A stretch of DNA of 64,000 bases. Origin: Trueperaceae bacterium (GTDB taxonomy: Bacteria; Deinococcota; Deinococci; Deinococcales; Trueperaceae). Positions within the stretch are counted from its first letter, which is position 1. Every line of letters begins with the position of its first letter. The stretch lies in contig JAXHLW010000013.1 in the NCBI GenBank assembly GCA_034521815.1, forward strand, positions 1,312,001-1,376,000, written 5' to 3'. The position numbers were made by a program, and so were the translations under genes. The notes beneath the pieces were generated by a model that ran no database searches, had not been told where the DNA came from, and was given only the letters and a program-made list of their open reading frames with translations. This document shows positions 1-64,000 of the stretch, piece by piece.

Positions 1-1034
1 AACGCGTCCGCCCAGCCCAGCACCGACGGGCGGACGAGGAACGGCGCGGCCTCGTCCTGCCCCCCGGCGATGCGCACCCCGCGTCGCGCGAACGCGGCCA
101 CCACGTCGTTCGCTGCGACGCCGTCCGGTACCCGCAGAGCGGCGACGGCGGGGCTGGCCCGCACGGCGAAGCGCGTGCAGCCTGCCGCCTCGCCCGCGGC
201 GAGGACCGCTTCGTTCAGACGCCTGCGCCGGGCCCACAGCTGTTCGATCCCGTCCGTCAGCAGCAGCGGACGTACCGCCGCAAGCCCGGCGATCAAGCCC
301 ACCGCCGGGGTCGTGCCGGTCTTGCCTTCGCGTTGGGCCGGCAGCTCGGCGTGCAGGTCCGCGGCGAAGCTGCGGCGCGAGACGGGAGGCTCGGCGCGAA
401 CGCGCTCCGAAAGCCACGCGAACCCCAGCCCGGGCGGAAGCATCACGCCTTTCTGAGAGCCCGAGACCACGGCGTCGAGCCCCCACGACAGCGGCCGCAG
501 CTCGCTCACCCCGAGGCTGGTGACGGCGTCGACCAGGATGCGCGTCTCGGGCGACCGCTCGCGGATCGCCTGCGCCTGGCGTTCGACGTCGTGCAGCACG
601 CCGGTGCTGGTCTCGGAATGCACCAGCGTCGCTGCGGCGACGTCGGGACGAGCGCGGACGGCGTCGGCGATCTGCTCGGGCGTCGGGCTCGCGCCCCACG
701 GCGCCACGACCTCGACGACCTCGTGACCGTGGCGCTCGGCGAGGCCGGCCCAGCGCTCGCCGAACTTGCCGGCGCGAATCGCCAGCACCGCGGCACCGGC
801 CGGCACGCTGGCCAAGAACGCCGCCTCGAACGCGCTGGTCCCGCTGCCGGAAAGGATCGCGACGTCGTCGCCGGGAACGCACGCGAGCTCGGCCAGCAGG
901 CCACGAGCCTCACCGAGCAGGCGCGCGAACTCGGGCGTGCGGTGGTGCAGCGGCGGCCGAGCGATCGCTTCGAGCACCTGCGGCGGTACCTCGACCGGTC
1001 CCGGCGCGGCCAGCCGCGTCTTGCGAACGCTCAC
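1..1034 (-). CDS. Class V PLP aminotransferase (alanine-glyoxylate/serine-pyruvate family); 3' end runs off the window
   Basis: Own translation from GTG at 1034 (GTGA overlap with the serA stop): RLAAPGPVEVP, HHRTPEF, GSGT, VHSETSTGV, VDAVTS, SGSQKG (PLP lysine). Not in the ORF track. Confidence 0.9.
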   Translation of the reverse strand, partial: MSVRKTRLAAPGPVEVPPQVLEAIARPPLHHRTPEFARLLGEARGLLAELACVPGDDVAILSGSGTSAFEAAFLASVPAGAAVLAIRAGKFGERWAGLAERHGHEVVEVVAPWGASPTPEQIADAVRARPDVAAATLVHSETSTGVLHDVERQAQAIRERSPETRILVDAVTSLGVSELRPLSWGLDAVVSGSQKGVMLPPGLGFAWLSERVRAEPPVSRRSFAADLHAELPAQREGKTGTTPAVGLIAGLAAVRPLLLTDGIEQLWARRRRLNEAVLAAGEAAGCTRFAVRASPAVAALRVPDGVAANDVVAAFARRGVRIAGGQDEAAPFLVRPSVLGWADA

Positions 1035-2602
1035 AGCCGGACCAGCCGGAGACTCCGGATCACGTCGCGCATCGAGCCGAGCACCTCGAGGATCTCGTCG
1101 GGCGGCGCGGCGTCGAGCGTCAGCGCGAACATCGCCAGCCCGCCCGCTCCGACGCGACTCAGCTGCATCCCGACGATGTTCACGCCGGCGTCGCCGAGCA
1201 CCGTGCCGACCTTTCCGACCGCGCCGGGCCGGTCGACGTTCGTGCAGATCAGCATGGCGCCCTCCGGCTTGATCTCGATCGGGTAGCCGTCGATCTCGAC
1301 GATGCGCGGAACGGAGCCCAGCACGGTGCCCGCCACCTCGGTGCTGCCCTCGTCGGTTCGGACCGTGACCTGGACGAAGGTGGTGTAGCCCCGTCCCCGG
1401 GAGGCGGTGGTCTTGGCGATGCGGATGTCGCGCTCGCGTGCGATGGCGGCCGCGTTCACGTAGTTCGGCGGCTCGTCGAGGATCGGTTCCAGGAACCCCT
1501 TCGTGACCGCGATGGCGATCGGATCGGGATCACGCGGGAAGTCGCCGGCGAACTCGATCGCGATCTCGCGCACGCGCCCGCCGATCAGCTGCACGGCCGT
1601 CTTGCCCAGGATCTCGCCCAGCGCCAGATGCTGCCCGAGGTCGCGCAGCACGTCGCTGGACAGCGCCGGCGCGTTCACGACGCCGCGCGAGTAGTCGCCG
1701 CGCAACGCCTGCACCGTTCGCTCGAGGATCTCGGCGCCGACGCGTGCCTGCGCCTCACGGGTGTTCGCGCCCAGGTGCGCCGTCACCACGACGTCGTCGC
1801 GACCCACCAGCGGATGGTCCTGCGACGGCGGCTCGAGCCGGAACACGTCGAGTCCGGCGGCGAACACCTGGCCGCTGTCCAGCGCCTCGGCCAAGGCATC
1901 CTCGTCCACGATCCCGCCCCGTGCCGCGTTGACCACGATCGCGCCGCGCGGCATGCGCGCGAGCTCCTCGGCGCCGATCATGCCCAGCGTCTCCTCCGTC
2001 AGCGGCGTGTGCACGGTGAGCACGTCGGCGACGGCCAGCATCGCGTGAAGATCGTCGAACAGCTCGACGTGGAGATCGTCGGCCCGGTGACGCGAGATGT
2101 ACGGGTCGTACGCGGTCACGGTCATGCCCAGCGCCTGCGCGCGCCGCGCGACCAGCGACCCGATCCGGCCCAGGCCCACGATCGCCAGCCGAGACTCCTT
2201 GACCTCCCGGCCCAGGAACGAGCGATCCCACTGTCCGTCGCGGATCAGGCGATCGCTGCGGGCCACGCCTCGCGAGGCGGCCAGCATCAGCGCGATCGCG
2301 AGCTCCGCCGCCGAGACGTTGTTCGCCTCGGGCGCGTTCAGGACCACCACGCCGCGTCGGCTGGCCGCGTCCAGGTCGATGTTGTCCACCCCCACGCCGC
2401 CCCGTCCGATCACCTTGAGGGAGGGTGCGGCGGCCAGCAGGGCGTCGTCGACCTGCGTCCGCGACCGGGTGATGATCGCGTCGTAGTCGCCGACGATGCG
2501 GAGGAGCTCCTCGCGCCCGATCCCGGCGCGATCGTGCACCTCGACGTCGCCGTGGTCGGCGTCGCCAAGCTGAATCTTGTCGGTGACCAGAATTTTCGGC
2601 AT
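1031..2602 (-). CDS. serA: D-3-phosphoglycerate dehydrogenase (long form with ACT domain)
   Basis: MPKILVTD start, RGGVGVDNID, GLGRIG, NAARGG, TAHLGANT, C-terminal ACT (DRPGAVGKVG). Confidence 0.96.
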   Translation of the reverse strand: MPKILVTDKIQLGDADHGDVEVHDRAGIGREELLRIVGDYDAIITRSRTQVDDALLAAAPSLKVIGRGGVGVDNIDLDAASRRGVVVLNAPEANNVSAAELAIALMLAASRGVARSDRLIRDGQWDRSFLGREVKESRLAIVGLGRIGSLVARRAQALGMTVTAYDPYISRHRADDLHVELFDDLHAMLAVADVLTVHTPLTEETLGMIGAEELARMPRGAIVVNAARGGIVDEDALAEALDSGQVFAAGLDVFRLEPPSQDHPLVGRDDVVVTAHLGANTREAQARVGAEILERTVQALRGDYSRGVVNAPALSSDVLRDLGQHLALGEILGKTAVQLIGGRVREIAIEFAGDFPRDPDPIAIAVTKGFLEPILDEPPNYVNAAAIARERDIRIAKTTASRGRGYTTFVQVTVRTDEGSTEVAGTVLGSVPRIVEIDGYPIEIKPEGAMLICTNVDRPGAVGKVGTVLGDAGVNIVGMQLSRVGAGGLAMFALTLDAAPPDEILEVLGSMRDVIRSLRLVRL

Positions 2603-2702
2603 GTCGAGGGATGATAGCAGCCGACGGTCGGCCGGCTCTCCGTCCACCGTCGTTCGGCGCCCGGCCGACGCCCGGTCGGGCCCCGTCAGGGCCCGCCACG
2701 CC

Positions 2703-3620
2703 TCAGTCGGCGTCGACGAACCCGTCCAGCGCGAGGCCTCCGGGAACGGGGAACGACTCGACGCCCAGCACGTCCATGGCCAGCTCGCCGCGCACCGAGA
2801 ACCCGGTAGGGATCCCGGAAAGCGCCGCGGCCATCACCCGCCGGCCCGGCTCGTCCATGAGGCTGGGATCGGGGTAGAACAGCAGGTCCAGACGACGCTC
2901 GCCCCCGGCGGGAAGCGGGACCGGCCCGACGTCCAGCCGTCCCAGCGGTCGTCCGCCCAGCGACAGCACCACGTCCTTGCCGTTCAGGAAGTAGCCGATC
3001 TCGCCGGGATTGCGTACCGTCGCGACGATCTGCACGACCGGCACCCCGGAGCGCACCTCGAACACCCTCGATTCATCGCTGAGGAACGTCAGCGCCGGCG
3101 GTGCGGCGGTCTCGCGCGGGAGCAGCGCGTCCTCGACCAGAACGGCCTCACGCGTCTCGAACGCGAAGCCCGCAGCCGAGAAGCTCACGCGGCCCTCGAG
3201 GCGGTACGGGAGCGGCACGCCGGTGAAGGCCCTCGCGACGGCGGTCAACAGCGGCCGCCTGGGCGGGAGCGCGGCGTCCACGGGGAACGACAGGGGAACG
3301 CTGCCGCTCGCGTCCAGCCACGCGCCGGGCTCCAGCGTCCCCTCGGCGACGAGGCTGTCGGCCAGCAGAACGCTGTACTCGAAGCGGTCCAGCCGGACAC
3401 CGAACGGGTTCGGGTTGCGGGCCAGCACGGCCAGCTCCAGCTGGAGCCGCTCGCCCGCTCCGGGCGGGTCGAACCGTTCCAGACGGGTCCGGCCGGGCAC
3501 GGCCTCGAACACCAGCGGGGCGACGTCCACGGTGGGACGCGCGCGCACCTCGGCGCCGGGCGCGCAGGCGGTCAGGGCCGACAGTACGGCCAGAGCGATC
3601 AGGAGCGGCAGGCGCTGCAC
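2703..3620 (-). CDS. Lipoprotein with tandem LEA_2/WHy-like domains
   Basis: Lipobox LTAC; NPNPFGVRL and VRNPGEIG motifs in two repeats. Confidence 0.7.
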   Translation of the reverse strand: MQRLPLLIALAVLSALTACAPGAEVRARPTVDVAPLVFEAVPGRTRLERFDPPGAGERLQLELAVLARNPNPFGVRLDRFEYSVLLADSLVAEGTLEPGAWLDASGSVPLSFPVDAALPPRRPLLTAVARAFTGVPLPYRLEGRVSFSAAGFAFETREAVLVEDALLPRETAAPPALTFLSDESRVFEVRSGVPVVQIVATVRNPGEIGYFLNGKDVVLSLGGRPLGRLDVGPVPLPAGGERRLDLLFYPDPSLMDEPGRRVMAAALSGIPTGFSVRGELAMDVLGVESFPVPGGLALDGFVDAD

Positions 3621-3700
3621 CCGTCGAGTCTAGCAGGCGGCCGCACGCCGCTCGTGCTCGTGCTCGCGCTCGCGCTCGTGCTCTCGAGCGGTGGGCCTCG

Positions 3701-6118
3701 TCAGACGACCTGCCGCAGCCCGACCGCCCGGACGCGGCGCTCCAGCTCGGTCCGGAGCCGAGCCGCCCACGGAGAGCGAAGCTCGGGGTCGGCGTCGAGG
3801 ATCTGCGCGGCCAGCGCTCGGGCGCGCTCGATCAGCTCGCCGTCTCGGACCAGGTCGCCCAGCTCCAGATCGGGCAGCCCGGACTGCCGCGTGCCGCGCA
3901 GCTCGCCGGGCCCCCGTAGCTCCAGATCCTTCTCCGCGATCAGGAACCCGTCGGTGTGCTTGACGATCACCTCGAGACGCTTCTGCGTCGCGCGCGAGCG
4001 GTCGCCCGCGACCAGGATGCAGCGGCTCTCGGCGGCCCCCCGGCCCACCCTGCCGCGCAGCTGGTGCAGCTGCGCGAGTCCGAACCGCTCGGCGTTCTCG
4101 ATCACCATCACGCTGGCGTTCGGGACGTCCACACCCACCTCGACGACCGTGGTGGCGACCAGCAGATCGGTCTCGTGCGCATGGAAGCGCTGCATCACCG
4201 CCTCCTTCTCGGCCCCGCTCATCCGACCGTGCACCAGGTCGATCCGGCACGCTGCGGGGAGGAGCGCCCGCAGGTCGTCGGCCATCTCGGTCGCCGAGAC
4301 GATCTCCTGCATCGTCTCCGCCTCGCTCCGCTCGATCAGGGGCGCGACCACGAACGCCTGTCGGCCCCCGCGGATCTCGTCCCACACCTCGCGGTACACG
4401 CGGGTCCGCTGAGACGCGCCGACCAGGGTGGTCCGGATCGGGGTGCGACCCGGCGGGAGCTCGTCGATGACGGACAGCTCCAGATCGCCGTACGCGGTCA
4501 GCGCCAACGATCGCGGGATCGGCGTGGCCGACATGACCAGCACGTCGGGAAGATCGCTCAGCAGCGCCCGACGCTGCTCGACGCCGAAGCGGTGCTCCTC
4601 GTCGATGATCGCGAGGCCCAGGTCCACGAACGACACGCCTTCCTGGATCAGGGCGTGGGTACCGACCACCAGGTCGGCCTCGCCCCCGGCCACGCGAGCA
4701 CGGGCGGTACGACGATCGCCCGCGCCGTGGGCGCCGATCAGCAGCTCGGTCCGCACGCCCAACGGATGCAGGTAGCCGCGCAGGCTCTCGAAGTGCTGGC
4801 GCGCCAGGATCTCCGTCGGTGCCATCAGGGCGACCTGGCGTCCCGCGCGGATCGCCACCCAGGCGGCCGCGGCGGCGACCGCGGTCTTGCCGCTTCCCAC
4901 GTCGCCTTGCAGCAGCCGGGCCATCTGCCTGGGGCTGGCCATGTCGGCGACGATCTCGTCGCGCGCCCTCCGCTGCGCAGCCGTGAGGCGGAACGGCAGG
5001 GCGTCCTCGAAGGTGCGCAGATCCGCGTCCCGCACCTCGACGGCGCGACCGTCCGCGTCGGCACGGCGGGTGCGGAGGATTCGCAGCTCCAGGAACAGGA
5101 ACTCGTCGAAGCGAAGCCGTTTCAGCGCGCCGGCGAGGCCGTCCTCGTCGGTCGGGAAGTGCACCTGCCGCAGCGCACGGTCGAGCGGCACCAGGTCCTC
5201 CCGCTCGAGCAGCGTCCGGGGCAGGTGATCGGGGAGGGTGGGGAGCGCCTCGAGCAGGGTGTGCACGGCGCGCCGCAGGTAGTCCTGGGACAGGCCGCGG
5301 GGCGTGCGGTAGAGACCGACGATCCTGTCGGTGGACAGGCCGGCGTCCCCTTCGAGCACCTCGTGGTGCAGCGCGTGCAGCTCGCGCGCGGCCCCGCGCT
5401 CCTTGATCCTGCCCGTCACGATCACCGTGCGGCCGGGGAACAGCTGGTCCTCCAGCCACGGCTGGTTGAACCAGACGATCGTCAGCCGCTCGCCCCTGCG
5501 GTCTTGAAGAAACCCGCGCAGCACGTGCATTCCGCGGCGGGAACGCACGCCCTTGCGCCCCAGCAGCGTTCCCTGCACGGTCGCCTGGTCCTGACCGGCC
5601 AGCGCCCGGAAATCCGGAAGCGCCCTGCGGTCCTCGTACCGCCGCGGCCAGACGGCGAGCAGGTCGCGATAGCGCTCGACGCCGATCTCGGCCAGCTTGC
5701 GCGGCGCGTGCGCGGCCAGGCCCACGGCCGCCTCGGTCAGCGAGGCGTCGAGAAGCTTCGCCGCTTCCCGAGCTGCCGATCCCGACTCGGTGCGCCTTCC
5801 ATCGGTGCGCCTTCCATCGGTGGGCCTTCCAGGAGGCCCCTGCGACGCCGCGCGACCGGCCGCCTGGGCCTCGCGCTCGTCGGCCCGGAGGTCCTCCGCG
5901 TCGAGCCGCTCGAGCGCGGTACGAACCGCCTTCGCGCGGGCCTGCGCGTCGAGGTCCCCGTACCCGGCGAGCAGCCCGCGCACGTCGGCGAACGGCGCGC
6001 CGACGACGGTGACGAGCTTCTCGAGACCGCCGACGACGACGTCGTCGAGGCATCCGCCGCGCAGCTCCTGACGCAGCGGCCCCCGCAGGCGCTCCCTGAG
6101 CTCTCGGGCGCTGGGCAC
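3701..6118 (-). CDS. recG: ATP-dependent DNA helicase RecG
   Basis: [62 protein letters not shown]. Confidence 0.97.
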   Translation of the reverse strand: MPSARELRERLRGPLRQELRGGCLDDVVVGGLEKLVTVVGAPFADVRGLLAGYGDLDAQARAKAVRTALERLDAEDLRADEREAQAAGRAASQGPPGRPTDGRRTDGRRTESGSAAREAAKLLDASLTEAAVGLAAHAPRKLAEIGVERYRDLLAVWPRRYEDRRALPDFRALAGQDQATVQGTLLGRKGVRSRRGMHVLRGFLQDRRGERLTIVWFNQPWLEDQLFPGRTVIVTGRIKERGAARELHALHHEVLEGDAGLSTDRIVGLYRTPRGLSQDYLRRAVHTLLEALPTLPDHLPRTLLEREDLVPLDRALRQVHFPTDEDGLAGALKRLRFDEFLFLELRILRTRRADADGRAVEVRDADLRTFEDALPFRLTAAQRRARDEIVADMASPRQMARLLQGDVGSGKTAVAAAAAWVAIRAGRQVALMAPTEILARQHFESLRGYLHPLGVRTELLIGAHGAGDRRTARARVAGGEADLVVGTHALIQEGVSFVDLGLAIIDEEHRFGVEQRRALLSDLPDVLVMSATPIPRSLALTAYGDLELSVIDELPPGRTPIRTTLVGASQRTRVYREVWDEIRGGRQAFVVAPLIERSEAETMQEIVSATEMADDLRALLPAACRIDLVHGRMSGAEKEAVMQRFHAHETDLLVATTVVEVGVDVPNASVMVIENAERFGLAQLHQLRGRVGRGAAESRCILVAGDRSRATQKRLEVIVKHTDGFLIAEKDLELRGPGELRGTRQSGLPDLELGDLVRDGELIERARALAAQILDADPELRSPWAARLRTELERRVRAVGLRQVV

Positions 6119-6334
6119 GCGTCATCGTACCCGTGCTGCCGGTCCGCGAAATCGCGATGTGATCGTCGCGAATCGTCTAGTCTAGAGACAACGCGAACGG
6201 ACTTGCCGTCGACCGCGATGCGGACGGCCACCGGCGCACGTTCGATCCGTTCGAGCGCGCCGACCCCTCGGTACCAGCGGTTCGACGTCAGGCCGGGCGT
6301 CCCGGGACCGACGGTCTCCGGGGGAAGGAGCACT

Positions 6335-7570
<1,236 letters not shown>

Positions 7571-7586
7571 CCGCTCACCGTTCTAG

Positions 7587-7613
7587 GAGGGAGCGCGCCT
7601 CGCGCGCTCCCTC
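7587..7613 (+). terminator. GC-rich stem-loop after the binding-protein gene (terminator or mRNA stabiliser)
   Basis: GAGGGAGCGCGC-ctc-GCGCGCTCCCTC. Confidence 0.55.
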
Positions 7614-7641
7614 GACCTCGCTCGATCACCGGGGGACCGCC

Positions 7642-8761
7642 ATGCGCCGTAGCGATCGTCTCACCGCCTTCCTGATGCTACTGCCCTCGATCGTGCTGCT
7701 CGGCGATCTTCGTGTACGGCTTCATCGGCCGAACCGCCTGGGTGTCGCTCACGAACTGGGGCGCGGACGCCAGTCAGGCGCTGGCGCTGAATCCGAAGCT
7801 CGAGTTCATCGGCTTCGCGAACTACGACAAGCTGTTCACCAGCCTGATCGACACGCGCTTCCGCCAAGACCTGGTCAACACCTTCTTCTTCACGATCTTC
7901 TTCCTGCTCGGCTGCCTCGTGCTCGGCCTGGGACTGGCGATCCTGCTGGACCAGAAAGTCCGCTTCGAGGGTCTCTTTCGCACCATCTTCCTATTTCCGT
8001 TCGCGCTCGCCTTCATCGTCACCGGCACCGTCTGGCGCTGGATGCTCCAGCCGCAGGGCGGCGTCAACGTCCTTCCCGAGCTGGTGGGGCTACCGCGCTT
8101 GACGTTCCCGTGGGTCACGACGAGACAGCAGATCTGGCAGTTCGACTGGAACAGCGTTCCGGCGTTCTTCGCCGGTGCGGCCGCATTGGTCTTGCTCTGG
8201 CTGGCGTGGCGCGCGTGGCGTTCGTCCAGGCGCACCCGTGCCGGCGTGCACGGCCGTCTTGGCCCTGGGCCTCGCCGGCTGGGCCCTGTCGGGCACGCCC
8301 TGGCGTCAAGCTGCTTCCCTATCCCGAGACGCACGGCTTCAACGTGGCCTTCGTCGGCATCGTTCTCGCTGCCGTATGGCAGATGTCGGGCTACACGATG
8401 GCGCTCTACCTGGCGGGCCTGCGCGGCATCCCAGAACAGCTGCGCGAGGCCGCCCGCATCGACGGCGCGTCGGAGATTCCAGGTGTATCGCCACGTGATC
8501 CTGCCGATGCTGGGGCCGATCACCCTGTCGGCGATGATCATCCTGGGTCACATCAGCCTGAAGATCTTCGACCTCATCTGGGCGATGGCCGGCGCGGACA
8601 ACGCCACCACCGACGTGCCGGCGCTGCTGATGTACCTGCGCAGCTTCCGCGCGAACCGCTTCGCGGAGGGCGCGGCGATCGCGATCGTGCTGCTGATCAT
8701 GGTCGCCACGGTGATCATTCCCTACCTCCGGGCCAGCCTGAAGGGCGAGGTGGAACGATGA
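7642..8761 (+). pseudogene. Sugar ABC permease 1, frameshifted (four apparent +1 insertions; may be sequencing error)
   Basis: Permease sequence is split across frames near 7702, 8249, 8298 and 8476; EAA motif [11 protein letters not shown] present; removing 4 nt gives 372 codons. Confidence 0.8.
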
Positions 8762-9621
8762 GCGCCGAGGCTCTCGACCTCGGAGGGCACGGACGCCCTC
8801 GCTCCTCGCGGCGCCGTTGGCGGTGGGTCGTGTACCTGCTGTTGATCATCGCGTCGCTCTTCTACCTCCTGCCCGTCTACCTGGTGGTCGTCACGGCCCT
8901 CAAGGAGCCGGCCGCCATCACGCTGGCCGACACCTGGAAGCTGCCGCAGACCTGGAACTGGGACAGTTTCCGAATCGCCTGGGAGGCGTTCGCGCCGAAG
9001 CTTCGCAACAGCTTCGTGCTGGCCGTCACCGCCACGCTGCTGTCGGCCCTGATGGGCTCGATGAACGGCTACGTCCTCTCCAAGTGGCGCTTTCCGGGAG
9101 CGAACATCGTCTTCCCGCTGATGCTGTTCGGCATGTTCATTCCCTACCAGGCGGTCCTGATCCCGCTGTTCCAGTTCCTGCGCGACATCGGCCTGTACGG
9201 CAGCCTGGCGGGCCTGATCGTGGCGCACGTCGTCTACGGCCTGCCGATCACCACCCTGATCTTCCGCAACTTCTACGCCGAGGTGCCCGACGAGATGCTC
9301 GACGCCGCCAAGATCGACGGCGCCGGCTTCTTCGGGATCTACACCCGGATCATCTTCCCGCTGTCCATCTCGGGCTTCGTGGTCGTGATCATCTGGCAGT
9401 TCACCCAGATCTGGAACGAGTTCCTGTTCGCCGTCACCCTCACCCGTCAGGAGAGCCAGCCGATCACGGTGGCGCTCGCGAACCTCGCCGGTGGCGAGGC
9501 CGTGAACTGGAACCTGCCGATGGCGGGAGCCATCCTGGCGGCGCTGCCCACGCTGCTGATCTACATCGTGCTGGGGCGCTACTTCATCCGCGGCCTGCTG
9601 GCCGGCAGCGTGAAGGGCTGA
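8758..9621 (+). CDS. Sugar ABC permease 2
   Basis: ATGA overlap with permease 1; EAA motif [17 protein letters not shown]. Confidence 0.92.
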
Positions 9622-9688
9622 TCTCGACCGGTCCCGAAGAGCGCCGTCCGACACAGCGCCGGCCGGCCGGCCGTGGTCTGGTGGGTCC

Positions 9689-11176
9689 GTGAGTTTCGAC
9701 GACGCCGTTCGCGACCCGACCCGACGCAGCTGGATCCTGGCGGCCGCTGCGCTGGGCGCCTTCGCGGCTACCGTGATGGCGACCAGCGTGAACGTGGCGC
9801 TGCCCTCGCTGGTCCGGGCGTTCGACGCACCGTTCGCGCTGGTGCAGTGGGTGGTGCTCGCGTACCTGCTGGCCACCGCGGCGCTGCTGCCGATCGTGGG
9901 CCGACTGGCCGACATGCTGGGCAAGCGGGTCATCTTCGCGGCCGGCTTCGTGATCATCGCCGTCGCCTCGCTGGCCACCGGCGCCGCACCCAACCTGCCC
10001 GCCCTGATCGCGTTTCGGCTGCTTCACGGGGTCGGCGCGGCTGTCCTGACCGGCGTGGGCCTGGCGATCGTGACGGACGTCTTCCCCGCCGAGGAGCGCG
10101 GCCGCGCGATCGGCATCAACGGCGCGGTGCTGTCGGCCGGCATCGTCCTGGGCCCCGCGCTGGGCGGCCTGCTGGTCGAGGTGGGCTGGCGCTGGGTGTT
10201 CCTGATGGGGGTGCCCGTGGGCGCGGTCGGAGCCGCCCTCGCGTGGTGGTTCGTGCCCAGCTACGAGCGCGGGGCCGCACAGCGCTTCGACCTGCCCGGG
10301 GCCGCCGTCCTGACCGGGATGCTGACCGCGTTGTCGTTGGCGCTGACGATGGGGCAGAATCGCGGCTTCGACGATCCGCTCATCGTGACCGGCTTCGCCG
10401 CCGCCGCTCTGGCGCTCCCCCTGTTCGTCTGGATCGAGCGTCGCTCGCCCCATCCGGTCGTGGACCTCGCGATGTTCGCCGACCTGCGCCTGACGCTCGG
10501 GCTGGCCATCGGCCTGACCGTGTTCGTGTCGATCGCGGGGACGATCTTCGTCATGCCGTTCTACCTGGAGAACGTGCTCGGGCTCGCGCCGGGAAACGTC
10601 GGCCTGTTGATGTCGGTCACGCCGATCCTGCTGGTGATCATCGCCCCCATCGCCGGCCGCCTGGCCGACCGGCACGGCGAGCGGATCGTGACGCTGGTGG
10701 GGCTGGCCTGCGCGCTGCTGGGGTTCGCTCTGGTGGGAACGTTGTCCGCGGACACGACTCCGCTGGGGTTCGTCCTTCGGTTCGTACCGGTCGGGATCGG
10801 GATGGGAACGTTTCAGACCCCGAACAACAGCGCGATCATGGGCGCGGCGCCGCCCGGCCGCTCCGGTGTGGCGGGCGGGCTCCTCGGCCTGACGCGCGCC
10901 CTGGGCCAGACCGCCGGGATCGCGGTCCTGGGCAGCCTCTGGGCGGCGCGGGCCGCCGCCCGCGCGGGCGATCTCGTCGGGATCGAGGGGAGCTCGGCTC
11001 CGATCGCGGCCCAGGTGGGCGGCCTGCACGACATGATGCGGGTCGTTCAGCTGTTGATCCTGGCCGCCCTGGCGCTCGGGGCGTGGGACCTGCTCCGGCG
11101 CGGGAGCCGGCGGCCCGAGGCCGCGGCCGAGTCGGCCACCGAGTCGGCGGCCGAGAGCGCGCAGAGCCGCGCCTGA
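9689..11176 (+). CDS. MFS drug:H+ antiporter (DHA2/EmrB-QacA type)
   Basis: VNVALP, GRLADMLGKR motif A, ERGRAIG, about 14 hydrophobic segments. Confidence 0.9.
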   Translation: MSFDDAVRDPTRRSWILAAAALGAFAATVMATSVNVALPSLVRAFDAPFALVQWVVLAYLLATAALLPIVGRLADMLGKRVIFAAGFVIIAVASLATGAAPNLPALIAFRLLHGVGAAVLTGVGLAIVTDVFPAEERGRAIGINGAVLSAGIVLGPALGGLLVEVGWRWVFLMGVPVGAVGAALAWWFVPSYERGAAQRFDLPGAAVLTGMLTALSLALTMGQNRGFDDPLIVTGFAAAALALPLFVWIERRSPHPVVDLAMFADLRLTLGLAIGLTVFVSIAGTIFVMPFYLENVLGLAPGNVGLLMSVTPILLVIIAPIAGRLADRHGERIVTLVGLACALLGFALVGTLSADTTPLGFVLRFVPVGIGMGTFQTPNNSAIMGAAPPGRSGVAGGLLGLTRALGQTAGIAVLGSLWAARAAARAGDLVGIEGSSAPIAAQVGGLHDMMRVVQLLILAALALGAWDLLRRGSRRPEAAAESATESAAESAQSRA

Positions 11177-11247
11177 ACGAGATCGCCGAACGTCGGCGCG
11201 CCAGCCCACGGCCCCCCTCGCACGGCCGCACCGGAGCGGCGCACGCC

Positions 11248-11276
11248 TTGTGAAGTCATACGACAACGTGTATCTT
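11248..11276 (+). promoter_or_regulatory. sigmaA-like promoter with a palindromic operator candidate
   Basis: TTGTGA-N17-TATCTT; GTCATACGAC (11255-11264) lies in the spacer. Confidence 0.5.
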
Positions 11277-11334
11277 CGTTCGTGCAGCGATCGGCGTGCG
11301 CCGATCGCACGAGCCCCCGGAAAGCGAGGTATCC

Positions 11335-12084
11335 ATGCAGCGACTCCTGCTCCTCCTCACCGTTCTGGTCCTCGGGTTCGCCACGGCCCAAACCGACTTG
11401 GGCGGCCGCGAGCTCGACGTCGGCAGCGACACCACCTACCCGCCGTTCGAGACCGTCACCGCCGAGGGCGAGATCGTCGGCTTCGACGTCGACGTCGTGA
11501 ACGCGATCTGCGACGTGATCGGCTGCGTGCCGACGTTCGTCACCACCGCCTGGGACGGCATCTTCCCCGCCCTGGCGGCGGGCGAGTTCGACATGGTCGC
11601 CTCCGGCGTCTCCATCACCGACGAGCGCGACGAGATCGTCGACTTCAGCGATCCGTACCTGGTGGTCGGCCAGTCGATCACCACCCGGGTCGAGGACGCC
11701 ACCCTGCGGCAGGACGACTTCACCAGCGAGGACAGCTCCCTGATCCTCGGCGCCCAGCTGGGCACGACGAACGCGCAGCTCGGCGAAGAGCTGGTGGGCG
11801 ACGATCGCCTGCGCCTGTACGACACCTTCAACGCGGCCGTCCTGGCCCTGCTGAACGGCGACGTCGACGGCGTGATCATCGACGGCGTCACCGCCGACGC
11901 GTTCGTGCAGCAGTACGCCGGCGATCTGGTGGTCGAGATCCGCGGCCTCACCAGCGATCCCCTCGGCCTGGTGTTCCAGGAGGGCGATCCGCTCCAGGAC
12001 GCGTTCAACGAAGGCCTGGCCGCGATCCGGGCGGACGGCACGTGGGACGAGCTCGTGCTGAAGTGGTTCGCCGGCGAAGAGTGA
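11335..12084 (+). CDS. Polar amino acid ABC transporter substrate-binding protein
   Basis: GAGG RBS, signal peptide, DTTYPPFE, GFDVDV, SITDER, GAQLGTT. Confidence 0.93.
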   Translation: MQRLLLLLTVLVLGFATAQTDLGGRELDVGSDTTYPPFETVTAEGEIVGFDVDVVNAICDVIGCVPTFVTTAWDGIFPALAAGEFDMVASGVSITDERDEIVDFSDPYLVVGQSITTRVEDATLRQDDFTSEDSSLILGAQLGTTNAQLGEELVGDDRLRLYDTFNAAVLALLNGDVDGVIIDGVTADAFVQQYAGDLVVEIRGLTSDPLGLVFQEGDPLQDAFNEGLAAIRADGTWDELVLKWFAGEE

Positions 12085-12142
12085 GGGCGAACGGGCGTTC
12101 GCCCGCGATCCCTTCCACGGCCCATACGCCTTAGCCGCCCCC

Positions 12143-12168
12143 GGGGGCCGGGACCGGTCCCGGCCCCC
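12143..12168. terminator. Perfect 26-bp palindrome between the binding-protein and permease genes
   Basis: GGGGGCCGGGACCGGTCCCGGCCCCC. Confidence 0.5.
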
Positions 12169-12200
12169 GACCTCGTGCACGCCGTGCCGCGGAGGTCTTC

Positions 12201-13403
12201 GTGAGCCGCCCCAACCCTTCGGCGAAGGTCCGCCGCGGACCGCTCGGCCGGCTGAAGCCGAGCTACCTGGTCCTGCTGGCGCTGCTCCCGCTCGTGGTCC
12301 TGGTCTACGTACGAGACCCCGACTACCAGGCGGCGCTGCGGTTCCTGATTCCCGGTCTGCAGTTCACGATCTCGGTCACCGTGTTCGGGTACCTGCTCGC
12401 GTCGTTCCTGGGGCTCGCTCTGGCCGGCATGATGCTGTTGCCGCTGGGGCGGCGCACCGTTCCGGCGTTCGCGATCGTCGCGGCGCTGGCGCTGGCAGGT
12501 GGCGGCGTGCTGCTGGTCGCGCCCAGCGACGAGCTGGTCCTGGCCGGAAGCGCCCTGGGGCGCGTCGCGATCGTCCGCGGAACACCGTCACGACTGATCG
12601 ATCAGGTCCAGTCCGGAGCCTACGCCCAGGACGCGCCGGAGCGACGGTTCCTGAGCGCGCTCGACGCCGAAGCGGCGCTGGCCTACCTTCAGGAGGGCCG
12701 CGTGGACGCCGTGTTCCTCCCGGCCGAGCGGGTCCCAGAAGGCCTCCCCGAGCTGTGGCGCACGACGTTCCTGCCCGACTCCGCCCGCAACCCCGCGTCG
12801 ATGCTGCTCGCGGCCGGGGTGCTCTTGGCGTTGCTGGCGTTCGCCGCGCAGCAGAGTCGCGAGCACCCGCTGTCGATCTTCGCCGACCTGTACGTCGATC
12901 TGATCCGCGGCATCCCGATGCTGGTCGTGATCCTGTTCATCGGGTTCGTGCTGCCCGGCGCGATCCGTGATTTGACCGGGGGCCGGATCAGCATCCGCAA
13001 CGACTTGCTCAGGGGCGTGCTGGCGATCGCGATCGGCTACGCGGCGTACATGGCCGAGATCTTCCGGGCCGGGATCGAGGCGATCCCGAAGGGGCAGATC
13101 GAGGCGTCGCGCAGCATGGGCCTGGGCGGCTGGCAGACGGCCCGCTTCGTGGTGCTGCCGCAAGCGATCCGGATCGTGCTGCCGCCGCTCGGGAACGAGT
13201 TCATCGCCATGCTCAAGGACACCGCGCTGCTCTCGGTGATCGGCGTGGGCGACGTGACGCAGAAGGCGCGCGAGTTCGGCGCGGCGACGCTGAACCTGTT
13301 CCCGCCGTACAACAGCGCCGCGGTGGTGTACGTGGTCCTCACGCTCAGCGCGTCCAGCGTGCTGCGCTGGATGGAGCGCAGGACGGACGCCGGCCGCACA
13401 TGA
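12201..13403 (+). CDS. Amino acid ABC permease (HisM/GlnP type) with an inserted soluble domain
   Basis: YVDLIRGIP, AYMAEIFRAGIEAIPKGQIEA, LPQA, KDTAL; 400 aa. Confidence 0.9.
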   Translation: MSRPNPSAKVRRGPLGRLKPSYLVLLALLPLVVLVYVRDPDYQAALRFLIPGLQFTISVTVFGYLLASFLGLALAGMMLLPLGRRTVPAFAIVAALALAGGGVLLVAPSDELVLAGSALGRVAIVRGTPSRLIDQVQSGAYAQDAPERRFLSALDAEAALAYLQEGRVDAVFLPAERVPEGLPELWRTTFLPDSARNPASMLLAAGVLLALLAFAAQQSREHPLSIFADLYVDLIRGIPMLVVILFIGFVLPGAIRDLTGGRISIRNDLLRGVLAIAIGYAAYMAEIFRAGIEAIPKGQIEASRSMGLGGWQTARFVVLPQAIRIVLPPLGNEFIAMLKDTALLSVIGVGDVTQKAREFGAATLNLFPPYNSAAVVYVVLTLSASSVLRWMERRTDAGRT

Positions 13404-14566
13404 GCGGACGGGTCGAGCCGGACGCGTGGGCCCGCGACGACGCCCCTGACCCGATGGTCCCCGTCGCCGAGGTGGATCTCGGCGCGCTGCGCCGCAACGT
13501 GGAGCGGCTGCGCCAGCGCACCCGACCGGGCACGCAGATGCTGGTCGCCGTCAAGGCGGACGCGTACGGCCACGGACTGCTTCCCGTCGCGCGCGCGCTG
13601 AGCGACGCCGGCGTCGACTGGCTGGGCGTCGCCGCGCCCGACGAGGCCGACCGCCTGCGAGCCGCCGGCATCGGCGGGCGGATCCTGATGTTCGGTCCGC
13701 TCAGAGGTCCTGCGCTGTCACGCCTCGTCGCCGCCGAGGTGGACCTCACGGTCACCGACACGAGCGACGTCGCCGCGGTCGCCGCGGCACGCGCCACGCT
13801 GGGCGACGACGCGCCGGACGCCCGGCTTCACCTCAAGGTGGACACCGGCATGGGCCGTTTGGGCCTGCGCCCGGAACGAGCGACCGGAATCGCCCGTGCC
13901 ATCGCGGACACCGACGGGCTGCGACTGGCCGGCGTGTGGACCCACTTCGCCTGCGCCGACGAGCCGTCGCGCGACGTCACCGAGGTGCAGCGGCAGGCGT
14001 TCGAGGCGACGCTGTCGGCTCTGGGCGCCGCCGGCCTGCAGCCTGAGCTGCGCCACGCGGCGAACAGCGCGGCGCTCCTGGCCTGGCCCTCCACCCATTA
14101 CGATCTGGTCCGTCCCGGCCTGGCGGTGTACGGCTACCCGCCCGGGCCGGAGCTCGCGACGCTCGCGGCCGATCTGGAGCCGGTCCTGACGCTCACGGCT
14201 CCCGTCGTGTTCGTCAAGCAGGTGAGCCGCGGCGACCCCGTGTCGTACGGCCAGCGCTGGCGTGCGCCCGGCGACACCACCGTCGCGACGGTCCGTTTCG
14301 GCTACGCCGACGGCTACCCGCGAGCGCTCACGAACCTGGGCGAGGCCACGTTGAACGGCCGCCGCTGCCGCGTGGTGGGCACCGTCTGCATGGACCAGCT
14401 GATGCTGGACGCCGGCGCCGCCGAGGTCGCGGTGGGAGACCGCGCGATCCTGTTCGGGCGGGGCGGTCCTGGCGCGGACGAGCTGGCGGCCCGGATCGGC
14501 ACGATCCCCTACGAGCTGTTGACGCGCCTGGGAGGGCGCGTCGTCCGACGCTACCGGGCGTCGTAG
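13400..14566 (+). CDS. alr: Alanine racemase
   Basis: AVKADAYGHG, HLKVDTGMGRLG, HAANSA, VRPG, GYADG, VCMDQ. Confidence 0.96.
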   Translation: MSGRVEPDAWARDDAPDPMVPVAEVDLGALRRNVERLRQRTRPGTQMLVAVKADAYGHGLLPVARALSDAGVDWLGVAAPDEADRLRAAGIGGRILMFGPLRGPALSRLVAAEVDLTVTDTSDVAAVAAARATLGDDAPDARLHLKVDTGMGRLGLRPERATGIARAIADTDGLRLAGVWTHFACADEPSRDVTEVQRQAFEATLSALGAAGLQPELRHAANSAALLAWPSTHYDLVRPGLAVYGYPPGPELATLAADLEPVLTLTAPVVFVKQVSRGDPVSYGQRWRAPGDTTVATVRFGYADGYPRALTNLGEATLNGRRCRVVGTVCMDQLMLDAGAAEVAVGDRAILFGRGGPGADELAARIGTIPYELLTRLGGRVVRRYRAS

Positions 14567-14636
14567 CGGGCGCCGGCGGTCGCATGCGCCGGCCCACCGG
14601 CATGACGGGCGTCTTGCGTCCGCGCGGCGCCGACCG

Positions 14637-16169
14637 TCACCTGGACAGCGACGCCTCGGATCGACCGTTCCCTCGGCCGTTGACCGGACCGCTGGCCGAG
14701 CCGCCGTTCCCCGGCCCGGAGCCGTTCCCTGGCCCGGAGCCGTCGTCGGTCGCGCCTTCCGTCTCGTGCTCCTCCAGCGTGACGCGGACGCTGCTGACGC
14801 GACGCTCGTCCCCCTCGAGCACCTCGAAGCGCGCGCCGCCGTGCTCCAGGGCGTCGCCCACCCTGGGAATCGAGCCGAAGCGGGCGATCAGGAATCCGGC
14901 CAGCGTGTCGTACTCGCCTTCGTCCTCGAACACGATGCGGAGCGCGTCGCCGACCTCGTCGAGGTTGGCCGAGCCTTGCACCACGTACTCGCCGTCGGCG
15001 GCGGCCACGATGTCCTCGGCCTCCTCCTCGTCGGTCTCGTCGTAGATCTCGCCGGTGATCTCCTCGATGATGTCCTCGAGCGTGATCAGGCCGCTGGTCC
15101 CGCCGAACTCGTCGACGACGACCGCCATGTGGACCTTGCGGTGGCGCATGTCCCGCAGGAGCGCCAGGACCGACAGCGTCTCGGGCACGTACTGCGGCGG
15201 GCCCATCAGGTCGGCGACGCGCGTGGACGCCAGCGCCTCGGGCCGGCCGAGATACGGCAGCAGATCGCGCGCGTAGGCGATCCCGCGCACGTCGTCGATG
15301 CTGCCCGCGTACGCCGGGAGGCGGCTGTAGCCGTGCTCGGTCACCAGGGCGAGCATCTCGTCCAGGCCGTCGTCCTCGGAGACGGCGACGACGTCGACGC
15401 GCGGCGTCATGACCTCGCGCACGACGGTCTCCTCGAGGTCGATGATCCCCTTGATCATCTGCTCCTCCTGCGCCTCGATCACGCCGGACTCCTCGGCGCT
15501 CCGAAGCATCAGGCGGAGCTCGTTCTCCGTGATCAGCGGGGTGGTGGTCGGCTCCAGCCGCACCGCCCGCAGGATGAGCGTCGTGACCCAGGCGAAGAAG
15601 CGCCCGACCGGGTAGAGCACGATCGACAGCGCCCAGACCGGCCGGATGACGAGCCGACTGAACCCGACGGCGTTGTGGACGGCGATCGACTTGGGCGTGA
15701 TCTCACCGAAGACCAGGACGAGCAGGGTCATGATCCCCGTCGCCGATCCCACCGCCAACGACTCGCCGAACCCGTACTGCCGCGAGAGCTGGATCGAGAT
15801 CTGCGTCACCAGCGCGGTCGCTCCGATGTTGACGAGGTTGTTTCCGATCAGCAGGGTGGTGATGAAGCGTGTGGGCTGCGCCTCGAGCAGCGCGAACGCC
15901 CCGCTGGGATCGAGGCCCTCCTCGCGGATCTGCCGGATCTTCCACTCGCCAAGCGCCGTGAGCGCGGTCTCGGAGCCCGACAGGATGCCCGACAGGGCGA
16001 GAAGCACGATGAGCAGCGCGATCTGGCCGAACGAAACACCGCCGGCCACGTCGGCCGGCGTCTGGGCGAGCGCCACGGCGGGCGCGGCGATCACGATCAG
16101 CGAGAGGGGGAGAAGCGTGAGTATCGACGGGGGCCGCGATCGACTGGGAGGGGTGTCTTCGTCTTCCAT
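14637..16169 (-). CDS. Hemolysin/CNNM family protein (DUF21 + CBS pair + CorC), Mg/Co transport-related
   Basis: SGSETAL, LIGNNLVN, FGEITPK, VMTPR, YSRLP, VVDEFGGTSG; start at 16169 has an AGGA RBS. Confidence 0.9.
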   Translation of the reverse strand: MEDEDTPPSRSRPPSILTLLPLSLIVIAAPAVALAQTPADVAGGVSFGQIALLIVLLALSGILSGSETALTALGEWKIRQIREEGLDPSGAFALLEAQPTRFITTLLIGNNLVNIGATALVTQISIQLSRQYGFGESLAVGSATGIMTLLVLVFGEITPKSIAVHNAVGFSRLVIRPVWALSIVLYPVGRFFAWVTTLILRAVRLEPTTTPLITENELRLMLRSAEESGVIEAQEEQMIKGIIDLEETVVREVMTPRVDVVAVSEDDGLDEMLALVTEHGYSRLPAYAGSIDDVRGIAYARDLLPYLGRPEALASTRVADLMGPPQYVPETLSVLALLRDMRHRKVHMAVVVDEFGGTSGLITLEDIIEEITGEIYDETDEEEAEDIVAAADGEYVVQGSANLDEVGDALRIVFEDEGEYDTLAGFLIARFGSIPRVGDALEHGGARFEVLEGDERRVSSVRVTLEEHETEGATDDGSGPGNGSGPGNGGSASGPVNGRGNGRSEASLSR

Positions 16170-16284
16170 GTCCTGCGCGGAGTCTAGCATAGGGGCCTGC
16201 GCGGGCCCGTTCGGTGCGGCCCGCCGCGTTCCCCGTTCCGGACCGTCGGCTGAGGTATCCTCGCCTCCCTGAGGCGGAGGTGGC

Positions 16285-16887
16285 ATGGCGAACATCGTGG
16301 TGGAGGGTCCCATCGGCGTCGGCAAGACGAGCCTGACGAAGCTCCTGGCCGACGCGATCGGTGCCCGGCAGGTCCTCGAGGTGGTCGAGGAGAATCCGTT
16401 CCTGGCCGCGTTCTACCAGGACCCCGAGCGGTACGCGTTCAGCACCCAGTCGTTCTTCCTGCTCTCGCGCTTCAAGCAGTCGCAGGAGCTCGGGCAGGGA
16501 TCGCTGTTCGCGCGCCACGTCGTCGCCGACTACCTGTTCGACAAGGATTGGATCTTCGCGTCGCTGACCTTGCAGGGCGACGAGTGGGAGCTGTATCAGG
16601 ACCTGTATCGCAGCCTGCGTCCCAAGCTGGCGCCGCCCGACCTGGTCGTCTACCTCCGCGCCGATCCGGACGTGCTGCTGCCGCGGATCGCCCAGCGGGC
16701 CCGGCCGTTCGAGCGGAACATGGATCCCGACTACCTCCGTCGGCTGGGATCGGCGTACGACGCCTGGTTCGAGCACTGTCCCTACCCGCTGCACGTGATC
16801 GAGGCGTCCGACGTCGACTTCGTCGCCTCGCCCGCCGACCGGGATGCGGTCCTGGCCGACGTCCTGCAGCTCGCGAAGGTCGCCTGA
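16285..16887 (+). CDS. Deoxynucleoside kinase
   Basis: GGAGG RBS; EGPIGVGKT, ENPFL..FY, PDLVVYL, RARPFE. Confidence 0.92.
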   Translation: MANIVVEGPIGVGKTSLTKLLADAIGARQVLEVVEENPFLAAFYQDPERYAFSTQSFFLLSRFKQSQELGQGSLFARHVVADYLFDKDWIFASLTLQGDEWELYQDLYRSLRPKLAPPDLVVYLRADPDVLLPRIAQRARPFERNMDPDYLRRLGSAYDAWFEHCPYPLHVIEASDVDFVASPADRDAVLADVLQLAKVA

Positions 16888-16893
16888 GCGACG

Positions 16894-17520
16894 GTGTACG
16901 TGGCCGTGGCGGGAAACATCGGCGTGGGAAAATCCAGCCTGACGAGGCTGCTGTCCGACCGCTACCGGCTGGAGCCGATCTACGAGTCGGTGGACGAGAA
17001 CCCGTACCTGCCCGACTTCTACCGTGACATGCCCCGCTGGGCGTTCCACTCGCAGATGTTCTTCCTGGCCGAACGCCTGCGCCAGCACCTTCGCCAGGTC
17101 AATCCGGGCGAACGCGTGATCCAGGACCGCACCATCTACGAGGACGCCGCGGTGTTCGCGCGCGCCCTGTGGCGCGACGGCGTGATGAACGACCGCGATC
17201 ACGAGAGCTACCGCCGGATGTACGAGGCGATCGCCGCCACGCTGCGGCCGCCCGACCTGCTCGTCTACCTGCGCGCCTCCGTCCCGACGTTGCGGGCGAG
17301 GATCGCGCTGCGGGGCCGAGGCTACGAGAGCGACATCGCGGAGAGCTACCTGGAACGGCTGAACGAGCTGTACGACGCGTTCGTGAGCGAGTACGAGCTC
17401 TCGAGGGTGGTCGTCGTTCCCGCCGACGACCTCGACTTCGTCGGCTCCGCCGCGGATCTCCGGCGAACGTTCGCGCTGCTCGAGCCTCTCGGCCTGGTGC
17501 CTCCGCTGGTGCGGAGCTGA
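16894..17520 (+). CDS. Deoxynucleoside kinase (second paralog)
   Basis: GNIGVGKS, ENPYL, DRTIYED, PDLLVYL, RGRGYE. Confidence 0.92.
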   Translation: MYVAVAGNIGVGKSSLTRLLSDRYRLEPIYESVDENPYLPDFYRDMPRWAFHSQMFFLAERLRQHLRQVNPGERVIQDRTIYEDAAVFARALWRDGVMNDRDHESYRRMYEAIAATLRPPDLLVYLRASVPTLRARIALRGRGYESDIAESYLERLNELYDAFVSEYELSRVVVVPADDLDFVGSAADLRRTFALLEPLGLVPPLVRS

Positions 17521-17542
17521 GGGAGAGGGAGGGGGCGGCGAG

Positions 17543-19047
17543 GTGCGCCTGCGTGACCTGGTGCGAGCGGCCTACCCCGAGCTGGCCGACGTGGCGTCGA
17601 GGCTGCCCGACACCGTCGTCACCGGCGTGGTGCAGGAAGCCGCCCGCGTCCGGCCGGGCGCCGTGTTCGTGGCTCGCCAGGGCGCCCGCGTCGACGGGCA
17701 CCGGTTCGTACCCGACGCGGTGGCCGCCGGTGCGGCGCTGGTCGCCGGCGTGCGTGCCGACGCCCCCCTCCGCGACCTGAAGGGCGTCCCGTACCTGCGC
17801 GTCCCCGACGATCGGAGCGCCGTCGCACGCTTGGCCGCCGCGATCCACGGACACCCCTCGAGGCGCGTCCGGGTGGTCGGCGTGACCGGCACCGACGGCA
17901 AGACGACCACCTCGGCCCTGCTCTGGTGGCTGCTGAGCGGCGCTTCGCCGACCGCGCTGGCCTCGACCGCGATGACGCGGATGGGGACGGAGGCGTCCGC
18001 CGCGACCGGCGGGTTCACGACCCCGGAGGCGGACGTCGTGCAGGCGTTCCTGGCCCAGGCCAACGATCACGGCATGACCCACGTCGTGCTCGAGTCCAGC
18101 TCGCACGGCCTGGCGCTGCGGCGCCTCGACGAGGTCGCGTACGCGCTGGCGGTGTGGACGAACCTGTCGCCCGAGCATCTCGATTTCCACGGCGACCTCG
18201 CCACCTACCGCGACGCCAAGGCGTCGCTGGTCCGTCGCGCCCCGCACGCGATCCTGAACCGCGACGACGACGCGTACGGTTCTTCGCCGGCGAGGCGTCC
18301 GCGTCGACCAGCTACGGCGAGCATCGCTCGGCCGATTGGCGACTGCTCGCGGTCCGGCCGGAGGGCGGCCGGCTGACGCTGCGCGTCGGAGCGCCGGACG
18401 GGCTGGAGCGCGAGGCGCACCTCCCGATGGTGGGCGACTTCAACGCCTGGAACGCCGTGGCCGCGCTGGCGGCCGCCGCGCACGAGGGCGGGGAGATCGA
18501 CGCCGCCACGGAGCGGCTGGCCACGTTTCCCGGCGTGCCGGGACGGATGCAGGTGATCCAGGCCCGACCGTTCGCGGTCGTCGTGGACTTCGCGCACACC
18601 GCGCCCGCCCTGGCGAAGGCGCTGGCGGCCACCACGCCCGCCGGGGGCCGCCGGATCGTCGTGGTCGGCGCCGCGGGCGAGCGCGATCCCGGCAAGCGAG
18701 CCCCTCTGGGCGTCGCCGCGGTCGCCGGCGCCGACCTCGCCATCTTCACCGAGGAGGACGCGCGCAGCGAGGATGTAGGGGCGATCCTGGAGCAGCTCGC
18801 CGCCGGCGCCCGCACCGCCGGCGGCGAGGAGGGCGCGGCCTTCGTACGGATCGGCGACCGACGCGAGGCGATCCGCGAGGCCGTCCGCCGCGCCCGGCCC
18901 GGCGACGTCGTCCTGCTGGCCGGGAAGGGCCACGAGACGACGCTGGAACGTGCCGACGGGGCCCGGCCGTGGAACGAGGTCGACGAAGCGCGCTCCGCCC
19001 TGGCCGCGCTGCACGCGACGAACGGCGCCCGGCGGCCGCTGCGCTAG
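17543..19047 (+). CDS. murE: MurE ligase, with a single frameshift near 18278 (likely artefact)
   Basis: GVTGTDGKTTT, FTTPE, LESSSHGL and NLSPEHLDFH in one frame; VPGRMQ, DFAHT, EEDARSE and LAGKGHE in the other. Confidence 0.9.
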
Positions 19048-19056
19048 AGTGGCCGC

Positions 19057-20346
19057 ATGCACGTACAGGATTTCATCGAGACGAAGCGCGACGGGCGCAC
19101 GCATTCGGAGGCCGACCTGCGCGCGTTCGTGAACGGGGTCGCTCGCGGCGAGGTCCCCGACTACCAGGCGGCGGCGTGGCTGATGGCCGTGCACTTCCGC
19201 GGCCTCAGCGACGAGGAGACGGCCGTCCTCACCGATGCGATGGCCGCGAGCGGCGACCGGCTGGACCTGTCGGGCCTCGCTCACACCGTCGACAAGCACT
19301 CCACCGGAGGGGTCGGGGACAAGACCACGCTGGTGCTGGCGCCGCTGTTGGCGGCGTGCGGAGCGACCGTCGCGAAGGTGTCCGGCCGGGGGCTCGGGCA
19401 CACCGGCGGCACGATCGACAAGCTCGAGAGCATTCCCGGCTACCGCACCTCGCTTCACGACGACGAGTTCCTGGACCAAGCCCGGGAGGTCGGCGTCGTC
19501 GTGACCGGCCAGTCGGGCGAGATGGCGCCGGCGGACAAGGTGCTCTACGCGCTGCGCGACGCCACGGCGACGGTCGCGTCGCTGCCGCTGATCGCCGCGA
19601 GCGTGATGAGCAAGAAGCTGGCCGGGGGCGCGGCGTCGATCGTGCTGGACGTCAAGGTGGGCCGCGGCGCGTTCATGGCGGACGCCGAGCAGGGCCGCGC
19701 GCTGGGCGCCACGATGCGCGCGATCGGTCGGCATGCGGGACGCAACGTCCGGGTGGTCCTGTCGGGCATGGAGCAGCCGCTGGGCCTGACGGTCGGCAAC
19801 GCCTTGGAGGTACGCGAGGCGATCGCCGCGCTGGACGGCGGCGGACCGGACGACCTGCGCGAGCTGGTGGTGATCCTCGCCGCCGAGGTCCTGGCGGCGT
19901 CGGGCCTGGACGCAGACCCGGAGCGGATCGCGGCCGCGCTGGACGACGGCTCGGCCCGGCGTCGCTTCGACCGCTGGATCGAGGCCCAAGGGGGCGACCT
20001 GGACGATCCGAACGCCCTGGCGCTCGCACCGGACCGCGCCGAGATCGCCGCCCCGAACGACGGCGTGCTGGCGGACCTGGACGCGCTTCAGGTGGGGCGG
20101 GCGGTGCGTCTGCTGGGTGGTGGCCGCACCCGCAAGGACGACCCGGTCGACCTCGGCGTAGGCGTCGAGCTTCACGCCAAGATCGGGTCGCCCGTCCGGC
20201 GCGGCGAGGCGGTCGCGACGGTGGTCCACCGCGACGGTCGGGGCCTCGACGAGGCACGTGCCGTGCTGACCGGCGCCATCCGCATCGCCGACCATGCCGA
20301 GGCGCTGCCGCTGGTGCTCGAGACGCTGGGCGCCGGGCGCACGTAG
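19057..20346 (+). CDS. pdp: Pyrimidine-nucleoside/thymidine phosphorylase
   Basis: DKHSTGGVGDK, SGRGLGHTGGTIDKLE, APADK..YALRD, SVMSKKLA. Confidence 0.95.
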   Translation: MHVQDFIETKRDGRTHSEADLRAFVNGVARGEVPDYQAAAWLMAVHFRGLSDEETAVLTDAMAASGDRLDLSGLAHTVDKHSTGGVGDKTTLVLAPLLAACGATVAKVSGRGLGHTGGTIDKLESIPGYRTSLHDDEFLDQAREVGVVVTGQSGEMAPADKVLYALRDATATVASLPLIAASVMSKKLAGGAASIVLDVKVGRGAFMADAEQGRALGATMRAIGRHAGRNVRVVLSGMEQPLGLTVGNALEVREAIAALDGGGPDDLRELVVILAAEVLAASGLDADPERIAAALDDGSARRRFDRWIEAQGGDLDDPNALALAPDRAEIAAPNDGVLADLDALQVGRAVRLLGGGRTRKDDPVDLGVGVELHAKIGSPVRRGEAVATVVHRDGRGLDEARAVLTGAIRIADHAEALPLVLETLGAGRT

Positions 20347-21225
20347 ATGCTGTACGCAGCGATCCCCAAGGAGCGGCGCGAGCGATTCGCCCGTCAGCTG
20401 GTGCTTCCAGAGCTGGGGCCGGAGGGCCAGGTCGCCTTGGCCGGCGCGTCCGTGCTGGTGGTCGGCGCGGGCGGGCTGGGCTCGCCGGCGATCGCGTACC
20501 TGGCGGGATCCGGCGTCGGGCGGCTCACGATCATCGATCCGGGCACCGTTCGCCGTGCCGACCTGCACCGCCAGATTCTCTACCGCGACGCCGACGTCGG
20601 GCGGGCGAAGGCCGCCCTGGCGGCAGGTCGGGCCCGCGAGGTCGATCCCGAGCTTCGTGCCGAAGGCGTGCAGGAGGCGTTCGAGCCGTCGAACGGTCGC
20701 GCGTTCGTTCGCGATCACGACGTGGTCGTCGACGCCAGCGACAATCCCGCCACCCGCTACCTGGTCAGCGACGCCTGCGTGCTCGAAGGGCGGCCGCTGG
20801 TGTTCGGCGCGGTCTCCCGGCTCGAGGGGCAGATCGCACGGCTGGCGGGGGGCGACGCGGGGGGCGACGCGCCGTGCTACCGCTGCCTCTACCCCGAGCC
20901 GCCTCCACCCCAGTCGATCCCGTCGTGCGCCGAGGTGGGGGTCCTGGGTCCGGCAGCGGGCGTGATCGGCGCCTGGATGGCGTTCGAGACGATCCGCACC
21001 GTGGCGGGACTCGCCAGCGCTCCGCCGCAAGGTCTGCTCCACGTGGACCTCGCGAGCTGGTCGCAGCAGCGTGTTCGTGTGGCCCGCCGGCCGGACTGCG
21101 CCATCTGCGGCGACACGCCGGTGATCACCGAGCTTCGCCTGGAGCTCGCCGCCTGCGATGCCGGCGAGCCGTACCCTGGCGAGACGCCGGCTCGCGGTCC
21201 AGCCGCTGGCCTTGACGTGACGTGA
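20347..21225 (+). CDS. HesA/MoeB/ThiF family adenylyltransferase
   Basis: [36 protein letters not shown]. Confidence 0.9.
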
Positions 21226-21241
21226 TCACCTCGTCTATACT
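21212..21241 (+). promoter_or_regulatory. sigmaA promoter of tRNA-fMet
   Basis: TTGACG-N18-TATACT, ending 15 nt before the tRNA. Confidence 0.8.
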
Positions 21242-21255
21242 CTTCTTTGCGCCGC

Positions 21256-21332
<77 letters not shown>

Positions 21333-21340
21333 ACCGCCGC

Positions 21341-21364
21341 GAGGGGCCCCGGAAGGGGCCCTTC
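21341..21364 (+). terminator. Stem-loop after the tRNA
   Basis: GAGGGGCCCC-GGAA-GGGGCCCTTC. Confidence 0.7.
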
Positions 21365-21433
21365 GTCGTGCAGGTAGTCGTGCAGGGCAGTCGTCGCATG
21401 GACTCCCACCGGCAGCGCCGACGGGAGGAAGTC

Positions 21434-22432
21434 ATGACCGACTTCACTGACGATCTCAACGAACACGCCCCACGAGAAAACGCCCCACGAGATGATGGCA
21501 GCACCACGGACGCCGTGCCCGAAGCGGCGATGCGGTCGGGGTTCGTCGCCATCCTCGGCAAGCCGAACGTCGGCAAGTCGACGCTCCTCAACACCATCCT
21601 GGGCGTCAAGGTGGCTCCGATCAGCGCCAAGCCGCAGACCACACGGCGCGGCGTGCGCGGCATCTGGACCGACGTTCCGGCCCGGCGCCAGCTGGTGTTC
21701 GTCGACACGCCGGGACTCCACAAGGGACGCACCGCGCTCGACAACTTCATGTCCCGGGAGATCCGCGGAGCGGTGGCGGACGTCGAGGTCGTGCTCTGGG
21801 TGGTCGATCTGCGCAGACCCCCCGGGGACGAGGACCGGGACGTCGTGCGCCTGCTTCGCGGCATCGATCCGGCCACCCCGGTGTTCCTGATCGGCAACAA
21901 GCTGGACGTCGCGAAGTACCCGGACGAGGCCATGGAGCTGTACGCCGACCTGGGAGCCACCATCACGCGGCGCTACATGCTGTCCGCCCAGAACGACCCC
22001 AAGGCCGTCTACGAGCTGCGTGACGACCTGCTGGACCTGCTGCCCGAGGCGCCGTACTACTTCCCCGAGACGCTCAGGAGCGACCAGTCGCGCGAGCAGT
22101 GGGCCGGCGAGCTGATCCGCGAGAGCGCGATGACGCACCTGTACCAGGAGCTGCCCTACACCGTGGCCGTGAAGGTGGACGATTGGATCGACGCGGACGA
22201 AGAGGCGGACCAGCCGCTGATCATCCAGGCCGAGATCTGGGTCGAGAAGCCGCAGCACCGTCCGATCGTGATCGGCCACGGCGGACGGATGATCCGCGAG
22301 ATCGGTCGCACCGCCCGCAAGCAGCTCGAGATCTTCCTCGACCAGAAGATCTTCCTCGATCTCGAGGTCGTCGTCCGTCGCGACTGGCGGATGGACACGG
22401 AGGCGTTGCGCGAGCTGGGGTACGACGGCTGA
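21434..22432 (+). CDS. era: GTPase Era
   Basis: [35 protein letters not shown] motif VIGHGG. Confidence 0.96.
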
Positions 22433-22433
22433 C

Positions 22434-22784
22434 GTGCCGATCTTCGCTCGCTGGCGTCCGTTGAGCTCGCTGCCGGAGCGTCGCGGTCGTGATCCGCTTC
22501 CCGGCGTGTACGAGATCGCGGACGGCGACCGCCTCACGATCTACGTCGGCCAGTCGGGGCGCGACGTTCCGACCCGGATCCGCCAGCACCTCGCCGCCGG
22601 TGCCTGCGTCGCAGGCCGGGCGGCGTACTGGCGTATGGCCGAGAGCCGCGTGCCCCAGGCCGAGGAAGCGGACCTGCTGACCCGTCACCTGGCGCGTCAC
22701 GGCGCGCTGCCTCCGTGCAACGAGGCCACCCCCAGGACGCGCGACGCGCTGCGCCGCTACCGCGAGCGGAGTCGTGGCGGCTGA
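22434..22784 (+). CDS. Small GIY-YIG nuclease-like protein
   Basis: PGVYEI...IYVGQS...RIRQH; downstream E and N (PPCN). Confidence 0.7.
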   Translation: MPIFARWRPLSSLPERRGRDPLPGVYEIADGDRLTIYVGQSGRDVPTRIRQHLAAGACVAGRAAYWRMAESRVPQAEEADLLTRHLARHGALPPCNEATPRTRDALRRYRERSRGG

Positions 22785-22828
22785 CGCAGAAACACCGTCT
22801 CCGTCGGTACGGGTGCGAACTTCCGTAC

Positions 22829-22857
22829 TTGTGGGGGTTTTCCGGCCGTGCTAGAGT
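22829..22857 (+). promoter_or_regulatory. Promoter with extended -10
   Basis: TTGTGG-N17-TAGAGT with TG at 22849-22850. Confidence 0.5.
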
Positions 22858-22916
22858 CGCGAAAGACGGGACGGCAGATCCGCGTCCTGAATCTCGTGTT
22901 CCTTTGGAGGGATCCC

Positions 22917-23360
22917 ATGCGCAATCTCATGTTCGGCCTGTTGGCCGCTCTCGTGCTCGGCAGTGGAGCCGCGTTCGCCCAGAACGGGTTCTATGCCGGT
23001 GCGAGCGCCGGTTACCCCGGTGCCGCGCTTCACTTCGGTGTCGAAGACGTCGGCGCAGCCGGCCTCGACGCCCGCCTGAACATCGGCTACGCCTACGACG
23101 GCGACTTCTCGTTCGGCGTCGACGCGCTCTACGACCTGAACGTCGACACGGACAACCTCCCGATCGACGTCTACGTCGGTGGCGGTGTCGGTGCGGACTT
23201 CGGCGGCTCGTTCTTCCTCAAGGGCCTCGTCGGTGCAGAGTACCGGCTCGTCGAGATCGACGTGCCCGCCCTCGGCGTGTTCGTGGAAGTCGGCCCCACC
23301 TTCGACTTCTCCGGTGGCATCAGCGCCGACGCCCGTCTGGGCGTGAACTACCACTTCTGA
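22917..23360 (+). CDS. Small outer-membrane beta-barrel protein
   Basis: GGAGG RBS, signal peptide ending AFA-Q, alternating aromatic/Gly strands, C-terminal GVNYHF. Confidence 0.75.
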   Translation: MRNLMFGLLAALVLGSGAAFAQNGFYAGASAGYPGAALHFGVEDVGAAGLDARLNIGYAYDGDFSFGVDALYDLNVDTDNLPIDVYVGGGVGADFGGSFFLKGLVGAEYRLVEIDVPALGVFVEVGPTFDFSGGISADARLGVNYHF

Positions 23361-23386
23361 CCTTTCGGTCTTCGGACCGCAACGTC

Positions 23387-23419
23387 GAACGGGCCCGCTC
23401 TTCACGAGCGGGCCCGTTC
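23387..23419. terminator. Bidirectional terminator between convergent genes
   Basis: GAACGGGCCCGCTC-ttcac-GAGCGGGCCCGTTC. Confidence 0.75.
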
Positions 23420-23441
23420 TCGTGTCTCGTGCAACGGGCGC

Positions 23442-26400
23442 TCAGCCCACCGCGTAGAGCAGCTGCTGCAGCGCCTGGGGAACATCGGCCGACGCCAGGC
23501 CGCGCTTCTTGACCGAAAAGCCGGGCGGGTAGCGTGTCGCCTCCGCCGTGAACGCCAGGTCCCTCAGCTTGCGCGGATCGTAGTCGAGCTCGTCGAAGTT
23601 GGCGCGGAACGTCACCTGCACGTCGGTCATGTGCTCGCTGATCGCCGCGACGCCCTTGCCCTCGGCCAGCAGACGAAGCTTGACCAGCTCCAGGAACGCC
23701 TTGACCTCGGGCGGGAACGGACCGCGTGCGGACCGCAGCTCACGTGCGATGCGGCTCACCTCGGCCAGGCCCTCCGCCTCGGCCAGCCGCCCGTAGAACG
23801 CGATCCGCTCGTCGTCGTCGGGCAGGTACGCCGGCGTCAGCCGCGCATCGAGGTTCAGGTCCAGCGACACCGCGGGACGCTTCTCGGCCTTCTCCTCGCC
23901 CTTGAGCTTGGAGACCTCTTCGGCGAGGAGCTCCGTGTAGACCTCCAGCGAGACGGCGCTGACGTGCCCGTGCTGCTCGGGACCCAGCAGGTTCCCCACC
24001 CCGCGGATCTCCATGTCCTTCTCGGCCAGCAGGTGCCCCGAGCCCAGGTCGTTCAGCTCGGCGATCGCGTACAGCCGTCGCTGCGCCTGCTCGGTCAGCC
24101 GCCCCGGGTAGAGCAGGTACGCCCACGCCTCGGTCTGCCGGCGCCCCACGCGCCCGCGCAGCTGGTACAGCTGCGCCAGGCCCAGCCGGTCGGCACGCTC
24201 GATGATCAGGGTGTTCGCGCCGGCGACGTCCAGGCCGGACTCGACGATGGTGGTCGCCAGCAGGACGTCGAACGCGCCCTCCTCGAAGCCCAGCATGATC
24301 GCCTCGAGCTCGTCCGCCGCCATCTGGCCGTGCGCGACCCCGATCCGCGCCTCGGGCACGAGCTGCTGCAGCGTGCGTGCCCGCATCGACATCGAGCCGA
24401 TCCGGTCGTGGATGTAGTACGTCTTGCCGCCGCGCTCGAGCTCGTGCACGATGGCGCTTCGCACGGTCATCGGATCGTACGGCTGCAGCACCGTCTGGAT
24501 CGGCTGTCGGCCCTCGGGCGGCGTCATGATCTGGCTGACGTCGCGCAGGCCCACCAGGCTCATGTACAGCGTGCGCGGGATCGGCGTCGCCGACAGCGAC
24601 AGCACGTCCAGGTTCGCGCGCAGCGCCTTGAGCTTCTCCTTCTGCCCCACCCCGAAGCGGTGCTCCTCGTCGATGATCAGCAGACCGAGGCTCTCGTACT
24701 TGATTCCCTCGTTCAGAAGCCGGTGCGTGCCGATCACGACGTCCACCGTGCCGTCCGCCAAGCCCGTCAGCGCCGCCCGGGCGCCCGCGTCGCTGGTGAA
24801 CCGCGACAGCAGCGCCACGTTGACCGGAAGGCCCGCGACCCGCTCGGCGATGGTGTCGTAGTGCTGCTTGGCGAGGACGGTCGTCGGCACCAGCATGGCG
24901 ACCTGGTGACCGTTGGCCACCGCCCGCATCGCGGCGCGGATGGCGACCTCGGTCTTGCCGAACCCCACGTCGCCGCTGATGAGGCGGTCCATCGGGATCG
25001 ATCGCTCCATGTCCGCGAGCGTGTCGCTCACGGAGGTCGCCTGGTCCGGCGTCAGCACGAACGGGAAGTTCTTCTCGACCAGCGGATCCCACTCGGGCTG
25101 CTGCGGGAACGCCGTGCCCTGACTGACCTGCCGCTTGGCGTACGTCTTGATCAGCTCGGCGGCCAGCTCCTGCGCGCTGACGCGGGCCTTCTCCTTGGCC
25201 CGCGACCACTCGTTCGTCCCCAGCGTGGACAGCTTGGGCGGTACGTCCGACGTTCCCGGGTGGCGGCGCAGGAGGGGGAGCTGCTCGACGGGCAGGAACA
25301 GCCGGCCCTCGGCGGCGTAGCGCAGCTTCAGGTAGTCCCGTGCGACGCCCAGCACCTGGCGGGATTCCAGGCCCTGGAACAGCGCGACCCCGTGATCGGG
25401 ATGGATCAGGTAGTCGCCGACCGTGAGCTGGCTGGCGTCCTGCACAGCGCGACCGGGGAGGCGGCGCAGCTTGCGCCCGCCCTGATGGCCGTAGAGCAGG
25501 TCCTCGGTGAGGACCACCTCACGCTGAGCGTCGTCACGGTAGCCGCCCTCGGGGCGACCGGCCAGCGCCAGCGTGAGCTCGCCGGCACGGTCCGACACGC
25601 CGTTCCCCCAGCGGTGCGCGAGGTGACCGACGACCCTCTCGGTCAGGTAGCGCCCGGTCCGCTCGAAACGGAGCAGCAGCGTGACGGCGTAGCCGTCGCG
25701 CAGCCAGCCCTCGGCGTCGGCGGCGAACTCGTCGAGGCGGGCCCGGTAGTACGGCAGCGGCGTCAGGGACGACGGCCGGGCGTCCAGCGTCAGCGGATCG
25801 CGCCCGAACGACACGACCGACCGCTCCGCGAGATGCGTCCAGAGGCGCTCGGCCTCGGTGTCGGACGCGGTCCCCGCGTACAGCTCCGGCACGTCCAGGA
25901 ACACGGTGCCGGGCAGCGCCTCGAGAACGGTCCCGTCCCAGCCCTCCTCGTCCTCCTCGAACAGCGGCGCGTCGCGGCGCGGCGACAACACGTGGGCCGC
26001 GACCTCGCGACCGTTCAGGCGCAGCTCGTCGAGCTCGTCGCCGAAGAACCCGAGGCGCAGCTGAGGTCCTTCGGGGTCCTCCGTGAGGAAGATCGTCACG
26101 CTGTCGCCGTGGACAGCGGTTCCTGGCGTCTCGTCGCGGGGGTAGCCGAACGCGTCCAGCGTCGTCAGCAGCTCGTCGCGCGGGTGGGAGCCCCCGACCT
26201 CGAACACCGTCCGGTACCTCGCCGGATCGCGCGGGAAGGCCCTGAGCGCGTGATCGAGCGTCAGCACGACCTTCTCCGGCCGATCGCTCCAAACGTCCAG
26301 GTCGGGATCGAGCGCCGCGGCCACGCCGAACGCGCCCGCGCTCTCGAACCGCTCCGCTCGGTCGGACGTGGTCAGGAGCACCGCCTCGCCCGGGTGGCGG

Positions 26401-26534
26401 GCGAAACGCGCCAGCCGTGCGACCGACGGCAGGCCCAGCTCCCGTACGCCGCTGGCGGACGGACGATCCACGGCCGGCGAACCCGGCTCGGACGTCCCTC
26501 GAGGAGCGCTTCGCGGCGAGGCTGGCTGGGTCAT
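23442..26534 (-). CDS. mfd: Transcription-repair coupling factor
   Basis: RID domain ([11 protein letters not shown]), [44 protein letters not shown]-terminus. Confidence 0.95.
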
Positions 26535-26563
26535 GAGGAGGGTTTGATCATGAAAAGGACCGA

Positions 26564-26600
26564 GTCATGGGGAGATTGGGGTCATGGGGAGATTGGGGTC
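26564..26600 (+). repeat. 17-bp tandem repeat forming a G-quadruplex motif
   Basis: (GTCATGGGGAGATTGGG)x2, giving four GGGG tracts. Confidence 0.85.
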
Positions 26601-26701
26601 AGGGCGAGCCTGATGCGGACGTCCCGTGCGCAGTTCGCGCGGGGACGGGCCATGCCGGCCACGAGGATAGCAGGGTCGCTGGTCGCGCGGCGGCGGCCGG
26701 C

Positions 26702-27538
26702 CTACCGGCCGGCGTCGCCTTCGCGAACGTCGAGCGCCAGCCGATAGGCGTCGTTGCGGGGCACGCCCAGCGCTTGGAGCGCGTCGCGAAGGGTGCGCCC
26801 GGTGACGCCGGCCGACGCCAGAGCGACGGCCAGCGCCTCGCCTTCCGGCGTGTCGCTCTCGGGCGCCTCGTCCTCGGCGCGCCCGCCGACGATGACCACG
26901 CACTCGCCTCGCGGCGCGGTCCGGGTGAACCGCGCGGCCAGCTCGGCCAGCGAGCCTCGAGCCGTCTCCTCGTGCTTCTTGGTGAGCTCACGGCTGACGC
27001 TCGCCGGTCGCTCGTCCCCGCACGCCTCGGCCAGGTCCGCCAGGGTCGCAGCGACGCGCGGAGGCGCCTCGTAGATCGCGGTCGGATGGTCCCTGCGTGC
27101 GATCGCGCCGATCCGCCTGCCGCGTGCGGCACCCTTGCGGGGCAGGAATCCGTCGAACGAGAACCGCGCGAGCGGCAGGCCGGACAGCACCAGGGCGGGC
27201 ACGAAGGCGGTCGGTCCGGGGAGCGCCTCGACCTCGTGGCCCGCCGCGAGCGCGAGCCGAACCAGGTCGGCACCGGGGTCGCTCACGCCGGGCGTGCCGG
27301 CGTCGCTCACGTACGCCACGACGTCGTGATCGCTCAGCACGCCGGGCCCGCGCGAGGCGACGGTGTGCGCGTCCAGACGGACCAGCGGCGTCGCGATGCC
27401 GTGGTGCGCCAGCAGGTTGCCGCTTCGGCGGGTGTCCTCGGCCGCGACCACGTCCGCGGTCCTGAGCACCTCGAGCGCGTGGAGGGTGATGTCGTGGAGG
27501 GCGCCGATCGGCGTCGGGACGAGGATCAGCCGACTCAC
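26702..27538 (-). CDS. rsmI: 16S rRNA C1402 2'-O-methyltransferase
   Basis: VPTPIG, AEDTR, SDAGTPGVSDPG, GFLPRK, YEAP, RELTKKHEE. Confidence 0.95.
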   Translation of the reverse strand: MSRLILVPTPIGALHDITLHALEVLRTADVVAAEDTRRSGNLLAHHGIATPLVRLDAHTVASRGPGVLSDHDVVAYVSDAGTPGVSDPGADLVRLALAAGHEVEALPGPTAFVPALVLSGLPLARFSFDGFLPRKGAARGRRIGAIARRDHPTAIYEAPPRVAATLADLAEACGDERPASVSRELTKKHEETARGSLAELAARFTRTAPRGECVVIVGGRAEDEAPESDTPEGEALAVALASAGVTGRTLRDALQALGVPRNDAYRLALDVREGDAGR

Positions 27539-27750
27539 GCGCCGCCGCCGGCCGGCGTGGGCCGCAACCGGGCGCGACTGCGGCGCCGGGCGTTGCGGCG
27601 AAGCGCCGAGCGCAACGCGGCGCGGACCAGCTCGGCCTCGCCCACGGTCACGGTGACCACCGCACCGTCGGGCAGGCGCACGCCCTCGTCGAGCCGGACG
27701 ACGTTGCCCGACACGACGCCCTTATAGGCGCGCACGATGGTCCTCGTCAC
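27535..27750 (-). CDS. Small hypothetical protein with an AbrB/DUF104-like fold and Arg-rich tail
   Basis: RAYKGVVSGNVVRLDEGVRLPDGAVVTVTV; overlaps the rsmI start; alternative GTG start at 27735. Confidence 0.6.
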   Translation of the reverse strand: MTRTIVRAYKGVVSGNVVRLDEGVRLPDGAVVTVTVGEAELVRAALRSALRRNARRRSRARLRPTPAGGGA

Positions 27751-27960
27751 GTCGGGCCGTGCCGGACTCCGTGCGTCGTCGCGAATCGGTCACGAGGGCA
27801 GCGTAGCAGGTCGCCCATGGCCGGGTCCATGCTGGGAGACGACGCCCGAAGCACGCCTCTCGGTACCCCCTACGGGTATCATGTCCGCAACGACCGCCCG
27901 CGCCGGGACCCGGCCATCGCATGCCGCTCCCGCTCGCTCGTTTTCGATTCGGAGGACTCG

Positions 27961-28053
27961 ATGGACGCCACTCTCTGGACTCTCGCTCGCACCGACCCCG
28001 CCGGAGGCGGGAACGATCCAGGCGCGGGCCGCGACCGCGCGGGCTCCCGGTGA
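27961..28053 (+). CDS. Possible 30-aa leader peptide
   Basis: GGAGGA RBS then ATG; its stop overlaps the GTG of the next gene. Confidence 0.35.
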   Translation: MDATLWTLARTDPAGGGNDPGAGRDRAGSR

Positions 28054-28349
28054 GCGCCGCCACGACGGCGCCGAGCAGCGTTCCTTTCGCGATCGACCCG
28101 TCCGAGAAGAAACGCATCCTGAACCGGCTCAAGCGGCTCGAGGGCCAGGTCCGTGGCCTTCAGCGCATGGTGGACGAGGAACGGTCGTGCCGCGAGATCC
28201 TGACGTTGCTGTCCGGCGTGCGTAGCGCGCTCGACGCGACCGGCGACGCGGTGCTCGAGAACTACCTCAGGCGCTGCCAGGCCGACTTCGAGACGGGCTC
28301 GGGCGAGGTCGGCGATCTGCTCGCCGCGGTGAAGCTGGCGCGAGGCTGA
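28050..28349 (+). CDS. CsoR/RcnR/CstR family transcriptional repressor
   Basis: RLKRLEGQVRGLQRMV, C..IL..LS.VRSAL, YLRRC. Confidence 0.9.
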   Translation: MSAATTAPSSVPFAIDPSEKKRILNRLKRLEGQVRGLQRMVDEERSCREILTLLSGVRSALDATGDAVLENYLRRCQADFETGSGEVGDLLAAVKLARG

Positions 28350-28448
28350 GGAGCCCCTGCCGCCGGGCGGCGTCGGCTGCGAGGCGTCGGCCGTGAAGCA
28401 CCGTCGCGGCACGCCCGGTCACGGCACGCCCGGTCACGGCGGGTCAGG

Positions 28449-29615
28449 TCACGGCGAAGCTCGGTAGATCCTGCGCTGCAGACCGACGCCGGGGTAGTAG
28501 TACGCCAGGATGCGACCGAAGTCGTACCCGCTCAGGGCCAGCGCCCGCGCGCCGTACTGACTCATGCCGACCCCGTGGCCCCAGCCGTCGCCGAGAACCG
28601 TCAGCGGAGCGACGCTCGAGATCCTCGTCGACTTGAGTCCGACGCGTCGCAACACCCGCGTGAGCGTGGTGCCCGATACGACCACGTTGCCGGTATCGCC
28701 GGCGATCTCGGCCCGCGACACGCGTCCCGACGCGCTGCGCGCGAGGATCGTGAGTCCGGTCGGCGTCCCCACGGAGCGCCCCTCCGCCGCCAGCGCGCCA
28801 CGCAGCGCCGTGGGCGCGATGCTCACGGTCCAGCGGCGATGCGGCGAGGCGCTGGGGACGTCGGTACGTGCACGGAGGTAGGGAACGTCGCGCCCCCACA
28901 CCTCGGCCGAGGACGCCACGGCGCCGCCCGAGTCGGCGTGATAGTACGCGATCGCGGGGGCGCCCGCCCACGCGATCACGATCCCCTCCGTGTCCGCGAC
29001 GGCGCGGTCGCTCCGGGGGTGCTCGACCTCCATCCCGCGGTAGACCTGGCATGCGTCGGTGGAGCAGATGTCGTAGTCCGCGCCAGGGTCCAGCGACGCC
29101 AGCGTGTAGCTCCGAGCGGCCACGGCCTGCGCCTTGAGCGCCTCGATCGGCCACGCCGCCTGCATCTCCGAGGGCACCACGCCCCGCAGGTACGCCTCGA
29201 GATCGACGAGATTGACGACACGCAACGCACCGTCGTGCACCTCGACACGGAGCCCGCCACGGTACGCGCGCCCGTCGCGACGCACCACCTCGTTCTCGGG
29301 CAGAAGCTCCAGCCACGGCCCCACCTCTGCCCCGTCCGACACGATGACGCCGTCACGTACCGTCAGCGGCCAGGCGAGCGCGGCGACACCGGTCCGTGCG
29401 CCACGGACCGTTCGGACCTCGTGGGGCCCGCCGAGCTCCACCACCGTCGCCGCGAGACCGTCCTCGAGCAGCACGCGGACGAGCTGTCCGGCCCAGCCGA
29501 CACTGAAAAGGAGCGACACGACCATCAGGCCGACCACCACGATCGGTCGGATCGCGACGCGGCCCGGAAGCGCGGCTGGTGAACGTCGGTGAGAGGCCGC
29601 CTGGCTAGCGATCAT
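28449..29615 (-). CDS. SpoIID/LytB domain protein (lytic transglycosylase-like)
   Basis: YLRGVVPSEM, EALKAQAVAARSY, CQVY, GWGHGVGMSQYGA. Confidence 0.92.
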   Translation of the reverse strand: MIASQAASHRRSPAALPGRVAIRPIVVVGLMVVSLLFSVGWAGQLVRVLLEDGLAATVVELGGPHEVRTVRGARTGVAALAWPLTVRDGVIVSDGAEVGPWLELLPENEVVRRDGRAYRGGLRVEVHDGALRVVNLVDLEAYLRGVVPSEMQAAWPIEALKAQAVAARSYTLASLDPGADYDICSTDACQVYRGMEVEHPRSDRAVADTEGIVIAWAGAPAIAYYHADSGGAVASSAEVWGRDVPYLRARTDVPSASPHRRWTVSIAPTALRGALAAEGRSVGTPTGLTILARSASGRVSRAEIAGDTGNVVVSGTTLTRVLRRVGLKSTRISSVAPLTVLGDGWGHGVGMSQYGARALALSGYDFGRILAYYYPGVGLQRRIYRASP

Positions 29616-29663
29616 GTCGCGGTTCCACGGGTCCGTGGATCGCGCCTGCGCGGCCCGCCGGCC

Positions 29664-30083
29664 TCAGAGCTGGCTGTTGTCGGGCACGTCGACACGGAAG
29701 AGCCCGGTGGCCCCGCTGAAGGTGAGCTGGATGGTGTACTCGCCCCGCCCCTCGTCGAACACCTCATCGATCGCGATGCGCTGTCCACGCCGGTACATCT
29801 CCTCGAACACGAGCTCGGGCGGCTCCGCCGAGCGGTTGGTCTGAAAGCTGCCGGTGTCCTGGTAGACGATCTGCACCCGGACCTCGCCGTCGCGAACGCG
29901 GCCGCTGACCTCGATCGGCATCGCATCGCGCTGAATCGTGCGCCTTGCGGTGGACGCGCTTCCGTCGCGCTTGTACACGAACACGGGGGTCGAGCCGGCG
30001 ACGCCGACGTTCCATCCCACCGTCTCGCCCACGGCGAAGAAGACGATCGCTGCGAACAGAACGAACCCCAAGAACTCACGCAT
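29664..30083 (-). CDS. Hypothetical membrane-anchored beta-rich protein
   Basis: N-terminal hydrophobic helix; TAGGCT -10 hexamer 6 nt before the ATG. Confidence 0.7.
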   Translation of the reverse strand: MREFLGFVLFAAIVFFAVGETVGWNVGVAGSTPVFVYKRDGSASTARRTIQRDAMPIEVSGRVRDGEVRVQIVYQDTGSFQTNRSAEPPELVFEEMYRRGQRIAIDEVFDEGRGEYTIQLTFSGATGLFRVDVPDNSQL

Positions 30084-30241
30084 GGTCAGAGCCTACTTCA
30101 GGCGTGGGCCGGCGCGACGTGAAGTCCGCTGCACCCAGGCGACCGCCAAGGCGCCGCCCGACGACCGGGCGGCCGTCGGGCGGGCAGCGAGCGGCCCTCG
30201 GGTGGCGAACGAGGCGGGCAGCCAACCTGCCGCGACCGGCG

Positions 30242-32965
<2,724 letters not shown>

Positions 32966-33106
32966 CGTTCCTCCTCGTGGCGGACGGTGCGCAGCAGGCA
33001 CCGGCCATGGGCTCGCACCGCGGTGGCGGCGCGGCGTCCGGGCCGAGCGAAGGGGTCGGGACGGCCGGGACGGGCTCCCCTAGAGTGTCGTACGCTTCTA
33101 GGTGAT

Positions 33107-33859
33107 ATGAGCCGTTCTGAATCACGTTCCAGCCTGGGCGTCCCCCCTGCCGACCCCGCTGCCGACGCCGGCGACGCTTCCGATCCGTCCGTCGTGACCC
33201 GCACCGACGCCGAGGCGCGACGGACGGCCGTCGTGCTCGACGAAGAGCGTGCCCGGCTGCTTCTCGGTGCACGCACCCGCTCCCAGCTCGCACCGTTCCT
33301 GGGCGCCGCCCTCACCGTCGGCGAGGCGGCACGGCGCAGCGGCGAGAAGCCGAACACCGTGCTGCGGCGGGTCCGTCGGTTCGTGGACGCTGGTCTTCTG
33401 GAGGTCGCCGAGATCGTGCCTCGTCGCGGTCGGCCGATGCGGCGCTACCGAGCGGTCGCCGACGTGTTCTTCGTCCCGTTCGAGGCGGGGGCGGCGGGCG
33501 ATCTCGAGGAAGCCCTCGCCGAGCGTGAGGCGTGGGTCGAGCGGCTGCTTCGGCGGGCCGTCGTGCGCGCGCGTCGCGAGGCGCTCGGGACCTGGGGCAC
33601 GCGGATCTACCGCGACGAGCGCGGACGCGTCCAGGTGCAGATGGCGGTCCGTCCCGACGCCGACGTGGCGCCCGCAGGTCCCGAGGGGCCCGCGGTGCTG
33701 TCGGCCTGGCGCGACGGCCTGGAGCTGGACTACCCGGACGCCAAGCAGCTCCAACGCGAGCTGATCGAGCTTCTCCACCGCTATCAGCGCAAGCGTGGCG
33801 CCCAACGCTACGTGGTGCACCTGGGCCTCGCCCCGGTGTCGCCCGAGGACGCGTTCTGA
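33107..33859 (+). CDS. Winged-HTH (ArsR-like) transcriptional regulator
   Basis: LAPFLG..TVGEAAR.....NTV..RV......GLL, RRGRPMRRY; divergent from acnA; start uncertain. Confidence 0.75.
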   Translation: MSRSESRSSLGVPPADPAADAGDASDPSVVTRTDAEARRTAVVLDEERARLLLGARTRSQLAPFLGAALTVGEAARRSGEKPNTVLRRVRRFVDAGLLEVAEIVPRRGRPMRRYRAVADVFFVPFEAGAAGDLEEALAEREAWVERLLRRAVVRARREALGTWGTRIYRDERGRVQVQMAVRPDADVAPAGPEGPAVLSAWRDGLELDYPDAKQLQRELIELLHRYQRKRGAQRYVVHLGLAPVSPEDAF

Positions 33860-33893
33860 GCAGCGACCGCGCCTGCGGCTCTATGATGCTGGC

Positions 33894-34283
33894 ATGGTCT
33901 GGAACCCGATGGTCTGGAACCGAACGGCCTGGAACCGATCCGCATCGCTGGTCCTGGCGCTCCTCTTGATCGCTGGGGTCGCCTGTGCACCCTCCACGAC
34001 GCGGCCGACGGCCTCCGGCGCCACCGGTGCGCGCCCGCCCGCCGCCTCGGCCACGCTGGGTCCGGTGGAGCGCACCGCCTGGGAAGCGTGGCTGCTCATG
34101 GAGCTCGGCCGGCTGCGGCTGGGCGTGTACGGTACGGAGGCCCTCGTCGACCTGGCGCTGCCCGCCGGCGTGCGCTGGACGGTGGTCGAATACGGTCCCG
34201 ACGACTACGCGCTGGCCGTCACCAGCGACGGCACCGAGTCCGGCCTGCGCGTCGAGCCCGGCGGCGTCAGCGCGCTGCGGTGA
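33894..34283 (+). CDS. Hypothetical lipoprotein
   Basis: Hydrophobic segment then GVAC lipobox; TATGAT 6 nt upstream; N-terminal 15-bp tandem repeat (MVWNP/MVWNR/TAWNR). Confidence 0.6.
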   Translation: MVWNPMVWNRTAWNRSASLVLALLLIAGVACAPSTTRPTASGATGARPPAASATLGPVERTAWEAWLLMELGRLRLGVYGTEALVDLALPAGVRWTVVEYGPDDYALAVTSDGTESGLRVEPGGVSALR

Positions 34284-34445
34284 CGATCTCGTGATCGACG
34301 CGTGCTAGCGTCGTGAACGACCCTCCGGTGACGGACCGGCTGCCGACGCCGCCCCTCCACGCCACGACCCCTCTACGCCACGCTCCCCGGCGCTCGACCG
34401 ACACGCTTCGCACGTCTCGTTCACGTCTCGACGGAAAGGAATCCC

Positions 34446-36899
34446 ATGTCACCACACGTTCGCGTCCACCGTCCCAGCGGTCTCGCGCTGCTCGCTACCG
34501 CGCTGGTCGTTCTGGCGCTGCTACCGAGCGGCCTGGCCCAGAGCGCCGTTCCGCTGGAGCGTCTCGCGCCCGCCGAAACGGTCTTCGCCCTGGGCCTCAC
34601 GCAAGGCGAGCTGCCCACCGACGATCTCGACGAGGCGTTCGCCGACCTGGACCTCGACGGCGCCAGGGCTGCCCTGGACGCGCTCGGGCCCGTGTTCGAA
34701 GAGCTCGGCGACTCCGCGCCGGGACTGCTGCAGGGGGCCGGTCCGGCGGCGATGTTCCTGCCCGGCCTTCTGGACATGGCCGACGACATGGGTGCGCCCG
34801 GCGATCTCGCCGGATCGCTGGGCGAGGCCTGCCCGGCGGCGGCCGACGTCGTCGCCGGTCTGGACGACGGCCACGTGTGGTCGAACGACCTGCTGCTCGC
34901 CGTCGCCGTCGACCGGTTCGCGCCGATTCCCGGCGTGCTGGCCGCGGCGCGCGTCGCCGACGACGCTCGCGATTCCGCCGACGCGCTTCATGACGCGCTT
35001 CTCGACTGCTTCGGCGGCGAGACGCTCGGCAGCGAGGGCGGCGTGGAGATGCACGTGCTGTTCGACGGCGAAGACCTGCCGCTCGTCGTCGCGCGCAGCG
35101 ATGACCTGTTCCTGGCCGGCTCGCGCCCCGATCTGGTCCGCGGCGCGCTCCGCCGCGCCGCCGGGGCCGAGGAGCCGTCGCTGGCCGACCACCCCGCCGC
35201 CTTCACGGGCGAGCCCGTCTCGGGTGCGCGCGTGCTTTACGACGCGGCCGCTCTGGCCGACGTGATCGCCGGTGCGCTCCCGATCCCACCCGACGAGGAG
35301 GCCATCGTCGCGGCCGTCGACCGCGTCGCCGCGATCTTTCGCACCGTGGGCGCGGGCGGCTCGCGCATCGTGCTGGACGACGCGGGCTGGAGCGCCCTAG
35401 CGACGCTCGTTCCCGACGCGGACGGTGGCGACGCCGAGCTGTACGACCTGCTGACCTGTGCCACCTGCACGTCGGGCGAGCCGATGTGGGCGCCCGAAGG
35501 CGCCGTGTCGGCAAGCGGATCGAGCCTGCGACTGACCGCGTGGATGGACTGGCTGGACGGCGTCGTCGGCGACGTCAGCGCGGCGATGGGAGAGCCGACC
35601 ACGGTCCGTGCCGCCCTTCGCGACGAGCTCGGTCTCGACCTCGACGCGCTGCTCCTCTCCTGGCTGGGCGACGAGATCCATACGGTGCGCCTCGATGCGT
35701 TCTCGCCCGACCTCGCCGACCTGCTGTACCAGCCCGCGTCGGCGACGATCGTTCCGGTGACCTCCGCGGCCGAGGCCGAAGCGGGGCTGGACGCGCTGTT
35801 CGAGGCGGTCTCGGCGTTGCCGTCGCTGCCGTCCGACATGGACGACTTCGCCACGCTCGGGACCATGCTCTCGGTCCGCGACGCCGAGATCGCAGGTGTC
35901 GCCGTCCGTCGCGTGCAGATCGGCCCGACGACGGACCTCGCCATCGGCGTCGTCGACGACCACCTGGTGATCGCCACGCCGTCCACCGCGTTCGCGGACG
36001 TCCTCGCGGTCGTCCAGGGCTCGGTCGGCGACGATCGCGACAGCGAAGGCTGGTCGGCGGTCGTGGACGCCTCGCCCGCCGGCCGTATCGGCTGGTCGTA
36101 CGGCAACGGCGGCGCCGATCTCGCCGGGGTGGCGGAGACGCTACGCCTGGTCGCGCAGCCGATCGCCGCGAGCATCTCGATCGGCCTGTCCGCAGCGCTC
36201 GAGGAGGCGCGCAGCGAAGAGGCGACCACCGAGGCCGACTTCGGCTCGTTCGACGACGAGCAGCCGCTCGTCGACCTGAACGGGATCACCGGCTCGGGCG
36301 GTATCGGCGACGCCCTCCCGGTCGACGCGCGGCCACTGGCGCCCAACACTCCGGTCGACGCGGAGCTGGGACCCGACGCCACCCTGGCCGAGTTCGGCGA
36401 AACCGTCGACGTCTGGGGGCCGATGGTGGTTCCTTCCGGCACGGAGGCGTCGATCGTGATGACGTCCGAGCCGCTGGACACCTACCTGTACCTGTACGAC
36501 GCCGAGACCGGCACGATCCTGGCGGAGAACGACGACGCCCCCTGGACCGATCGCTCGGAGATCCGCTTCCTCTCGGACGGCCGCGCACTGCTGGTGGGCG
36601 CCACGATCTGGGGCAGCAGCGGTCAGGGCGAGTACCGGATCGAGCTGATCGTCGACGAGGAGACCGTCGACGCGGAAGAGGACACGGACGGCGCCGAAGG
36701 GGCCGACGACGCCGCCAGCGACGACGCGGTCGAGGAGCCGCTCGCCGAGGTGCCGCCCTTCGAGGACCTGCTGACGCTGGTCGAGATCGGTCCCGAAGCG
36801 CTCGCGATCGTCGCCGACCGGCTCGGGCTGTCGTGGACGGTGACCACCAGCGACGACGGCACGATCCGGACCGAGCATCGTCAGGCGTTCGACTGGTGA
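34446..36899 (+). CDS. Large acidic secreted protein (DUF3352-like body with a PPC-like domain)
   Basis: AAGGA RBS, signal peptide (GLA-Q), PPC-like LDTYLYLYD..G.ILAENDD...GEYRIEL. Confidence 0.7.
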   Translation: MSPHVRVHRPSGLALLATALVVLALLPSGLAQSAVPLERLAPAETVFALGLTQGELPTDDLDEAFADLDLDGARAALDALGPVFEELGDSAPGLLQGAGPAAMFLPGLLDMADDMGAPGDLAGSLGEACPAAADVVAGLDDGHVWSNDLLLAVAVDRFAPIPGVLAAARVADDARDSADALHDALLDCFGGETLGSEGGVEMHVLFDGEDLPLVVARSDDLFLAGSRPDLVRGALRRAAGAEEPSLADHPAAFTGEPVSGARVLYDAAALADVIAGALPIPPDEEAIVAAVDRVAAIFRTVGAGGSRIVLDDAGWSALATLVPDADGGDAELYDLLTCATCTSGEPMWAPEGAVSASGSSLRLTAWMDWLDGVVGDVSAAMGEPTTVRAALRDELGLDLDALLLSWLGDEIHTVRLDAFSPDLADLLYQPASATIVPVTSAAEAEAGLDALFEAVSALPSLPSDMDDFATLGTMLSVRDAEIAGVAVRRVQIGPTTDLAIGVVDDHLVIATPSTAFADVLAVVQGSVGDDRDSEGWSAVVDASPAGRIGWSYGNGGADLAGVAETLRLVAQPIAASISIGLSAALEEARSEEATTEADFGSFDDEQPLVDLNGITGSGGIGDALPVDARPLAPNTPVDAELGPDATLAEFGETVDVWGPMVVPSGTEASIVMTSEPLDTYLYLYDAETGTILAENDDAPWTDRSEIRFLSDGRALLVGATIWGSSGQGEYRIELIVDEETVDAEEDTDGAEGADDAASDDAVEEPLAEVPPFEDLLTLVEIGPEALAIVADRLGLSWTVTTSDDGTIRTEHRQAFDW

Positions 36900-36976
36900 T
36901 CTTCGCCCGCCGTGATGGGCGCTTCCGCGCCCGTCACGGCCCTCGGGCTTCGCTGCTCGCAGCGACCGCGCGAACG

Positions 36977-37015
36977 GACGCCACGGAAAGACGCCAGGGA
37001 AAGACGCCACGAACC
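36977..37015. repeat. 13-bp imperfect tandem repeat x3
   Basis: GACGCCACGGAAA GACGCCAGGGAAA GACGCCACGAACC. Confidence 0.7.
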
Positions 37016-37044
37016 GACGGTGCGAACGACGATACGAACGACGC

Positions 37045-37071
37045 AGCGGGCGGCCCATTGGGCCGCCCGCT
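37045..37071. terminator. Inverted repeat between convergent genes
   Basis: AGCGGGCGGCCCA-T-TGGGCCGCCCGCT. Confidence 0.6.
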
Positions 37072-37139
37072 ACGTTCGTGTCCTGTATCCGGTGCTCGGC
37101 GCCCGGCATCCGGCACCGGGCGCCTCGACAGCTAGCCGA

Positions 37140-37466
37140 TCAGGCCGGCAGGTGCTTGTCCAGCCGAGCCTGGTACGCGCTCTTCGGCATGGCGCCGACG
37201 ATCGTCTCGACCGGCTGGCCATCCTTGAACAGCATCACGGTCGGGATGGACATGACCCGGAACTTCATCGCGGTCTGAGGGTTGTCGTCGACGTTGAGCT
37301 TGCCGACCTTGACCTTTTCGGCGTAGTCGCGGCTGAGCTCCTCGATGACGGGGCCCACCATGCGGCAGGGACCGCACCAGGGCGCCCAGAAGTCGACGAG
37401 GACGAGGCCTTCCTTGGCGGTATCGACGAAGGTGTCGTCGGTGAGTTCGACCATTGTTTCGCTCAT
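37140..37466 (-). CDS. trxA: Thioredoxin
   Basis: GGAGG RBS; DFWAPWCGPC, VMSIPT. Confidence 0.97.
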   Translation of the reverse strand: MSETMVELTDDTFVDTAKEGLVLVDFWAPWCGPCRMVGPVIEELSRDYAEKVKVGKLNVDDNPQTAMKFRVMSIPTVMLFKDGQPVETIVGAMPKSAYQARLDKHLPA

Positions 37467-37560
37467 GATTCCTCCCGTGATTGGTGGTTCGTCGGCGAGC
37501 GACGCAGCGCGCCGCGCCTGGACTCGGGTGAGAATACGTCCGCGGGCGCCGCGGACGATG

Positions 37561-38733
37561 TCATACGTCGGACACGCTGCTAGGGACCTGCACGCGCCAA
37601 GCCACGAGCCGGTCGGCGGGATCGCCGCGACCCAGCTTCGGCGGCGTGAGCCCCAGGGCACGGTGGCCGCCCTTGACCGCGGCGCGGACCAGCGCACCCG
37701 GATTCGCATGCCGCCCGTGCCAGCGTGCCGCGGCCGCCACCTCCTCCTGAACGTCGAGCGACGGACTGGAGCCGCGCGAGTCGGTGCCGAACGCCACGCT
37801 CACGCCGTGACGCGCGTAGAGCTCCCACGGGAACCGCCCCGTCCGCAACGAGCGGTTCGAGCGTGGGCAGTGCACGACCGCGCTGCCCGCGCGCTGCACG
37901 GCGCGGACGTCGTCCTCGTCGACGTGCACGGCGTGCACCAGGGTGGGGCGGGCCTCGAGCACGCCGAGCTGCTCCAGGTACCCCACCGGCGAGCGACCCG
38001 ACGGCCGGAAGTCGCCCAGAAGCGGCCCCATCAGCTCCCGCAGCGGACCGTCGCCGAGCCGGTGCAGCCGCGTCTCCGACGGCGACTCGGCCACGTGGAT
38101 CTGCATCGGCAGGTCGTTCGCCGACGCCAGCCGCGCCAGCCTGACCAGCAGCGGAGCGGACACCGTGTGCGGCGCGTGCGGCGACACGCCGACGCGAAGC
38201 CCACCCTGTCGCTCCAGGGCGCGGAAGGCGCGCAGCCGCGCGACGGTGGCGTCGAACACCGCGTCCGCCTGGGCCGGATCGGGCGCGAACACCTCCCAGT
38301 ACGCCACGCCCTGCAGCCCGGGCGTCTCCAGCAGCAGCCGCATGGTCGCCTCGTCCGCGACGATGTCGCCGAAGGTCGTCGTGCCCGCCGCGGCGAGCTC
38401 GGCCAGACCCTGCCGGGCCGCCTCGGCGCCACGTCGCCCGTCTCGTCCGTGACGGATCACCGCCCGGACGAACGCCTCGTAGTCGTCCTCGACGTGCGGC
38501 ATGGTGGTGAGGTCGAGATGCAGGTGGGCGTTGACGGGCGCGGGCGAAAGCGCGAAGCCGGCGTCGGACTCCTCGGCGTCGGGCCAGCGCCTTGCCGCCT
38601 CCTCCGCGTCGCCGAGGAACAGCAGCCGCCGGTCGCCGTCCGCGTCCTGGACCACCGCGGCACCGTTCTGCACCGCCGTGCCGAGCCCGCCGTAGACGAC
38701 CTGGGCCCGCAGACGCGTCCGGGTCAGGCTCAC
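37561..38733 (-). CDS. Amidohydrolase, probable aminofutalosine deaminase
   Basis: NAHLHLD, SPHAPHTVS, IHVAES, HCPRSN, GTDS; directly downstream of mqnC. Confidence 0.8.
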   Translation of the reverse strand: MSLTRTRLRAQVVYGGLGTAVQNGAAVVQDADGDRRLLFLGDAEEAARRWPDAEESDAGFALSPAPVNAHLHLDLTTMPHVEDDYEAFVRAVIRHGRDGRRGAEAARQGLAELAAAGTTTFGDIVADEATMRLLLETPGLQGVAYWEVFAPDPAQADAVFDATVARLRAFRALERQGGLRVGVSPHAPHTVSAPLLVRLARLASANDLPMQIHVAESPSETRLHRLGDGPLRELMGPLLGDFRPSGRSPVGYLEQLGVLEARPTLVHAVHVDEDDVRAVQRAGSAVVHCPRSNRSLRTGRFPWELYARHGVSVAFGTDSRGSSPSLDVQEEVAAAARWHGRHANPGALVRAAVKGGHRALGLTPPKLGRGDPADRLVAWRVQVPSSVSDV

Positions 38734-38770
38734 GAGAGCGGCGTCACGGGATCGGCGTCACGCGACCGGC

Positions 38771-39916
38771 CTACGCCGTGGGCTGCGGCTCGTCCACGCC
38801 CTGCGCGAGGGGCGCGAGGACGGCGTCGACGTCGGGGACCGCGATGATCTCGTAGAGGCTGCCCCGCTGCTTGGGGGTGTAGCCCGCCTCGACGATCTGC
38901 CGAACCATCTCGCGCTCGGGCGTGGCCCGGTGCTTGGCGCCCGCCTGCGACACGACGTTCTCCTCCAGCATGGTGCTTCCGAAGTCGTTGCAGCCGAAGT
39001 GCAGCGCCGTCTGCGCGACCTTGTAGCCCATCGTCGGCCAGGACGCTTGATGGTTCACGACGTTGTCCAGCACCAGGCGGGCGGTCGCGACGTTGCGAAG
39101 GTACTCGTGCGCGCCGGCGCCCGGCGCCTTGCCGTGGATGCGGACGCCCTCGGTCTGGAGCGTCCACGAGATGAACGCCGAGAATCCGTTTCCGTAGCGG
39201 GCCAGCGCGCGGTCCTGCTGGTCGCGGATCCGCATCAGGCTCTCGACGCGCTGGGCGTCGCTCTCGCCGAAGCCGATCACCATCGTCGCGGTCGAGTACA
39301 GACCCAGCGACTGGGCCTCGTCCATCACGGCGATCCACTCGCCTGCCGAGATGCGCGCAGGCGAGATGTGCTTGGCGTGCCGGACGTCGTCGACCAGCAT
39401 CTCGCCGCCGCCGCCGGGGAGTCCGTCCAGCCCGGCAGCGGCCAGCTCACGCAGCACCTCGAGGGTGGTCATCCCGGTGTGCTTCGCCATGCCCTTGATC
39501 TCTTCGGGGCTGAACGACTCGACCCGGATCGTCGGGTGGCGCTCCTTGAGGTGCCGCATCAGATCCAGGTACCACGAGAACGGCAGCGTGGGGTGCACGC
39601 CGCCCTGCATCAGGACGCGGCTTCCGCCGACCGCTTCGAGCTCGCGAAGCTTCTCGGAGATCTGCTCGTAGCTCAGCACGTACGCGTCGTCCTGGCGGCG
39701 GGTGCGGTAGAAGCCGCAGAAGGCGCAGCCGATCGTGCAGACGTTCGAATAGTTCACGTTCCGGTCGATCAGGTAGGTGACGGTGTCCGGGTCGGTCCGC
39801 TGGCGCCGAACGGCGTCGGCGGCGCCGGCCAGCGCGAAGAGCGGGGCCCGTTGCAGCTCCACGGCTTGGTCGGCCGTGAGGCGTGCACCGGAGGCGGCGT
39901 GAGCCAGCAGATTCAT
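38771..39916 (-). CDS. mqnC: Cyclic dehypoxanthine futalosine synthase (radical SAM)
   Basis: TYLIDRNVNYSNVCTIGCAFC, QGGVHP, PGGGGE, NDFGSTMLEENVV. Confidence 0.92.
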   Translation of the reverse strand: MNLLAHAASGARLTADQAVELQRAPLFALAGAADAVRRQRTDPDTVTYLIDRNVNYSNVCTIGCAFCGFYRTRRQDDAYVLSYEQISEKLRELEAVGGSRVLMQGGVHPTLPFSWYLDLMRHLKERHPTIRVESFSPEEIKGMAKHTGMTTLEVLRELAAAGLDGLPGGGGEMLVDDVRHAKHISPARISAGEWIAVMDEAQSLGLYSTATMVIGFGESDAQRVESLMRIRDQQDRALARYGNGFSAFISWTLQTEGVRIHGKAPGAGAHEYLRNVATARLVLDNVVNHQASWPTMGYKVAQTALHFGCNDFGSTMLEENVVSQAGAKHRATPEREMVRQIVEAGYTPKQRGSLYEIIAVPDVDAVLAPLAQGVDEPQPTA

Positions 39917-39932
39917 GCCGGAGAGGATAGCA

Positions 39933-40088
39933 CCGGGCCACCTTCGCTTCCGTGGCCCGGGGGACCGGATCTTCACGAGCGCGACCTGGGGATGTGTACC
40001 CCGCGTGCCGTGGCGACCGGAAGACGCGGAGCGAACGCGTCCATCGCGTCTTCGAGATTGTGTACCCGATTCCTCGCCGCGATAGACT
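39933..40088. promoter_or_regulatory. Divergent promoter region with two inverted repeats and a direct repeat
   Basis: CCGGGCCAC/GTGGCCCGG (39933-39960), GAAGACGCG/CGCGTCTTC (40020-40053), TGTGTACCC x2 (39993, 40059), TAGACT -10 at 40083. Confidence 0.5.
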
Positions 40089-40094
40089 GGGGAG

Positions 40095-43000
40095 GTGCCC
40101 GCGACTCCGCGATCTGGTCCGCGATCCACCGTCAGTCCTTGGCGCGCCGTGTTCGAAACGGTGCGTGACGCCGTCGGTACCCGGCGCGACGACCAGGGCG
40201 TGCTCGGCAGCATCAACTGGCTCCGCCGCCAGATGGAGGCGCGCGGAGCGAACCCGAACGTCGTGCGGAACATCATCTACCGCGACAAGGGGAAGCTGTC
40301 GGACAAACGCGTGCTGTTCGAGATCCTGCGCGAGCTGTGGGCGACCGCCAGCGACCAGCCGCTGAACGCGCCCGAGATCGAGGTGCTGCTCTCGCCGCAC
40401 GCCAGCGCCGAGCAGGAGGTGCTGCAGCTTCTCGGCCGGGAGAAGCGGCGCGCGTTCCGCTCGTTCGTCCGTGCCGTGCGCGACGGCGAGCAGCCCAAGC
40501 TTCTCGTCACCGGCCGTCCCGGCTCGGGCAAGACGATGCTCACCGACTACATCCAGCAAGCGCTCCAGGTTCCGCCCGCCGCTCGGGCACGGGTGGTGCG
40601 CGCCGAGTTCGGGGGCGCGGGGCTCGGCACCACGCTGGCGCGCCTCGGCGAGCGTCTGGGGGTGAGGGGCGACGCGATGGAGGCGCGCCTGGCCAAGATC
40701 GGCACGGGCGGCGCCTACGCCGTCCAGGCGGACGCCCAGGCCGACGTCGCGCGTGCCATCCTCGATGCGCTTCGTGCCGACGACGTCCCGGTCGTGCTTC
40801 TCCTCCACGTCTCGCAGGCGCTTTCGCAGCAGGAGAGCCTGGGCACCGTTCCGCTACGCCTGAACACGCCCGAGGTCCCACGCGTCGGCGCGCCCGAGTG
40901 GCTCTGGTCCACCTTGATCGACCCGCTCTCGACCCTCCCGTCCACCAGCGTCCTCGTCTCGATGACGGATCTTCCTGCCAGGGCGCTTCAGCGTCCCGGC
41001 GGCTTCGGCGTCCCCGTCAAGCTGACGCCGCCCACCGCGGGCGAGGCACGCCGCTTCGTCAAGGCGCGATTGCCGCACCTGCCTGCCGGCCAGCAGGAAG
41101 AGATCGTCCAACGCGCCGGTCGATCGTTCGAGGAGCTCAGGACCCTCACCCTCCTCGCCGAGATCCGTGCGCCGCTTCCCGAGGAGGACGCCTCGGCGGC
41201 TTCCATCGCCCGGCTGAGCGACCTCGTGACCGGCGGCGGCGACGCCCGCCTCCGTGACTTCCTCGCCGCCCTGGCGGTCATCTCGCTGCCCGAGTTCCCC
41301 ACCTTCCGCCTCGCCGACCTCACCGCGCTGCGGCCCGAGGAGCAAGGCGAGCCCAGCGAGCTCGAGCTCGCGTTCGTCGACGTCCTGCCGGGCGACGACG
41401 CTGACGAGGTTCGCTGCTTCTCGCGCCGACTGGTCCGCGCGCTGCGCGAGCGTCTGGCGCACGTCGATCCCGAACGGCACCGCCGGCTCCACGCGGCCGC
41501 CGCGGTGCGGCTTCGGGACGAGGCGGAGCGAGCGCCGGGAACGGAAACCGCCGCCAGGCACGTCCATCACCTCTACGAAGCACGTGACTGGGACGCCCTG
41601 ATCGGCTGGATGCGACAGCACGGCGTGCCGCAGTCGCTGGCTCGGCGCGCCTGGCGCACGGCGCGCGAGGAGCTGGCCCCGACCGATCCGAACGCGTTCG
41701 AGCGCCTCGCCCAGGAAGTCGCCGCGCACTACGTCAAGCTGGGCTCGTACCAGCACGGCGACGCGTTGGACGCCTTCGGCGTGCTGACCGCCTCCGCGGA
41801 CGAGCAGCGCAGGGCCTGGGCGGTCCTCAAGCAGGCGGAAGGCTCGGTGCTGCGCGGCCACTACGAATCCGCGCGCCAGGCGCTGGGGTCGTGGCCCGGC
41901 AGCGACGATCCCCTCATGTCCGCCGAGGCGGCGCTGGTGCGCGCCAGCATCGCCCGCTGGAAGGGCGAGCTCGAGACCGCCGCCCGGATCGTCGAGACCG
42001 AGGCGCGGCCGCGCGTCGCGACCCTCGAGGGCCGCGACGCGGCGCAACGACTGGGGCGCGCGAAGGTCGCGGTCTGGGCCGGCTTGATCCACAAGGATCG
42101 GGGCGATCTGGAAGCGGCGGCCCGCGAGTTCGCCAGCGTCGAGTCCGACGACGACCTGGTGCGGGCGCGCCTGGCGTTCCAGTCCGGCGACGTACGCATG
42201 GCGCTCGGGCGACTCGCGGACGCCTCGGGGAGCTTCGACGACGCCGTGCGCCTCGCGCAGCGAAGCGGCGCGCTCGGAAGCGAACGGACGCGCTACCTGG
42301 CTCGCCGCGCCACGCTGGCACGACGTCTCGGCGATCTTCATGCAGCGGAGGCGGACTTCGTCGCCGCGGACGCCATCCTCGACGCCGAGGCGGGCGACGA
42401 GGTCGAGCGAGGCTTCTGGAGCGCTCGCGTGGACGACGAGCGGGCGCTGCTGCTGCTGGCGCAGGGCCGTCACGACCAGGCGATCTCGCTGCTCGCCTCG
42501 ACCGCCGCACGCTACCGGGCCTACGGCGACGCGCACGGCGTGGACGCCGCCTACCGGGTCGATCGAACGTCGCTGCGACTGGGCGTGGCCTACGCCGCGC
42601 GCGGCCTCGGCGTGGCCTGGGTGCCGCCGTTCCCGCAGCTGGACGACGGCCCTGCCAGGTGCCGAGACCTCCGGCAGGCCCGGACGCTGCTGCACGCGGT
42701 CGTGCAGCGGGTGCCCGACGGAGAGGAGGCGACGCAGGCGGCCGACGCTCTGGCACGCCATGCGCTGCTGGTCACGTCGCTGCTGGAGCCGACGGCGGAC
42801 GCCCTGGCGCTGGTTCACCGGGCCGACCGGTTCTCGCGCTTCCCCTATTTGCGTGCCGAGGCGTCCGCCTACCGGGCCGCGGCCTTGCTTCGCGCCGGCC
42901 TGGCAGGTGCCGCGGGCGAGGCGGTGGACGACGCGTGGGCCGCGCTGCGCGCCGTCGGCGACCGTCGCGGCGATCCGGGGCTCCGCGCGTGGCTGCGTGC

Positions 43001-43289
43001 TCTGGCGCTCCGGACCCAAGTGGCGCACGGCGAGCCCGCTCCTCTGGCCACGACGCTAGGGCATCTGCTCGACGACGATCTCCCCGACACGATGCGCGCG
43101 GGCGCGCTGCGGGCGCTGGGGGAGGCGCTCGAGACGCACGACCGGTCCGACTGGCTGGTCCATCCGCGCTTCCCGGCGCCGCTGCGCGGCGCGTCGGTCG
43201 ACGGGCTGCTCCGGCCCGGCGACCTGCTGGTCGACCGCTGGCGAGCGCACGCCCAGGACGGCGCTCTCCCGGCCGAGCTGCCGGCATGA
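40095..43289 (+). CDS. HTH-like + P-loop NTPase + TPR-like repeat protein (STAND-like regulator)
   Basis: 1064 aa; Walker A GRPGSGKT; Ala/Arg-rich helical repeats such as GDLEAAAREF, GRLADASGSF, GDLHAAEADF, GRHDQAISLL. Confidence 0.8.
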   Translation: MPATPRSGPRSTVSPWRAVFETVRDAVGTRRDDQGVLGSINWLRRQMEARGANPNVVRNIIYRDKGKLSDKRVLFEILRELWATASDQPLNAPEIEVLLSPHASAEQEVLQLLGREKRRAFRSFVRAVRDGEQPKLLVTGRPGSGKTMLTDYIQQALQVPPAARARVVRAEFGGAGLGTTLARLGERLGVRGDAMEARLAKIGTGGAYAVQADAQADVARAILDALRADDVPVVLLLHVSQALSQQESLGTVPLRLNTPEVPRVGAPEWLWSTLIDPLSTLPSTSVLVSMTDLPARALQRPGGFGVPVKLTPPTAGEARRFVKARLPHLPAGQQEEIVQRAGRSFEELRTLTLLAEIRAPLPEEDASAASIARLSDLVTGGGDARLRDFLAALAVISLPEFPTFRLADLTALRPEEQGEPSELELAFVDVLPGDDADEVRCFSRRLVRALRERLAHVDPERHRRLHAAAAVRLRDEAERAPGTETAARHVHHLYEARDWDALIGWMRQHGVPQSLARRAWRTAREELAPTDPNAFERLAQEVAAHYVKLGSYQHGDALDAFGVLTASADEQRRAWAVLKQAEGSVLRGHYESARQALGSWPGSDDPLMSAEAALVRASIARWKGELETAARIVETEARPRVATLEGRDAAQRLGRAKVAVWAGLIHKDRGDLEAAAREFASVESDDDLVRARLAFQSGDVRMALGRLADASGSFDDAVRLAQRSGALGSERTRYLARRATLARRLGDLHAAEADFVAADAILDAEAGDEVERGFWSARVDDERALLLLAQGRHDQAISLLASTAARYRAYGDAHGVDAAYRVDRTSLRLGVAYAARGLGVAWVPPFPQLDDGPARCRDLRQARTLLHAVVQRVPDGEEATQAADALARHALLVTSLLEPTADALALVHRADRFSRFPYLRAEASAYRAAALLRAGLAGAAGEAVDDAWAALRAVGDRRGDPGLRAWLRALALRTQVAHGEPAPLATTLGHLLDDDLPDTMRAGALRALGEALETHDRSDWLVHPRFPAPLRGASVDGLLRPGDLLVDRWRAHAQDGALPAELPA

Positions 43290-43873
43290 CCCAGGGAGCG
43301 CATGTCCGCGAGGTGACCGCGGACACGCCTCCTCTCCCCCTTCACGACGCGCTGGACGTGTTCCGGCCGCCCGCCCAGCAACACGCGGCGCTGATCGACA
43401 TCGCGTCCGATCCCCACGGCCTCGTCGTCGTCGCCGAGGACGAGGCCCACACCGTCGGCTACCTGACCTTCCATCCACCCAGCGAGATCGAGACCTGGGG
43501 CGACGACCGCAGCGGCCGGCTGATCGAGCTCGGCGCCATCGAGGTCGCTCCCGACGTCCGGGGCGAGCGTCTGGCCGAACGGATGCTGGTGACGGCGTTC
43601 GACGGCGGGCGCTTCGACGGAACCGTCGTGTTCGCCACGCTGTACGCCTGGCACTACGACGTGGACCGGTCCGGCCTGGGATCGTTCGCCTACCGGCGCA
43701 GGCTGGAGCACCTGTACGGGAAGGTCGGCCTCGAGTCGATGCCCACCAGCGACCCCGAAGTGCGCGCCGATCCCGCCAACGCCCTCGTCGCGCGCATCGG
43801 ACCCCACGCGCCCGACGCCGTCGTGCGCGAGTTCAACAGGCTGCGCACCCAGCCGCACCGACTGGGCCTATGA
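43286..43873 (+). CDS. acuA: AcuA-like protein lysine acetyltransferase (GNAT)
   Basis: FRPPAQQHAALIDIA, VGYLTF, LIELGAIEVAP..RG, YAWHYD, DPANALVARIG resemble Bacillus AcuA; ATGA overlap with the upstream gene. Confidence 0.88.
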   Translation: MTQGAHVREVTADTPPLPLHDALDVFRPPAQQHAALIDIASDPHGLVVVAEDEAHTVGYLTFHPPSEIETWGDDRSGRLIELGAIEVAPDVRGERLAERMLVTAFDGGRFDGTVVFATLYAWHYDVDRSGLGSFAYRRRLEHLYGKVGLESMPTSDPEVRADPANALVARIGPHAPDAVVREFNRLRTQPHRLGL

Positions 43874-43910
43874 GCGGTTCGCGGTATCGTGGGGCGACCC
43901 GAGGAGGACC

Positions 43911-44561
43911 ATGCTCGTACGAGACATCATGACGCGACCCGTGGTCGCCATCGGCCCCGACGAGCCGATCGGCGACGTCACCGCCCTGATGGCGCAGCGA
44001 CGCCTTCGGCACTTCCCCGTCGTGGACGAGGGTCGCCTGGTCGGCATCGTCTCCGACCGCGACCTGCGCACCGTCGGTAGCCGGCATCCCAAGGCCCGGC
44101 CCGACGTCGGCGTGACCGACCCGGTGCGGGCGTTGATGACCACGTCGGTCTGGACGGCCCACCCGTTGGACCCGATCGACGAGGCAGCCAGCGTTCTCCG
44201 CTATCACGCCATCGGCGCCATGCCGGTCATGGACGAAGGCGACATGGTCGGCATCGTCACGGCCAGCGACTTCCTCGACGCCCTGGTCGAGATGACCGGC
44301 GTCGGCCGAGCATCGACCCGGCTGGAGGTCGAGCTCCCGAACCGGCCCGGCGCCCTGGCCGGACTGTTGGACCGCATCGCCGCGCGCGGAGCGAACGTCG
44401 CGAGCGTCCTGACGACCCGTAGCGAGCCCGACGTCGTCGCGTTCGTGCTGCGCGTCGGCACGATGGACGGCCGTGGGCTGGCCCGCTCGCTTCGCGAGGC
44501 GGGCTACGAGATCGGCTGGCCGCTCGAGCGCGAGCCGTCGTCCGGTCCCGAGCCGACGTGA
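43911..44561 (+). CDS. acuB: AcuB-like CBS-pair + ACT protein
   Basis: GAGGAGG RBS; MLVRDIMT, RHFPVVD, GIVSDRDL, ELPNRPGALA. Confidence 0.88.
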   Translation: MLVRDIMTRPVVAIGPDEPIGDVTALMAQRRLRHFPVVDEGRLVGIVSDRDLRTVGSRHPKARPDVGVTDPVRALMTTSVWTAHPLDPIDEAASVLRYHAIGAMPVMDEGDMVGIVTASDFLDALVEMTGVGRASTRLEVELPNRPGALAGLLDRIAARGANVASVLTTRSEPDVVAFVLRVGTMDGRGLARSLREAGYEIGWPLEREPSSGPEPT

Positions 44562-45787
44562 GCGACGACGCCGCCGCTGCGGAGCCCAATCTCGACGCTG
44601 CGTTCGTCTACGCCCCCCACTTGGCCAGCTGGACGCTGTCGGCCGACCACCCCTTCAAACCGGTCCGGCTGGCCTTGGTGAAGGACCTGCTCGAAACCGC
44701 CGGCCTCCTGCATCCGCACGAGATCGTCGCGCCCGCAAGGCTCCGGGCGGGCGAGCTCTCTCGCGTCCACGACGCGGAGTACCTCGAGATGGTGGCGCGG
44801 GTCTCGCGGGGGGAACGCCCCGAGGAGGCGTTCAGGTTCGGGCTCGGGACGGCCGACACGCCCGTGGTGGACGGCTTGCACGAGAGCGTCCAAGCCGTCT
44901 GCGCCGCCACCGTCACCGCGATGCAGCTGGTGATCGACGGTCGCACCAAGCGCGCCGCGACCTTCTCGGGCGGGCTGCACCACGCCATGCCGGACCGGGC
45001 GTCGGGCTTCTGCGTGTACGACGACCTCGCCCTGGCGATCCTGCGCGCCACCGATCACGGGCTCCGCGTCGCCTACCTGGACCTCGACGCGCACCACGGT
45101 GACGGCGTCCAGCACGTGTTCTACGACCGTGCCGACGTGCTCACCATCAGCGTGCACGAGTCCGGGCGCTACCTATTCCCAGGGACCGGGCACAGCTACG
45201 AGCTGGGCACCGGCGCGGGACGAGGGCTGTCGGTGAACCTCCCGCTGGAGCCGTTCACGGAGGACGACAGCTACCTCGAGGCGTTCGACGAAGTCGTTCC
45301 GCGGGCGCTTCGCGCCTTCGCGCCCGATCTGCTGCTGGTGCAGGCCGGCGCCGATCCGCACCGCGACGATCCGCTGGCCGACCTGTCGCTCACGCTGAGC
45401 GGCATGCGCGACGTCTACCGCCGCGTCGCGGCGCTGGCGGACGAGCTCACCGGCGGCCGCTGGATCGTCACGGGCGGCGGCGGCTACGAGACGTTCTCGG
45501 TGGCGCCGCGCGCCTGGGCGCAGGCCTGGTCGGCGATGACCGGTCGCGACGTTCCCGACCGCCTGCCGGACGCCTGGCGCGAGCGCTGGCGCGACGCCGC
45601 AGGAGGACCGCTTCCAGGGCGCGCCCTCGACGGTCCCGACGACTACCCGCCGCAACCGAGACGCCTGCAGGTGCAGGGGCACAACACCGCCGTCGCCAAG
45701 CGTCTTTCGGCCGTTCTGGAGCCGATCTGGCGGGACCACGAGGCGATGCGGACGGGCGCGACCACGCGCCAGGAAGGAACGTCATGA
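44558..45787 (+). CDS. acuC: AcuC Zn-dependent deacetylase (HDAC family)
   Basis: HPFKPVR, GGLHHA, ASGFC, DLDAHHGDGVQ, FPGTG, GAD.H.DDPL, GGGGY. Confidence 0.93.
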   Translation: MSDDAAAAEPNLDAAFVYAPHLASWTLSADHPFKPVRLALVKDLLETAGLLHPHEIVAPARLRAGELSRVHDAEYLEMVARVSRGERPEEAFRFGLGTADTPVVDGLHESVQAVCAATVTAMQLVIDGRTKRAATFSGGLHHAMPDRASGFCVYDDLALAILRATDHGLRVAYLDLDAHHGDGVQHVFYDRADVLTISVHESGRYLFPGTGHSYELGTGAGRGLSVNLPLEPFTEDDSYLEAFDEVVPRALRAFAPDLLLVQAGADPHRDDPLADLSLTLSGMRDVYRRVAALADELTGGRWIVTGGGGYETFSVAPRAWAQAWSAMTGRDVPDRLPDAWRERWRDAAGGPLPGRALDGPDDYPPQPRRLQVQGHNTAVAKRLSAVLEPIWRDHEAMRTGATTRQEGTS

Positions 45788-46671
45788 AACTCGGATTCGT
45801 CGGACTCGGAACGATGGGCGCCCCGATGGCGCGACGGCTTCTGGACGCGGGCCACGAGGTCACGGTCCACAACCGCACGCGCGCACGCGAGGAGCCGCTG
45901 GCCGACGCCGGCGCCGCACGCGCCGCGACCCCCAGGGAGGCGGCCGAGGGGAACGATCTGGTCATTACGATCGTCGGCGACTCGCCGGACGTCCGCGAGG
46001 TGGTGCTCGGTCCCGACGGCGTCGCGGACGGACTGGCCGAGGGAGCGATCGTGATCGACATGTCCACCATCTCGCCCGACGTCACCCGCGAGATCGCCGA
46101 GGCGTTGCGCCTGCGGGGGATCCACATGCTGGACGCTCCCTGCTCCGGTGGCAGCGAGGGGGCGGCCAACGGAACGCTCTCGATCATGATCGGCGGCGAC
46201 GAGGACGTCCTGGAGCGGGCCAGGCCCGCGCTCTCCGTGCTGGGCACGACGTTGACGCGCGTGGGCGAAGCGGGCGCCGGCCAGCTGTGCAAGGCGGTGA
46301 ACCAGGTGGTGATCGCCGGCACGTACGCCGCCGTCGCCGAGGGCCTGGCGCTCGCGATGCGCTCCGGCATCGACACCGAGGCGGCGCTGCAGGCGCTGTC
46401 CGGAGGTGCCGCGGGATCGTGGGGCTTGACGAACCGGGGACCCAACATGCTGCGGGGCGACTACCCGCTCGGGTTCCGGACGCGCCTCCACCGAAAGGAC
46501 CTCGGCATCGCTCTGGACGCGGCCCGCGAGCGCGGCGTGCCGTTGCCGCTGACCGCATGGGTCGAGCAGGCCGAGACCGTCCTGATCCGGCGTGGCTTCG
46601 GCGACGAGGACGTCAGCAACATCGCGCGCCTGGCGCGGGAAGCGGCCGGCGTCGATCCGGGCGAGGCATGA
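45784..46671 (+). CDS. beta-Hydroxyacid dehydrogenase (GarR/MmsB family)
   Basis: GFVGLGTMG, DMSTISP, DAPCSGG, GAGQLCKAVNQ, KDL. Confidence 0.9.
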   Translation: MKLGFVGLGTMGAPMARRLLDAGHEVTVHNRTRAREEPLADAGAARAATPREAAEGNDLVITIVGDSPDVREVVLGPDGVADGLAEGAIVIDMSTISPDVTREIAEALRLRGIHMLDAPCSGGSEGAANGTLSIMIGGDEDVLERARPALSVLGTTLTRVGEAGAGQLCKAVNQVVIAGTYAAVAEGLALAMRSGIDTEAALQALSGGAAGSWGLTNRGPNMLRGDYPLGFRTRLHRKDLGIALDAARERGVPLPLTAWVEQAETVLIRRGFGDEDVSNIARLAREAAGVDPGEA

Positions 46672-46708
46672 GCGACGCCCACGTCGCTCGCCGCATCGGC
46701 CAGGACGC

Positions 46709-47446
46709 CTACGAACCTGGGGCGGGCGCGCGCGCGAACGTCCATACGCGCGACTCGCTGGCGTCCGCGGGACCTGCGTCCGGGTAGACGACCACCTCGA
46801 CCGGCGCGAACCCGGCGATCCCCAACAGGCGTCGCAGATCGTCCGGGTCGTACGGTCGTTCCTGATGCACCTCGGTGAACGCGCCTTCGGGTCCGTCGCA
46901 GTACGCTTCGACGGTGGCCAGCTCGGTGGCGGGATCGTAGCGGTGAAGCCAGCGGTAGTACACCTCTCCGGCCCACCCTTCCGCCCGGTCGTCCTCCCAC
47001 AGCCGTTGCAGACCGACGCGCGTGTTCGCGTCGAACACGAACCAGCCGCCCGGCTCCAGGTGACGCCGGACCTGGCGCGCCATCGCCACGAACGCCTCGT
47101 CGCTGAGCAGGTTGTTCAGCGCGTCGAAGACCGAATACACCAGCGCGTAACGGTCCGGCAGCTCGAAGTCGCGCACGTCCCCGAGGTGGAACGCGGCGTG
47201 CGGCAGCTTGGCGCGCGCCACCTCGAGCATCTCCGGCGACGCGTCGAGGCCGTCGACGTCGAATCCCCGCTCGACCGCCGGTGCGGTGGCGTTCCCGGTG
47301 CCACAGCCGAGATCCAGCAGGCGACCGCCCGCGAACCCGCGAAGCGTCGCCTGCCGCAGGACGAACGCGACCCAGTCGTCGTACTCGACGTCCGCCATGA
47401 TGGCGTCGTAGACCTCGGCGAGACGGGTGAACGGTTGCGCATCCAC
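46709..47446 (-). CDS. Class I SAM-dependent methyltransferase
   Basis: YDAIMADVEY, LDLGCGTG, GLDASPEML, FDALN. Confidence 0.9.
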   Translation of the reverse strand: MDAQPFTRLAEVYDAIMADVEYDDWVAFVLRQATLRGFAGGRLLDLGCGTGNATAPAVERGFDVDGLDASPEMLEVARAKLPHAAFHLGDVRDFELPDRYALVYSVFDALNNLLSDEAFVAMARQVRRHLEPGGWFVFDANTRVGLQRLWEDDRAEGWAGEVYYRWLHRYDPATELATVEAYCDGPEGAFTEVHQERPYDPDDLRRLLGIAGFAPVEVVVYPDAGPADASESRVWTFARAPAPGS

Positions 47447-47512
47447 GAGGCGAAGCGTACCCGAGCGGGCGGTGTCGCGATCGCGCGGTGTGGCGATGTC
47501 GCGTGCAGCCCG

Positions 47513-48469
47513 TCACGGCATCGCGAGCACGACCTTTCCGACGGTCGCGTTCGCGCGCAGGAGCTCGTGGGCGCGCTCGGCCTCGGCGACGGGAACCGTC
47601 TCGTGCACGACCGGCACGATCCTCCCCGCCTCGAGCGCCTCGCCGAACCTGGCGACGAACGCGTCGCGCAACGTGATCTTCTCGTCCAGCGGCCGGGACC
47701 GCAGCGTGGACCCCTTCAGCGTCAGGCGCTTGCGCATCGCCACGCGCACGTCGACCTCGACCTGCGCGCCCGACAGCGTCGCGATCCAGACCAGCCTGCC
47801 TCCGGTGCCGAGGAGCTCGAACGCCGCCGTCGCCGTGTCCGCGCCCACCATGTCCAGGATCACGTCGACGGAGCCCCAAGCGTCCCGTAGCCGCTCCGGC
47901 CAGGCAGCGTCGCGACGGTCCAGGGCCGGGTCGGCCCCCAGCGCGGAGCAGCGATCCACCTTGCCTGCGCTGGAGGTGGTGGCGACGCGCGCACCCACCT
48001 CGCGGATCTGTTGGATCGCCGCCGTACCCACCCCGCTGGCGCCACCGTGGACCAACACCCGCTCGCCGGGTCGCAGTCCCGCCTCGAGGAACAGGTTCAG
48101 GAACGCCGTCAGGTGCACCTCGGGAAGCGACGCCGCTTCGGTGTCGACCAGGCGCGACGGCGTCGGCATCAGCATCCGCGCGGGCACCGCGGCCAGCTCG
48201 GCGTAGCCGCCGCCCGGCAGCAGCGCGCAGACCCGGTCGCCGGGACGCCACGGGCTTCCGTCCGGCGCGTCGAGCACCTCGCCGGCCACCTCGAGACCCA
48301 GGATCTCGGACGCCCCGGGAGGGGGCGGATAGCGTCCAGCACGTTGCGCGAGGTCGGCGCGGTTCACCCCTGCAGCACGCACGCGGAGCAGCGCGTCGTG
48401 CGGGCCGGGAACAGGGTCGGGCACCTCCGCCCAGCGGAGCGCGCCATCGGAATCGACGATCGCCTTCAT
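47513..48469 (-). CDS. NAD(P)H-quinone oxidoreductase (PIG3-like)
   Basis: GVNRADL, GLEVAG, GGGYAE, HGGASGVG, GSTLRSR. Confidence 0.92.
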   Translation of the reverse strand: MKAIVDSDGALRWAEVPDPVPGPHDALLRVRAAGVNRADLAQRAGRYPPPPGASEILGLEVAGEVLDAPDGSPWRPGDRVCALLPGGGYAELAAVPARMLMPTPSRLVDTEAASLPEVHLTAFLNLFLEAGLRPGERVLVHGGASGVGTAAIQQIREVGARVATTSSAGKVDRCSALGADPALDRRDAAWPERLRDAWGSVDVILDMVGADTATAAFELLGTGGRLVWIATLSGAQVEVDVRVAMRKRLTLKGSTLRSRPLDEKITLRDAFVARFGEALEAGRIVPVVHETVPVAEAERAHELLRANATVGKVVLAMP

Positions 48470-48532
48470 GGTCCTTGCCTACCACGTCATGGCGGTCGTC
48501 CGGCGCGGGCGGGGGTCTGGTAGCGTGACCCC

Positions 48533-49546
48533 ATGATCGGCGTCGACCTCGGCACCACCAACGTACGTATCCACGTGAAGGGGCGCGGCGTCGTCCTTCG
48601 CGAGCCGGCCGTCATCGCCGTCCTGAAAGGCACGACCGACATCAAGGCCGTCGGCCAGGACGCCTACCGCATGCTGGGGCGCACGCCCGGCTCCATCACC
48701 GCGATCCGGCCCATGGCGGACGGCGTCATCGCCGACTACACCCTCACCGAGCGGATGCTCAAGGCGTTCGTCGGCAAGATCCTCACCGGCCCGAGTCGGT
48801 TCCTGCGCCCCACCATCATGGTGTGCATTCCCTCGGGCATCACCGAGGTCGAGCGTCGGGCCGTCCTGCAGGCGGTTCACGAGATCGGGGCGCGCAAGGC
48901 GCTGCTGATCGAGGAGCCCGTCGCCGGCGCGATCGGGGCCGGGATCGACATCGCCGAGCCGGTCGGGTCGATGGTCATCGACGTGGGAGGCGGAACGACC
49001 GACCTCGCGGTGATCAGCATGGGCGGCATCGTGGTCTCTGAAAGCTTGCGCATCGCGGGAACGCACTTCGATCGGGACGTCATCGGCTGGGTGAAGGACC
49101 ACCACAACCTGCTGATCGGCGAGCGCACCGCGGAGCAGATCAAACGCGAGGTCGGTGCGGCCACGCTGGCCCCTGGAGAAGAGTCGACCTCGATCGAGGT
49201 CCGCGGCCGAGACCTGATCGACGGCATGCCGAAGACGGTTCGCGTCACGACGAACGACGTGATCGAGGCGCTCGCGAGCTCGCTCGACAAGATCGCTGGC
49301 GCGTTGCGGAAGGTCCTCGAGCAGGCCCCACCGGAGCTGGTGAGCGACGTGATCGACCGTGGCATCGTCTTGACCGGCGGCGGCGCGCAGCTCCGCAACC
49401 TCGACCTGTTCCTGAGCCGCGTGACCGACATCCCCGTGGGCCTCGCGGACGATCCGGAGGACTGCGTGGTGATAGGAACGAGCCGCGCGCTGGACATGGC
49501 GGACGTGCTTCAGGACGCGCGGCGACGCGGGGGCGTCTTCCACTGA
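48533..49546 (+). CDS. mreB: Rod shape-determining actin homolog
   Basis: DLGTTN, RPMADGVIADY, EEPVAGAIG, DVGGGTT, GERTAE, LTGGGA. Confidence 0.93.
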   Translation: MIGVDLGTTNVRIHVKGRGVVLREPAVIAVLKGTTDIKAVGQDAYRMLGRTPGSITAIRPMADGVIADYTLTERMLKAFVGKILTGPSRFLRPTIMVCIPSGITEVERRAVLQAVHEIGARKALLIEEPVAGAIGAGIDIAEPVGSMVIDVGGGTTDLAVISMGGIVVSESLRIAGTHFDRDVIGWVKDHHNLLIGERTAEQIKREVGAATLAPGEESTSIEVRGRDLIDGMPKTVRVTTNDVIEALASSLDKIAGALRKVLEQAPPELVSDVIDRGIVLTGGGAQLRNLDLFLSRVTDIPVGLADDPEDCVVIGTSRALDMADVLQDARRRGGVFH

Positions 49547-49562
49547 GCGACCGCCGCTGGCT

Positions 49563-50396
49563 CTAGGGCGCCGGGTCCGCTCGATCGACACCCGATCCGT
49601 CCGCCCCCTCCGCCGGCTCGTAGCGCCGGTAGTGGTAGGCGTGGTGCACCGTGAATCCCAAGCGCCGATACAGGCGCAGCGCCGCGTCGTTGCGGGCGTC
49701 CACCTGCAGGTAGGCGGCGTGCGCGCCGGCCGCACGCGCACGGCTCAGGGCCGCGGCGACGAGCGCCCGCCCATGGCCCCGGCCGCGGGCGTCAGGAACG
49801 GTGGCCAGAGAGAACAGGCCGACGCAGCGCCGCTTCGGGTCGAGCACGGCGAGGCCGGCCGCGACGGCTCGACCGTCGTCGTCGCGAATCGCGAGATGCC
49901 AAGGAACGAGTCCGGCCTCGGTCAGCGCCGCGGCCCGCATCTCGGACCACGCCGCCGTGCCCGGCACGACGACGTCCTGGACCTCCTGGTAGCCGGCGTC
50001 GGGGCGCTGGGCGACGCGCACGTCGCCGGCCCCGGCGGCAGCCGGTTTCTCCGGCAGCCGTTCGAGGCCGTGATGAAGGACCGACGCCCCCGGCTCTCTG
50101 TGCCATCCTCGGCGGCCCAGCTCGTCGTCCAGCCGAGGGGGCTTGGCAGCGACGGTGAGCTGGACCCGCGGGACGACGCCGCGCGACCGGTAGAACGCCT
50201 GGACCTCGTTCAGCTTGTCGGCCAGCGGCCGCTGGCCACGCGCTTCGGGCAGAACGCTGTTGCCCCGGCGCGTGACGCCACGGTTGTAGCGCAGGCGCCA
50301 GCCGTCGGAGAGGACCTCCTCGGCCGGCGCGAGCGCGTCCGCTGCCGCCGCTTCGAGCTCGGCGATCCGGCGCAGCGTGGGGTCCAGCAGGTCCAT
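49563..50396 (-). CDS. GNAT N-acetyltransferase
   Basis: GVTRRGNSV, ARGRGHG, YLQV, NDAALRLY. Confidence 0.88.
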   Translation of the reverse strand: MDLLDPTLRRIAELEAAAADALAPAEEVLSDGWRLRYNRGVTRRGNSVLPEARGQRPLADKLNEVQAFYRSRGVVPRVQLTVAAKPPRLDDELGRRGWHREPGASVLHHGLERLPEKPAAAGAGDVRVAQRPDAGYQEVQDVVVPGTAAWSEMRAAALTEAGLVPWHLAIRDDDGRAVAAGLAVLDPKRRCVGLFSLATVPDARGRGHGRALVAAALSRARAAGAHAAYLQVDARNDAALRLYRRLGFTVHHAYHYRRYEPAEGADGSGVDRADPAP

Positions 50397-50427
50397 GCCG
50401 GCCACCGGGCCCGGGTCCTGCTCGGCG

Positions 50428-50862
50428 TCAGCCGTCGCCGATGCCGACCAGGGTGAGCTGGAAGGTCAGCGGCTGGCCGGCCAGGGGGTGGTTCGCGTCC
50501 AGCGTGACCTGCTCCTCGTCCAGCTTGGCGACCGTCACCGGAACGGCGCGGCCGTCGGGCTGCTGGAGCTGCAACGGCGTGCCGACGTCGACCTCGAGCT
50601 CGTCGGGAAGCTGCTCGCGCGGGACGTCGAGCAGAAGGTCCTCGCGGCGCGCGCCGTAGGCGTCGTCCACGTCGATGCGGGCCTCCTTGCTCTCGCCGAC
50701 CTCCATGCCGATCGCGGCCTCTTCGAAGCCGGAGATGACCTGGCCTTCGCCGAGGGTGAAGGCCAGCGGCTCGCGACCCTCGCTGCTGTCGAAGACGGTG
50801 CCGTCGTCGAGCTTGCCTGTGTAGTGGATCTGGACCGTATCGCCCTGCTTGGCGGTGGGCAT
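50428..50862 (-). CDS. FKBP-type peptidyl-prolyl isomerase (SlyD/FkpB-like)
   Basis: GGAGG RBS; HYTGKLDDGTVFDSS, DANHPLAG; the ORF track fuses it to ggt only because of the ggt frameshift. Confidence 0.93.
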   Translation of the reverse strand: MPTAKQGDTVQIHYTGKLDDGTVFDSSEGREPLAFTLGEGQVISGFEEAAIGMEVGESKEARIDVDDAYGARREDLLLDVPREQLPDELEVDVGTPLQLQQPDGRAVPVTVAKLDEEQVTLDANHPLAGQPLTFQLTLVGIGDG

Positions 50863-51011
50863 GGGGAACCTCCCCGGGGGCTCGCGCCCCGTCGTCGGAT
50901 GCGGATGCGCGGGCCGGACCGTTCGTTCGGCCCCGTCGCACACGGAGGGTGCCACGGACGGACGGCGCAGCATGTCGCGCGGCCTGCGGAGCGCCCCGGC
51001 CCAGCGGCTGC

Positions 51012-52599
51012 TCAGAACCCGAGCGCCAGGCCGTCCTTGCGCGGGTCGCTTCCCGCCACGTACCCCCCGCCGGGGAGCCGCTCGATCAGCTGCGCGCCGC
51101 CGAACGCGAAGCTCGCCTCGGGCGCGGTCGCCGTGACGTCGTGCCCCATGGCCGTCAGCGCTGCGACGACGTCCGTGTCCGACGCCCGCCTCGACCGCCA
51201 CGGTGCGCCCCTCGACGACGCGCCAGCGCGGCGCGTCGGCGGCGGCCTGCGGGTTCTGCCCCCAAGCGACGGTCCTCAGCACCATCTGCACGTGCCCCTG
51301 GGGCTGCATCGGGCCGCCCATCACCCCGAAGCTGCTGCGCGGCCGGCCCCCTTCCGTCAGGAACGCCGGAATGATGGTGTGGAACGGCCGTTTCGACGGA
51401 CCGACCCGGTTGGGGTGGCCCTCCTCCAGCGTGAAGCCCGCGCCGCGGTTCTGGAGCGAGATGCCGGTGCCGGGCACCACCACGCCCGAGCCGAAGCCGT
51501 AGTAGTTCGATTGGATGAACGACACCATCCGGCCTTCCGCGTCGGCGGCGGTCAGGTACACGGTGCCGCCCCGCTTGGGAACGCCGTGCGTCGGCGCGCC
51601 CGCGCGATTCGGGTCGATCGTGGCGGCGCGCGCTGCGAGGTAGCCGTCGTCCAGAAGCTCGTCCGGCGTGACGTCCAGGTGGCCCGGGTCGGCGACGTAG
51701 CGGTACGCGTCGGCGAACGCGAGCTTCATCGCCTCGATCTGGAGGTGGAGCGCATGGACCGAGTCCGGCTGGGCGTCCGCGACGTCTGTGTGACGCAGGA
51801 TGCCCAGCGCGATCAGGGCGGCGAGGCCCTGACCGTTCGGCGGGATCTCGTGCAGCTCGGTGCCGCCGAACGCGGTCGAGATCGTCCCGACCCAGTCCGG
51901 CCGGTGCGCGTCCAGATCCGACGCGTCCAGCAGGCCCCCGCCGGCCCGAACGTGCCCCGCGATCCGCTCGGCCAGCGCACCCCGGTAGAACGCCTCGCCG
52001 TTCGTCTCCGCGATCGTTGCCAGCGTGTCGGCCTGATCGTGGAACCGCCAGATCTCGCCGGCACGGGGCGCCCGCCCGCCGGGCAGGAACGCCTGGGCGA
52101 AGTCGGGGCGCGAGCCGAACGCCTTCTCCGAGAGCGACCAGGCGCGCGCGGTGATCGGCGAGACGGGGAATCCGTCGCGTGCGTACCCGATGGCCGGCGC
52201 GAACAGGTCGCCGAAGGGGAGCGAGCCGAAGCGGCGGTGCAGCTCGACCCACGACGACACCGCGCCCGGCGTGGTGACCGAGTCCTCGCCACGGAGCGGA
52301 ACGGCGTCCATGCCGTCGAACCGCTCCGGCGTCAGCGTGGCGGGGCTTCGCCCCGAGGCGTTCAGGCCGTGCAGTCGCTCGCCGTCCCAGAGGATCGCGA
52401 ACGCGTCGCTGCCGATGCCGTTGCTGGTCGGCTCGACCACGGTGAGCGCGATCGCCGTGGCCAGGGCGGCGTCGACGGCGTTGCCGCCCTTGGCCAGCAT
52501 GCGCAGACCGGCGGACGCGGCCAGCGGCTGGCTGGTGGCGACGACGTTGCGCGCCAGGACCGGCATGCGCTGCGAGGGGTAGGGGGTGGCGGGATCCAT
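51012..52599 (-). CDS. ggt: gamma-Glutamyltransferase family protein with an apparent +1 frameshift near 51180
   Basis: GGNAVDAA, PPNGQG, GGTVY, QNRG, GVMGG; C-terminus FGGAQ..GSDPRKDG in the alternate frame ends at TGA 51012. Confidence 0.88.
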
Positions 52600-52626
52600 G
52601 GGTCTCCTTCGGGGCGGGGCGAGAGG

Positions 52627-53169
52627 TCAGCGCAGGAAGATCAGGCCGGTCACGCCACCGGCGACGATGAGAACGGCGGGATGCACGCCGAAACGGATGG
52701 CCAGCGCGAACGCGCCGACGGCCAGCGCCCACAGCGCCCAGTTGGCCAGCCACTCGGGCGGAGCTCCGAAGGCGCGCGGGGCGAACTCCCAGACGACCAG
52801 CGCCAGCAGCGCGATCACGACGGGGCGCACGCCGCGCAGGAACGCCCCGAACAGCGGCGACTCGCGGTAGCGGAGGTACAGGCCGCCCAGGGCGATCATC
52901 GCGAGGACCGTGGGGACGGTCACGCCGACCAGGCCCGCGGCCGCGCCGGGCCAGCCGGCGACCTTGAATCCGACGTAGCCGGCCATCTTCGTCGCGATCG
53001 GGCCGGGAAGGGCGTTGCCGAACGCGAACGCGTCGAGGAACTCCTCCTTCGTCAGCCAGCGCTGAACGTCGACGACCTCTTCCTGAATGAGCGGAATCAT
53101 CGACGGTCCGCCGCCGAACCCGAACAGGCCCACTTTGGCGAACGACCACAACAGCTTGAGCGTCTCCAT
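52627..53169 (-). CDS. Short-chain chromate transporter (CHR)
   Basis: GLFGFGGG, ALPGPIA, GVRPVV. Confidence 0.9.
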   Translation of the reverse strand: METLKLLWSFAKVGLFGFGGGPSMIPLIQEEVVDVQRWLTKEEFLDAFAFGNALPGPIATKMAGYVGFKVAGWPGAAAGLVGVTVPTVLAMIALGGLYLRYRESPLFGAFLRGVRPVVIALLALVVWEFAPRAFGAPPEWLANWALWALAVGAFALAIRFGVHPAVLIVAGGVTGLIFLR

Positions 53170-53181
53170 GGCGTGGCGAGT

Positions 53182-53862
53182 CTACCCGGGCCGCGGCTCG
53201 CTCGACGCCGTGCGGATCGTCACCGCACGAGTCAGCGGCCCGATCTGCAGCATCCCGAAAGCGATCCCCAGAGCGGCCGTGGCGAGAAGCGCCGTGAGCG
53301 TCGTCGCGCTCTGGCCGGTCGCCCAGGCGAACGCGACGAACCACGTCGGCGTCGACAGCAGCACCGCCGAGAGAAGCGTCTGCGACAGCGCCGCGCTACG
53401 GGCGACCCGGAGTCGACGCTGATCGTCGCGGTCGGTCGCCGTTCCGCCCTCCGGGTCGGCGCGTCGGTCCGCACCGGGATCCTGGTCGCCGCCGATGGGC
53501 CCGCCGGCGGCTTCGGGATCGTCCCGGTGGAGCACCAGGCCACGCGCCAGGCGGCCGGCCTGGCGTACCCCGTAGGCGGCGACCGCGCCGCCCAGCGCGA
53601 CTTGGGCGCCCGCGGCGAGGATCGACACCAGCGCGATCCACGGGCTCGGTGCCACGTTGCGGCCGGCCAGCGCGACCGCGCCCAGGGCCACCGCCGCTGC
53701 GACCGTCGCTTGGGCCGCGAACGTCGCCAGGAACGCGCTGCGCAATACGGATCGCGCCGCCCCAGGCGGGACGGCACGATCGTTCAGATAGGCACGGAGC
53801 TCGGCCGCGAGCCGGCCGAGGCGGCCATCCGGCTGGGCGTCACCCGGCGTCGCGCGGCTCAG
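53182..53862 (-). CDS. Hypothetical membrane protein (about 4 TM); start uncertain, possibly CTG
   Basis: Four hydrophobic segments; open frame fills the gap between neighbours. Confidence 0.6.
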   Translation of the reverse strand: MSRATPGDAQPDGRLGRLAAELRAYLNDRAVPPGAARSVLRSAFLATFAAQATVAAAVALGAVALAGRNVAPSPWIALVSILAAGAQVALGGAVAAYGVRQAGRLARGLVLHRDDPEAAGGPIGGDQDPGADRRADPEGGTATDRDDQRRLRVARSAALSQTLLSAVLLSTPTWFVAFAWATGQSATTLTALLATAALGIAFGMLQIGPLTRAVTIRTASSEPRPG

Positions 53863-53987
53863 TGGCCTTCGTTCTCCTCGGACTGATCGGAGAGCCAGAT
53901 GCCCAGAAACGAGAAGGCCCCCGCGGCAACGGTCATGCCGATCAGGACGAGGACCGAGTAGAGAGTGATCGAAGCGAGCGTTCCCAC
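53859..53987 (-). CDS. 42-aa single-TM small protein
   Basis: MGTLASITLYSVLVLIGMTVAAGAFSFLGIWLSDQSEENEGH; TACACT -10 hexamer 7 nt before the GTG. Confidence 0.6.
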   Translation of the reverse strand: MGTLASITLYSVLVLIGMTVAAGAFSFLGIWLSDQSEENEGH

Positions 53988-53989
53988 GG

Positions 53990-55390
53990 TCAGGAGTGTA
54001 CCCCACGCCCGATCGTGGTCGCGCGCCGCATCACCGGCGAGCTGGGCGACGACAGACGCAGGAACCGGCGCAGCAGCAGCACGGCCGCCACGCCCAGCCC
54101 CGCCACGAGGCCCGCCCACAGACCCCGCCCCTCGTAGCCCAGCGGGAACGCCAGCAGCGTCGACACCGTCATGCCGATCAGCCAGTACGCCACCAGCGAG
54201 ATCACCATCGGCACGCGCGTGTCGCGCAAACCGCGCAGCGCGCCCGACGCGGCGACCTGGACGCCGTCGACGACCTGGAACAACGCCGCGATGCTCAGGA
54301 AGGAGACGGCGTAGCCGATCGCGTCGGCGTTCGCCGGGTCGTTCGGGTTCAGGAACACCGCGGCGACCAGGCGCGGCGCGAACCGGAACAGCGCGGCCGT
54401 TCCGAGCATCACCGCCACCGCCGAGTAGATCCCCGTCATGCCCGCCCGGCGCACCCCGGCCGCGTCGCCACGGCCGACCGCCTGACCGACGCGGACCCCG
54501 GTCGCGATCGCCAGGCCGACGGGGATCATGAACGTGACCGAGGCGGCCTGGATGGCGATCTGATGCCCCGCCAGCGCCGCTTGGCCGAACAGGCCCATCA
54601 GCAGCGCCGTGAACGAGAACAGCCCTCCTTCGAAGCCCAGCGTCAGGCCGATCGGCCAGCCCACCACGAACAGCTCGCGCAGCACGGTCGGATCGGGGTG
54701 CCTCAGCCCCCGCAACACGCGGTAGGCGCGGTAGCGCACCGCGACGTACGCGCCCGCCGCGATCGCCATCACCGCGTACACGATGGCGGTCGCGACGCCG
54801 GTTCCGACCAGGCCCAGCTCGGGAAATCCCCAGCGGCCGAACATGAACGCGTTGTTGGCGGCCACGTTGAGCGCGATGCCGACGAACAGCACGACCATGA
54901 CCGGTCGCGTGTCGGACAGGCCCTCGAGGAAGCCGCGCAGCGCGGTCAGCAGCAACGAGGGCAGGAAGCCGAACGCGGCGGCCCCCAGGTAGCCGGCCGC
55001 CAGAGCCGCCGCCTCGGGCTCCTGCCCCAAGGACAGCAGCAAAGGCTCGGCGGAGCGGAACAGGACGAAGCCGGGCACCGCGAGCAGCCCTGCGAGCCAG
55101 AGACCCTGCCGAGCGGCGCGCCCGGCACCGTCCAGGTCGCCCGCGCCGAACGCCTGCGACACCAGCGGCGCGACCGAGAACAGCACGCCCATCGAGACGA
55201 TCGAGACCAGCTGGAACACCACGCTGCCCAGCGCGATCCCGGCCAGCGCGTCTTGGCCGAGCCGGCCCGCCATCAGCGTGTCGACGAAGCTCATGCTCAT
55301 CTGCGCCAGCTGCGCCAGGATCAGCGGTCCCGCGACCCCCATCAGGTCCAGAAGCTCGCGGCGTACGAGGAGGAGGGAGGGCCGACGCAT
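53990..55390 (-). CDS. MATE family efflux transporter (NorM-like)
   Basis: FVDTLMAG, FPELG..G.G.AT, FQVVDGVQ, GALRGL.DT. Confidence 0.93.
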   Translation of the reverse strand: MRRPSLLLVRRELLDLMGVAGPLILAQLAQMSMSFVDTLMAGRLGQDALAGIALGSVVFQLVSIVSMGVLFSVAPLVSQAFGAGDLDGAGRAARQGLWLAGLLAVPGFVLFRSAEPLLLSLGQEPEAAALAAGYLGAAAFGFLPSLLLTALRGFLEGLSDTRPVMVVLFVGIALNVAANNAFMFGRWGFPELGLVGTGVATAIVYAVMAIAAGAYVAVRYRAYRVLRGLRHPDPTVLRELFVVGWPIGLTLGFEGGLFSFTALLMGLFGQAALAGHQIAIQAASVTFMIPVGLAIATGVRVGQAVGRGDAAGVRRAGMTGIYSAVAVMLGTAALFRFAPRLVAAVFLNPNDPANADAIGYAVSFLSIAALFQVVDGVQVAASGALRGLRDTRVPMVISLVAYWLIGMTVSTLLAFPLGYEGRGLWAGLVAGLGVAAVLLLRRFLRLSSPSSPVMRRATTIGRGVHS

Positions 55391-55490
55391 CCGCCCACCA
55401 TACGTCAGCCCCCGCTGGCCGCCCCGACCGTCCGCGACGAGGGTCGGCGCCGTTCACCCGCGCCCCTGGGAGCCGCGGTAGCATCGCGCC

Positions 55491-56645
55491 ATGGTTCGAG
55501 GTCTCCTGGTCGTCCTGGTCCTTGCCGTCGCGGCGTTCGCCGCTCTCTGGAGCTTCGGCGTCGTCGGGCTCCCGGGCGGATCGCCGCCTGTGGCGGGGGC
55601 GACGGAGCAGGCGGCGCTGCTCGACGCGGCCGAAAGCGGCGATCCCGCCGCGATCCGGCTGGCGCTGGGCGAGGGTGCGCCGGTGGACGGCACCGACCCG
55701 TTCGGCCGGACGGCGCTGATGCTGGCGGCCGCCGGCGGTCACGACGACGCCCTTTCGGCGCTTCTCGCTGCGGGCGCCGACGTGCACGCCCAGGCCGACA
55801 GCGGCTGGACGGCGCTGATGTTCGCCGCCGACGCCGCTCCGACCGCCTCGACCCCGCTCCTGCTGCTGAACGCCGGCTCCGACCCGCACGTCGCGGACGC
55901 CGAGGGTCGCCGCGCGTTGGAGCTGGCCGCGGACAACGCCGCCGTCCGCAGCAGCGGGCTGTGGTCCAGGCTCGAGGAGCTGACCGAGTGGCCGGCCTCG
56001 CTCCGTGAGCTCCGCGACGGCGAGGCGTTCGCACGCGGGTGGCCGTCCGCGTACCTGCTGCCGATCGAGGGGGCCACCATCAGCTCGCGGGCCAGCCATC
56101 TGCCCGGCTCGCCGCGGGCCTACCGGAACGGCACGCACGAGGGGTTCGACTTCTACGACGGCACCGTCAGCGTCGACATCGCGTACGGCGCGGAGCAGCG
56201 CGCCGTCGCGTCCGGCGAGGTGATCCGCGCCGACGTGGACTACCAGGAGCTGGACCAGGCGGCGTACGACGATCTGATCGATGCGGCCGTGGGATCGCTC
56301 GACACGCCTCCCGAGGTGCTGGACGCGCTACGCGGGCGGCAGGTCTGGATCCGGCACGCGGGCGGCTTCGTGACGCGCTACGCGCATCTGTCCGGTGTCG
56401 CCGAGGGCATCGTGGCGGGCGCGCCCGTGGCCCAGGGCGCCGTCATCGGGTTCACCGGGAACTCGGGGACCGTGGAGGCCGCGCAAGGCACGGAGGACGA
56501 TCCGCATCCGCACGTCGAGATTTGGCGCGGCGACGAGACGTACCTGGGTCAGGGGCTCGAGCCGGGCGAAATCTACGCCATCGCCGCGCAGGTGTTCGGC
56601 GTGGACGCCCTCCCGCCGTTCACGGACGGTGGGCTGCGCTTCTGA
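55491..56645 (+). CDS. Ankyrin-repeat + M23 metallopeptidase fusion
   Basis: N-terminal TM; GRTALMLAA, GWTALMFAA, GRRALELA; M23 HEGFD, YAHL, GNSG, PHPHVEI. Confidence 0.85.
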   Translation: MVRGLLVVLVLAVAAFAALWSFGVVGLPGGSPPVAGATEQAALLDAAESGDPAAIRLALGEGAPVDGTDPFGRTALMLAAAGGHDDALSALLAAGADVHAQADSGWTALMFAADAAPTASTPLLLLNAGSDPHVADAEGRRALELAADNAAVRSSGLWSRLEELTEWPASLRELRDGEAFARGWPSAYLLPIEGATISSRASHLPGSPRAYRNGTHEGFDFYDGTVSVDIAYGAEQRAVASGEVIRADVDYQELDQAAYDDLIDAAVGSLDTPPEVLDALRGRQVWIRHAGGFVTRYAHLSGVAEGIVAGAPVAQGAVIGFTGNSGTVEAAQGTEDDPHPHVEIWRGDETYLGQGLEPGEIYAIAAQVFGVDALPPFTDGGLRF

Positions 56646-56718
56646 CACGACGGTGCGCGCATAAGGTTCGCGCCTGACGATACGCACGAGACGGTCCGCA
56701 CGAGACGGTCCGCACGAA

Positions 56719-56750
56719 AACGCGCCCCCGGAAACGGTCGGGGGCGCGTT
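56719..56750. terminator. Bidirectional terminator
   Basis: AACGCGCCCCCG-N8-CGGGGGCGCGTT between convergent genes. Confidence 0.75.
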
Positions 56751-56787
56751 CGTTCGATCGATCGGCTCACGCCGAGCGTCTCGGAGC

Positions 56788-57240
56788 TCAGTCGCGCGAG
56801 ATCGCGATCTTCTTGACCTTGGCCTCTTGCACCTTCGGCATCGAGAGCGTCAGCAGGCCTTCGTGAACGCGGGCGGTGACGGCCTCGGCGTCGACGCCGG
56901 CAGGCAGCTTGATGGTGCGGCCGATCTCGCCGCGCGGGAGGGTCCGGGTCCAGTAGCGGCGACCTTCCTCCACCTCGTCGGACTCGGGCAGGACGCCGCG
57001 GATCGAGAGCTGGCGCCCCTCGATGCTGACGTCGAGATCGTCGGCCGATACGCCGGGCACGGCCATCTCGAGCACCAGCGCGTCGTCGGTCTCGTACAGG
57101 TCGAACGGCGACGCTTGGGCGGCGTTCGCGGTGGCGCTCAGGACGGGCGCGGACATGCGCTCGAACAGGCGGTCGATCGAGTCGAAGGCGTCGGCATCGA
57201 CGCCCCAGTCGCGGATCGGGCGGGTACGGACGAGTGCCAT
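56788..57240 (-). CDS. Hsp20/alpha-crystallin small heat shock protein
   Basis: GGAGG RBS; DLYETDD, VPGV, GLLTLSMPK, KKIAI. Confidence 0.93.
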   Translation of the reverse strand: MALVRTRPIRDWGVDADAFDSIDRLFERMSAPVLSATANAAQASPFDLYETDDALVLEMAVPGVSADDLDVSIEGRQLSIRGVLPESDEVEEGRRYWTRTLPRGEIGRTIKLPAGVDAEAVTARVHEGLLTLSMPKVQEAKVKKIAISRD

Positions 57241-57349
57241 GGGAACCTCCTCGGGAGTGGTGTTCGGTGACGCCGTCCCTGTGCTCGGGGGCAAGGCCGC
57301 CTGCTGAGGACCGTGGCCCACGGACGCAGGTACGACGTCGCACACCCAC

Positions 57350-57379
57350 ACCATAAGATCTGAGTGTCCTCATGTCAAG
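57350..57379 (-). promoter_or_regulatory. hsp20 promoter with overlapping HAIR-like (HspR) operator
   Basis: TTGACA-N17-TATGGT; CTTGACA-N7-ACTCAGA compared with HAIR CTTGAGT-N7-ACTCAAG. Confidence 0.75.
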
Positions 57380-57409
57380 ACTTCTCGCTTCGAGGCGCTC
57401 GGCAGCCGG

Positions 57410-58117
57410 TCAGTCCGGCTGATCGAACCCCCCGTGGTTCTTCGACCTGTAGTACTCGTCGATCTCGGCCGGAATCCCGCTGACGTCGTCGACGACCTTG
57501 AACAGGTGCAGATCGCGCTCCGACACGGTGCCCTGGCGGACCAGCGTGCCCTGCAGCCACTGAATCAGCCCCTGCCAGTAGTCCACGCCGACCAGGTACA
57601 CCGGGAACGGCTTGATCTTCTTCGTCTGGATCAGCGTGAGCGCCTCGAACAGCTCGTCGATCGTGCCGAAGCCGCCCGGGAACGCGACGAAGGCGGTCGA
57701 GTACTTGACCAGCATCACCTTGCGCACGAAGAAGTATTTGAAGTCCAGGCCGTCGGTCTGGTAGCCGTTGGGCGCCTGCTCGTGCGGCAGGGCGATGTTG
57801 AGTCCCACCGATCGACCGCCCGCCTGGTACGCGCCCTTGTTGGCCGCCTCCATCACCCCGGGACCCCCGCCGGTGAGGACGGCGAAACCGGCCTCGGCCA
57901 GATCGCGCGCCAACGCTTCGGCCTTTTCGTACACGCCGTGGTCGGACTTGAGCCGCGCCGACCCGAAGATCGTGACGGCCTTGCCGACGTCGGCCATCTC
58001 CTCGAACCCTTGGACGAACTCGCCCAGGATGCGGAACATCCGCCAGGAGTCCTCGGCGAGGGCGTCGATCACGTACTGCTTTTCGAGTCGGTCCATGTGG
58101 AATGGTACCAGCGCCAC
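57410..58117 (-). CDS. LOG family (TIGR00730) nucleotide phosphoribohydrolase
   Basis: FGSAR, TGGGPGVMEA, YFFVRK, PGGFGTIDE. Confidence 0.93.
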   Translation of the reverse strand: MALVPFHMDRLEKQYVIDALAEDSWRMFRILGEFVQGFEEMADVGKAVTIFGSARLKSDHGVYEKAEALARDLAEAGFAVLTGGGPGVMEAANKGAYQAGGRSVGLNIALPHEQAPNGYQTDGLDFKYFFVRKVMLVKYSTAFVAFPGGFGTIDELFEALTLIQTKKIKPFPVYLVGVDYWQGLIQWLQGTLVRQGTVSERDLHLFKVVDDVSGIPAEIDEYYRSKNHGGFDQPD

Positions 58118-58154
58118 GGGCGCGCTTCAGGTCGGCCCTGCCCGAGCGGTGCGC

Positions 58155-58856
58155 TCAGGCGGGCGAACCAGGCAGGAGCTCGAGCAGCCGCCACAGGTCC
58201 GGCTCGAGCGCGTCCGGCTCGGCCTCCGCCAGGCGTCGTGCGTCGTGCGTTCCCCAGCTGACGGCGTAGGTCCGCAGGCCGGCCGCGCGGCCGGCCTGGA
58301 GATCGGTGACGGTGTCGCCCACCATCCAGGATCCCTCGGCGCCCAACGCCGCCAACGCCGCGTGGATCACGTCCGGCGCAGGCTTGTGCGGGAAGTCGTC
58401 CGTCCCCTGGACGTGATCGAGGTGCGCGTCCAGCCCCAGCGCGGTCACCAGTCGCGTCGCCATCTCGGTGCGCTTCGTCGTCGCCACGGCGGTCGCCCAG
58501 CCCCGCCTTCGGACCTGCGTCAGCACCTCGACCGCGCCGGGGAACGGCCGGGTGCGCTCGGTGAAGTGCAGCGGGTAGATCCGACGGTAGGCGTCGCAGA
58601 TGGCCGTCACGCCGGCACCGTCGGTCACGAACTGCGAAGCCATCTCCTCGAGCGGCCGGCCGATCAGGGCGCGGACCTCCGTCTCGCTGGGCGCCGGCCT
58701 CGCCGCGGCGTCGAACGCGGCCCGGAAGCTCCAGACGATGTCGGGCAGGCTGTCGATCAGCGTGCCGTCGAGGTCGAACACCACGGCACGCCGAACCGTC
58801 GGGTCGGAGGACCGGGTGGAGGGCGAGGCCGAGGACGAGGACGAGGACGACGTCAT
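58155..58856 (-). CDS. HAD family phosphatase (phosphoglycolate phosphatase-like)
   Basis: FDLDGTLIDS, ATTK, KPAPD, MVGD..TD. Confidence 0.92.
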   Translation of the reverse strand: MTSSSSSSSASPSTRSSDPTVRRAVVFDLDGTLIDSLPDIVWSFRAAFDAAARPAPSETEVRALIGRPLEEMASQFVTDGAGVTAICDAYRRIYPLHFTERTRPFPGAVEVLTQVRRRGWATAVATTKRTEMATRLVTALGLDAHLDHVQGTDDFPHKPAPDVIHAALAALGAEGSWMVGDTVTDLQAGRAAGLRTYAVSWGTHDARRLAEAEPDALEPDLWRLLELLPGSPA

Positions 58857-58906
58857 GACGCCAAGGCTACCCCGGCGGCCCGAGCTCACGCCGCTCTGTC
58901 GGGTCC

Positions 58907-61246
58907 TCAGGTCTTGAGGTACGCCACCGTCACGCCGAAGCCGCCCTCGTACGGGACGGCGTCCTCGAACCGCTCGACGCGCTTCTCGTCCTTGAGGTAG
59001 CTCCGCACGGCGTCCCGCAGCGCGCCCGTGCCCTTGCCGTGGAGGATCCGGATCTTGCCGACCTTCATCGCCCCCGCTTCGAGCACGAAGTCGCGCACCT
59101 TCTCGAGCGCCTCCTCCGCCCGGTCGCCCCGGATGTTCAGCTCCTCGTCGAACCCGGCGCCGAAGGCGGTCGCCGGCGGGCCGCCAGCCGCCTTCTTCCG
59201 CTCGGGCGGAGCGACCGGCTCGATCTCGTCCACAGCGGCCTCGACGCGCAGCAGGCCCAGCTGCACCTGGACCGTGTCGCCACGCATCTCGACGATCGGC
59301 CCTTCGGCGTCGTAGGCGGGCACCCGCACCCGCGTGCCGGGCTGCAGCCGCGTGGACGACGAGGACGACGACGAGTCGGCGGCCTCCTGCGCGGCGGGCC
59401 GCGTCGGTCGCGCTCGCTTCTGCGCCTCCGCCCGGAGCCGCCGGATCTCGTCGAGCGCCTGCGAGCGCCCCCCGCCCTCCTCGCTCCGGGCGGCCTTCGT
59501 CAGCCGGGTGGCTCGCTGCAGCGTCTCTTGGAGCTTGGCGTCGGCGCGTGCGGCCGCGTCGGCCATCAGGTCGTCCTCGCGCTCGCGAAGCCGGTCCAGC
59601 TCGGACCGCAGAAGCTCGGCCTCGCCCCGGGCGGCCTCGCGCGCGTCCTCGGTCTCGGCGAGCCGCTGGGCCAGCTCCTCGCGCTGCCCCTCGAGCGTGG
59701 CCAGCAGCCGCTCCAGACGCTCGCCCTCGGGGCCCAGGATGCGCGACGCCCGCTCCAGCACGTCGCGCCCGATCCCCAGGCGCTCGGCGATCGACAGCGC
59801 GTAGCTGCGGCCCGGCTGGCCGACGACCATATCGAAGGTCGGCATCAGTCGCTCGACGTCGAACCGCATCGCGGCGTTGCGCACGCCCGCCGTATCCGAC
59901 GCGAACACCTTGAGCGGCGCGAGGTGCGTGGTCACGAGGCCCCGCGCGCCGGTCTCGAGCACCTGCTCGAGGATCGCTTGCGACAGCGCCGCGCCCTCGT
60001 CCGGGTCGGTCCCCGAGCCCAGCTCGTCGATCAGCACCAGCGTCGTCGGGTCCGCCTCGCTCACGATTCTCGCCAGGTTCGTCAGGTGCCCCGCGTAGGT
60101 CGAGAGCGACGCCTCGATCGACTGCTCGTCGCCGATGTCGGCCAGGATCGCGTCGAACCAGGGCAGCCGAGGCGGACGGGTCGGATCGCCGGCCGCCACC
60201 CCCAGACCGCTCTGCGCCATCGTCACCGCCAGGCCGAGGGTCTTGAGGAGCACCGTCTTGCCGCCGGCGTTGGGACCGGTGACGATCAGCAGCCTCCGCT
60301 CGGCGTCGAGCTCCACGTCGTTCGGGACGCAGCCGATGATCAGCGGGTGGCGGGCCCCGTGCAGCTCGACGCGACCGCCTTCGTCGCCAGGCTCGCAGCG
60401 GTGCAGCCCCCAGTCCTCGGCCAGCCGCGCCGAGGCGTTCGCGAGGTCCAGCTCCGCGACCCGCTCGAGCGTGGCGTCCACGTCGGGGTGGTCGGCGATC
60501 CGCCGACCCAGCTCCAGCAGGATGCGGCGCACCTCGTCGCGCTCCTCGAACTCGAGCAGGGCCAGCTCGTTGTTCATCGCCACCACCGACTGCGGCTCCA
60601 GGAACACGGTGCGTCCCGAGTCGCTGGCGTCGATCGCGATGCCGGGCACGCGCGACTGCGCCTCGGCACGGATCGGAATCACGTACCGGTCGCGGCGCAG
60701 CGTGACGATCGGGTCCTGGACCGCGTCGGCGTACTGTTCGAGCAGCTTGTGCATGCGGTCGCGGATCCGTCCGCGCAGCGGACGCAGCCGCCGCCGGATC
60801 TCGCGCAGCTTGGGCGTCGCGTCGTCGCGCACCTCGCCGTCGCCGTCCAGCCGCTCGCGCACCGTTCGCAGCCAGCCCTCGAAGCTGCCCATCGCGGCGG
60901 CCAGCTCGCCCAGGGCGGGACGCTCGCTCTCGGCCACCACCCGCCGCAGGCGCTCGGTGCCGTCCAGCGTGTACGCGACCGAGAGGAGCTCGCTCCCCTC
61001 GAGCATCCGGCCGTCCCGCGCCTGCGCCAGCAGCGGCCGCACGTCCTCGATCCCTCCCAGAGGAAGGTCGCCCGAGGCGAGGATCTCGTCCACCCGGTCC
61101 AGCCGCCGGCCCGCCTCGGCCCGGTCGGGCAGCGGGGCGAGCGCTTCGGCCCGCTCGACGCCCAGGCGCGTCGCGGCGCGCTCGGCCAGCGCAGACAGCA
61201 CGCGCGGGTAGGCAAGCTTGTCGAGGAGCGAGACGGTGACGTTCAC
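58907..61246 (-). CDS. mutS2: Endonuclease MutS2
   Basis: ARHPL, TGPNAGGKT, DIGDEQSIEASLSTY, DELGSGTDP, C-terminal Smr (ILHGKGTG). Confidence 0.96.
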   Translation of the reverse strand: MNVTVSLLDKLAYPRVLSALAERAATRLGVERAEALAPLPDRAEAGRRLDRVDEILASGDLPLGGIEDVRPLLAQARDGRMLEGSELLSVAYTLDGTERLRRVVAESERPALGELAAAMGSFEGWLRTVRERLDGDGEVRDDATPKLREIRRRLRPLRGRIRDRMHKLLEQYADAVQDPIVTLRRDRYVIPIRAEAQSRVPGIAIDASDSGRTVFLEPQSVVAMNNELALLEFEERDEVRRILLELGRRIADHPDVDATLERVAELDLANASARLAEDWGLHRCEPGDEGGRVELHGARHPLIIGCVPNDVELDAERRLLIVTGPNAGGKTVLLKTLGLAVTMAQSGLGVAAGDPTRPPRLPWFDAILADIGDEQSIEASLSTYAGHLTNLARIVSEADPTTLVLIDELGSGTDPDEGAALSQAILEQVLETGARGLVTTHLAPLKVFASDTAGVRNAAMRFDVERLMPTFDMVVGQPGRSYALSIAERLGIGRDVLERASRILGPEGERLERLLATLEGQREELAQRLAETEDAREAARGEAELLRSELDRLREREDDLMADAAARADAKLQETLQRATRLTKAARSEEGGGRSQALDEIRRLRAEAQKRARPTRPAAQEAADSSSSSSSTRLQPGTRVRVPAYDAEGPIVEMRGDTVQVQLGLLRVEAAVDEIEPVAPPERKKAAGGPPATAFGAGFDEELNIRGDRAEEALEKVRDFVLEAGAMKVGKIRILHGKGTGALRDAVRSYLKDEKRVERFEDAVPYEGGFGVTVAYLKT

Positions 61247-61283
61247 GGCCGATCAGCATACCGCCGAGGCCTGCGCGGCGGCG

Positions 61284-63443
61284 TCAGCTCGCCTCGCGTT
61301 CCTCGGCCTGCTTGGCCTGGATCGCGGTGAGCGCGATCGTGTAGACGATGTCGTCGACCAGCGCGCCGCGCGACAGGTCGTTCACCGGGCGGCGCAGCCC
61401 CTGCAGCATCGGCCCGATCGAGACCACGTTCGCGCTCCGCTGGACCGCCTTGTAGGTCGTGTTGCCGGTGTTCAGATCCGGGAAGATCAGCACGGTGGCC
61501 CGGCCGGCGACCGGGCTGTCCGGCGCCTTCGTCTCCGCCACCGACGCCACCGACGCCGCGTCGTACTGGAGCGGACCGTCGATCAGGAACTCGGGACGCC
61601 GCTCCTTCGCGATGCGGGTGGCCTCGCGCACCTTCTCGACGTCGCTGCCCTCGCCCGAGGCGCCGGTCGAGTAGCTGATCATCGCCACCCGCGGCTCGAT
61701 CCCGAAGTACACCGCCGAGTCGGCGGACTGGATCGCGATGTCGGCCAGCTCCTCCGCGTTCGGATCCGGGTTGATGGCGCAGTCGCCGTAGACCAGCACC
61801 TGATCGGGCAGGCACATGAAGAACACCGAGCTGATCAGCTTGGCGTCGGGCGTGGTCTTGATCAGCTGCATCGCGGGCCGGACGGTGTTCGCCGTCGTGT
61901 GGACCGCGCCCGAGACCAGTCCGTCCACCTCGCCTCGCGCCAGCATCATCGTTCCGAGCACCACGGTGTCCTCGAGCTGCTGCCGCGCGACGGGATCGGT
62001 CATGCCCTTGTGCTTGCGCAGCTCGACCATCGGCGCCACGTAGCGCTCGCGGCGGTGCACGGTCGGGTTCAGGATCTCGAGCTCGGCGGGCAGCTCCAGC
62101 CCTTGCGACTCGGCGACCCGGTGCACTTCGTCCGGCTTGGCGATCAGGACGCAGCGCGCGATGCCGCGCTCGTGGCTTCGCACCGCCGCGCGGACGGTAC
62201 GCGGCTCGGCGCCTTCGGGCAACACGATGCGCTTGTCCGCCTGGCGCGCGCGGGTGACCAGCCGGTGCATGAACGCGGGAGGCGACAGCCGCGGCTCGCG
62301 ATCGGTGGCGCAGCGCGCGGCCAGCCACTCGACGTCCAGGTGCGTGGCGACCTCGTCCATCACCCGCTCGATGCGCTCCAAGTCGTCCGGCGGAACCTCG
62401 AGGTTGATGCCTGCGGCCTGCGCGGCGCTCACGTAGCTGTCGGTCCCGACCAGCAGCACCGGCAGACCGTCCGCCACCGCGCGCTCGCACAGCTTCATGA
62501 TCCGCTCGTCCGGCTCGATCCCGCCGGTCAGCACCAGGCCGGCCAAGGGAACGCCGTTCAGCGAGGCCATCGCGACCGCGAGGATCACGTCGTCCCGGTC
62601 GCCGGGCGTGATGATCAGCGCGCCGGGCCGCAGCCGGTGCGTCATGTTCGCCACCGTGCGGGCCACGACCGACACGTCGACGATTCGGCGCCGACGCAGC
62701 TCCCCTTCGTTCAGGACGCGAGCGTCCAGCTGTCGCGCGACGTCCAAGGTGCGGGGCGAGACGAGGCTCGGATCCCACGGGATGGCGCCGATGAGGCGGA
62801 AATCGTCGTCGAACACCTGCATGCGACGTCGCACGCCGTCCTGGTCCAGCACGTCCTCCGGCTCCGTGCGGGCCGTCCGAGCGGCCGCCGTCACCTCCTG
62901 CGAGGGCGCGTTCAGCTTGTTCACGATCGCGCCCAGCAGGCGGCTGTCGTCCACGCCTCCGAAGTGCTGCGCCATCATGTCGATCCGCTCAGACAGGCTC
63001 TCGGGCGTGCCCTTTCCGATCGCGCCGACCAGCATCACCTCCGCGTCGAACGCGGTGGCGATACGCTCGTTCAGCGTGTCCAGCTCCGAATGGTCGGCGG
63101 TCGCGATCAGCCCCTCGACGATCAGCACGTCCACCTCGACGTCCTCGAGCCGCTCCTGGGCGCGCCCGACGATCTCCTCGAGCAGCTGGCCCTCGCGACC
63201 CGACGCCAGCAGCTCCTCGGCGTACGGCCAGGAGAACGGCTCGATCGGATCGATGTCGCTGGTCTCGGCGACGAAGTGGGTGGACAGCTCGCGGCCGTCC
63301 TCGCGACCCGGCTGGCGGATCGGCTTGAAGAACGCGACGCGGAGTCCTTTCCGGTCCAACGCGCGCACGACGCCGAGGCTGACGGTCGTCAGCCCCGAGC
63401 CGGGACCGGTCGGGGCGATGAAGAAGACGTGGGTGCCGGACAT
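61284..63443 (-). CDS. pta: Phosphate acetyltransferase (long form: P-loop, DRTGG, PTA domains)
   Basis: FFKPI, TPGDRDD, IVLPEG, GDCAINPDP, DGPLQYDAA, VNDLSRG. Confidence 0.96.
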   Translation of the reverse strand: MSGTHVFFIAPTGPGSGLTTVSLGVVRALDRKGLRVAFFKPIRQPGREDGRELSTHFVAETSDIDPIEPFSWPYAEELLASGREGQLLEEIVGRAQERLEDVEVDVLIVEGLIATADHSELDTLNERIATAFDAEVMLVGAIGKGTPESLSERIDMMAQHFGGVDDSRLLGAIVNKLNAPSQEVTAAARTARTEPEDVLDQDGVRRRMQVFDDDFRLIGAIPWDPSLVSPRTLDVARQLDARVLNEGELRRRRIVDVSVVARTVANMTHRLRPGALIITPGDRDDVILAVAMASLNGVPLAGLVLTGGIEPDERIMKLCERAVADGLPVLLVGTDSYVSAAQAAGINLEVPPDDLERIERVMDEVATHLDVEWLAARCATDREPRLSPPAFMHRLVTRARQADKRIVLPEGAEPRTVRAAVRSHERGIARCVLIAKPDEVHRVAESQGLELPAELEILNPTVHRRERYVAPMVELRKHKGMTDPVARQQLEDTVVLGTMMLARGEVDGLVSGAVHTTANTVRPAMQLIKTTPDAKLISSVFFMCLPDQVLVYGDCAINPDPNAEELADIAIQSADSAVYFGIEPRVAMISYSTGASGEGSDVEKVREATRIAKERRPEFLIDGPLQYDAASVASVAETKAPDSPVAGRATVLIFPDLNTGNTTYKAVQRSANVVSIGPMLQGLRRPVNDLSRGALVDDIVYTIALTAIQAKQAEEREAS

Positions 63444-63498
63444 GTCCAGAGCGTAGCGGATCGTGGGGCGGACCTTGGTCCCCCCGGATCGCCCCGTC

Positions 63499-63559
63499 GG
63501 CACATGGTGGCGGGCACATGGTGGCGGGCACATGGTGGCGGGCACATGGTGGCGGGCAC
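63499..63559. repeat. 14-bp perfect tandem repeat, about 4.3 copies
   Basis: (GGCACATGGTGGCG)x4 + GGCAC in the pta/MFS divergent intergenic region. Confidence 0.95.
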
Positions 63560-63598
63560 GACCTGCGACCGGCACCGGCAGGCGTACGGTGCGGGCTC

Positions 63599-64000
63599 GT
63601 GAACGACTGGAAACGCATCCTGATCATCATGTTCGTCGCCCAGCTGCTGTCGGCGATCGGCTTCTCGATGATCTTTCCGTTCCTGCCCAACTACGTCGCG
63701 TCGCTGGGAAGCGCCTGGGGGCTCGACCTGGTGTTCCTTGCCGGCGCCGTGTTCAGCGCGCAGGCGCTCACGATGATGCTGGCCTCGCCGGTCTGGGGCG
63801 CCGTCGCGGACCGGGTCGGGCGGAAGCCGATGGTCCAGCGCGCGCTGTTCGGTGGCGCCGCCGTCGTGCTGGCGATGGCGTTCGCTCGCAGCGCGGAGGA
63901 GCTCGTCCTGCTGCGCGCCCTGCAGGGGGTGATGACCGGCATCGTCTCGGCAGGAAACGCGCTGGTGGCGTCCGTAGCGCCGCGCGAGCGATCGGGCTTC
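63599..64000 (+). CDS. MFS transporter (MdtG/DHA1-like), partial
   Basis: GTG start; WKRILIIMFVAQ, PFLP, SPVWGAVADRVGRKPMVQR, LRALQG. Confidence 0.88.
   Translation, partial: MNDWKRILIIMFVAQLLSAIGFSMIFPFLPNYVASLGSAWGLDLVFLAGAVFSAQALTMMLASPVWGAVADRVGRKPMVQRALFGGAAVVLAMAFARSAEELVLLRALQGVMTGIVSAGNALVASVAPRERSGF

Follow-up and report, generated by a model that had tools for sequence, protein, structure and literature searches.

A STAND-type protein encoded ahead of acuABC in a Trueperaceae bacterium is a candidate transcription regulator of its own operon

The first gene of an acuABC operon in a Trueperaceae bacterium encodes a protein of 1064 amino acids (here BIG-A) that is probably a transcription regulator of the MalT/GutR kind, one that senses a signal, binds specific DNA sequences and controls its own operon; we put the probability of this reading at roughly 0.55. 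Such a protein would combine a DNA-binding domain, a nucleotide-dependent oligomerization switch and a TPR sensor, and would work like MalT, GutR or AfsR. Its N-terminal helical domain would recognize TGTGTAC boxes, one of which would stand in for the −35 element of BIG-A's own leaderless promoter, so that this recognition would place transcription of the entire BIG-A-acuA-acuB-acuC-dehydrogenase unit under BIG-A control. In this genus, two gap (GAPDH) loci would be controlled by it as well.

The operon occupies bp 40,095–46,671 of the window (the whole 64,000 bp stretch of contig JAXHLW010000013.1 that was analyzed) and consists of five plus-strand genes, all with the high GC3 and low GC2 typical of genuine genes at the 72% GC of this DNA. 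BIG-A (40,095–43,289) is assigned a GTG start that is forced, because its reading frame opens at bp 40,086, with the conserved W16 just 15 codons downstream of the GTG. The sequence, read directly, has an ATGA at 43,286–43,289 in which the BIG-A stop codon overlaps the acuA (43,286–43,873) initiator ATG; a 37 bp gap (43,874–43,910) containing GAGGAGG separates acuA from acuB (43,911–44,561), and acuB is joined to acuC (44,558–45,787) by a GTGA at 44,558–44,561 and acuC to the dehydrogenase gene (45,784–46,671) by an ATGA at 45,784–45,787. This arrangement and the AcuA-, AcuB- and AcuC-like identities were given in a first-pass annotation made from the sequence alone, and both hold. The GNAT lysine acetyltransferase homolog AcuA matches AcuA chains in a phmmer search of PDB (2q04_A, 1.1e-36; 9g7f_C, 3.3e-36), and AcuB, a homolog of the nucleotide-sensing adaptor, has the Pfam domains CBS, CBS and ACT and matches Geobacillus AcuB (9s4w_A, 3.9e-37) and TTHA0829 (5awe_A, 4e-26). 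AcuC is a homolog of Zn-dependent HDAC-like deacetylases (Hist_deacetyl, 6.1e-84) whose matched chains are class I/II HDACs. The fifth gene, previously labeled a beta-hydroxyacid dehydrogenase, encodes an NAD(P) dehydrogenase of the HIBADH family (NAD_binding_2 and NAD_binding_11); its best NCBIfam model, tartronate semialdehyde reductase, scores 287.7 bits, which is below the cut-off of 340.75. An 8 bp inverted repeat (GAGCGACG/CGTCGCTC, 4 nt loop; 46,670–46,689) overlaps the last stop codon and precedes a convergent methyltransferase gene; it is a possible terminator with no T tract, and a terminator scan did not call it.

The AlphaFold model of BIG-A residues 1–500 has a pLDDT of 92.5, and a Foldseek search with it places MalT first (8bob_C, 2.8e-8), followed by CED-4, Apaf-1, plant NLR resistosomes, ORC/Cdc6, Avs3 and the archaeal STAND-TPR protein 6mfv. 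By its predicted fold BIG-A is thus a STAND-type NTPase switch protein, with an HTH-like helical domain (residues ∼15–111), a STAND NTPase module (∼115–480) and a C-terminal TPR-containing region, and the original “STAND-like” and “P-loop” labels (GRPGSGKT, ∼140–147) were correct. Pfam finds just a sub-threshold AAA_16 match in BIG-A (29.2 bits, cut-off 32.6), and the BIG family profile matches P-loop ATPases at its positions 119–190. The original TPR label stands through homologs: no TPR Pfam family matches BIG-A itself, but such families match 20 of 22 family members at E ≤ 0.01, and the family profile matches TPR proteins at positions 604–806 (best 6.4e-6). The HTH label is more tenuous, as no HTH Pfam family matches BIG-A or any of 21 relatives, and the fold matches that favor it are weak. 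Lambda cI N-terminal domains are the top Foldseek rows for the N-terminal domain (E ≥ 0.57, probability ≤0.44), and about half of the best 50 VIA rows are HTH domains of the lambda cI/HipB/ClgR/HigA/C-protein/PlcR/ComR type, with Z ≤ 5.0, a level that the tool itself states to be common for small helical domains. Residues R58, N59, Y62 and G66, located in helix 54–63, are invariant in 52 BIG sequences from three families. The Walker B acidic residue is absent throughout the family (hhhhH in clade A, hhhhR in the Thermus and Deinococcus types) and in Thermus members the P-loop reads GKG rather than GK[ST], so the nucleotide switch may operate differently from that of MalT.

Repeat-sensor STAND NTPases are common among defense proteins, and the presence of Avs3 among the fold matches raises the question of an anti-phage (Avs/NLR-like) sensor lying beside acuABC by chance. 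This is hardly credible, since BIG-A has no PADLOC match and no effector domain, is a single match whose place amid housekeeping genes is stable in 87 of 102 Trueperaceae genomes, and has a conserved promoter with a specific box.

That promoter carries a proximal TGTGTAC box (40,059–40,065, + strand) at the −35 position, a candidate operator or activator site, and a −10-like hexamer TAGACT (40,083–40,088, + strand) that ends 6 nt before the GTG in what appears to be a leaderless or near-leaderless layout. A consensus sigma-70 scan of bp 39,700–47,000 found no site, so we infer the role of TAGACT from conservation: 44 of 48 Trueperaceae species have an exact TGTGTAC, 16–18 nt, a TAnnnT hexamer, 6–9 nt and an ATG or GTG, and with one position relaxed the box is present at this fixed distance in 47. 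(The 48 species' loci are those with a divergent radical-SAM gene within 400 nt, drawn from 81, namely 80 fetched loci plus the window.) A distal box (39,993–39,999, + strand) lies farther upstream in the spacer that separates BIG-A from the divergent radical-SAM gene, and a second, upstream copy of this kind is found in 5 of the 48 species. These two are the only TGTGTAC sequences in the window, both within the 178 nt spacer; there are 15 in the 2.63 Mb genome, where the full box/−10/start pattern occurs once, at the BIG-A promoter. At each of two gap genes, another copy is found between −10 element and ribosome binding site. The gap box is present in 4/4 BIG-A-bearing and 0/5 BIG-A-lacking genomes of the genus, and the operon-promoter box is likewise present in 0/5 of the BIG-A-lacking congeners in the same intergenic region; this co-loss may be one single event. 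The gap box was not found in 2/2 BIG-A-bearing genomes of other genera, and no box was found at acsA. Three roles had been suggested for BIG-A (the operon's transcription factor, an acetylation substrate or a scaffold), and it is the first that best fits a −35 box so widely kept in the family and lost together with BIG-A in the genus.

BIG-A is a Trueperaceae-specific paralog of a phylum-wide family, BIG-B, whose members are full-length homologs with ∼30–39% identity. The two form separate clades (SH-aLRT 100), and, in the genomes searched, the BIG family as a whole occurs only in Deinococcota. Outside Trueperaceae, BIG and isocitrate lyase (ICL) are both present in 160 genomes, BIG only in 1, ICL only in 1 and neither in 36. 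This phyletic tie is a property of BIG-B and not of BIG-A; neither ICL nor malate synthase was found in the present genome, which is 83.5% complete. ICL lies directly upstream of BIG-B in 13 of 20 Thermaceae loci, and in Deinococcaceae 10 of 20 loci have ICL and/or malate synthase no more than 6 kb from it (PEPCK is adjacent in one). GGTGTAC is enriched 54-fold in Deinococcaceae promoters (22 in 2420 nt versus 48 in 283,560 nt) and GGTGTA 12-fold in those of Thermaceae, but Poisson figures overstate the case because the boxes were first spotted by eye in the same sequences that were then counted and the genomes are kin. GTGTAC-core boxes are also present at 12/12 aceA/aceB promoters fetched separately from the BIG gene, from which, where the position is listed, they lie >100 kb away or on another contig. 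BIG-B resembles BIG-A in its invariant N-terminal residues, degenerate Walker B motif and GTGTAC box core, and differs in that its box starts with G rather than T and that it is tied to aceA/aceB/pckA rather than to acuABC; it most likely controls genes of the glyoxylate shunt by way of related GGTGTA(C)/TACACC boxes. The order in Thermus loci is ICL, BIG, then sufCBD and a Rieske gene, and its comparison with TTHA1836 and TTHA1838–1841 (PMC7662524, Table 5) suggests, from gene order, that BIG-B includes TTHA1837 of Thermus thermophilus HB8, alongside orthologs in Deinococcus and Truepera.

A box upstream of a gene shows that the gene is regulated but does not mark its product as the regulator, so the boxes could be sites for a different DNA-binding protein or part of a promoter-recognition element. 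In that case BIG-A and BIG-B would be co-regulated members of a carbon-metabolism regulon and would act by protein–protein contacts rather than by binding DNA, perhaps as an ATP-dependent adaptor or sensor; the weakness of the HTH assignment and the degenerate Walker B motif are in keeping with this. We consider it unlikely, though, as two unlinked kinds of promoter have no box in precisely those congeners that lack BIG-A, the N-terminal surface-helix residues are invariant across the phylum in which the box core is also invariant, and BIG-B and ICL occur together in 160 of the 162 genomes that have either. In addition, the repetition of the boxes in direct and inverted order resembles MalT-dependent promoters, which have several short asymmetric boxes, one of them overlapping the −35 region, like the candidate targets of BIG-A.

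The earlier statement that BIG-A heads the operon agrees with the junctions read in relatives, where the likely acuA start follows the BIG-A stop by ∼0–40 nt and the space between holds no conserved box. The ATGA overlap itself is present only in the closest relatives; the other junctions read put the likely acuA start ∼10–40 nt past the stop. Contigs from RNA libraries of related strains span the BIG-A/acuA junction (43,051–43,456) and the acuB/acuC junction, which is weak evidence, since such libraries may include DNA and a contig is no proof of one continuous transcript.

BIG-A is not, however, an obligate partner of acuABC. Of 102 Trueperaceae genomes, BIG-A is present with AcuA in 46, BIG-A only in 41, AcuA only in 9 and neither in 6, and in 5/5 BIG-lacking congeners acuABC and the dehydrogenase gene are retained at the same locus with BIG-A deleted. 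Conversely, 11 of 62 informative loci have no acu genes, and the dehydrogenase gene directly follows BIG-A there. AcuA is present in 14/14 genomes of family f4 and 9/10 of family f5, which have BIG in 1/14 and 0/10, respectively. These counts contradict the first-pass view of BIG-A as a coupled component of the acetylation switch. That it was “added here” is also doubtful, since BIG-lacking relatives retain, between promoter and acuA, a small ORF that resembles the remnant of a deletion and so points to loss rather than gain.

It is for the same reasons very improbable that BIG-A is a physical part of the switch, either as a substrate of AcuA/AcuC or as a scaffold that holds AcuA, AcuB and AcuC, and neither of these proposed roles is supported. 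TPR regions are often protein-binding platforms and the ATGA would couple BIG-A and acuA translation in this genome, but the overlap does not extend beyond close kin, and AcuABC without any BIG (9 Trueperaceae, 13/14 f4 and 9/10 f5 genomes) is found as well as BIG-A without AcuA. A further possibility is that the adjacency is inherited gene order without functional meaning. The whole block is syntenic across Trueperaceae and extends far past the five genes (an unknown 817-amino-acid gene, amidohydrolase, radical-SAM gene, BIG-A, acuABC, dehydrogenase, methyltransferase, Zn-ADH and mreB), BIG-A and AcuA show no phyletic association (46/41/9/6), and either module is cleanly deletable. We nonetheless think this rather improbable, as the tight junctions in those relatives in which they were read leave no space for a separate acuA promoter and BIG-A-acuC or BIG-A-acuBC adjacency is kept at loci with no other block genes within 7 kb (L082, L085, L086, L089, L093, L094 and L096); even then, acuABC here would still be transcribed from the BIG-A promoter.

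Among known systems, the Escherichia coli prototype STAND transcription activator MalT, the best structural match of residues 1–500, has in common with BIG-A a P-loop NOD, a helical arm and a repeat sensor. No sequence similarity between the two is detectable outside the P-loop region, BIG-A lacks the Walker B acid, and MalT has a C-terminal LuxR-type HTH, whereas BIG-A has no GerE/LuxR domain and its conserved putative DNA-binding domain is N-terminal. GutR of Bacillus subtilis has the order DNA-binding domain, NOD, TPR, and this order of parts in GutR and in Streptomyces AfsR is that of BIG-A, which differs from them in having no NB-ARC, BTAD or OmpR-type Pfam match and an N-terminal domain that is, if anything, lambda-repressor-like. 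One paper describes MalT and the STAND regulator GutR as activated by inducer plus ATP, and AfsR as a SARP-NOD-TPR protein (PMC10936776). Look-alikes in a protein atlas include Bacillota NB-ARC+TPR clusters of ∼830–840 amino acids (a lead only).

The acetylation genes have the same order as their Bacillus/Geobacillus homologs, in which acetylation by AcuA inactivates AcsA, AcuC undoes the modification, and AcuB is a sensor of energy charge or Ap4A, according to published reports (PMC13121692, PMC13039410, PMC11255334, PMC11910552). In Bacillus acsA is divergent from acuABC, whereas here the divergent neighbor is a radical-SAM CofH/MqnC-like gene and the sole full AcsA match is on another contig; in addition, the operon here takes in genes for a STAND regulator and a HIBADH-family protein. 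Term searches of the two 2026 AcuB papers found no mention of Deinococcota, tetratricopeptide proteins or gene neighborhoods. The comparison with relatives suggests that BIG-A is a DNA-binding regulator of carbon metabolism and not a part of the acetylation machinery, and a metabolite signal sensed by its TPR/NOD part would then govern synthesis of the switch that acetylates acetyl-CoA synthetase.

The plus strand between 40095 and 46671 is occupied by five genes, which encode BIG-A (the 1064-aa protein, 40095–43289), AcuA, AcuB, AcuC and a dehydrogenase of the HIBADH family; the closest protein and locus matches of the region come from Trueperaceae and other Deinococcales MAGs. Reading the junctions bears out the gene order, overlaps and gap of the first-pass annotation: ATGA at BIG-A/acuA (43286–43289), a 37-nt gap containing GAGGAGG at acuA/acuB, GTGA at acuB/acuC (44558–44561) and ATGA at acuC/dehydrogenase (45784–45787). 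AcuA matches the PDB AcuA chains 2q04_A (1.1e-36) and 9g7f_C (3.3e-36, over residues 17–188) and the Pfam Acetyltransf_1 family, a match to the GNAT fold and full-length similarity of characterized AcuA. AcuB has a CBS-CBS-ACT architecture in Pfam (two CBS domains, 5.5e-31; ACT and TTHA0829-like ACT) and matches the solved structures 9s4w_A (Geobacillus AcuB, 3.9e-37), 9qs7_A (6.7e-26) and 5awe_A (4e-26). AcuC is by sequence a predicted Zn-dependent HDAC-like deacetylase; it covers positions 1–297 of the 298 of the Pfam Hist_deacetyl profile (6.1e-84) and matches HDAC8, HDAC2 and HDAC6 at about 1e-53 to 1e-62. The nearest NCBIfam model for the dehydrogenase is tartronate semialdehyde reductase, with a score under that model's cut-off; NCBIfam has no family for BIG-A, AcuA or AcuC, and PADLOC assigns none to any of the five proteins.

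Upstream of BIG-A lies a divergent radical-SAM gene (CofH/MqnC-like), separated from it by a spacer of 178 nt if translation starts at the likely ATG, 39916, and downstream of the operon is a convergent methyltransferase gene, with an 8-bp inverted repeat overlapping the last stop codon of the operon. In Bacillus-type acu loci it is acsA that is divergent from acuABC, whereas here the radical-SAM gene takes that position; the sole AcsA match over cut-off in this genome lies on contig C1, and the window is on C13. The account of Bacillus acuABC in the first-pass annotation agrees with the abstracts of PMC13121692, PMC13039410, PMC11255334 and PMC11910552. Other genes of the neighborhood include an Rv0428c-like GNAT acetyltransferase gene 3 kb downstream of the operon (49563–50405, minus strand); a 732-aa ORF (50428–52626, minus strand) with a gamma-glutamyltranspeptidase domain at residues 42–483 and a C-terminal FKBP-type prolyl isomerase at 592–661, an unusual fusion unless two genes have been taken for one; and an 817-aa ORF (34446–36899, plus strand) that has the codon bias of a gene and matches no Pfam family, and a homolog of which tblastn places at the corresponding position of many, but not all, Trueperaceae loci.

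Because GGGAG directly abuts GTG 40095, alternative BIG-A starts at GTG 40200 and ATG 40233 were considered; they are rejected because the conserved W16...R24 segment precedes both and because relatives keep the distance from the ATG or GTG to the −10 hexamer. A consensus promoter and terminator scan of 39700–47000 returned no site and is uninformative in DNA of 72% GC. Three metatranscriptome libraries from two studies provide contigs of related strains, at 90–99% identity, that map on BIG-A and bridge the BIG-A/acuA junction (43051–43456) and the acuB/acuC junction. Their depth 5′ of the start (39800–40033) is nil in library X15 and about 1–2 in X19 and X20, and cover is patchy over parts of acuA and acuC; neither can be read as absence. 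These contigs are only a weak hint of cotranscription, since a single transcript cannot be demonstrated with contigs and DNA may be present in libraries of this kind.

Pfam finds only a sub-threshold AAA_16 match in BIG-A, and a phmmer search against PDB sequences gave chance-level rows only. The AlphaFold model of residues 1–500, built on 52 sequences, has a pLDDT of 92.5, and Foldseek places MalT first among its matches (2.8e-8, probability 1.00), followed, also at probability 1.00, by CED-4, Apaf-1, the plant NLR resistosomes (NRC4/ZAR1/Sr35), ORC/Cdc6, Avs3 and the archaeal STAND-TPR protein 6mfv; TM-scores are only ∼0.3 because of domain orientation. The modeled region thus has a predicted NOD fold (NBD, helical domain, winged helix), and the earlier view of BIG-A as a STAND-type P-loop protein holds: its Walker A motif, GRPGSGKT at about residues 140–147, is a canonical GxxxxGK[ST] whose G145 and K146 do not vary among 52 sequences of BIG-A and its homologs. 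In Thermus and Meiothermus homologs (loci L031–L050) this motif reads G-K-G, once G-K-S, rather than G-K-T. The Walker B strand is VVLLLHVS in the BIG-A clade, ending in His, and LLLRAE or LLIRVG in the other clades, ending in Arg; in a MAFFT alignment of the sequences no listed row has D or E at the strand end. To judge from this degenerate Walker B, the BIG-A switch may differ from that of MalT. A family profile matches P-loop ATPases at positions 119–190 and TPR or consensus-TPR proteins at 604–806. TPR Pfam families, mostly sub-threshold, are found at about residues 530–840 in 20 of 22 relatives, and none matches BIG-A itself.

Residues 15–111 form a separate helical domain in the model (pLDDT 84), all-helical apart from one short hairpin, and R58, N59 and Y62 of helix 54–63 are invariant across three bacterial families. 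The best Foldseek match of this N-terminal domain is the λ cI N-terminal domain, a weak one (E 0.57), and VIA Z scores of 4.0–5.0 are reached by HNF-1A POU, HipB, λ cI, the MuB N-terminal domain, HigA2, ClgR, C-proteins, PlcR and ComR. All of these matches are weak, but λ-repressor-like HTH domains dominate the top fold rows. No Pfam HTH model (HTH_3 and HTH_31 included) matches BIG-A or 21 relatives, and the HTH assignment in the first-pass annotation is a weak one. The MalT/LAL regulators carry a C-terminal LuxR/GerE HTH, which was not found at E≤0.01 in BIG-A or the same 21 relatives; SARP/AfsR regulators have an N-terminal OmpR-type winged helix and a BTAD domain, and BIG-A has no Pfam match to Trans_reg_C or BTAD. 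We regard BIG as a putative new family of STAND transcription regulators.

In a sample of 301 Deinococcota genomes (the unpublished genome G252 included), BIG homologs are present in 87/102 genomes of the Trueperaceae, 98/112 of a second family taken as Deinococcaceae and 62/62 of a third taken as Thermaceae, as well as in 1/14 and 0/10 genomes of two further families (f4 and f5). In a tree of 37 sequences BIG-A forms a separate clade found only in Trueperaceae (SH-aLRT 100), and all other members constitute the paralogous group BIG-B. Isocitrate lyase (ICL) was found in the same genomes in 7/102, 98/112, 62/62, 1/14 and 0/10 cases, respectively. Genome by genome outside the Trueperaceae, 160 have both BIG and ICL and 36 have neither; one has BIG only (G239, in 640 contigs) and one ICL only (G097, in 440 contigs). 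This co-occurrence is close to exact, although kin genomes are not independent. All seven ICL-positive Trueperaceae genomes contain BIG, with two matches each; in 4 of the 7 fetched ICL loci from this family a second BIG gene adjoins the malate synthase-ICL genes or is at most about 5 kb away from them, and it shares 50% identity with the Thermus type and about 30% with the BIG-A of the window.

In 13 of 20 Thermaceae loci BIG-B is directly preceded by a co-oriented ICL gene, the order being ICL, BIG-B, sufC, sufB, sufD and a Rieske gene. Table 5 of PMC7662524 lists TTHA1836 and TTHA1838–1841 in an order that fits these loci, from which we infer that Thermus BIG-B is TTHA1837. In 10 of 20 Deinococcaceae loci BIG-B has ICL and/or malate synthase at a distance of up to 6 kb, in three different arrangements, and PEPCK adjoins BIG-B in one locus of that family. 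The ICL link is a property of the paralog BIG-B, which weakens the mechanism proposed below for BIG-A. A further weak point of it is that neither ICL (PF00463) nor malate synthase (PF01274) was found in the genome studied here, although at 83.5% completeness this does not prove their absence.

The heptamer TGTGTAC occurs only twice in the window, at 39993 and 40059, both in the spacer 5′ of BIG-A, and 15 times in the whole genome. The exact heptamer is present on the coding strand of the BIG-A promoter in 44 of 48 Trueperaceae species (those loci, of 81, with the divergent radical-SAM gene within 400 nt), and in 47 of 48 if one position is relaxed. The layout is box, 16–18 nt, a TAnnnT hexamer, 6–9 nt and the start codon; this spacing puts the box at the expected −35 position and implies an mRNA that is leaderless or nearly so. 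This genome contains a single instance of the full composite pattern. That the box is nothing other than a −35 hexamer is rejected on the evidence of the reverse-oriented copies of the same heptamer between the −10-like hexamer and the ribosome binding site of two GAPDH (gap) genes, one of which is followed by pgk, and by its multi-copy counterparts at aceB and aceA promoters. The gap boxes (GTACACA) lie at about 1044974 of contig C13 (L194:4475) and about 237 of contig C7 (L195). Among genomes of the genus, 4/4 with BIG-A and 0/5 without it have the gap box, and the operon-promoter box is likewise found in 0/5 of the congeners that lack BIG-A; two BIG-A-bearing genomes of other genera and three further BIG-lacking genomes showed no gap box. 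There is no box at the acsA promoter, which also weakens the mechanism proposed below. Two further TGTGTAC copies on C13, at 313723 and 519375, sit within near-identical ∼75-nt copies of a repeated element in regions without called genes.

Related boxes (GGTGTAC/GGTGTA/TACACC, 2–4 copies, direct and inverted) lie upstream of malate synthase, ICL and PEPCK in Deinococcaceae, upstream of ICL in Thermaceae and upstream of malate synthase in the ICL-positive Trueperaceae. GTGTAC-core boxes are also present at 12/12 aceA or aceB promoters fetched apart from a BIG gene (which, where listed, is >100 kb away or on another contig). Relative to the rest of the fetched loci, GGTGTAC is enriched 54-fold in 11 Deinococcaceae promoters (11/11 with a box) and GGTGTA 12-fold in 13 Thermaceae promoters (12/13 with a box), figures that overstate the significance because the comparison is post hoc and the genomes are related. 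GGTGTAC is not enriched in the present genome (391 copies, 98 of them outside crude gene calls that cover 72% of the genome), so that only TGTGTAC is informative here. The CRP-family factor TTHB099 of Thermus was considered as the protein that binds these boxes; its study reports isocitrate lyase as de-repressed in the mutant, but the authors found no site with the TTHB099 consensus, TGT(A/g)N8(T/c)ACA, upstream of the affected operons, TTHA1836 included, and TTHB099 is not supported as the binder. Upstream of BIG-B in locus L229 (genome G211) there are two boxes of the BIG-A type (GTACACA), 13 nt apart, which hints at cross-regulation between the paralogs.

The first-pass annotation had read BIG-A as a coupled component of the acetylation switch, and on this the evidence divides. 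Of 80 Trueperaceae species loci, 62 are informative as to which co-oriented genes come straight after BIG-A, and 44 of these have at least one acu gene there: acuABC plus the dehydrogenase in 27, acuABC only in 7, acuBC plus the dehydrogenase in 6 and other acu combinations in 4. The remainder have the dehydrogenase alone (11), a convergent malate synthase (2) or none of these (5). In the relatives whose junction was read, the BIG-A stop lies about 0–40 nt from the likely acuA start, and synteny across the Trueperaceae extends over a block much larger than the five-gene operon. The coupling is thus supported by position but not by phyletic distribution: the 102 Trueperaceae genomes fall into 46 with BIG and AcuA, 41 with BIG only, 9 with AcuA only and 6 with neither, which is no association.

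In the genus of the window, 5/5 genomes that lack BIG-A have acuA-acuB-acuC-dehydrogenase divergent from the radical-SAM gene at the same locus. In two of these congeners (L211:2607–2760 and L213:2607–2744) a −10-like hexamer is followed by a short ORF (∼30–40 codons) that runs up to a GTGA at the start of acuA and looks like a deletion scar or BIG-A remnant. AcuA is present in 14/14 and 9/10 genomes of f4 and f5, families almost without BIG, and in 0/62 Thermaceae genomes when the AcuA of the window is the query. In 20 Thermaceae and 20 Deinococcaceae loci, acu genes are absent up to a distance of 6 kb from the BIG homolog. The first-pass annotation is confirmed in what it observed and supported in part in its interpretation: a STAND-type protein, probably a regulator, heads the operon in this genome, but it does not belong to the acetylation switch.

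We offer a broader reading, to which we give a probability of roughly 40%: that the Deinococcota have an HTH-STAND-TPR family, so far undescribed, of master regulators of C2 and gluconeogenic carbon flow that bind repeated GTGTAC-core boxes in a MalT-like manner. BIG-B (the inferred TTHA1837 and its Deinococcus orthologs) would be the missing activator of aceB/aceA and pckA, and BIG-A, with T for G in its box, would place acuABC, the glyoxylate-related dehydrogenase and GAPDH under a metabolite signal of that kind. Having lost the Walker B acid throughout the family, these proteins would be switches that bind nucleotide without hydrolysing it. MalT, GutR and AfsR are described in PMC10936776 as activated by inducer plus ATP. 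By analogy with them, BIG-A would use its TPR/NOD part to detect a metabolite and would change its oligomeric state, and its N-terminal domain would occupy the candidate TGTGTAC boxes. A box in place of the −35 suggests dependence on an activator, that is, positive autoregulation together with activation of the acu and dehydrogenase genes, and a box between the −10 and the ribosome binding site suggests repression at gap, both directions being deduced from box position. BIG-B would act likewise on the glyoxylate shunt, and one may speculate that the first letter of the box, T for BIG-A and G for BIG-B, lets the two paralogs coexist in one cell.

The paralogy of BIG, the boxes and the presence/absence tests are added by the present analysis. 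Term searches of the two 2026 AcuB papers return no mention of Deinococcota, gene neighborhoods or tetratricopeptide proteins; Thermus appears there as the TTHA0829 structure only. The literature searched contains no mention of TTHA1837, and for Thermus and Deinococcus the searches turned up neither a regulator of the glyoxylate shunt nor a STAND regulator; looking for the box motifs brought up only primers and unrelated sequences.

If this reading is correct, it names a regulator and operator of the glyoxylate shunt in the model organisms Thermus thermophilus and Deinococcus radiodurans, for whose shunt promoters we found no regulator named in the literature searched. It would also add a fourth architecture, with a naturally degenerate Walker B, to the STAND transcription factors MalT, GutR and AfsR. 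Finally, it would mean that the AcsA acetylation switch, so far studied in Bacilli as a purely post-translational circuit, can come under a dedicated metabolite-sensing transcriptional input.
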